DNA of 32,000 nt, from NCBI GenBank assembly GCA_003144275.1, contig NJBF01000025.1, forward strand, positions 30,001 to 62,000, in the 5' to 3' direction. Source of the DNA: Candidatus Heimdallarchaeota archaeon B3_Heim. Lineage in GTDB: Archaea > Asgardarchaeota > Heimdallarchaeia > Hodarchaeales > Hodarchaeaceae. A model generated the notes under the pieces. That model ran no database searches and had not been told where the DNA came from. It was given only the letters and a program-made list of their open reading frames with translations. Made by a program: the position numbers and the translations under genes. Shown here one piece after another: positions 1 to 32,000 of the stretch (within the stretch, counting starts at the first letter, position 1; each line of letters opens with the position of its first letter).

Positions 1-408
1 ACAAATAAATCGCAAACAGGTCTCACATTGAAAGTGGAGATCAAAAACAGAGTGTTCAGTTTGATCTATCTGACAATGGTAAGTATCCTCTCTTAGGACG
101 AGAATTTGTTCGCTAGTGACGGGGTCTTTCTCAATGATACCATCAATCAGTCGTTGAGCCGTAAATTCTTGAATAATAAAAACTATATCATTTTCTGATA
201 GCTTGGTCTCCTTAGCGACTTCTGCAATCGCAATTCGTCCATCATGTAATTTACTGAGTCGTGAAATCGTAGCAAAGGTTCGTTTAATAGGATGAGAGGA
301 GATTTTGTACTCTTTTTCGTAAGCCTGAAAGTGATTTACCTCAGAGTTTACAATTCGTGACACTGAAGCTTTTATTCGATCGGAAAAGCTTTGATTGGAT
401 GGATTCAT
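1..408 (-). CDS. Partial gene (runs off the left edge): PCI-like winged-helix segment followed by a Cys/His putative zinc-binding motif
   Basis: Not in the ORF track; translated by hand. ATG at 408, an in-frame TAA two codons upstream, open to position 1: MNPSNQSFSDRIKAS...HDGRIAIAEVAKETKLSENDIVFIIQEFTAQRLIDGIIEKD...YHCQIDQTEHSVFDLHFQCETCLRFIC. The domain call is by pattern only. Confidence 0.75.
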   Translation of the reverse strand, partial: MNPSNQSFSDRIKASVSRIVNSEVNHFQAYEKEYKISSHPIKRTFATISRLSKLHDGRIAIAEVAKETKLSENDIVFIIQEFTAQRLIDGIIEKDPVTSEQILVLREDTYHCQIDQTEHSVFDLHFQCETCLRFIC

Positions 409-711
409 AGCTTATCTAAATCAGACATTTAATCAATATTTAAGAATTGTTTTTCTGGAAAAGAACAAGCCAAGAGAGCGATCTCTCGATGCTGTATTTA
501 CTTTAGAGATATTAATCCAATCATTTCAGAACGACACAACAATAGCTTTACTAAAAAATTAAATCGAAGTTGAATTTCTCTGTAATGTATTGCCCTAGGT
601 GCTCGAATAGCGCGTCCAAAGTTAAAATGAAGGCGTCTAAAAGATCATTTCATAAAAAAACTAAATTTCTATGTACTAAATGTGGTTTAATCAAAATGAA
701 ACCTCATTGAC

Positions 712-1665
712 TTGGTGAAAATCTTGGTCCTATCCCTTGGTGTATCCCTTAGTTTTTCTCGTTTTCTTTCACAGGAGAAAGCTCTCACTAAAATAGAGGA
801 AATTGAAAAAGTTAAATTAAATGCGGTGGAATTTGGTTTATTAAATTGTGCTATTGGACAAGCAGGATTTTCTGGAATAGTTCCCTTCCCTACAGAAAAA
901 CAAGCCAAATCTATTCTGAAATTGTTTGGTAAAAATAACTACTATTTTTCTGTACACGCGCCATATCGAATATCTGCTACAACAGAGGAAAAATCGAAAT
1001 TAAAGTACTCAAAATCAAATCTTTCAGCTACTCTGAAGGTGACAGATTGGCTTGGGGGTCATCATGTAACTTTTCATGCAGGTTCATTTAAGAAAAAGCA
1101 CAATAATAAACATGTAGACAAAGTTCTCAGAAGCTGGGAGAAATGGAGGCAAGATAAAGGTTATAATGCCATTTTAGCTCCAGAAGTGGGTGGTAAATAC
1201 AATAGTTTTGCTGATTTTTTCACTTTAGTGGAAATAACTGGGGGAATTGATAATTGTCTGATGACTTGGGATATAAGTCATGATTTTGCACGTGGAGGCA
1301 AAATAATCGATGAAAAAGGTATATTGACCAGATTGGAAAAGTTAGATGAGGCCTTTGATCTCAATCCTTCGAATCGTTTACCTATGCATTTTTCAGGGAT
1401 GGTTGTTGGTAAAACTGGGGAAAAACATCATACACTACTTGGAAAGGGAAATGGCGTACCATGGGAATTAGTTCTTTCTGTTTTGAAAGAGCAAAACTTT
1501 CTGTCGAAAGTTAATCTGATTTGTGAGAGCAAGGTACCAAAAGGAGAGAAAATGAGTGGTAATGCTATTTCTGATACGCTTAAGGCAAGACGATTTTTAG
1601 AATCGGATCAGATAGTGAAAAAATACAAGGGAAAACCAGGAAATTTGAATTATTATTTCACTTGA
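712..1665 (+). CDS. Endonuclease IV-like / AP endonuclease family 2 TIM-barrel metalloenzyme
   Basis: Ordered metal-ligand motifs typical of the Nfo-like fold: SVHAPY, VTFHAG, APEVGGK, WDISHDFARG, PMHFSG, GEKHH, ICES. TTG start is uncertain. Confidence 0.8.
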   Translation: MVKILVLSLGVSLSFSRFLSQEKALTKIEEIEKVKLNAVEFGLLNCAIGQAGFSGIVPFPTEKQAKSILKLFGKNNYYFSVHAPYRISATTEEKSKLKYSKSNLSATLKVTDWLGGHHVTFHAGSFKKKHNNKHVDKVLRSWEKWRQDKGYNAILAPEVGGKYNSFADFFTLVEITGGIDNCLMTWDISHDFARGGKIIDEKGILTRLEKLDEAFDLNPSNRLPMHFSGMVVGKTGEKHHTLLGKGNGVPWELVLSVLKEQNFLSKVNLICESKVPKGEKMSGNAISDTLKARRFLESDQIVKKYKGKPGNLNYYFT

Positions 1666-1953
1666 TTCCACCAGAAAGGCGATGGAAATATCGTATTCAG
1701 TCTCAATTTTTTGGTTGTAAGAAATAGTAGAGGAAAGAAAACCCTAGAAACGATTACCAGCAAAGCAGTGAAAATTAATCATGTTGTTTCTTTTCTGGTG
1801 ATGTTAAATTTTTTCACAATAGGTACCGATCTAAATAATCTTATTAGAAGAAATATGAATTATTTGCGAAAAACTACGAAATCTTTGAATTTATTTGGTA
1901 TTTTTAATTTTACCCACGCTGATAAGTATATAATGCAATGAATACGGAATGTA

Positions 1954-3153
1954 GTGAGAATGGCTATAATAAAAATTCCAAAAGAAAGATTTGAGAAACG
2001 TCAGAATCAATTCCTACAAATCATAAAAGGAAAAGGGTTATCTCATTTTATAGTGGTGAACCCCAAGTCTATCTACTATTTAACAGGTTTTTCAATGATT
2101 CCAACTGAAAGGCCTTTTATGTTGATATTCAAAAACGAGGAAATTAATTTTTTCGTCCCTGAATTAGAAAAAATTCATGTCGAAGAAGAAGTACCACAAG
2201 CAAAAGAAGTAGGGAGCTATTTTGAATATCCCGATGAAATCCATCCTTTAACGTATTTCTCTAAATTTATTAAAAACAGGCTTAAGATCAAAGACAAGAT
2301 CGGTGCAGAAGGTCGTGGCGCTCGTGGTAAATGGGGGTATCAAGGGCCTCCATTTGAGGCAGTATTAAAGATATCCCTTCCCATATACTCAGAGCTGATT
2401 ACAGAAATGCGAATACTAAAAGATCCTGATGAGATTGCTTGTATTCGTGAAAGTGCTCGGTGGGGTGCAAAAGCCCATGAACTTCTTCAAAAATACACAC
2501 GCGAGGGGGAAAATGAAATTGATGTGGCCTTTCAAGCTTCACATGATGCTTCTAAGCTCATGCGGAAAGAACTAGGTTTCGAATATGCTCCTATCGGTTA
2601 CGGATCTCAACCATGTGGTGCAGGCTATCGGGGACAAATTGGGTCCTATAGTGCGATTCCTCATTCAATGACTCGAAACGCTGTTTTCCAAAGAGGTGAT
2701 ACACTCGTTACAGGAGCAAGTGCTAATATTGCTGGCTATCTGTCAGAGTTAGAACGTACTATGTTTGTAGGTGAACCGACCGAGAAGTAAAAAGGATATT
2801 TTTCTATAATGCTGAAAGCTCAACAAGTTGCTTTCAATACCTTAAAGCCAGCAATTCCTGTATCAGAAGTAGATCAGGCCTGTCGTAAAGTCTTTAAAGA
2901 ATGTGGGGTGATGAATCTTGTCCAGCATCATACGGGTCATGCCATTGGATTAGAAGGTCATGAACGACCTTTTCTAGATATAGGTATGAATAATATAATA
3001 ATGAAACCAGGAATGGTATTTACAGTGGAACCTGGTATCTACGAACGATCGATAGGTGGATTCCGACATTCTGATACCGTCATCATTACTGATGAAGGGA
3101 TGGAACGGATAACATTGTATCCCCGAAACATTGAGAGCTTGATTGTGGATTGA
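1954..3153 (+). pseudogene. M24 family (Xaa-Pro peptidase/creatinase fold) gene interrupted by one in-frame TAA at 2788-2790 (true nonsense allele or sequence error)
   Basis: ORFs 1954..2790 and 2809..3153 are in the same frame, and the join reads PTEK*KGYFSIMLKAQQ. N-terminal creatinase-like domain (VVNPKSIYYLTGF). C-terminal motifs SELERT, HHTGHAIGLEGHERP, TVEPGIY, GGFRHSDTVIIT. Confidence 0.85.
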
Positions 3154-3159
3154 AGGTGA
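3154..3159 (+). promoter_or_regulatory. Shine-Dalgarno-like AGGTGA upstream of the GTG at 3164
   Basis: AGGTGA lies 4 nt before an in-frame GTG of the TPR gene. The same GGTGA core precedes several other starts in the window. Confidence 0.5.
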
Positions 3160-3163
3160 GTTC

Positions 3164-3535
3164 GTGTCAGATAAACTACAAGAAGGAATCGAATTAATAC
3201 ACCAGGTTGAGAATGAGAAAGCAATTGAAATTTTTAAAAAAGTGGTAGATGTCGACCCTCAAAATCCAGAGGTATATCGCCATCTTGGTTTAGCATATTT
3301 CAATATTGGGAAGTATTCAAAAGCCCTGGAAAGTTGGAATCGATGTTTAGATCTTGACCCCCAACATCATCAAACTTGGTGGAACCTTGGGCAACTTCAT
3401 GAAGTTTTAGGTGATTTTGAAAAAGCCTCTTTCTCTTACTCGAAAGCTGCAACAGCAGCTCATGACGTCCAATCGAAAGCATCGAGATACGAAGAATGGG
3501 CAAAGAAAACAAAGAGAAAAATAGGAAAAACATAG
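3164..3535 (+). CDS. Tetratricopeptide repeat (TPR) protein
   Basis: TPR consensus repeats: AIEIFKKVVDVDPQNPEVYRHLGLAYFNIGKYSKALESWNRCLDLDPQHHQTWWNLGQLHEVLG. Start moved from the track's 3143 to the GTG at 3164 because of the SD motif. Confidence 0.9.
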   Translation: MSDKLQEGIELIHQVENEKAIEIFKKVVDVDPQNPEVYRHLGLAYFNIGKYSKALESWNRCLDLDPQHHQTWWNLGQLHEVLGDFEKASFSYSKAATAAHDVQSKASRYEEWAKKTKRKIGKT

Positions 3536-3620
3536 AAATTAAGAATTACACCATGAACTCTATTTCGTTAATCCTTAAAAGATGGAAGATAGAACTCAAA
3601 TAAAAGCGAGCTAAAAAAGA

Positions 3621-4139
3621 ATGACGGCACAAAAAATAAAGCAGCAAATCGTTGAAATCATTAAAGTGCTCCGAACATATGGCCATTGGATGCTTGAGGA
3701 CCTCATAAAAGAGGATCTCCTATGGCAACCTGAAAATACAAATGCTCGTACAATTCAGAGTTTCTTCCGGCATATCATTAATGCTGAAATTTTTTGGTTA
3801 AAACATTTGGAAGATGAGACTTATTCATATGAACCAAAATCTAGTGACTTTCAAAAACTTTTACTTACTTTTGATGAGCTGGAAAAACACTTCATTACAT
3901 GTATTCAGAATTCTAAAGATTCAGATCTCGAATTTCATACGCCTAAGTACGAAGGAGAGGAGCTGATGACACCAGGTACTTTGAGTTGGGTTATTTTAAG
4001 AACTTCTTTGCATGCTGTCCATCATTTTGGACAAATTGCCCATATTAGATATTCTATGGATAAACCTCCCAATAAGGAAACTCGAAAAATTTCTTGGGGC
4101 GGTACGATGGATATTATTGTCAAAGCTATGCTGCTTTAA
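3621..4139 (+). CDS. DinB/YfiT-like superfamily protein
   Basis: FFRHIINAEIFWL and LHAVHHFGQIAHIR match the His-triad four-helix DinB pattern; 172 aa. Confidence 0.85.
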   Translation: MTAQKIKQQIVEIIKVLRTYGHWMLEDLIKEDLLWQPENTNARTIQSFFRHIINAEIFWLKHLEDETYSYEPKSSDFQKLLLTFDELEKHFITCIQNSKDSDLEFHTPKYEGEELMTPGTLSWVILRTSLHAVHHFGQIAHIRYSMDKPPNKETRKISWGGTMDIIVKAMLL

Positions 4140-4163
4140 AAAAATCGAAGAAAGAGATGTTTT

Positions 4164-5327
4164 TTATTTATAACATCCAATATATCTAGCAATTACTAAA
4201 CGTTGAATCTCACTAGTCCCTTCACCGATTTCTAGCAATTTCTGGTCACGATAGAACCGTTCAACAGGATATTCTTTCATAAGTCCATAGCCACCATGAA
4301 TTTGGACTGCGTGATTCACTATTCGATTAGCTACCTCCGAACAGTACAATTTTGACATAGCAGCATACTTTTTATATTCAGCACGTCCTTGATCATATAA
4401 CCAGGTTGCTTTATACAGTAAATTTCGTGCTGCTTCAATCTCTGTTGCCATATCGGCTAGTTTAAAAGCATTCGCTTGAAAAGTTGCTATCTTCCGACCA
4501 AAAGCTGTGCGTTGTCGGGCATATTCTAGGGCAAGCTCATAAGCTCCTACCGCACAACCCAATCCCATTGCAGCAATGCTTAACCGTCCTTTGTCAAGTG
4601 TATCCAACATCTGATGGAATCCTTCTCCACGTTTGCCAAGCATTTGACTTTCGGGTACTTTACACTTCGTGAAAAATAGTTCTGATGTGATAGAAGCTCT
4701 CCACATCATTTTTCGATGCATTTCAGTTGCTTCAAATCCTTCAGTTCCTTGATCAACTAGGAAACACGTGTATTCCTTCTTTCCATCAGGACGTGAACCT
4801 GTTATGGTTTGTACAGTAACACCTAGCGAGGCTGGAGATGAACCATTTGTAATGAAGTTCTTACTTCCGTTGATTACCCATAAATCTCCCTCTTTCACTG
4901 CTTTCGTCTTGGAAGCCCCTGCATCAGACCCTGCTTCAGGTTCTGTAAGTCCAAACCCCCATAATTTTTCTCCGGTAGTCAACTGTGGTAAATATTTCTC
5001 TTTTTGTTCGTTTGATCCAAAATAATAAATCGGACCGATTCCTAATGAGTTATGGGCTGCGATAGTAGCCGCTTGTGAACCATCAATTCGAGCTAGCTCT
5101 TCTACAGCGATGATATAGGATAGATAGGAAAGATCAGAACCTCCATACTCTTCTGGTAAATATACTCCAAGTAACCCTAAATCACCCATTTTCTTTGTTA
5201 GCGAGGGAGAAAATTCTTCTCGTTCATCAAGATCGCCAGCAATTGGAGCAATTTCCTTTTCAGCAAAATCTCGAACTGCTTGACGCATCATACTTGCTTC
5301 TTCAGGTAAATCGAATGAAAGTGTCAT
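4164..5327 (-). CDS. Acyl-CoA dehydrogenase (short/branched-chain type)
   Basis: FGLTEPEAGSDA, INGSKNFITNG, GRLSIAA, AVQIHGGYG and catalytic-Glu motif IGEGTSEIQR; 387 aa. Confidence 0.97.
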   Translation of the reverse strand: MTLSFDLPEEASMMRQAVRDFAEKEIAPIAGDLDEREEFSPSLTKKMGDLGLLGVYLPEEYGGSDLSYLSYIIAVEELARIDGSQAATIAAHNSLGIGPIYYFGSNEQKEKYLPQLTTGEKLWGFGLTEPEAGSDAGASKTKAVKEGDLWVINGSKNFITNGSSPASLGVTVQTITGSRPDGKKEYTCFLVDQGTEGFEATEMHRKMMWRASITSELFFTKCKVPESQMLGKRGEGFHQMLDTLDKGRLSIAAMGLGCAVGAYELALEYARQRTAFGRKIATFQANAFKLADMATEIEAARNLLYKATWLYDQGRAEYKKYAAMSKLYCSEVANRIVNHAVQIHGGYGLMKEYPVERFYRDQKLLEIGEGTSEIQRLVIARYIGCYK

Positions 5328-5334
5328 TTCTTTG

Positions 5335-5340
5335 TCACCT
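5335..5340 (-). promoter_or_regulatory. Shine-Dalgarno-like AGGTGA for the acyl-CoA dehydrogenase
   Basis: The minus strand reads AGGTGAcaaagaaATG, with the ATG at 5327. Confidence 0.55.
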
Positions 5341-5690
5341 AGGATGATTTACTATTAGTAGAAGAGAGTTACTTAAATACTTTGATGAGACCCTTAAGAG
5401 AGATTTACATTGAATTGGTTTTTATGGGCATAGATACAAAAAATTACTGACTAAGAACTATTTTCTATTCATTTCAAGTAATTGCCTGATAAGCAATACT
5501 TTGGTCAGAATTCTGAGTGAACTTGATTGATATAGTTTAAATACTTAGGTAAAGTCTATCGAAGTGTATAAATATGGAGAAATGAGAAAAACTAAAAAGA
5601 TATTTCAATATTCACTGATACAGAAAATTGTTATAAGACTGATTTTAAAGAAAAGATCCCCCTTGTTTGATTTGTTTTTGAGGTTTATAC

Positions 5691-8006
5691 ATGGCTTCTG
5701 AGAGTTCTAAATCACTAGTAATTATTTCAGTAGGTGTAGAACACTCACCCTTATTACAGAATTTTCTTGATGCTGGATTGCAATTAACAATTTTGCCGAA
5801 TACCACAGGCGATTTTAGTTTAACTGATGATAACGGGAGTGAAAAGGGAAATGACATCTGGTATCATCATGAAATCATTAAATTAGCGAGTTCAATAGTA
5901 CCTGATGATTTTGCCCAAAGCTCACTTGCCAAAATCTTTACCAAACCAATTTCACAAACGCGTTTACCACTCACTGATGCGGAGAGATTCTTAATTCAGT
6001 GGGTATCTGAGCAACATAAAGCTAAACAAGATTTTACAGATTTTTTTGTTGCTCTAAATGAATACTCTAATAAAAAAATCTCCGTTCATCCTTTAAAGCT
6101 TCCAGAGAATGCACTCGCGTTACAAGGGGAAGATTTTGATATTCCATTAAGATATTTTCAGGTAACCGGTTTTATTGATAGAAAAGCGGAAATTAAACCA
6201 GATTTAGATGAACTGAGAAATCTTCTAAACGAAACAAAAGAGAGTAAGAGTAATAAGAAGGCTAAACCAAAAATAGCAATCAAAGGACTTGATATTAAAC
6301 GAGACATATTAGGAGAGCAAGCAAAGAAAGCGCTTACTGAAGCAGATGCTATTCTGATACTGGCTAGTGACCCGTGCTCTCTGGGAATCCTATTATTACA
6401 TAAAGAATTTACTCGTGTCGTTCGTGAATCTAAAGCTCCATCAACTCTTGTTTGTCCTATTAAGTTCTCATTTCGCGAACAATTTATTCTAGAATTACTT
6501 TCCATCAAACCTAGCTTGATAGGTATAGCAGAGCTATGCTCAGGCATTATTGATCATTTAGTGGTGGGGCCTGATGATGCTAGTGAAGTTAAAACTTTGA
6601 GGACTCAAGGCTTTAATGTATTAATGGAAGATTTAACAAAAATAAAAGATGCCCAAGGTTTATCCACCATTTTAAAAGGCTTAGGAATTTCACTTAATGA
6701 TATTTCAGTTGAAAGTGAAGACCAAGGTAAAAAACGTAGTTTAGAAGAATTGGTTACCAAATTAACCTATTCAACAACAGATAACTCAACTTCTGACATT
6801 GTAGACATCGTAGAAGAAGCTGAAACTACTGTAGAACTAGCTGGCAATCAGGTCACACGACAAAAGAAACCAAAACCAGTTATTAAATTACAAGATACAG
6901 AGACACGTAATTATGATTTTGAAGATCCTGAGTTGGTCTTAACCCAAGAAATGATTGAAACATTGATGGAGGAATTGACTGAAGACTTTACTCCACCTGA
7001 TGACAAATTATCTACAACACCAGCCGAAAAGACTGAAGAAAAAATAACAGAAGAAAGTCAAGAGGCATTTACTGAAACCATTGAGAATTTTCTTAGTTTT
7101 GAAGAGTCATCCAATCGAACAGAGATGGTTCAAAAAATTGGCGAGAGAATTACTAAGAATGCAGATATGGCTGGATATGCAGCAAAGAAATTAACAAGTA
7201 CCTTAATTTCATCAAAGACACCTCCCCAGTTTTTCGAAGAATATGTTTCACTGATTAAAACAAGACCTCTTTTATTCATCAAGGAATTAGTAGATTGGTT
7301 AGTAGCGGATATAGAAACACCTGATTATGTCACATTTTCCCAAAAATCGTTGATTATTGTTAAAATTGGTAGAATTGAAACCCCCTTTGTAGAGCAAATT
7401 CTCGAACATCTAGTTAAATTTCGTATGACCCAAAAGATTAGTCCAAAAAAGAAGGAACATCTTAGAACTATTATCGGGATGATTACTGCTCGTGATGTGA
7501 CTTTACAGCGCAAAGCAATTCGTGAGTACCTAACTCATTATGAAATAGCAAAGAAACCTGATGATGTATGGCTTGGGCTACTAAAATACGATGCTGCATT
7601 AGTAGCATTAGAAATAATTGAACACGAGTCGAAAAGGGGAGTAAAAATTGTTCAAGATGCCCTTACACGTGATTTAGGGAGTTTTGGACATATTGTATAC
7701 GAAGTGTTCGCCGCCTACCAGAAAGGTGATATTGAAAGTGTTTTATCCGCCGCTGGTCCTTTATCAGATGGATTAGTTCGCAAGCAGAAACGAGTAGAAC
7801 TCGCAGAAAAAATTACAAAGTTTGGGAGTGTGCCAATCGAAATCCTGGCTAACAATGTCCAAATCGATCCTAAGGAGCTCGAGTCTCTTGTTTATGAGAT
7901 GATTAATGAAAATGAGATTAATGCGAAAATTGGAGTTGTGGAAGGGCGTCTGTGCATTATTCAATTAGGGGAGAAGGAGAATAATGATCAAACAAATAAC
8001 GGTTAA
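5691..8006 (+). CDS. Uncharacterised multidomain protein: degenerate CofD/UPF0052-like N-terminal domain, acidic linker, helical region, C-terminal PCI-like winged helix
   Basis: 771 aa ORF. N-terminal segments LVIISVGV...LTILPNTTGDF, KALTEADAILILASDPCSL and IIDHLVVGPDDA parallel CofD motifs. The C-terminus SVPIEILANNVQIDPKELESLVYEMINENEINAKI matches the PCI winged-helix pattern. Confidence applies to the CDS; the domain calls are weaker. Confidence 0.8.
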   Translation: MASESSKSLVIISVGVEHSPLLQNFLDAGLQLTILPNTTGDFSLTDDNGSEKGNDIWYHHEIIKLASSIVPDDFAQSSLAKIFTKPISQTRLPLTDAERFLIQWVSEQHKAKQDFTDFFVALNEYSNKKISVHPLKLPENALALQGEDFDIPLRYFQVTGFIDRKAEIKPDLDELRNLLNETKESKSNKKAKPKIAIKGLDIKRDILGEQAKKALTEADAILILASDPCSLGILLLHKEFTRVVRESKAPSTLVCPIKFSFREQFILELLSIKPSLIGIAELCSGIIDHLVVGPDDASEVKTLRTQGFNVLMEDLTKIKDAQGLSTILKGLGISLNDISVESEDQGKKRSLEELVTKLTYSTTDNSTSDIVDIVEEAETTVELAGNQVTRQKKPKPVIKLQDTETRNYDFEDPELVLTQEMIETLMEELTEDFTPPDDKLSTTPAEKTEEKITEESQEAFTETIENFLSFEESSNRTEMVQKIGERITKNADMAGYAAKKLTSTLISSKTPPQFFEEYVSLIKTRPLLFIKELVDWLVADIETPDYVTFSQKSLIIVKIGRIETPFVEQILEHLVKFRMTQKISPKKKEHLRTIIGMITARDVTLQRKAIREYLTHYEIAKKPDDVWLGLLKYDAALVALEIIEHESKRGVKIVQDALTRDLGSFGHIVYEVFAAYQKGDIESVLSAAGPLSDGLVRKQKRVELAEKITKFGSVPIEILANNVQIDPKELESLVYEMINENEINAKIGVVEGRLCIIQLGEKENNDQTNNG

Positions 8007-8039
8007 ATCTTAATCTCACTCAATAGTTCTATTTTTTGT

Positions 8040-9044
8040 TTAAAAGACCCCAGCACTAATTAATATTGCAATGAGTAATAGAGTTACTATTACAATCCAG
8101 AGGACGTTCAGACGTCGCACTTTCGCAGATTGACGTTTAGATAAGCCCCGGCTCTTCACTCCAAAAATCCAAAAAACGCTTGTACACGAAAGAATAATGG
8201 CTAATATGTTTAATAGAAGTAAATTTGCAGCTTTCAAGGCCAGATCGAATTGGCCAATAGCTCCAAGAATTCCAATGGTTGCAGCAGGTGGACACAAAGA
8301 AGCAGCAATAGCTACACCGACAATAGATACATCTAATCCACGTGCAACAATTATCCCTGCAGCTAAACCTCCCAGTAATGCTAATGATATTGTCGGAATT
8401 GTGAGAGCTGTTCGGTTTAAAACTTCAGAATAAATCTGATTCCCTCCTAAATCGGTATCATGTATTTTTATAGCATCGACTTCATTGAAAACGTATCCTA
8501 TCAATGCCCCTAAACTAATTGTGGTAAAAATTCCAGTGAACTCGGAAAAAATTCCTTTTCTTACAAAAGACGTTGTTTCTAAACTTAATAATCCAAGTGA
8601 CGTTAATACTATTGGTCCTAGAAGCGGTGCAACTATCATACTAGCAATTATAACTACTACATCATTATTTAATAATCCGAAAGTCGCTAAAGCTGCCGCT
8701 AGTCCATTCATTAAGAGATAAGTGTACGAAAGGCCAGAAATCTTCCCCACATTTGCCAAGATCTCTTCTCGGTTTACTCCCGCGCTCTCAGGGAGACTAT
8801 TTTCACCTTTTTTACTCGAAATTAACAAAGACAAAGGTCTGACTACAATGTCACCATATGCGACCCCGACTCCCCTGGCTTTCAATTCTTCGATTAATAC
8901 ATTTGTTTGGTAATCTTCGATTCGAAGCTCATACCTAATTGTTTCACCAAAGTCGTAGGTCGTAGCCAAGATTGAGAATTCTTTTAAGAATTCGTCCATC
9001 AAGGTTTTTCGATCAGTAGGTAAAGTAACCTGAATTTCCTTCAC
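8040..9044 (-). CDS. DUF389 / TIGR00341 family membrane protein
   Basis: VVIIASMIVAPLLGPI and VGVAIAASLCPPAATIG are hallmark DUF389 motifs. Short soluble N-terminal domain, then about 7 hydrophobic segments. Confidence 0.9.
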   Translation of the reverse strand: MKEIQVTLPTDRKTLMDEFLKEFSILATTYDFGETIRYELRIEDYQTNVLIEELKARGVGVAYGDIVVRPLSLLISSKKGENSLPESAGVNREEILANVGKISGLSYTYLLMNGLAAALATFGLLNNDVVVIIASMIVAPLLGPIVLTSLGLLSLETTSFVRKGIFSEFTGIFTTISLGALIGYVFNEVDAIKIHDTDLGGNQIYSEVLNRTALTIPTISLALLGGLAAGIIVARGLDVSIVGVAIAASLCPPAATIGILGAIGQFDLALKAANLLLLNILAIILSCTSVFWIFGVKSRGLSKRQSAKVRRLNVLWIVIVTLLLIAILISAGVF

Positions 9045-9235
9045 TTTCGGGCCTCGAAGTTGATTATCTCATTGAGAATAAAAAAACTGAGTGAAGCGTA
9101 GAAATGAGCTTTATTAAACCCCAGATCCTTTCCCATAAGTGTGAAAATAATCTTTTTAATCTTCTGAAATCTTTCTCGGATCTATGTCCAGAATTTATAC
9201 TTGTGATTGTACATAATTAAGATTGATAGTGACAG

Positions 9236-10960
9236 TTGGAACTTGGGACGATGTTACAAAGAGACAGAAGTCAGCTAGAGCGATTGGTAATTCGAATAGC
9301 TAATTTTACCTCGAAACCACGAGTTAATACCGCTTGGTACTCTTTTGTTGTTTTTTTCTTCGTCCTTTTAGTTCTTTTACCCACTATATTTGTTCTTGGA
9401 TATGTCATCCTTGAATTTACCGCTATTCAAAATTCAGTATTCTCTAATCAGGAAATTCAGTCCCAGATATTATCAGCATTATTTTATTCAATTTCCGTTT
9501 CAATAATTGTTTCTATATTTGATTTGATCTTTGGTCTTCCAATTGCTTGGACGCTGGTCCGTAAAGAATTTCGATTCAAATCGTTATTGAATAGTTTTAT
9601 TGAGTTACCATTAGCAGTTCCTACTGCTGGTTTAGGATTTTCCGTTGCATTATTTTGGGGAGTTACACCAGGTGTGGAATCGCCAATATTCGCTGTTCAA
9701 TTCATCAGAAATGCACTGCCCATGCTCATCTTATTTCACTTCACTACAACTTTCCCTTACGTTGTAAGATCATTAACTGCAATTTTGGAGGAAATTGACG
9801 TCACTCTAGAGGTAGCTGCACGTACCTGTGGAGCTAGTAAGTTTACAGCTGCACGTACTGTTACATTGCCTATGTTTCGGTCTGGTGTGGCTACTGCAAT
9901 GGTTTTGAGCCTAGCTAAGAGCTTATCAGATACAGGAGGAGTGGTTGTTCTCTTATCTACAATCGGGAGTGCAGCCCGGACTGGAACAACTTTAATTAGT
10001 GATTGGAAACGTGCTCATCAGGATCCTGAGATGATTCCTTTCGAAGGAATTCCTTATGATTCGTTACTCCCGAGTATGGCATTCCTTGCAGCAATCATGA
10101 TTGGAATAGCAATTACTTTAGTGTTTGTGGCAAAAATTATAGCGAAAAAAGCACAACTACCGTTCCGAAAGGTGTACCCATCATTTGAATGGGCGGTTAG
10201 TGAAGGGAAAGCTCCACAGATGCGTCAAATTATCGCTTTTGGTTTTTTAATACTCTTTGTGATTATACCGTCCTTTTTCTTAGTAGCATATTTAATTCAA
10301 GGAGCCTCATTGGCAGCACTAGCTTCAGCTAATTGGGAATTATTCGGACAAAGCATTTTCATGACCGTTTTGGTTGCTAGTGTTGCTACAGTTGTTAACG
10401 TGGTTCTAGGAGTACCAATGGCAATTTTAATTGCAAGAAAATCCCATACATTCTCCCGATTTCTTGATGCACTGGTTGATATTCCCTATGTTGTGCCTAG
10501 TTCTGCACTTGGGTTTTCAGTTGGTTTATTTTGGGCATTTCAACCTGTGATACCTGTTAATGAACTATTTTTTGTAATCATGGCACATATCAGTATGACG
10601 TTCCCTTTTATTGTTAGAAATACAGTTGGAGGGTTGGAGGAGTTGGATACTGCGTATGAAGATGTGGCACGAACATTAGGTGCGAAACCTATGCAGACAT
10701 TTCGAGAAATTACTTTTCCCGTCATTAAATTTTCAATAATCGCTGGTGCAATAATGTCGTTTACTCGAAGTGTAGGGGAAACTGGAGCTACTTTAGCTGT
10801 TTCTCCCACCTCAACAACTGCTCCTGTATTTATTGTCAACTTAATTAAAATAGACCAAAATTACTTTCTTGCTGCCTTGACCACTATAATATTGATATTG
10901 ATATCATCGATGCTAATCTTTACATTACGAGCCAGCATCTCCCGAGCAAAGCGTAAATAG
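9236..10960 (+). CDS. ABC importer permease, two fused type I membrane domains (ModB/CysTW/FbpB-like)
   Basis: Two repeats with IELPLAVPTAGLG / VDIPYVVPSSALG and EAA loops LEVAARTCGASKFTAARTVTLP / YEDVARTLGAKPMQTFREITFP. Confidence 0.92.
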   Translation: MELGTMLQRDRSQLERLVIRIANFTSKPRVNTAWYSFVVFFFVLLVLLPTIFVLGYVILEFTAIQNSVFSNQEIQSQILSALFYSISVSIIVSIFDLIFGLPIAWTLVRKEFRFKSLLNSFIELPLAVPTAGLGFSVALFWGVTPGVESPIFAVQFIRNALPMLILFHFTTTFPYVVRSLTAILEEIDVTLEVAARTCGASKFTAARTVTLPMFRSGVATAMVLSLAKSLSDTGGVVVLLSTIGSAARTGTTLISDWKRAHQDPEMIPFEGIPYDSLLPSMAFLAAIMIGIAITLVFVAKIIAKKAQLPFRKVYPSFEWAVSEGKAPQMRQIIAFGFLILFVIIPSFFLVAYLIQGASLAALASANWELFGQSIFMTVLVASVATVVNVVLGVPMAILIARKSHTFSRFLDALVDIPYVVPSSALGFSVGLFWAFQPVIPVNELFFVIMAHISMTFPFIVRNTVGGLEELDTAYEDVARTLGAKPMQTFREITFPVIKFSIIAGAIMSFTRSVGETGATLAVSPTSTTAPVFIVNLIKIDQNYFLAALTTIILILISSMLIFTLRASISRAKRK

Positions 10961-10972
10961 GATGAATGAATA

Positions 10973-12130
10973 ATGGAAAAGTCACACATAACCATCTCCA
11001 ATTTATCGAAACGCTTTGGTAAAAAAGAAGTACTCAAGGGAATTGATCTAACAATTGAGAAGGGAGAATATATCGTAATTTTGGGACCTACAGGAGCTGG
11101 AAAAACAACCCTTTTGAAAATCATTGCTGGACTTATACCACCTACGAAAGGACATATAATGGTTGATAATCAGGGTACTCGCCAAGATATTACTAGTTTA
11201 CCTCCTGAATCCAGAAATTTAGCCTATCTACCCCAAACATCTGATTACTCTTTATTTGCGTATAAAAACGTCTGGTCTAATGCAATCTTTTCTCTGAAAA
11301 TGAAAGGTGAAAAATCACTTCCAGAAATAAATACAATTGGAAACGAGGTTTTAGATCTAGTTAACTTACGTCATAGATACAATGCGTTACCGCATGAACT
11401 AAGTGGTGGTATGAAGCAGAGAGTGGCACTCGCACGAGCAATTGCAACTGATGCAAGCATTTTTCTTCTGGATGAACCTCTTAGGGCATTAGATGCACGA
11501 TTGAGGATAATTTTACGTACTGAAATTAAGAAATTAGTGACCGACTTGGATAAAACTACCTTTCATGTCACACATGATCAGGAGGAGGCGTTAGCGGTGG
11601 CTGATCGTATTTTAATTCTGAATGAAGGACGTATCATTCAATTTGGAACTCCTCAAGAAATATACCAGCGTCCTAATACTATATTTTCCGCATACTTCTT
11701 TGGAGTCACCAATTTAATACCTGTGAGTTTGAAAGAAGTACAAGAAGAGAAGGTTTTATTTTCCATTGGAAAACACACTATTACAGGTTTAACGACATAT
11801 CGTGGAACATCAGAAACACCTGATGTTTCAAAAGATGAGTACGTGCTGGCAATAAAAGCTGATGGTATTACTGTCGTACCTGTAACTGAAACAAGAGAAG
11901 ATGGGCCTAATGAGTTCATAGGGACAATTAAGGACATGTACTTCTTGGGAAAGTGGAGTCATTTAATCATTAATATTGAAACGTTCCCCAAACAAATTGT
12001 AATTGCTATTCCCTCAACAGAAATGAAAGATTTTGAACTGGAATATGATGTAACAATAAAGATTGATCCAGAAGATATAATACATTATAATGAGCCTTGG
12101 GACAAAATTAAAAACCTGGAGGATGCTTGA
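10973..12130 (+). CDS. ABC importer ATP-binding subunit (CysA/PotA/MalK class, probable C-terminal TOBE-like extension)
   Basis: Walker A GPTGAGKTT, signature LSGGMKQR, Walker B IFLLDEP, H-loop VTHDQEEA. Confidence 0.95.
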   Translation: MEKSHITISNLSKRFGKKEVLKGIDLTIEKGEYIVILGPTGAGKTTLLKIIAGLIPPTKGHIMVDNQGTRQDITSLPPESRNLAYLPQTSDYSLFAYKNVWSNAIFSLKMKGEKSLPEINTIGNEVLDLVNLRHRYNALPHELSGGMKQRVALARAIATDASIFLLDEPLRALDARLRIILRTEIKKLVTDLDKTTFHVTHDQEEALAVADRILILNEGRIIQFGTPQEIYQRPNTIFSAYFFGVTNLIPVSLKEVQEEKVLFSIGKHTITGLTTYRGTSETPDVSKDEYVLAIKADGITVVPVTETREDGPNEFIGTIKDMYFLGKWSHLIINIETFPKQIVIAIPSTEMKDFELEYDVTIKIDPEDIIHYNEPWDKIKNLEDA

Positions 12131-13224
12131 TGCCAAACGTAGATATTACAAAGCTTGGAAAGAAATTTGGCCGTGTAGTTGCTCTATCAGGCGTCGACCT
12201 AGAGATAAAAGATGGAGAATACCTCGCAATTTTAGGTCCTTCAGGGTGTGGAAAAACGACCCTAGTTAATTGTCTTACGGGAATTGTGGATATCACTGAA
12301 GGGAAAATTAAGATTGATGGGAAAAATGTAGAAGGAATACCAATAGAAAAACGAGATTTCGCCATGGTATTTCAAAATATTGCGCTATTCCCCCATATGA
12401 CTGTGGCTGAAAATATTACCTATGCACCATTTGTTAACGACATTTCCCCATCAGAACTCAAAAAAGTAGAATCAGAAATGCTGAAACTGGTGGATTTACT
12501 TGAACAAAAAGATCTTTATCCACGTGCTCTGAGTGGGGGTGCTCAACAAAAGACAGCAGTGGCAAGAGCCCTTGCAACGCGTGAAAAACTCCTAATCCTT
12601 GATGAACCAATTAGTGCGTTGGATTATAAGGTTCGTGTAACATTAAGATATGCCATTCGTAAATTGGTTAAAGAATTAGGGTTAACAGCAATTCACATTA
12701 CCCATGACCAGGAAGAAGCTTGCTCAGTGGCTGATAGAATAGTTATTCTTCGTGCTGGCGAAATTGTTGAGATAGGTACTCCTCAAGAGCTATATAGTTC
12801 TCCTCAAACGCTCTTCACGTTGAATTTCCTTGGAGAGAGCAATTTTTTGGAAGGAGTCATAACCGAGATAACCTCTGATGGCTGGATTCATATTAGCTTT
12901 CGAAATAATCAATCCATTGGCTTACTGGACGATAATGTTGATTTTGAGGAAGGAGAAAGCGTAGTGGTTGCTTTTCGTCCCGAAAATGCTTTTATAAGTA
13001 AAAAATCCACAGAAAATTCTTTAATCGGAGATATCACGGGTAAACAATTTATCGGGGGTTATTTTAGATATACAATTATACTTCGAACTGATGATGAAAT
13101 ATTACTCGACTCTCAGCTCGATTTAGGATCACAAGGGAATGTTTTTATTCAGCTAAACCCTAAAGAGGCACGGATCTTTCGTGCACCTATTTATGGACTT
13201 AAGAAGGTGTTAACTCTTGAATGA
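12130..13224 (+). CDS. Second ABC importer ATP-binding subunit (same class)
   Basis: Walker A GPSGCGKTT, signature LSGGAQQK, Walker B LLILDEP, H-loop ITHDQEEA. The ATG at 12130 overlaps the upstream TGA (TGATG); the track starts at TTG 12127. Confidence 0.95.
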   Translation: MPNVDITKLGKKFGRVVALSGVDLEIKDGEYLAILGPSGCGKTTLVNCLTGIVDITEGKIKIDGKNVEGIPIEKRDFAMVFQNIALFPHMTVAENITYAPFVNDISPSELKKVESEMLKLVDLLEQKDLYPRALSGGAQQKTAVARALATREKLLILDEPISALDYKVRVTLRYAIRKLVKELGLTAIHITHDQEEACSVADRIVILRAGEIVEIGTPQELYSSPQTLFTLNFLGESNFLEGVITEITSDGWIHISFRNNQSIGLLDDNVDFEEGESVVVAFRPENAFISKKSTENSLIGDITGKQFIGGYFRYTIILRTDDEILLDSQLDLGSQGNVFIQLNPKEARIFRAPIYGLKKVLTLE

Positions 13225-13912
13225 AGGTAAAACTAGTTTACTACATTGGTTTAAAGAACGAAGAAATCAGATAATATTAAAAAGTCTAGATCAACATGCT
13301 GGAAAATTGGCTGATACTTGCACCGCAAGTTTGGACTTGCTTGATCTTTTAAGAACTCCCGATCAATCTAAAGCAGAAAATTTATATAATCGCGTAAGTA
13401 TACAGGAAAGGTCGGCAGATCATTTTCAAGATGATCTAGCAACGGAAATTGCACGAGGATTGTTTCCACCTGAAATACGTGAAAAATTGTTTCGTTTAAC
13501 TAGAGTAGCAGATTCTGTAGCTAATTGGATAAAAAGTGGAAGTAAGAATTTAGTTCTCCTTGTAAAATTAGATGTAGATACGTCAGAATTTGATCTGATA
13601 CTTGATTACATGACTGAACTAGTTAAGCTCACTCATGAAAGTGTCATTATATTTAGAAAAATGGTGAATGCGTTAGGAACCGACGATCAGCAAATTTTAG
13701 ATAACCGCCAAATAATTGAGGATAGGGAAAGGGAAGCGGATAATGTTCACTTTGCGGTAAGGGAAGAAATTCTAGCTATAAATGACAAGCAGGGATTCTC
13801 AGTACACTTCTTACTGATAGAATCAGCACGATGTCTTGAAAATGCCTCGGATTCAGTAACGAATGCTGCAGACATCCTGTATACAATTGTGATGTCAGGC
13901 ATTCCAACATAA
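13217..13912 (+). CDS. DUF47 / PhoU-like phosphate transport regulator family protein
   Basis: Two helical repeats with SIQERSADHF...LFPPEIREKLFRLTRVADSVAN and EDREREADNV...LENASDSVTNAAD. TTG start with AAGGTG upstream, overlapping the ATPase stop. Confidence 0.88.
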   Translation: MNEGKTSLLHWFKERRNQIILKSLDQHAGKLADTCTASLDLLDLLRTPDQSKAENLYNRVSIQERSADHFQDDLATEIARGLFPPEIREKLFRLTRVADSVANWIKSGSKNLVLLVKLDVDTSEFDLILDYMTELVKLTHESVIIFRKMVNALGTDDQQILDNRQIIEDREREADNVHFAVREEILAINDKQGFSVHFLLIESARCLENASDSVTNAADILYTIVMSGIPT

Positions 13913-13947
13913 GAAAAAATTAAAGAAATAAAGAAAAGAAGAAGTAT

Positions 13948-14412
13948 CTATGGGAGTTTATCATAGATCTTTTCTTCTTTGATAAGCACTTCAATATCTT
14001 CAATACCATCGAATTTACCTAATTCTGATACGAAATAATCTAGATCGTGCTTTGATTTGCTTAGGACTTCAAGGATAAAATTACTTTCTCCATTTGCACG
14101 GTAGAGGGCAAGTAGATCACAATTTACTCCTTGACAAATAAAGGGGAGATTATCCATTTGAGCGTAGGTTTCATAACTAGGTTCCATTTGAAATCGAATT
14201 ATTGCTTGTTTCTCGTAACCAAGGTTCACTGGATCGGTCACAACCCGAAAGCCTTGAATAACCCCTTTTTCTCGTAGTCGTCGAACTCGATTTCTAACTG
14301 TACCCTCTGTACGCCTAATCGATTTTGCAATTGTAGTAAATTTAGTTCTCCCATCTCGGTTTAATATTTCTAAGATTTCTCTGTCTATTTCATCATAAAT
14401 CATGTGTTTCAT
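13948..14412 (-). CDS. Lrp/AsnC family transcriptional regulator
   Basis: DEIDREILEILNRDGRTKFTTIAKSIRRTEGTVRNRVRRLREKGVIQGF HTH, followed by a RAM-like domain; 154 aa. Confidence 0.95.
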   Translation of the reverse strand: MKHMIYDEIDREILEILNRDGRTKFTTIAKSIRRTEGTVRNRVRRLREKGVIQGFRVVTDPVNLGYEKQAIIRFQMEPSYETYAQMDNLPFICQGVNCDLLALYRANGESNFILEVLSKSKHDLDYFVSELGKFDGIEDIEVLIKEEKIYDKLP

Positions 14413-14418
14413 CTCATT

Positions 14419-14451
14419 TCACAATTGTTAATACTTATGTAACTATTGTGA
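14419..14451. promoter_or_regulatory. Imperfect inverted repeat, candidate operator directly upstream of the Lrp gene
   Basis: TCACAATTGTTA-N9-TAACTATTGTGA, 11 of 12 bp complementary, 6 nt upstream of the start codon. Confidence 0.4.
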
Positions 14452-14506
14452 TTTTTTAATTTAAAAAGGTTTAGGAAAAACGTAGAGATTCGAGAATAGC
14501 AATCTT

Positions 14507-14537
14507 ACGAATATCGAAAGACCAACGAATATCGAAA
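14507..14537. repeat. Perfect 13-bp direct repeat with an 18-bp period
   Basis: ACGAATATCGAAA at 14507-14519 and 14525-14537 in the intergenic region. Confidence 0.8.
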
Positions 14538-14708
14538 TGAAGAAGAGAAAGAATAATACAATCATGAGATATTTTTGTCAAAAATCGATTCTACAAGCCT
14601 AGAAGGAGATAAAAATAAATTTAGTTATATACTGAAACTATTGAAGGGTTTATTTGAGTTTTTCACTTGAATAGGAAATTTTTCATTTTTTTTAACTGAT
14701 GAAAATTT

Positions 14709-16466
14709 CTATGGAAATGTATCCTTTTTTGCAGTTGAAACAGCAAAATTCTGGCCAAAGATCCGTTCTGTAGAATCTTCAAAAGAGGAATGACGTCTAG
14801 CTTTGAGATATTGATTCGTTCGCATAGCAAGGGATTTCCTTTGTAATGGTTCGAGATCTTCGCCTCGAGTTTTCCAATCTTCAATATGAGCATCTGGAGG
14901 AGCTTGGGCTAAAAGACCCACTGTCATATGTTGGTTTCCATCCATTTTGATAATATACTTTTCTTTAGCATCAGTTGTAAAGAATAGTTCTTCGATCAGA
15001 AAGTCTTCAACTTGAAATGCGTTTTGAAATAAATCAGTTAAATAAGGTTGAAGATTAGTAAGAAAAGTCATAATCGTTGATGCAAGGCCTAGGGATGGTT
15101 TTGAAAGAAACGTTGTTACATTAGATTTTAAATCTGTCTCGAAAATGCCTTCAATACTGTAATTTCCCTCTCGTAGAGTATCAAAGGTATCTACTATTTG
15201 AATATTACTAACTGCCTCAATAACCAAAGCTTGAGGTATAAAGGTTGCATCAGTTGCGAAAGAACCTCTTTTCAACAATCCTCGTGATGGTTTTTCTTGT
15301 ACAGAAACTTTAGGAGCCGACGGTGTTGGAGATTGCTGGTCTATTTCCTCTGATTTTCGAATCTTTCCCAGTAAACGACCAAAGAACCCTTTCTTCTTGA
15401 CGGGTGTTGCTTCTTTTCCTTGTAGTTTTGGTGTTGTCGGGGTGGCTGGACGAGGTTTGGATTTTTGATCACCCGAAAGAGTATTTTTCCAGGTACCTGC
15501 TTTTGATTCATCAAGCCCTCGTAAATGAAGTATTTGAGCAACATTTGCTGCATTCAGATCATCCGCAGGAGTTTTCATAATTAACATGGGGTTTGCGGGT
15601 GAAAAAGCATCCCGAACGAGCATAAAGTGTTCTAAGGTATTCAAAATTCGTCCTCGAAGCATCACAATGTCGCTATTAAGTATAGGTCTATTTAAAAATG
15701 ATGTGACTTTCTGAAATGGAGTTTGAAGCTTACTTACTTTTGTTCCTTCTCCTACATTCCATGATGAAATTAATGAAGCCTGTTTAGTATTAAAAAGAAG
15801 AAAAGCTTGGGTTTCATTCATATTTGCGATTGTAACACTCGAATTTTGTATTACAACGTGAAGAGCTTCATGTTCTTTAAGTAATTTCCAGATAGGAGCC
15901 AGTAAATCTGAATGTTTCTGATTATCAGATTGAATTTTCAGTGATTGAATTTCCTCATGGGGATATGTCCGTTTCAGGGCGGCTGATAAAAGAGCGAATT
16001 CCCAACCACAGGGACCTTTAGAAAGATAGTTACTCACTCTTTTCAGGTAAGGTGAAATGAAATAATCCTTCAATCGAATTAATGACACATCTCGAGGCAT
16101 ACCTCTTCCTCCCATGAACAAATCCTGAGATCTCATTTTTATTGCCGTTTTATAAGCAACATAGAACACATGCATTAATTTATCAGGTGATTTATTACGA
16201 GAGCGACCTGATTTGAATGCTTCAAATATAGAGCTATACCGATCTTCATCTGACGCTTCAGAGGGGACTTCTGATGCAGTGGTAATGAAATCCGCAACAA
16301 ATAAGGCACGAGCTCCTTCATCCTCAGTTAAACCCGCATTAGTTGCCAACGTGAGCAACTCTGGTGCCGCACTGGCATATCGACTTAACCGAACAGGCAC
16401 ATCGTATTCTCGCCCTAATTCAATTAGTAAAGAATCAAAAAATGGAAGATTTGGTATGCTTGACAT
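14709..16466 (-). CDS. Uncharacterised 585 aa protein with an internal amphipathic KKKGFFGRLLGKIRK motif in a Pro/Thr/Lys-rich linker
   Basis: Long ORF with GGTGA upstream of the ATG. No catalytic motif recognised. Confidence 0.85.
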   Translation of the reverse strand: MSSIPNLPFFDSLLIELGREYDVPVRLSRYASAAPELLTLATNAGLTEDEGARALFVADFITTASEVPSEASDEDRYSSIFEAFKSGRSRNKSPDKLMHVFYVAYKTAIKMRSQDLFMGGRGMPRDVSLIRLKDYFISPYLKRVSNYLSKGPCGWEFALLSAALKRTYPHEEIQSLKIQSDNQKHSDLLAPIWKLLKEHEALHVVIQNSSVTIANMNETQAFLLFNTKQASLISSWNVGEGTKVSKLQTPFQKVTSFLNRPILNSDIVMLRGRILNTLEHFMLVRDAFSPANPMLIMKTPADDLNAANVAQILHLRGLDESKAGTWKNTLSGDQKSKPRPATPTTPKLQGKEATPVKKKGFFGRLLGKIRKSEEIDQQSPTPSAPKVSVQEKPSRGLLKRGSFATDATFIPQALVIEAVSNIQIVDTFDTLREGNYSIEGIFETDLKSNVTTFLSKPSLGLASTIMTFLTNLQPYLTDLFQNAFQVEDFLIEELFFTTDAKEKYIIKMDGNQHMTVGLLAQAPPDAHIEDWKTRGEDLEPLQRKSLAMRTNQYLKARRHSSFEDSTERIFGQNFAVSTAKKDTFP

Positions 16467-16577
16467 ATAATCACCAAGTTTCAGTACTCGATCTTTCAGA
16501 GTTCGTTCTAAACTAAAACCTTTTGCTAATGAATAAACCTTATTTTTATAAAAAGGATGGCATTCTTGCTAAGAGCC

Positions 16578-17039
16578 TTACTTAAAACTCGTTTTTTGTT
16601 GATTTGATAAATACAGGAACGTCAGTGTCAGTGCTCCGCCAATTACTCCTCCATAGAACCCAACGTCGGGCCACCACGCATTATCTTCGATTATATTAAT
16701 CAAGGCAAAAATCATAAATACGCCTAATTGAATTCCGATGGCTGCAATTGCGGCAAAAATACCAAACCTAGAAAAAGAATCTTCTAAATTGTCCATTAGT
16801 CCGAGGTAAGAGACATAAGCACAAAATGCAAGTAAAGCTACTGCTACAAGTAGAATAGGTGTGACTAAAAGGTTGCTGGGACTAAAATCCAGATATATAC
16901 CTATCCATACAGTTACTTCTACATATTGATCCCACCAATACCACCCTGCAAAATCCCCAAATAATAATAATGCTGCTCCAATTACACTGGTAATTAAGGA
17001 ACCTACATACAGGTAATTTTGATTCATTGTTTCAGCCAA
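16578..17039 (-). CDS. Uncharacterised membrane protein, about 4 TM helices
   Basis: Four hydrophobic segments; TTG start preceded by GGTGA. Confidence 0.8.
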   Translation of the reverse strand: MAETMNQNYLYVGSLITSVIGAALLLFGDFAGWYWWDQYVEVTVWIGIYLDFSPSNLLVTPILLVAVALLAFCAYVSYLGLMDNLEDSFSRFGIFAAIAAIGIQLGVFMIFALINIIEDNAWWPDVGFYGGVIGGALTLTFLYLSNQQKTSFK

Positions 17040-17214
17040 GTTTTTTCACCAATTACGTATTCTAAAGGATATATTCCAATGTGATTTATCAATTTTTTAC
17101 TTCATCATTCAGAATAAGTAAGTCCGGGCCAAAAAAAAAGAGAATGATTTCGATGACAGATGTTTTTTAAGACCAATAAAAAGCTGTAATCTCAACCGAA
17201 AGTCTGACATAAAG

Positions 17215-17697
17215 GTGAAAACTGTGAGTAGACGAGTTTATGTAAAAGGAAAAAAGACGTATGCAAAAGGTCAAGCACCAGATCTGAGTAAATCAAACCG
17301 TTATCAAAATATAATCTCCTTAATGAGTATTCGAGTAGAGGATGTTCATGAAAGAAATCCAATGGATCGAACTGGTGAGTTTTACTTTGAAATCGGTGGA
17401 AAGGGTCTCCTTAAGCATGATTATCGCGTACCGTTCCATGGGGAAATTAAAATTAAAGAAAACTTAACCTACACTACAAAACAAGATTTTACACTCTGGC
17501 TTTCATTTGATGAAGCAGAGAAGGCGAAAACCCGTAGTATTCCCATCAAATTTCGTGAGAGGGACCCTACCAAGGATGACACAATCATAAAAACTGAAAT
17601 TCCCATAACCTTTGGCTCTGGATCAAAGTATGAAGTGATTAAAGGACCAGGTATATCTATAAAATTAAAAATCTCTAGTCATAAAACCCGATTCTAA
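17215..17697 (+). CDS. Uncharacterised beta-rich protein, possibly a C2-like domain
   Basis: 160 aa with alternating beta-strand patterns and acidic loops VEDVHERNPMD and RERDPTKDDTII. Confidence applies to the CDS; the fold is inferred. Confidence 0.75.
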   Translation: MKTVSRRVYVKGKKTYAKGQAPDLSKSNRYQNIISLMSIRVEDVHERNPMDRTGEFYFEIGGKGLLKHDYRVPFHGEIKIKENLTYTTKQDFTLWLSFDEAEKAKTRSIPIKFRERDPTKDDTIIKTEIPITFGSGSKYEVIKGPGISIKLKISSHKTRF

Positions 17698-17712
17698 GTT
17701 GGGGTTCTCTAT

Positions 17713-18285
17713 ATGTCCAAAAAGGATTCTAAATCTAAGAAAAGTTTTATGGATCGAATTAAAGACTCCAGCAAAGATTTTGTTAATGGAGTTAAGCAAG
17801 AATTCGATGAAGCAGGGAAATCACCACCTTCCAAAGAGAGGACAGCTTCCTATGTTGGAAGAAAAAGGGAAGAATTTCAGGACGCTGTCAATAGACGTGT
17901 GAGTGATACCAGTTCCCCTGAAGGAGTTTATTATTCTACAACCGCCTGGTTTTGGGCAATGTTCTTCGTTATAATTATTTGCCTCGCCCTTTTCTTCTCA
18001 GGATTTATGTATCCTCGACTATTCTTGGTGGGATTGCTTGCATTACTGGCAATGCCATTTTTAGTAATTTGGTGTTTAACCCATATGATTCCAACGCTTC
18101 GGATATTTGGAATTACGGTGTTTGATCGAAATCAACTTTCCTTACGAAGACAATTAACTGTTGGGAAAGAAATAGCACGATTTTTTACACGAGAGTTTTT
18201 GGAAGAATCTCCAATCTTCGCTTTCTTCTTGTTCATGTTTTTGCTAATCTTCATATTGTCTATTCTCTTTGCATTTGTTACTTAA
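17713..18285 (+). CDS. Uncharacterised membrane protein (charged N-terminal tail, about 3-4 TM)
   Basis: 190 aa with hydrophobic segments WFWAMFFVIIICLALFFSGFM, LFLVGLLALLAMPFLVIW and IFAFFLFMFLLIFILSILFAFV. Starts 15 nt after the upstream stop. Confidence 0.8.
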   Translation: MSKKDSKSKKSFMDRIKDSSKDFVNGVKQEFDEAGKSPPSKERTASYVGRKREEFQDAVNRRVSDTSSPEGVYYSTTAWFWAMFFVIIICLALFFSGFMYPRLFLVGLLALLAMPFLVIWCLTHMIPTLRIFGITVFDRNQLSLRRQLTVGKEIARFFTREFLEESPIFAFFLFMFLLIFILSILFAFVT

Positions 18286-18292
18286 ATAACTC

Positions 18293-19231
18293 TTAAGAGC
18301 CAATATGGAGTAGGTCACAATATTTTAAGGTGACTAGCAATTCATAGGTACACTTTCCTGTCCATTCCCGTTCTACCTGTTTCCATATTTCATCTTCTCC
18401 CCATTTCCAAAGAGGATGTGAACCTCCATCATCTCCCAATCGTTTTACTTCATTTTCAATTAATTGTTTCATCTTTTTGGGATGTTTTTGGTAGAGATAG
18501 GAAGTTTTTTCAGTAATTAACCTCTGTATCTTGATTTCTTCGAATTTTTGTTCATCCAAGAGCTCTAAGTTCTCAAAGGTTGTATCTAGCATAGTCATAA
18601 TGTCTTCTGATAATTCCTGAGAAACATGGGGTATTAGACGCTTGAAACATAGAAATTTGTAGTAGATAAACTCTGTGAGTCTGGGTACTAGTTTGAGATA
18701 TTTTTGCAAATCTCTCACTATTTCATCATACAACGATTGCGAAATGAGCTGTTGATACCGTAGGAGATAGCCTATCACCTCTACGCTCGGATTCGGCCAT
18801 TCTTCAATCCTTGGGGTTTTAAGTTTTTTTCCAGACCACCAAGGGGCGTGTAATGAGTGGTTTGATTCCAAAGGAGTTAGATTCCAGAAGTAGTTTAGGG
18901 GAGAACCTTTTGGAAATTCTTGGACTTCTCTTATAAGATATAGAATTGCCTGTTTAATCATCTCATTTGGTTCTGAAAGTTTTAGTTCATGTACATATTG
19001 CATAGCTACGGTTGTTGCTAAAACAGAGGATTTTTTTGTCCGGAAATCTGGTTCCAAGGCCTGTCCAAAACCTCCGTCCTCATTTTGATAGGTCTTTAGG
19101 ATATCAAGGACTGTTCGGGGTGATTTATCCATAAATTCGAATTCAAAAAGGGCTCGATCCAACGGTCGGGCATGGGTCATGATATAGTGTCTGGCTTTTG
19201 TAAATTTCTCATTGGAAAGCATTATAGTCAC
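18293..19231 (-). CDS. Terpenoid cyclase/prenyltransferase-like alpha-alpha toroid protein (QW-type motif), function unknown
   Basis: LKTYQNEDGGFGQALEPDFR and a second degenerate LGDDGGS motif; otherwise helical. Confidence 0.7.
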   Translation of the reverse strand: MTIMLSNEKFTKARHYIMTHARPLDRALFEFEFMDKSPRTVLDILKTYQNEDGGFGQALEPDFRTKKSSVLATTVAMQYVHELKLSEPNEMIKQAILYLIREVQEFPKGSPLNYFWNLTPLESNHSLHAPWWSGKKLKTPRIEEWPNPSVEVIGYLLRYQQLISQSLYDEIVRDLQKYLKLVPRLTEFIYYKFLCFKRLIPHVSQELSEDIMTMLDTTFENLELLDEQKFEEIKIQRLITEKTSYLYQKHPKKMKQLIENEVKRLGDDGGSHPLWKWGEDEIWKQVEREWTGKCTYELLVTLKYCDLLHIGS

Positions 19232-19446
19232 AAAATAGTAGAATTTATACTGTTTGTAAGTTTTTGCCGAGTAAGAACTCTACCTTCACACTTTTTCAAG
19301 AACTTAAGAAAATTTAGGTTGGGAATTTTGATCAAGTGAGATGATATGCCTTCAGGAAAAAGAATAATAATTGACTCAGGTCGAAAGGGAAACTATAAGG
19401 AAACTCTGTAATATACTGAAAACTAATGAAAGAATTCATTTAGGAT

Positions 19447-20889
19447 GTGGAAATAATCGAAGATGTGTTAGAATATGCAGTGAATGAGGGTGAAAAAGCA
19501 GGTGCCGATTTTGTTGAAGCTCGATTCGAGGATCTGAAGTTACAAACTTTAATCCGTGAAAAGGAAACCATGAAGGACGTTTTAAGCTCCCGTCGACGAG
19601 GAATCGGGATAACAACGTATTATAAGGGAGTACAAGGCTTTTCCTATACAGCCGCACTTTCACAACCTGATGTGAAGGAAACTGTACTTAGAGCAGTGAA
19701 AATTGCCAAAGTATCCGAACCAACGGCGAGACTTCGATTACCCTTCGAAAAAGATGGAAAACTACCCGATTTACGGACTCCTCTTGAATTCAAGGTCAAT
19801 AAACATCCAATAAAGTATGACTTAGCTTACAAAAAAGAATTAGTAGATAGAGCATCGAGTACCGCGCTGTCATTTGATACTCCCAAAGTCAACTCAATCA
19901 TCGGCCGCTATGGTGAATTAAGTGGAATCAAAATGCTCTATACCTCAGAAAATCGGTTGGTTAGCTACAAACCGATAATTACTGATCTTAGAATGACTGT
20001 TATTGTTAAAGATCCGAAAACAGGAGAATTACTTCGAGCTGGAGATGGCCATGGTGGAGCTTACGGGTTAGATAGGTGGGAACAGAAAGGAAGAACACCT
20101 GAAGAAATCGCAACGAATGCTTATAATTGGACTGTGGAGAAATGTGACGCGAAAAAACCTCCTGCAGGAAAACATCCCGTGCTTACTGATCCAGAACTAA
20201 CAGCTGTACTTGCACACGAATCCTTTGGCCACCTAACGGAAGCAGATGGAGTGGTAGAAAAATCGAGTCCATTGACAGGCAAGATTGGTCAAAAAATTGC
20301 AAATGATAATATCAATGTTATCGATATTGGAGTAAATCCAGGTGAGGGGGGTCTTTGGTTACCGTATGATGACCAAGGAGTTCCTACAGCAGATACAAGT
20401 CTCGTTGAAGAAGGTGTGCTTAAGTCATATCTGCATAACAGAGGAACAGAGCAGGCATTACCAGATTCGGGTGGCCTTAGTGGAAACGCTCGCGCATTAA
20501 CCTATCGATTTTCTCCCATTCCCCGAATGAAAAATACAATTTTCCTCCCTGGTGAAGTGAAAACTGAGGAAGAAATGTTAGAGTTACTTGGAACAGGTAT
20601 TTATTCGATTGATACCTCTGGCGGCTCTGTATCAATGTCCAACTTTCAATTTTTCGCACTTCGAGGCTATTGGGTAGAAAACGGTGAGAAAAAATATCCG
20701 TTGCGTGATCACCTTTTAACTGGAAATATATTGCAGTGTCTCTTACAGGTTGAAGCGTTGAGTCAAGAAACAGTGTTATTATCAGGGTATTTCGGAGGCT
20801 GTGGTAAAGGAGGACAAAATGGTTTGTCTGTTGGAATGGGTGCTCCTCACATGCTTTTTTCAGAAATTCAAGTCGGAGGAGAAAATTAA
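19447..20889 (+). CDS. tldD: TldD family metalloprotease subunit
   Basis: HExxGH motif LAHESFGHLTEAD, YDDQG, GNARA, PRMKNT and C-terminal GCGKGGQ. Confidence 0.95.
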   Translation: MEIIEDVLEYAVNEGEKAGADFVEARFEDLKLQTLIREKETMKDVLSSRRRGIGITTYYKGVQGFSYTAALSQPDVKETVLRAVKIAKVSEPTARLRLPFEKDGKLPDLRTPLEFKVNKHPIKYDLAYKKELVDRASSTALSFDTPKVNSIIGRYGELSGIKMLYTSENRLVSYKPIITDLRMTVIVKDPKTGELLRAGDGHGGAYGLDRWEQKGRTPEEIATNAYNWTVEKCDAKKPPAGKHPVLTDPELTAVLAHESFGHLTEADGVVEKSSPLTGKIGQKIANDNINVIDIGVNPGEGGLWLPYDDQGVPTADTSLVEEGVLKSYLHNRGTEQALPDSGGLSGNARALTYRFSPIPRMKNTIFLPGEVKTEEEMLELLGTGIYSIDTSGGSVSMSNFQFFALRGYWVENGEKKYPLRDHLLTGNILQCLLQVEALSQETVLLSGYFGGCGKGGQNGLSVGMGAPHMLFSEIQVGGEN

Positions 20890-20906
20890 TTCTCGGATGT
20901 GATAAT

Positions 20907-22298
20907 ATGGGAAAAGTCGAATTTGAAAATATTAAAGGGTATCTACAGGGACTCGCTGATGATTCAATAAAATACGGAGTGGCGAAATACCCAGGAATGG
21001 AAATAGAGTCCTATCTTACATATGGATATGAAAGTGAAATTAGCATCGAGGGTGGACTCCCTAAGGCTGTTGATGGATTTGGTGGGGGAATCGGGGTTCG
21101 AGTTGCGGATAAAAAATGTGTTGGTTTTGCTTCTTTTTCGGGATTGACAAAAGAAGGGCTATCGGCTACAGTAGATGATGCCGTGGCGACAATGAGGGCG
21201 ATAAATGCCACCGATGAGAAATTTCAGGGATTTGCTGATCCTATAAAACGTCATTCTACTGATGGAGATTTTTACAAGCCCATACTTGATTTAACCTCGG
21301 CTGAACTTATTCAAATGGTAAATCAGATTACAACTGAAGCACGAGAAGTCGATAAACGTGTGGCCACCATTGTGGGAAACACAGGACTAGCCTATGGTGG
21401 TTTTGCAGTAGCCAATAATCGTGGAATCAATAATGCAAGTACCTCTGTAGCGTCATTCATTGTAATTCAATGTATTGCCCAGGAACCTGGTTCTGATAAG
21501 CGAAAAATTGGCTTTGAATTTGATGTGAGTCGATCACGTGCACTAAAGTGGGATGGTTTAGCTGAAAAAGCAGCGACTCACGCAGTAAATCTCTTGGAGA
21601 CAAAGAAGCTAGACAAATCAACACAATTACCAACGGTTTGGGAACCTCGAATTAGTTCGACATATATTCTCAGTAGCCTTTCACCTGCATTAAATGGACG
21701 GATGGTGGTAGAAGGACGTTCACGTTTTGCCGATCGAATTGGTGAGGACATCACACTCAAAGAATTCTCATTATATGACGATGGCCAAATTCCCGAAGGA
21801 CTTGGTACCTCAGCGTTTGATGCGGAAGGAATTCCAACGCAAAGAACTTCCTTGATTGAAAATGGCGTATTGAAAAACTTCCTCTTTGATTCCTATTACT
21901 CGCGAGTATTTGGGACAGAAAGCACAGCAAATGCTTCACGTGGAGGTCAGGGTTTTACTTCAACTCCCCAAATAGGAGTGACAACATTAATTGTACCAGA
22001 AGGCTCTACGGATGTTGATTCAGCAATAAGTGAAATTTCTGAAGGTATCTATATGCAAGATTATGTGATGGGACTAGGACACTCTGATCCAGTTAGTGGA
22101 GATTTTTCAGCGGTTGCTCCCCAATCTCTCTATATCAAAGATGGTGAAATCGCGGGATCCTTAGATCCTGTTACAATTGGAGGAAATTTCTATAAAGGAC
22201 TGAATGAGATTCGTCATTTGTGCACAGATGCGATTCTAACTCCGTGGAACATCAAGATACCTACAATGATCATCGATGGGTTTACAGTATCAGGGTAA
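20907..22298 (+). CDS. pmbA: TldE/PmbA family protein (non-catalytic partner)
   Basis: FDAEGIPT, GVLKNFLFDSYY, STANASR and SGDFS; no HExxH; adjacent to tldD. Confidence 0.93.
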   Translation: MGKVEFENIKGYLQGLADDSIKYGVAKYPGMEIESYLTYGYESEISIEGGLPKAVDGFGGGIGVRVADKKCVGFASFSGLTKEGLSATVDDAVATMRAINATDEKFQGFADPIKRHSTDGDFYKPILDLTSAELIQMVNQITTEAREVDKRVATIVGNTGLAYGGFAVANNRGINNASTSVASFIVIQCIAQEPGSDKRKIGFEFDVSRSRALKWDGLAEKAATHAVNLLETKKLDKSTQLPTVWEPRISSTYILSSLSPALNGRMVVEGRSRFADRIGEDITLKEFSLYDDGQIPEGLGTSAFDAEGIPTQRTSLIENGVLKNFLFDSYYSRVFGTESTANASRGGQGFTSTPQIGVTTLIVPEGSTDVDSAISEISEGIYMQDYVMGLGHSDPVSGDFSAVAPQSLYIKDGEIAGSLDPVTIGGNFYKGLNEIRHLCTDAILTPWNIKIPTMIIDGFTVSG

Positions 22299-22340
22299 AC
22301 CAATCACTTCTATTTTTTGAATTTGCATTAGCTAGAATTC

Positions 22341-23246
22341 TTGTTAATGAATGGATTAATTATGTCAAATGAAAACGAAACAGAATCTGTTCTAATTGAA
22401 CATCCTCTACTTGTAAGTTTGATTCTAACATTTGTTTATGGTTTTGCTATCTATCTTCCCGATTATCTTGACCTTGAAAATGTGTTTTTTACTAATCCCT
22501 CTCCTTTTGAGAGAATATCCTTCGAGTTTGTCTCTAGGTTTACATTGAGTGGTTTATTATGGATATTTGTAGTTCCAATTTCGTTGTACTTAATGAAAGG
22601 ACTCACCTCACGAGATTTTCTGAGGACAATTCGTCTTCATCCCAACCAAATCTCTAGTAGAAGCATTCTATTGGGATTAACTGTCAGTATCTCGTTTTTT
22701 ATTTGTGTCGTATTAACTGCAATGCTTCTAGGAGTTTATACATCGAATTTTTCTCTTTTAACCTCCCCTGATTATGAAAATGGGCTGGGATGGTTTATAT
22801 TTGTTTTCGCGCTCATCCCTGGAATCTGGGAGGAAATAGCTTTTCGGGGGATAATTTTTTCATTCCTATTATCAAGATATTCAGTAGGAAAAGCATTGCT
22901 GCTTGATAGTGTTTTATTTTCCCTATTTCACATCTTTAATTATCTTCTTCTAAATCAAGATTTATCCTCTGTACTTTTCCAATCTATTGCCGCTATTCCT
23001 GTGGGGTTATCACTTGCATACTTAGTTGTAAAAACAGATAGCATTCTTCCTGCTATTTTAATCCACTACTCCATTGATGTTACCCTCTTTATCAGTGGAT
23101 TTATCTTTGATTTGAGTAACACTAGTTCAACTTTGATTTTCGCTCTCTTGTCATTAATTGTAATCCCTCCGTTTCTCATCCTTCTTTTTTCATGGATATT
23201 TTCGAGTAACGGTAAAGACCATACAACTGATCTTAAAGGAAAATAG
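22341..23246 (+). CDS. CPBP family (CAAX protease/Abi, Rce1-like) intramembrane glutamic metalloprotease
   Basis: IWEEIAFRG, FSLFH and HYSID motifs in a multi-TM protein. The true start may be the ATG at 22362. Confidence 0.92.
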   Translation: MLMNGLIMSNENETESVLIEHPLLVSLILTFVYGFAIYLPDYLDLENVFFTNPSPFERISFEFVSRFTLSGLLWIFVVPISLYLMKGLTSRDFLRTIRLHPNQISSRSILLGLTVSISFFICVVLTAMLLGVYTSNFSLLTSPDYENGLGWFIFVFALIPGIWEEIAFRGIIFSFLLSRYSVGKALLLDSVLFSLFHIFNYLLLNQDLSSVLFQSIAAIPVGLSLAYLVVKTDSILPAILIHYSIDVTLFISGFIFDLSNTSSTLIFALLSLIVIPPFLILLFSWIFSSNGKDHTTDLKGK

Positions 23247-23379
23247 TGAAAAAAAAGACAATTAACGACTTAGAAGAAAAGAAAAAAAGAAGATATTTCG
23301 CATATCTTCAAATTGAGGGTTGGCCTGGTTTAATCCTAATTTAACATCGCTCTTTTATGTTTCAATGTTAAATTTTGAT

Positions 23380-23757
23380 CTACTCTGGTGCAGGATCCCA
23401 TCGATATTGATATCGATACTGCCATTCCAGTTCCCAGTGAATCTTAGCCATTTTTGGTACATGACTTTCAGGAGGGCCGTAGCAATTTCTTTTTCCATCA
23501 CCTGGATTAGAATCACCACCATCCCCGCCGTCAGATGGGCAAGGACAATAGCATTCACACTCACCAGAGCCATCACAGGTACAATCATGATCTTGGTCAC
23601 GATAACGGTCACGATCGCGATCACGATCTAAATCACCATTCTCAAGGCCATCTCCAGGGACATCAGGTGTTGCTGATGCAAACCCTAGTCCTCCAGATAA
23701 AAGGAGGATAATGGAAAGAAACGCTAAAGGTAGTAGTATTTTCTTAATTTTTATCAC
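23380..23757 (-). CDS. Small secreted low-complexity protein with an Asp-Arg repeat and a Cys-rich segment
   Basis: Signal-peptide-like N-terminus (KIKKILLPLAFLSIILLLSGGLGFASA), then DLDRDRDRDRYRDQDHDCTCDGSGECECYCPCP. The start codon is uncertain because the GTG lies within the GGTGA motif. Confidence 0.7.
   Translation of the reverse strand: MIKIKKILLPLAFLSIILLLSGGLGFASATPDVPGDGLENGDLDRDRDRDRYRDQDHDCTCDGSGECECYCPCPSDGGDGGDSNPGDGKRNCYGPPESHVPKMAKIHWELEWQYRYQYRWDPAPE
23590..23629 (-). repeat. Degenerate hexamer tandem repeat (GATCGT/GATCGC/GACCGT) encoding the DR repeat
   Basis: The minus strand reads gat cgt gat cgc gat cgt gac cgt tat cgt gac caa gat. Synonymous variation suggests selection at the protein level. 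Confidence 0.7.
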
Positions 23758-24081
23758 CTTTTTTAGTTGAGTTTTATATTGAATATAGTTACAGTTTGAT
23801 AATTTATGTAACTAAACGCAAGAATTGATCTGATATATTAAAGAAATGAGGAACACTTCTTTTCAGAATACCTGTCTTCTCCTCCGCATTCAAGAGAAAT
23901 ATCCTCAAAAAACTTTCTTTTTTTGAGAGTTCAAAATTAAATTAACTGATTCTGATGATGTATAATGAGCAATACTACTGTAAATTGATTCTCGACCATC
24001 AAATTAGAAGGACTTAACCTCTTGAAAACAAAAGGTGCTCTTTCTATAAAAAGGATAGAAGGAATTTTTAGTCCTACAAAT

Positions 24082-25926
24082 TTAATGAGTCGCAGAAATG
24101 ACAGATTTTTCTTCAAGTTTCAATTCTTGGAGAGATCCTTGATGTGCATAGTAGGTAAAATATAGTTTCCTATACGGCCCTTTCCTAGCTATTAATTCTG
24201 TGTGAGTTCCTTGATCCACAATCTTTCCCTCATCAAGAACGAGTATTCTATCAGCGTTTAAGATAGTACTTAATCTATGAGCTATAACAATTGTAGTACG
24301 ATTTGAGAAGACAGTTTTTAGTGCTTTTTGAATCATATACTCCGTATACGCATCTACAGAAGCAGTCGCTTCATCAAGTAAGAGAATTCGTGGATCTTTT
24401 AAGAGAATACGAGCTAAAGAAAGCAATTGTCTTTGACCCTGAGATAAACCACGTCCACGTTCACGAATAGGAGTGTCTAGTCCTTTTGGTAATAATTTAA
24501 TGAATGAGTCGGCATTCACGGCATGTAATGCCCACTGAAGTTGATCTTCCGAAGCAATTGGTGAACCTAGCATGATATTTTCTCGGATTGTCCCAGAAAA
24601 AAGGAAGGGTTCTTGGAGGACAAACCCGATTTGATCACGTATACTATCTGCTTCTAGATGTTTAAGACACCATTTTCCATTTAACACAATTTCTCCACCA
24701 GTATACTCATAAAACCGTGCAAGAAGAGAAGCAATGGTCGTTTTCCCTGCTCCTGTGGGGCCAACAATAGCTAGTGTTTGGCCAGCAGGAATATGTAAAT
24801 CGAAATTTGTTAAAATAGGTTCTCCCTTTTTATACTCAAAATTAACATTCTGAAAGTCAATTTCCCCTGTAAGAGGAGGGCAGGGTAACTGATCCTCTGA
24901 ATACATACTAAGGGGAACATCCATTAGTGAAAATATTCTTTCTCCAGCAGCAAATCCTCCTTGTAATGTTGCATAAAAGGTTGATAAAGCAATGAGAGGT
25001 TGAAACAATCTCCTTAAATAGGTAATAAAGAGATAAAGTAAACTAGCTGATAATGCACCAGACAGAATGGAATTACCTCCCGCAAGAAGAAGAATGAATA
25101 GGCCAATTGCCGCAATCAAGTCAAATAATGGGCCAACGACCCGAAACAGAGTTGCTTGACGAATATTTATCCTCACCTTTTCTCTTTGAAGTTTTCCGAA
25201 ATTGTCGAGGACATTTCTTTCTTGGCCAAATGATTTTGTAATTTGGATACCAGATATCTGTTCCTCTACAAATGAATTAAGCGTTGCCTCTGCACGTCTT
25301 TGAAGTAGTGAGGCTTTTCGAAAGACAGAACGAAACGCATAGATAGTACCAAACAGTATCGGGAAAATAATTAACGAAATCAGGGTTAATTGCCATTGCA
25401 ATAGAAGCATTGTACCTAAAATTAGCGTGGCACGTAGAATAACTGATCCTAGATCCATCATAGAGGTTAAGACTCCTCCTAGCTGAAAGGTATCACCAGA
25501 AATTCTAGACATGATTTTTCCTGTTTTATTTTGATCAAAAAATGCTATTTCATGCTTATTGACTCTAGAAAAAATATCTCGTCTTAAATCATAAGTCACA
25601 TGGGATTGTAACTTCTGACTATTGACAGTGGATATATATGTTAGTATCCACTCAAGAGTGAGAAGAACCAAATACCCGACGGTAGCTAAAATAATAATCG
25701 TTAAATTTCTATCCTCAGGCGATTTAAAGAGTTGATCTAGCCCTACTGCTAATCCTAATGGTACAATAATTGAAACTAGTGCACTTAATAGAGAAAAAAT
25801 GAGAACTAAAGTCAAATATCGTCGGTGATTTCCTAAGTAGGGTAAAACACGACGAATAATTTGCCGTTCGGTATATTGCTTATCCCATTTTGCTGCATTC
25901 AGCGCTCCATATAAATGCCAGGCCAT
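24082..25926 (-). CDS. Heterodimeric type IV ABC exporter, subunit with catalytic Glu (TM288/TmrA-like)
   Basis: N-terminal TM domain plus NBD: GPTGAGKTT, LSQGQRQL, ILLLDEATASVD, IAHR. Confidence 0.95.
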   Translation of the reverse strand: MAWHLYGALNAAKWDKQYTERQIIRRVLPYLGNHRRYLTLVLIFSLLSALVSIIVPLGLAVGLDQLFKSPEDRNLTIIILATVGYLVLLTLEWILTYISTVNSQKLQSHVTYDLRRDIFSRVNKHEIAFFDQNKTGKIMSRISGDTFQLGGVLTSMMDLGSVILRATLILGTMLLLQWQLTLISLIIFPILFGTIYAFRSVFRKASLLQRRAEATLNSFVEEQISGIQITKSFGQERNVLDNFGKLQREKVRINIRQATLFRVVGPLFDLIAAIGLFILLLAGGNSILSGALSASLLYLFITYLRRLFQPLIALSTFYATLQGGFAAGERIFSLMDVPLSMYSEDQLPCPPLTGEIDFQNVNFEYKKGEPILTNFDLHIPAGQTLAIVGPTGAGKTTIASLLARFYEYTGGEIVLNGKWCLKHLEADSIRDQIGFVLQEPFLFSGTIRENIMLGSPIASEDQLQWALHAVNADSFIKLLPKGLDTPIRERGRGLSQGQRQLLSLARILLKDPRILLLDEATASVDAYTEYMIQKALKTVFSNRTTIVIAHRLSTILNADRILVLDEGKIVDQGTHTELIARKGPYRKLYFTYYAHQGSLQELKLEEKSVISATH

Positions 25927-27735
25927 TTAGACAGCCTCCTCTGAAATAAGTATTTCTTCAGGAATTGGAGGTAAATTCTCAAATTGTCGAAACATGTCTG
26001 CATAGTCTGTATTACGAGTATAAAGTGCATCATGTGTACCTATATCTTGAATTTGACCGCTATTCATCAGGACTACAACATCTGCTTTACGTAATACAGA
26101 TAATCGATGAGTAACAATAATAGTCGTTCGGGATTCAAGTAAATTCCCGATGGCACTTTGAATTTTTGCCTCAGTATGCGCATCAATGGCGGATGTCGAA
26201 TCATCCATGATTAGAATAGGGGGATTGATTATGAAAGCACGAGCAATGGCTAATCGTTGTCGTTGTCCCCCTGATAATGTAATTCCTCGCTCTCCAATAA
26301 CCGTATCATATTGTTTGGGTAATTTCGATACAAAACTGTGAATTTGAGCAGATTTAGCCACTTGAATCATTGTATCAGTTAAGTTTGACTTATCGTCATT
26401 ACTACCAAAAAGAATATTATCCTTTATACTTGCAGAAAAGAGGAAAATATCTTGCTCAATCACCCCAATTTGTTTTCTAAGGGCCTCGATTGGGTAATCC
26501 TTAATATTTACATTGTCAATGAATATTTTGCCACTAGTGGGGTCATACAGTCTATGGATTAATTTTTGGAGGGTTGTTTTCCCACAACCGGTATGTCCGA
26601 TAATTGCAACCGTTTGGCCAGGGGCGATTGTAAGATTAATATTTTTTAATACATCAGGCCCTTCTGGATTATAACGAAATGATACATGTTCAAACTGAAT
26701 CTTTCCACGTATTTGCTTAACTGGATGATCCCCCTCTTCAAGGAGTTGTTGCTCAGCAATAACAGAATAAACTCTCTTTCCGCCTGCAAATCCCATTGAT
26801 CCAAGGAATATTGTGAATCGGATGAACTGATTTGGTGTTTGAAGCAATAGAACAAGGCTGTTAAAAGCGATCACTGTTCCTGCACTCATATCTCCTAGAT
26901 ACACAAAATAGCTACCCAAGACAAAGAGAAGACCCATAGCAAAGTAGATAATAAGAGTGGGAAAATACCGTGCCGAAATTATTCCCCTCTCTATGAGAAT
27001 TTCACGGACTTCTTTCAGGTCTGAATCATATTTATCAAACTCACTCTGCCGATTGGATAAAGTTCGAAGGGCTCGGATTCCCGCGAGATTTTCTTGTAGA
27101 GTAGCCTGCCATTGGGCAAATAATGCTTGGCGTCGAATGGAAACAGGACCAAGATTTTTACCATAAATTACAATTGCTAGGGCAATGAATGGCACAAAGA
27201 GCAGAAACACAAAGAATAAGAATGAATCTAAAGCGTACATAGCGATCAAGCTGCCTACAGTAGTGGCTATAGCAAGACCAAACATTAGAATTGAAAGGAG
27301 CATCCAGGAAAGTTGTCGAGAATCGCTAGTTGCCATTGCTAGAAGTTCTCCAGTTCGCGCACTATCATGAAATGACATCGATTTTGAGTGCATGGATTCG
27401 AAAAATTCATTCTGAACGTCTTTAACAACTTCTTCTGAGAACCATGCATTTACCCATGATCCGAATGACGATGCCAAGAAATTGAGGACATAAAGTACGA
27501 GAAATATTGCACTAGTTGCAAATATCGTATCGAAATTGCTATTGATTGCTTCGTCAAAGAAGAATTGCAAAATAAAGGGAATAATAATGGAAAAAGCTGT
27601 GCCCAGAAACATTAACAGAAATCCGAAAAAGAACAAATATTTATGTTTCAGTAGATGGCCAAGGATCCAAGTAATGAAATTTCTATAATATCTGGAATGC
27701 AGATAAGTACTTGCTTTATACGTAGATTGACTCAT
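25927..27735 (-). CDS. Heterodimeric type IV ABC exporter, subunit with degenerate Walker B (TM287/TmrB-like)
   Basis: GHTGCGKTT, LSGGQRQR, ILIMDDSTSAID (Asp in place of the catalytic Glu). The stop abuts the next ATG (TAAATG). Confidence 0.95.
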   Translation of the reverse strand: MSQSTYKASTYLHSRYYRNFITWILGHLLKHKYLFFFGFLLMFLGTAFSIIIPFILQFFFDEAINSNFDTIFATSAIFLVLYVLNFLASSFGSWVNAWFSEEVVKDVQNEFFESMHSKSMSFHDSARTGELLAMATSDSRQLSWMLLSILMFGLAIATTVGSLIAMYALDSFLFFVFLLFVPFIALAIVIYGKNLGPVSIRRQALFAQWQATLQENLAGIRALRTLSNRQSEFDKYDSDLKEVREILIERGIISARYFPTLIIYFAMGLLFVLGSYFVYLGDMSAGTVIAFNSLVLLLQTPNQFIRFTIFLGSMGFAGGKRVYSVIAEQQLLEEGDHPVKQIRGKIQFEHVSFRYNPEGPDVLKNINLTIAPGQTVAIIGHTGCGKTTLQKLIHRLYDPTSGKIFIDNVNIKDYPIEALRKQIGVIEQDIFLFSASIKDNILFGSNDDKSNLTDTMIQVAKSAQIHSFVSKLPKQYDTVIGERGITLSGGQRQRLAIARAFIINPPILIMDDSTSAIDAHTEAKIQSAIGNLLESRTTIIVTHRLSVLRKADVVVLMNSGQIQDIGTHDALYTRNTDYADMFRQFENLPPIPEEILISEEAV

Positions 27736-27945
27736 GTTTCGACACCCTTTTCTAAAAATTAGTGGTATAAAAGAATTATGTTTGAAGATATCTTCACTTG
27801 GAGGTCTAACCTCTCAAACGAGTGACAATTGGAAGTTTTTCTTTTGTCACTTAACAATTGTTATACGAATGAAAACAAAACGAGACCTTTGCACAACACT
27901 AAAAAGAAAAGGTAGTTTTTCAACTCAATTATTATAGTAGCGCAG

Positions 27946-28911
27946 TTGATGACAATGAAACCTAGATCAATCGTACTAACTATGTTGATTTGTGCCAGTA
28001 TTTTTGTTTTGATAGGGATTCCAATCCAGGCAAATCCATCAAATGAAACCTTAACTCTTCATGACATTGATGTTGCCGGTACAAAGCAGTCTTATTATTT
28101 GTATTTGCCCTCTAATCCGAAAGGAGCAGTATTAATAATCCCCAGTTATATTGCTAATCACGAAGAGTTATTAGATGGAAATAAATGGGGGGAACCCGAT
28201 CAGAGTATGGAGAACTCACCTATTGTGAAGGCTGCCAGAGAACATCAATTGGCGTTAGTTTTTGCTCAAGGTGCAAATAACGATTGGTATTCGCCATATA
28301 ATGGAGAAAAAAAGGTTCTTGCGTGTCTAAATGATGCGAATATTACTCTAAAATTATCCAGTGATTCATGGTTTATTTATGGATTTTCTATGGGAGGAGC
28401 TGGAGCGTTGACCATCTCTATCAGTCATCCAAAACTATTTAGTGGATTATATATTGGGGACGGGGTGATGAATTTTACCAATCAATTTATTATAGATTCT
28501 GTCACTGATCTTTCTGGATGGACTACTCCTAGTGAGTTTTTCCTGGATGCAAATCCCTATCGAAACATTGAAGTTTTTAGAGACAAAACAGTGTTTCTTG
28601 CGTCAGGAACCAATGCAGGTAACTTACTTAGTTGTGATAACTTCTCTCAAACTCTGGATTTGGCTAATATACGCCATTATTATTACCGAGAGAATGATTC
28701 TCATAATGTTTATTTACTGTTTAATTCAGTTAATCAAACATTTGATTTGTTCTCACATCACCTCGCAGGCACACTCGATCAATTCTATGAAGGATATACT
28801 TCTCCGTTGAAGACTAAATCAACAATTCCTTGGGGGGTAAATCCAATCATTACAGCCGTGATTTTCTTGGCGATAGGATGGATAGCAAAGAAAAGAAGAA
28901 ATAGATGCTGA
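27946..28911 (+). CDS. Secreted, C-terminally anchored alpha/beta hydrolase (putative esterase)
   Basis: N-terminal signal-like segment, nucleophile elbow GFSMGG, late His (DSHN), C-terminal hydrophobic helix plus basic tail KKRRNR. Start may be ATG 27949 or 27955. Confidence 0.85.
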   Translation: MMTMKPRSIVLTMLICASIFVLIGIPIQANPSNETLTLHDIDVAGTKQSYYLYLPSNPKGAVLIIPSYIANHEELLDGNKWGEPDQSMENSPIVKAAREHQLALVFAQGANNDWYSPYNGEKKVLACLNDANITLKLSSDSWFIYGFSMGGAGALTISISHPKLFSGLYIGDGVMNFTNQFIIDSVTDLSGWTTPSEFFLDANPYRNIEVFRDKTVFLASGTNAGNLLSCDNFSQTLDLANIRHYYYRENDSHNVYLLFNSVNQTFDLFSHHLAGTLDQFYEGYTSPLKTKSTIPWGVNPIITAVIFLAIGWIAKKRRNRC

Positions 28912-28979
28912 AAAATAACGGGATTTACTTATAATCCCAAATCATATGGTAAGAAATAAGCATTAATATTTTACTTCTA

Positions 28980-31334
28980 ATGCCCTTTGTAAAGGATTTT
29001 TCTTCCGAAGTTGATTCTATGGCAGTAGGTAAACGTTTAAAGCGGAAGGATGCTGACACCAAAGTAACAGGCGAAGCTCCATATGCATATGACATGTCTT
29101 TTGCAGATGAACATTATTTAGCAGTTATACGGAGTCCTTATGCCCATGCAAAGATAGTAAACATACAAATCGATTATAAAAAACTAGAATCCCTCAGTGT
29201 TGTGGCTGGGACTGCCAAAGATGTTCCTGGAAGGAATATTCTTCATGTCATCCATGATGACTGGCCTCTACTTGCTGAGAAAGTGGTTCGACATGTGGGA
29301 GAACCTGTGGTTATACTCGTAGCTGCAAGTTTGCCCCTAGCGGAAGAAGCAAGAAAATATGTCTCAATCGAATATAAAGAAATTCCTGCAGTTTTTGACC
29401 CCGTTGAAGCAAAAGATCATCCTACTATCCAAATATTTGAAGAAGATAATGTGTGCTCGTATTGGCAGCAAAAAAATGGTGACATCGAAAAAGGATTTAC
29501 AGAATCGGATATTGTAATCGAAAATGAATATAGAACCCCTGCTCAAGAGCATGCATACATCGAGACCCAAGGATGTATTGCAGTTCCACAGGGGCATGAT
29601 TCGATGACAGTATATGGGAGTATGCAGTGTCCATTCTATGTTCAACGATGTGTAGCTGAAATTCTTGGAATAGAATGGAGCAAAGTTAATATCATTCAAA
29701 CAACTACAGGGGGTGCATTTGGCGGAAAAGAAGATGTTCCCAATCAGATAGGAAGTCTTGCAGCGTTGGGAGCCTGGTTAGTCAGAAAACCAGTGAAATA
29801 TCTCCTTACTAGAGAAGAAGATATTGAAACAACATCTAAACGTCATCCAGCTGTTATACGGTATAAAACAGGTGTAACAAAACAGGGAGAGCTGAAAGCA
29901 ATCAAAGTGGAAGTTTTTTTGAATACAGGAGCCTATTCCACACTTGCACCCGCGGTTCTTTATCGTGCTGCACTGCATGCTGCTGGCCCTTACCGATGTG
30001 CTAATGTAGACGTTCAAGCATACGCTGTAACAACGAATCTCGTACCCTTTGGCGCGTTTCGGGGTTTTGGAAGCCCACAAGTAATTTTTCCAGGAGAGGA
30101 ACAAATGGATCGTGCGGCAGAGAGCATCGGTATGGATCCAAGTGAGTTTCGTGAGCTACACATTCTCAAAGTTGGAGATAAGACTACATTTGGTCAAGTT
30201 ATAGATCAATCGGTTGGTTTAGAACAGACTCTTCACAAAGCTCGGGAACAAAGTGGGTGGTATCAGAAACGAAAACCAACTCCAACAATAGCGCAAGTAC
30301 TAGAAGAACAGAAAAAAGGAAAGTTTCGACGAAAAGGAATGGGCATATCCACAATATTTTATGGATGTTTCTTGGGTGCAGCAGGGAAAATGATGTCAAG
30401 ATCAGGGGCCTATGTTCAAGTAGAACCTGATGGAAGTGTTCGGTTTGCAGTTGGAACAACCGAGATGGGACAAGGAATGATAACAGTTCTTTCCCAAATT
30501 GTAGCTGAAGAACTGGGGATCGAATATGAGAAAGTATATATGACTCCAGTTGATACAAGCAGGGTTCCAGACTCTGGACCTACGGTTGCTAGTCGTGCCA
30601 CGATCATGTCAGGGCGAGCACTCCAAGATGCGTGTAAACAATTACGTGCACTAATTTATGCGAAGGTTGCTCTTAAATATGAAGTAGATGCATCACAGCT
30701 TGAAATTAAAGAGTTTCATATCCAAGAGATTGCTACCCAGAAAAAAATTCTATCTATTTCAGATGCGATAAAACTGGTCTATCAAGAAAGGGGTCAAGTA
30801 GCTGTAGCTGGGTGGGATGTCGCTCCATCGACACATTATGATAATGAGAAAGGTCAGGGAGATGCATATTCAGCATATGCATGGTGTACGAATATTGTTG
30901 AGGTAGAAGTCGATTCACAAATAGGAACAGTGGATATATTAAATATTTGGGCTGCGCATGATGTGGGAAAGGCAATAAATCCGCAAACATTAGAAGGACA
31001 AATAGAAGGGGGAAGTTTACAAGGGTTAGGATACGGGAGGTATGAAGAAATTATATTTACGCCAGAGGGACGAGTGTTATCAAATAATTTAGGGACTTAT
31101 TTGATTCCAACAACAAAAGAAACCCCTAAAATTCATTCTATCATCGTAGAAGATCCGTGGTCGGGCGGTCCTTATGGTGCCAAAGGTATTGGCGAACAAC
31201 CACTTATGGGTATTGCTCCAGCTCTAACAAATGCCATAGCCAACGCAGTTGGGATAAGGCTCAATACTATTCCTGCAACACCTGAAAGGGTCTGGGCCGC
31301 AATTCAGGAGAAAATAGAGGAGGAAGAACAATGA
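28980..31334 (+). CDS. Xanthine dehydrogenase family molybdopterin-binding subunit
   Basis: KVTGEAPYAYD, QEHAYIETQ, GGAFGGK, GAFRGFGSPQ, EMGQG, GPTVASR, GQIEGG and GAKGIGE (catalytic Glu). Start may be ATG 29019. Confidence 0.96.
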   Translation: MPFVKDFSSEVDSMAVGKRLKRKDADTKVTGEAPYAYDMSFADEHYLAVIRSPYAHAKIVNIQIDYKKLESLSVVAGTAKDVPGRNILHVIHDDWPLLAEKVVRHVGEPVVILVAASLPLAEEARKYVSIEYKEIPAVFDPVEAKDHPTIQIFEEDNVCSYWQQKNGDIEKGFTESDIVIENEYRTPAQEHAYIETQGCIAVPQGHDSMTVYGSMQCPFYVQRCVAEILGIEWSKVNIIQTTTGGAFGGKEDVPNQIGSLAALGAWLVRKPVKYLLTREEDIETTSKRHPAVIRYKTGVTKQGELKAIKVEVFLNTGAYSTLAPAVLYRAALHAAGPYRCANVDVQAYAVTTNLVPFGAFRGFGSPQVIFPGEEQMDRAAESIGMDPSEFRELHILKVGDKTTFGQVIDQSVGLEQTLHKAREQSGWYQKRKPTPTIAQVLEEQKKGKFRRKGMGISTIFYGCFLGAAGKMMSRSGAYVQVEPDGSVRFAVGTTEMGQGMITVLSQIVAEELGIEYEKVYMTPVDTSRVPDSGPTVASRATIMSGRALQDACKQLRALIYAKVALKYEVDASQLEIKEFHIQEIATQKKILSISDAIKLVYQERGQVAVAGWDVAPSTHYDNEKGQGDAYSAYAWCTNIVEVEVDSQIGTVDILNIWAAHDVGKAINPQTLEGQIEGGSLQGLGYGRYEEIIFTPEGRVLSNNLGTYLIPTTKETPKIHSIIVEDPWSGGPYGAKGIGEQPLMGIAPALTNAIANAVGIRLNTIPATPERVWAAIQEKIEEEEQ

Positions 31335-31786
31335 ATATCGAAATTACGATTAACGGGAAATTAATCAAAAGGGAAGTTCCTGTCAATCGACGATTGCTAG
31401 ATTTTTTGAGGGATGATTTGGGCCTAAAAGGAACAAAGTATGGATGTGATCAAGGGGAATGTGGAGCATGTAGTATTATTCTAAATGATAAAATTGTGAC
31501 CTCTTGTATAATTCTTATGGCTCAAATTCCTCCAGACAGTACTGTACTAACGATTGAGGGAAAGGATCAAATCTTACAATTAATCCAAGAAAAATTCAAA
31601 GAATTTGGAGCTGCGCAGTGTGGAGCTTGTACCCCTGGTGTGATTATGGCTGCTACTTCTCTTCTCCATTTAAATCCGAAAGCTAACCAGGAGGAGATAG
31701 AAGAGGGTTTATGTGGAGTGTTATGTCGGTGTACTGGGTATACTAAGATTTATGATGCGATCAAGGAGGCTCAAAAACAGCTTTAG
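31331..31786 (+). CDS. (2Fe-2S)-binding subunit, CoxS/CutS family
   Basis: GTKYGCDQGECGACS, QCGACTPG and LCRCTGY; ATGA overlap with the Mo subunit gene. Confidence 0.96.
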   Translation: MNIEITINGKLIKREVPVNRRLLDFLRDDLGLKGTKYGCDQGECGACSIILNDKIVTSCIILMAQIPPDSTVLTIEGKDQILQLIQEKFKEFGAAQCGACTPGVIMAATSLLHLNPKANQEEIEEGLCGVLCRCTGYTKIYDAIKEAQKQL

Positions 31787-31794
31787 GTGGTACT

Positions 31795-32000
31795 ATGAAG
31801 AATTTCTTTAAACTAATCCAACAAGAGGTAAGTGCTGGTAGACCAGTATCCCTAGTAAGCGTTGTTGCTGTAAAAGGATCAGCACCTCAGCGAGTAGGAG
31901 CCAAAATGCTTGTTTCATCATCTGGTAAGCTATTGTGGGGCACAATTGGAGGAGGGACAGTTGAATCTTTAGCATTAAAACAGGCCAAAATTCAAATTGA
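31795..32000 (+). CDS. xdhC: XdhC/CoxI family molybdenum cofactor insertion chaperone, partial (runs off the right edge)
   Basis: Not in the ORF track; translated by hand: MKNFFKLIQQEVSAGRPVSLVSVVAVKGSAPQRVGAKMLVSSSGKLLWGTIGGGTVESLALKQAKIQI, with the GSAP..GAKM and GTIGGG motifs. Confidence 0.92.
   Translation, partial: MKNFFKLIQQEVSAGRPVSLVSVVAVKGSAPQRVGAKMLVSSSGKLLWGTIGGGTVESLALKQAKIQI

What the first reader, a model, noticed from the sequence alone, without database searches (positions are those of the whole stretch)
5691..8006. Apparent fusion of a degenerate CofD-like fold with a helical region and a PCI-like winged helix
Seen: the first ~330 aa follow CofD/UPF0052 motif order, but the Gly-rich substrate loop is replaced (IISVGVEHSP where GGxGG is expected), NTGDD appears as NTTGDF, and GPSNP appears as LASDP. 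An acidic, low-complexity linker follows (~aa 360-460), then a ~240 aa helical region, then a terminal segment fitting the PCI winged-helix pattern (from ~7803: SVPIEILANNVQIDPKELESLVYEMINENEINAKI). Known: CofD is the 2-phospho-L-lactate transferase of F420 synthesis, and PCI domains (helical repeats plus winged helix) scaffold the eukaryotic proteasome lid, COP9 signalosome and eIF3. Inference: a metabolic enzyme fold repurposed as a catalytically dead ligand sensor and joined to a eukaryote-like scaffold domain. I know of no described protein with this architecture.
Basis: partly seen in the sequence, partly recalled or inferred. Interest (0 to 1): 0.78.

Follow-up and report, generated by a model that had tools for sequence, protein, structure and literature searches.

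The report
CofD-fold domain fused to PCI scaffold
A conserved 771-residue protein of Heimdall-group Asgard archaea joins a diverged copy of the coenzyme-F420 enzyme CofD to a eukaryote-style PCI scaffold module that is predicted to pair with itself; the domain combination is real and I found no description of it, but its function is still inferred.

Summary
ORF 5691-8006 (+) encodes 771 aa made of three parts.

2. An acidic, disordered linker (aa ~346-470) containing one conserved island.
3. A two-part PCI module: a helical solenoid plus a winged helix. Pfam PCI scores above its cut-off. The top PDB, Swiss-Prot and Atlas matches are CSN2, Rpn6, CSN4 and eIF3 subunits.

The fusion is not a misassembly. 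One frame of 730-960 aa carries both halves in 67 of 400 Asgard genomes. These genomes fall in five families of the window's class plus one family of another class. True CofD sits elsewhere in the same genomes.

"Catalytically dead" is not shown. The CofD signature motifs are lost. Even so, G15, D41, E61, R154, D227, S230 and D288 stay nearly invariant across the whole family, which suggests a working pocket with a new specificity.

Two findings are new here. The PCI module is predicted to homodimerise through its solenoid (ipSAE 0.79, best control 0.00). In one family the C-terminus has gained a C2H2 zinc finger, an HhH module or an H1-like tail, which hints at work on nucleic acid.

PCI-type winged helices are common in Asgard; this fusion is not. 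The scan flagged the same family in another genome.

The parts
5680..5684 (+). Shine-Dalgarno-like GAGGT, 6 nt upstream of the ATG
   Evidence: Read directly from the sequence. The start is supported by the conserved N-terminus MxxExxKxLVIIS in 43 homologues.
5691..8006 (+). Whole gene, 771 aa (P0001). It is single-copy in the genome.
   Evidence: Full-length homologues of 52-88% identity were found.
5691..6725 (+). CofD/FbiA-fold domain, aa 1-345. It is a diverged paralogue of CofD. Nearly invariant residues are G15, D41, E61, P134, R154, D227, S230, D288 and G307.
6726..7100 (+). Acidic, mostly disordered linker, aa 346-470
   Evidence: It is 25% D/E. Conservation is low at aa 361-400. pLDDT is below 50 for aa 396-412 and 431-454.
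6888..6989 (+). Conserved island inside the linker, aa 400-433 (LxDTExxNYDFxDPxLxLTQEMIExLMxEL), with a short predicted helix at aa 419-430
   Evidence: L400, D402, F410, L425, E428 and L429 are invariant among 43 close homologues. The island is not conserved in the deep family. It was not docked with confidence in the model.
7101..7775 (+). Helical-repeat (solenoid) part of the PCI module, aa 471-695
7314..7763 (+). Predicted two-fold homodimer interface within the solenoid (aa 542-547, 550, 553-554, 585-606, 622-637, 660-668, 686-691)
   Evidence: complex prediction gave ipSAE 0.79, with best control 0.00. Interface residues are only marginally more conserved than the rest.
7776..7970 (+). 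PCI winged helix, aa 696-760
   Evidence: Pfam PF01399 scores 25.9-29.9 bits against a cut-off of 22. The winged helix alone superposes on Rpn and CSN winged helices at rmsd 1.7-2.0 A over 64-67 residues.

Best explanation
P0001 is a single-copy, class-wide conserved Heimdallarchaeial protein. It tethers a neofunctionalised CofD-fold head to a PCI scaffold.

Shown by computation:
- The head is a diverged paralogue of the F420-biosynthesis enzyme CofD, which is encoded separately in the same genomes.
- The tail is a genuine solenoid-plus-winged-helix PCI module.
- The two are joined in one reading frame by an acidic, disordered tether of about 120 residues.

Inferred:
- The head no longer makes F420-0. 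It has lost the Gly-rich loop and one metal-binding Asp. It keeps a selected acidic/polar pocket (G15, D41, E61, R154, D227, S230, D288), so it most likely binds a nucleotide-diphosphate-type ligand. It could act as a sensor, as the CofD-fold regulator YvcK/GlmR does with UDP-GlcNAc, or as a transferase with a new acceptor.
- The PCI module forms a symmetric homodimer through its solenoid. This leaves two winged helices and two tethered heads free.
- The dimer acts as an adaptor that couples the ligand state, or the activity, of the head to a macromolecular partner.
- One family of relatives independently added a C2H2 zinc finger, an (HhH)2 module or a histone-H1-like Lys-rich tail directly after the winged helix. 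The partner or site of action is therefore probably nucleic acid or chromatin.
For: Architecture:
- Pfam PCI scores above its cut-off and there is a weak CofD hit.
- hhalign to a Heimdall CofD profile gives 97.4% probability.
- The C-module's best matches are all PCI subunits in PDB, Swiss-Prot and ESM Atlas.

Conserved fusion:
- 50 full-length homologues were found.
- Only 61 representatives exist among 1.84 billion proteins, many of them 720-920 aa.
- 67 of 400 genomes of the phylum carry it, by family f1 18/21, f3 1/1, f4 30/31, f5 3/3, f6 10/12 and f21 4/4.

Paralogue, not replacement:
- True CofD (TIGR01819, 296 bits) is present in the window's own genome and in 77 of 83 genomes of the class.

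Selected pocket:
- The residues that stay invariant across the deep family sit at or next to the CofD motif positions.
- The metal ligands of FbiA/CofD are known from PMC7253369 and PMC8498797.

Dimer:
- ipSAE was 0.78-0.79 in three runs, with best control 0.00.
- Partner pLDDT was 83-85 and the runs agreed on at least 95% of contacts.
- In calibration, 20 of 30 true homodimers and 1 of 23 single chains reached the mark.

Nucleic-acid hint:
- HHH_5 scores 33 bits, above its cut-off, in P0072, and an HC2-like tail occurs in P0075.
- C2H2, Lys-rich and HhH tails occur in f4 loci.
- zf-C2H2 scores 23.9 bits in P0100.
Against: - No ligand, partner or activity has been measured.
- The window's own protein has no nucleic-acid-binding tail and, by my count from the translation, its winged helix is net acidic. 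The nucleic-acid inference therefore rests on relatives in a single family.
- Predicted interface residues are only marginally more conserved than the rest (0.80 vs 0.75, p about 0.04). The difference is not significant in the deep alignment.
- No gene neighbour is conserved across families, so there is no operon clue.
- A stand-alone N-domain gene exists in one soil contig, so the head can function without the PCI part.
Confidence: 0.5

Rival explanations
1. It is an active, retargeted phosphotransferase. The CofD-like head still catalyses attack of a hydroxyl group on the beta-phosphate of a nucleotide-diphospho donor, releasing NMP, but on a new acceptor. The acceptor could be macromolecular. 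The PCI dimer, and in some lineages the DNA-binding tails, deliver the head to that substrate.
Against: Only one Gly of the Gly-rich loop survives. The FbiA-D45 position is Gly/Ala in the hhalign register and by N-x3-D spacing. No donor-making partner of the CofC type is linked to the gene.
Confidence: 0.25
2. It is a subunit of a proto-lid/CSN/eIF3-like multi-PCI/MPN complex. The PCI module would join other PCI proteins through winged-helix beta-sheets and recruit an MPN/JAMM deubiquitinase-like enzyme.
For: The best structural matches are CSN2, Rpn6 and CSN4. The genome encodes 3-4 JAB/MPN proteins.
Against: P0001 is the only protein in the genome whose PCI hit is above cut-off and is not explained by another family. 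The other above-cut-off frame is an ArsR-type HTH, and two more are sub-threshold. There is no gene linkage to MPN genes. The protein ends about 10 residues after the winged helix, so it lacks the C-terminal helix used for the lid/CSN helical bundle. The predicted self-interface is in the solenoid, not the winged helix.
Confidence: 0.12
3. It is an ordinary CofD isoenzyme for F420 synthesis, as the automatic name '2-phospho-L-lactate transferase' on the LC_3 homologue implies.
For: It has the CofD fold and weak Pfam/TIGRFAM hits. The database name on OLS25325.1 and on the AFDB entry says so.
Against: TIGR01819 scores 18-21 bits against a cut-off of 257. The signature motifs are lost. A true CofD is present in the same genomes.
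Confidence: 0.03
4. It is an artefact: a misassembly or a chimeric gene call joining two separate genes.
For: Rare exceptions exist. One soil contig has an in-frame TAA in the linker, one short contig is frameshifted, and one contig carries a stand-alone N-domain gene.
Against: The same collinear frame is seen in 67 genomes, including closed or single-contig assemblies (for example G066, G064, G015, G016 and G279), and in many independent metagenomes.
Confidence: 0.01

Closest known systems
CofD / FbiA (2-phospho-L-lactate or PEP transferase of F420 synthesis; PF01933, TIGR01819; PDB 3C3D, 6UVX)
   Different: It scores far below the family cut-offs. The GGTG loop is reduced to one Gly. The FbiA-D45 metal-ligand position is Gly/Ala. 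It is fused to a linker and a PCI module. It coexists with a true CofD, so it is not the F420 enzyme.
YvcK / GlmR (UPF0052, TIGR01826): CofD-fold proteins that bind UDP-sugars and act as regulators (function from my own knowledge and the NCBIfam name)
   Different: It is structurally nearer to CofD/FbiA than to YvcK. There was no TIGR01826 hit. YvcK proteins have no PCI module.
Eukaryotic PCI subunits CSN2 / Rpn6 (PSMD11) / CSN4 / eIF3e,m,c (PF01399)
   Same: It has the two-part helical solenoid plus C-terminal winged helix. The Pfam score is above the cut-off. These subunits are the top matches in every structure library searched.
   Different: It has no C-terminal bundle helix and no evident set of paralogous PCI partners or linked MPN subunit. 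It is predicted to self-pair through the solenoid and not to extend a winged-helix sheet. It carries an enzyme-fold head.
Nucleic-acid-binding PCI pairs with an acidic disordered partner: Sac3-Thp1-Sem1 (TREX-2) and Thp3-Csn12-Sem1 (PMC3675071, PMC9410885)
   Same: These are two PCI modules acting as a pair, associated with nucleic acid and with an acidic disordered segment. Here the protein has an acidic linker with aromatic residues just before its own PCI module, and relatives carry DNA-binding tails.
   Different: Those are heterodimers and bind nucleic acid through basic winged-helix surfaces. By my count from the translation, the winged helix here is net acidic. The linker did not dock on the PCI part in the model. 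The resemblance is a lead only.
Other Asgard PCI-type winged-helix proteins (UFL1/DDRGK-like tandem winged helices + Vps28-C; kinase + PCI; HEAT/TPR + PCI + RING; compare PMC10936438)
   Same: They share the PCI-type winged helix detected by PF01399.
   Different: They show no similarity to the CofD-like head (hmmsearch --max), have different architectures, and occur in different lineages.

Membership tests
CofD/FbiA (PF01933, TIGR01819) | CofD three-dimensional fold over the whole domain | tested here: met
CofD/FbiA (PF01933, TIGR01819) | Score above the curated family cut-offs | tested here: not met
   PF01933 scores 21.8-22 bits against a cut-off of 30. TIGR01819 scores 18-21 bits against 257. 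The genome's real CofD scores 296 bits.
CofD/FbiA (PF01933, TIGR01819) | Gly-rich N-terminal loop (GGTG/GGVGG) | tested here: not met
   It aligns to S-(A/V)-G-V-E. Only G15 is conserved.
CofD/FbiA (PF01933, TIGR01819) | First catalytic metal ligand (FbiA Asp45, first acidic residue of GDD/AED) | tested here: not met
   hhalign and the N-x3-D spacing put Gly/Ala (aa 40) at this position. The conserved D41 matches the second Asp. A one-residue loop shift cannot be excluded without coordinates.
CofD/FbiA (PF01933, TIGR01819) | Second catalytic metal ligand (FbiA Asp57 = M. mazei CofD Asp46, in SPDxD) | tested here: inconclusive
   hhalign is unreliable in this loop. By secondary structure, the equivalent helix start carries H60 and the invariant E61.
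CofD/FbiA (PF01933, TIGR01819) | GPSNPxxS motif | tested here: not met
   It aligns to L-A-S-D-P-C-S. In the deep family only D227 and S230 persist.
CofD/FbiA (PF01933, TIGR01819) | LPPG:Fo 2-phospho-L-lactate transferase activity | not testable with these tools
   This needs an enzyme assay.
YvcK/GlmR (UPF0052, TIGR01826) | Family HMM match, and closest structural neighbours are UPF0052 proteins | tested here: not met
PCI domain (PF01399) | Winged helix scoring above Pfam's gathering cut-off | tested here: met
   It scores 25.9 bits (whole protein) to 29.9 bits (aa 690-771) against a cut-off of 22. The same holds in 9 of 10 distant family members.
PCI domain (PF01399) | Helical-repeat solenoid directly before the winged helix (two-part PCI fold) | tested here: met
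Proteasome lid / CSN / eIF3 PCI subunits | C-terminal helix after the winged helix that joins the helical bundle | tested here: not met
   The protein ends 10 residues after the winged helix. This is also true in families f1, f3, f6 and f21.
Proteasome lid / CSN / eIF3 PCI subunits | A set of paralogous PCI partners plus an MPN pair in the same genome | tested here: inconclusive
   Beyond P0001 there is an ArsR-type HTH and two sub-threshold winged-helix hits. MPN/JAB genes exist but are unlinked. Divergent partners could be missed.
Proteasome lid / CSN / eIF3 PCI subunits | Assembly into a multi-subunit complex | not testable with these tools
   Only self-association was modelled.

The most novel reading that the evidence does not exclude
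This family may preserve a pre-eukaryotic state of the PCI scaffold: a stand-alone, homodimeric solenoid-plus-winged-helix protein in the archaeal class nearest to eukaryotes. It would use a repurposed nucleotide-binding or phosphotransferase head to couple a metabolite signal, or a new phosphodiester-forming activity, to chromatin or RNA. It would be a sister or precursor form to the CSN2/Rpn6-type subunits, from before they diversified into six-membered horseshoes.
Probability: 0.15. Interest if true: 0.85.

Novelty: new variant of a known kind. Interest (0 to 1): 0.6.

Why it matters
PCI/MPN complexes (proteasome lid, COP9 signalosome, eIF3) are hallmarks of eukaryotes. A 2018 paper stated that such complexes were not known in archaea (PMC6043591).

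This finding has three features that bear on that question:
- It is a full two-part PCI module, not just a winged helix.
- It is conserved across Heimdallarchaeia.
- It is predicted to self-pair.

Together these give a concrete, testable candidate for how the scaffold looked before eukaryotes.

The fused CofD-fold head adds a second point of interest. It is a clear case of an F420-pathway enzyme duplicated and retooled, with a small set of invariant residues ready for mutagenesis.

In one family the C-terminus carries interchangeable zinc-finger, HhH or H1-like tails. These supply natural variants for testing a nucleic-acid role.

There is also a practical annotation point. Database names for this family, 'PCI domain-containing protein' and '2-phospho-L-lactate transferase', each describe only half of it, and the second is probably wrong.

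Tried and rejected
- **PDB sequence searches.** Searches with the protein and with both domain profiles gave only noise or a weak eIF3e winged-helix hit (E 0.13). Structure was needed.
- **hhalign against a single CofD sequence.** This anchored only the GPSNP region. A 31-sequence CofD profile was needed.
- **Gene neighbourhood.** I took 21 loci from 6 families, called ORFs and clustered them. No partner is conserved across families. DUF389 is a convergent neighbour throughout f1 and in one f4 genome only. The flanking clusters in f4 and f6 have no Pfam match.
- **Own-genome paralogues.** None were found.
- **Other 'PCI' hits in the genome.** One is an ArsR-type HTH and two are sub-threshold winged helices. 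The 365-aa protein at the window's left edge gave only a sub-threshold Prok-RING_2 hit and no PCI hit.
- **The ~790-aa PCI-hit proteins of the largest Asgard family.** I suspected these were the same architecture. They are not. They are UFL1/DDRGK-like tandem winged helices with a Vps28 C-domain and have no CofD-like part. My first fetch used the wrong gene bounds and was repeated.
- **Sem1/DSS1-like docking of the acidic linker on its own PCI module.** The linker stayed at low pLDDT in the cis model, so this has no support.
- **Interface conservation as independent support for the dimer.** The effect is marginal.
- **Model coordinates.** These are not exposed, so I could not test 3D clustering of the invariant residues or superpose on FbiA.
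- **Expression.** No RNA holder was listed among the public runs.
- **Literature.** No paper holds both 'CofD' and 'PCI domain'. Eme 2023 and a 2026 Asgard structural-clustering preprint do not mention PCI or CofD in their main text.
Full report
**Observation.**
The window is AT-rich (about 37% GC). It carries a 771-codon ORF at 5691-8006 on the + strand, preceded by GAGGT 6 nt before the ATG. The winged-helix string starts at aa 713 (nt 7827), not at ~7803. Homologue names place the window in a Hodarchaeales (Heimdallarchaeia, Asgard) genome of 3.95 Mb that is 94% complete.

**N-terminal domain.**
Sequence libraries give only sub-threshold CofD hits. PF01933 scores 22 bits against a cut-off of 30, and TIGR01819 scores 18-21 bits against 257.
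- An AF2 model of aa 1-345, built on 43 homologues, is confident (pLDDT 85, pTM 0.87).
- Its top 19 Foldseek PDB matches are exclusively CofD, FbiA and UPF0052 proteins.
- A profile-profile alignment against 31 Heimdall CofDs gives 97.4% probability and E 4e-11 over 297 columns.
- The ESM Atlas's independent model agrees.

The genome has a true CofD elsewhere (TIGR01819 at 296 bits). So do 77 of 83 genomes of the class. The head is therefore an extra, diverged paralogue.

**Is the head dead?**
FbiA holds its catalytic metal with Asp45 and Asp57. The latter equals CofD Asp46, which is needed for activity (PMC7253369, PMC8498797). I used the genome's CofD as a bridge to the solved structures and then hhalign. 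This gave the following correspondences:
- The GGTGTPK loop aligns to (A/V)GVE(L/H)SP.
- NTGDD aligns to NTT(G/A)DF, with the conserved D41 on the second Asp.
- GPSNPxxS aligns to LA(S)DPCS.
- The SPDxD region aligns poorly.

The CofD signatures are therefore largely gone. However, I also aligned 44 sequences spanning all families that carry the protein. The only nearly invariant N-domain residues are G15, D41, E61, P134, R154, D227, S230, D288 and G307. Most of these lie at or beside the old active-site motifs. Selection of this kind over class-level divergence argues for a functioning pocket with changed specificity. Whether it senses a ligand or catalyses a reaction cannot be decided here.

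**Linker.**
The segment aa 346-470 is 25% D/E, poorly conserved at aa 361-400 and low in confidence. It contains a conserved island at aa 400-433 among close relatives, which is not conserved in the deep family.

**C-terminal module.**
Pfam PCI is above its cut-off (25.9-29.9 bits against 22), and this holds in 9 of 10 distant members. The model of aa 396-771 (pLDDT 76) shows about 17 helices followed by a winged helix.
- Foldseek PDB hits are led by CSN2, Rpn6, CSN3/4, lid subunits and eIF3.
- All 30 top Swiss-Prot matches are eukaryotic PCI subunits, and the Atlas agrees.

**Fusion and distribution.**
- A word-indexed search returned 50 hits of 52-88% identity, mostly full-length (760-793 aa), with a few partial records.
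- An exhaustive profile search of 1.84 billion representatives found only 61 relatives, many of them 720-920 aa.
- Named members include Hodarchaeales, Heimdallarchaeota LC_3 (auto-named '2-phospho-L-lactate transferase'), Heimdallarchaeaceae and Hermodarchaeota.
- Across 400 genomes of the phylum, the family is found in 67: f1 18/21, f3 1/1, f4 30/31, f5 3/3, f6 10/12, f21 4/4. It is absent from f7 (0/12), f20 (0/135) and all other families.
- It is single-copy in the window's genome.
- Exceptions are rare. There is a stand-alone N-domain gene in a soil contig, a collinear gene with one in-frame TAA in the linker, a frameshifted copy on a short contig, and a fragment cut by a contig end.

Misassembly is excluded.

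**Context.**
Gene neighbourhoods from 21 loci show synteny only within families and no partner shared across families.

Pfam's PCI model essentially covers the winged helix. It hits 305 of 400 genomes. I checked the similarly sized ~790-aa proteins in f20, f19 and f21. They are a different family: UFL1/DDRGK-like tandem winged helices plus a Vps28 C-domain. Other architectures were also seen, namely a kinase with a beta-propeller, and HEAT/TPR repeats with a RING finger. This agrees with remarks in PMC10936438. PCI-type winged helices are therefore common in Asgard. What is particular here is the CofD-fold head together with the full two-part PCI module.

**New leads.**

(a) *Self-association.* Two copies of aa 455-771 score ipSAE 0.79 (three runs, 0.78-0.79), with a best control of 0.00. 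Partner pLDDT is 83-85 and the runs agree on at least 95% of contacts. In calibration, the mark was reached by 20 of 30 true homodimers and 1 of 23 single chains. My own alignment was used, so these counts hold only roughly. The symmetric interface lies in the solenoid (aa 542-691), not in the winged-helix sheet used in lid and CSN. This makes recall of solved PCI complexes less likely, though not excluded. Interface conservation adds little.

(b) *C-terminal tails.* In family f4 the position after the winged helix carries one of three modules, depending on the lineage: a C2H2 zinc finger, Lys-rich H1/HC2-like repeats, or an (HhH)2 module. An f5 member has a mixed Lys-rich tail. Three unrelated nucleic-acid-binding modules acquired at the same site suggest the family acts at DNA or RNA. 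The window's protein has no such tail and its winged helix is acidic, so for this protein the point is an inference from relatives.

**Verdict.**
The pseudo-enzyme claim is unproven and somewhat doubtful.

The most likely reading (about 0.5) is a homodimeric PCI adaptor with a tethered, retooled nucleotide-ligand-binding CofD-fold head, possibly acting on nucleic acid.

The rivals are:
- an active, retargeted phosphotransferase (0.25);
- a subunit of a proto PCI/MPN complex (0.12);
- a plain CofD isoenzyme (0.03);
- an artefact (0.01).

I found no published description. The scan's first-stage readers noted the same family on another genome.

Noticed in passing
window 1954-3153 (+): An M24 (Xaa-Pro type) peptidase gene is interrupted by a single in-frame TAA at 2788-2790 (GAG AAG TAA AAA GGA). 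The Creatinase_N and M24 N-part lie before it and the M24 C-part after it. A sister genome (L075) has one intact 402-aa ORF. It could be a pseudogene, a sequencing error or read-through.
   Followed up: partly
L097:1720-3573 (soil metagenome contig): A relative of the CofD-PCI family has both halves in one frame, separated by a single TAA inside the disordered linker. It is a natural or artefactual split exactly at the domain boundary.
   Followed up: partly
L094:3001-4014 (30-kb soil metagenome contig, 28% GC): This is a stand-alone 337-aa gene that matches only the CofD-like head of this family (141 bits to the family profile). It is followed by a Na+/H+ exchanger gene, so the head also exists without a PCI module.
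   Followed up: partly
L084, L085, L087 (C2H2); L083, L088, P0075 (Lys-rich); L086, P0072 (HhH): Orthologues in one Heimdallarchaeial family carry interchangeable C-terminal tails: a eukaryote-style C2H2 zinc finger, KKPxxTKK histone-H1-like repeats, or an (HhH)2 module.
   Followed up: yes
L110:502-2868(-), L111:358-2730(+), L115:295-2703(+): These ~790-aa proteins are common in the largest Asgard family sampled. They have tandem PCI-type winged helices that also match UFL1 (E3 UFM1 ligase) and DDRGK models, plus a C-terminal Vps28 domain.
   Followed up: partly
L103:465-2972(-) and L104:103-3489(-): Two other Asgard PCI-winged-helix architectures were seen. One is HEAT + TPR + PCI + RING finger (835 aa). 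The other is beta-propeller/FG-GAP + PCI + Ser/Thr kinase (1128 aa).
   Followed up: no
window 1-408 (-), full gene L091:2812-3909 (-): Earlier notes flagged this 365-aa protein as PCI-like plus RING-like. In Pfam it gives only a sub-threshold Prok-RING_2 hit (18.3 bits against a cut-off of 22.4) and no PCI hit. It is not linked to the target gene outside the closest relatives.
   Followed up: partly
window 8040-9044 (-): A DUF389 membrane-protein gene is the convergent downstream neighbour of the target in all 7 loci of the window's family, and also in one genome of a different family (L086). In other families the neighbours differ.
   Followed up: partly
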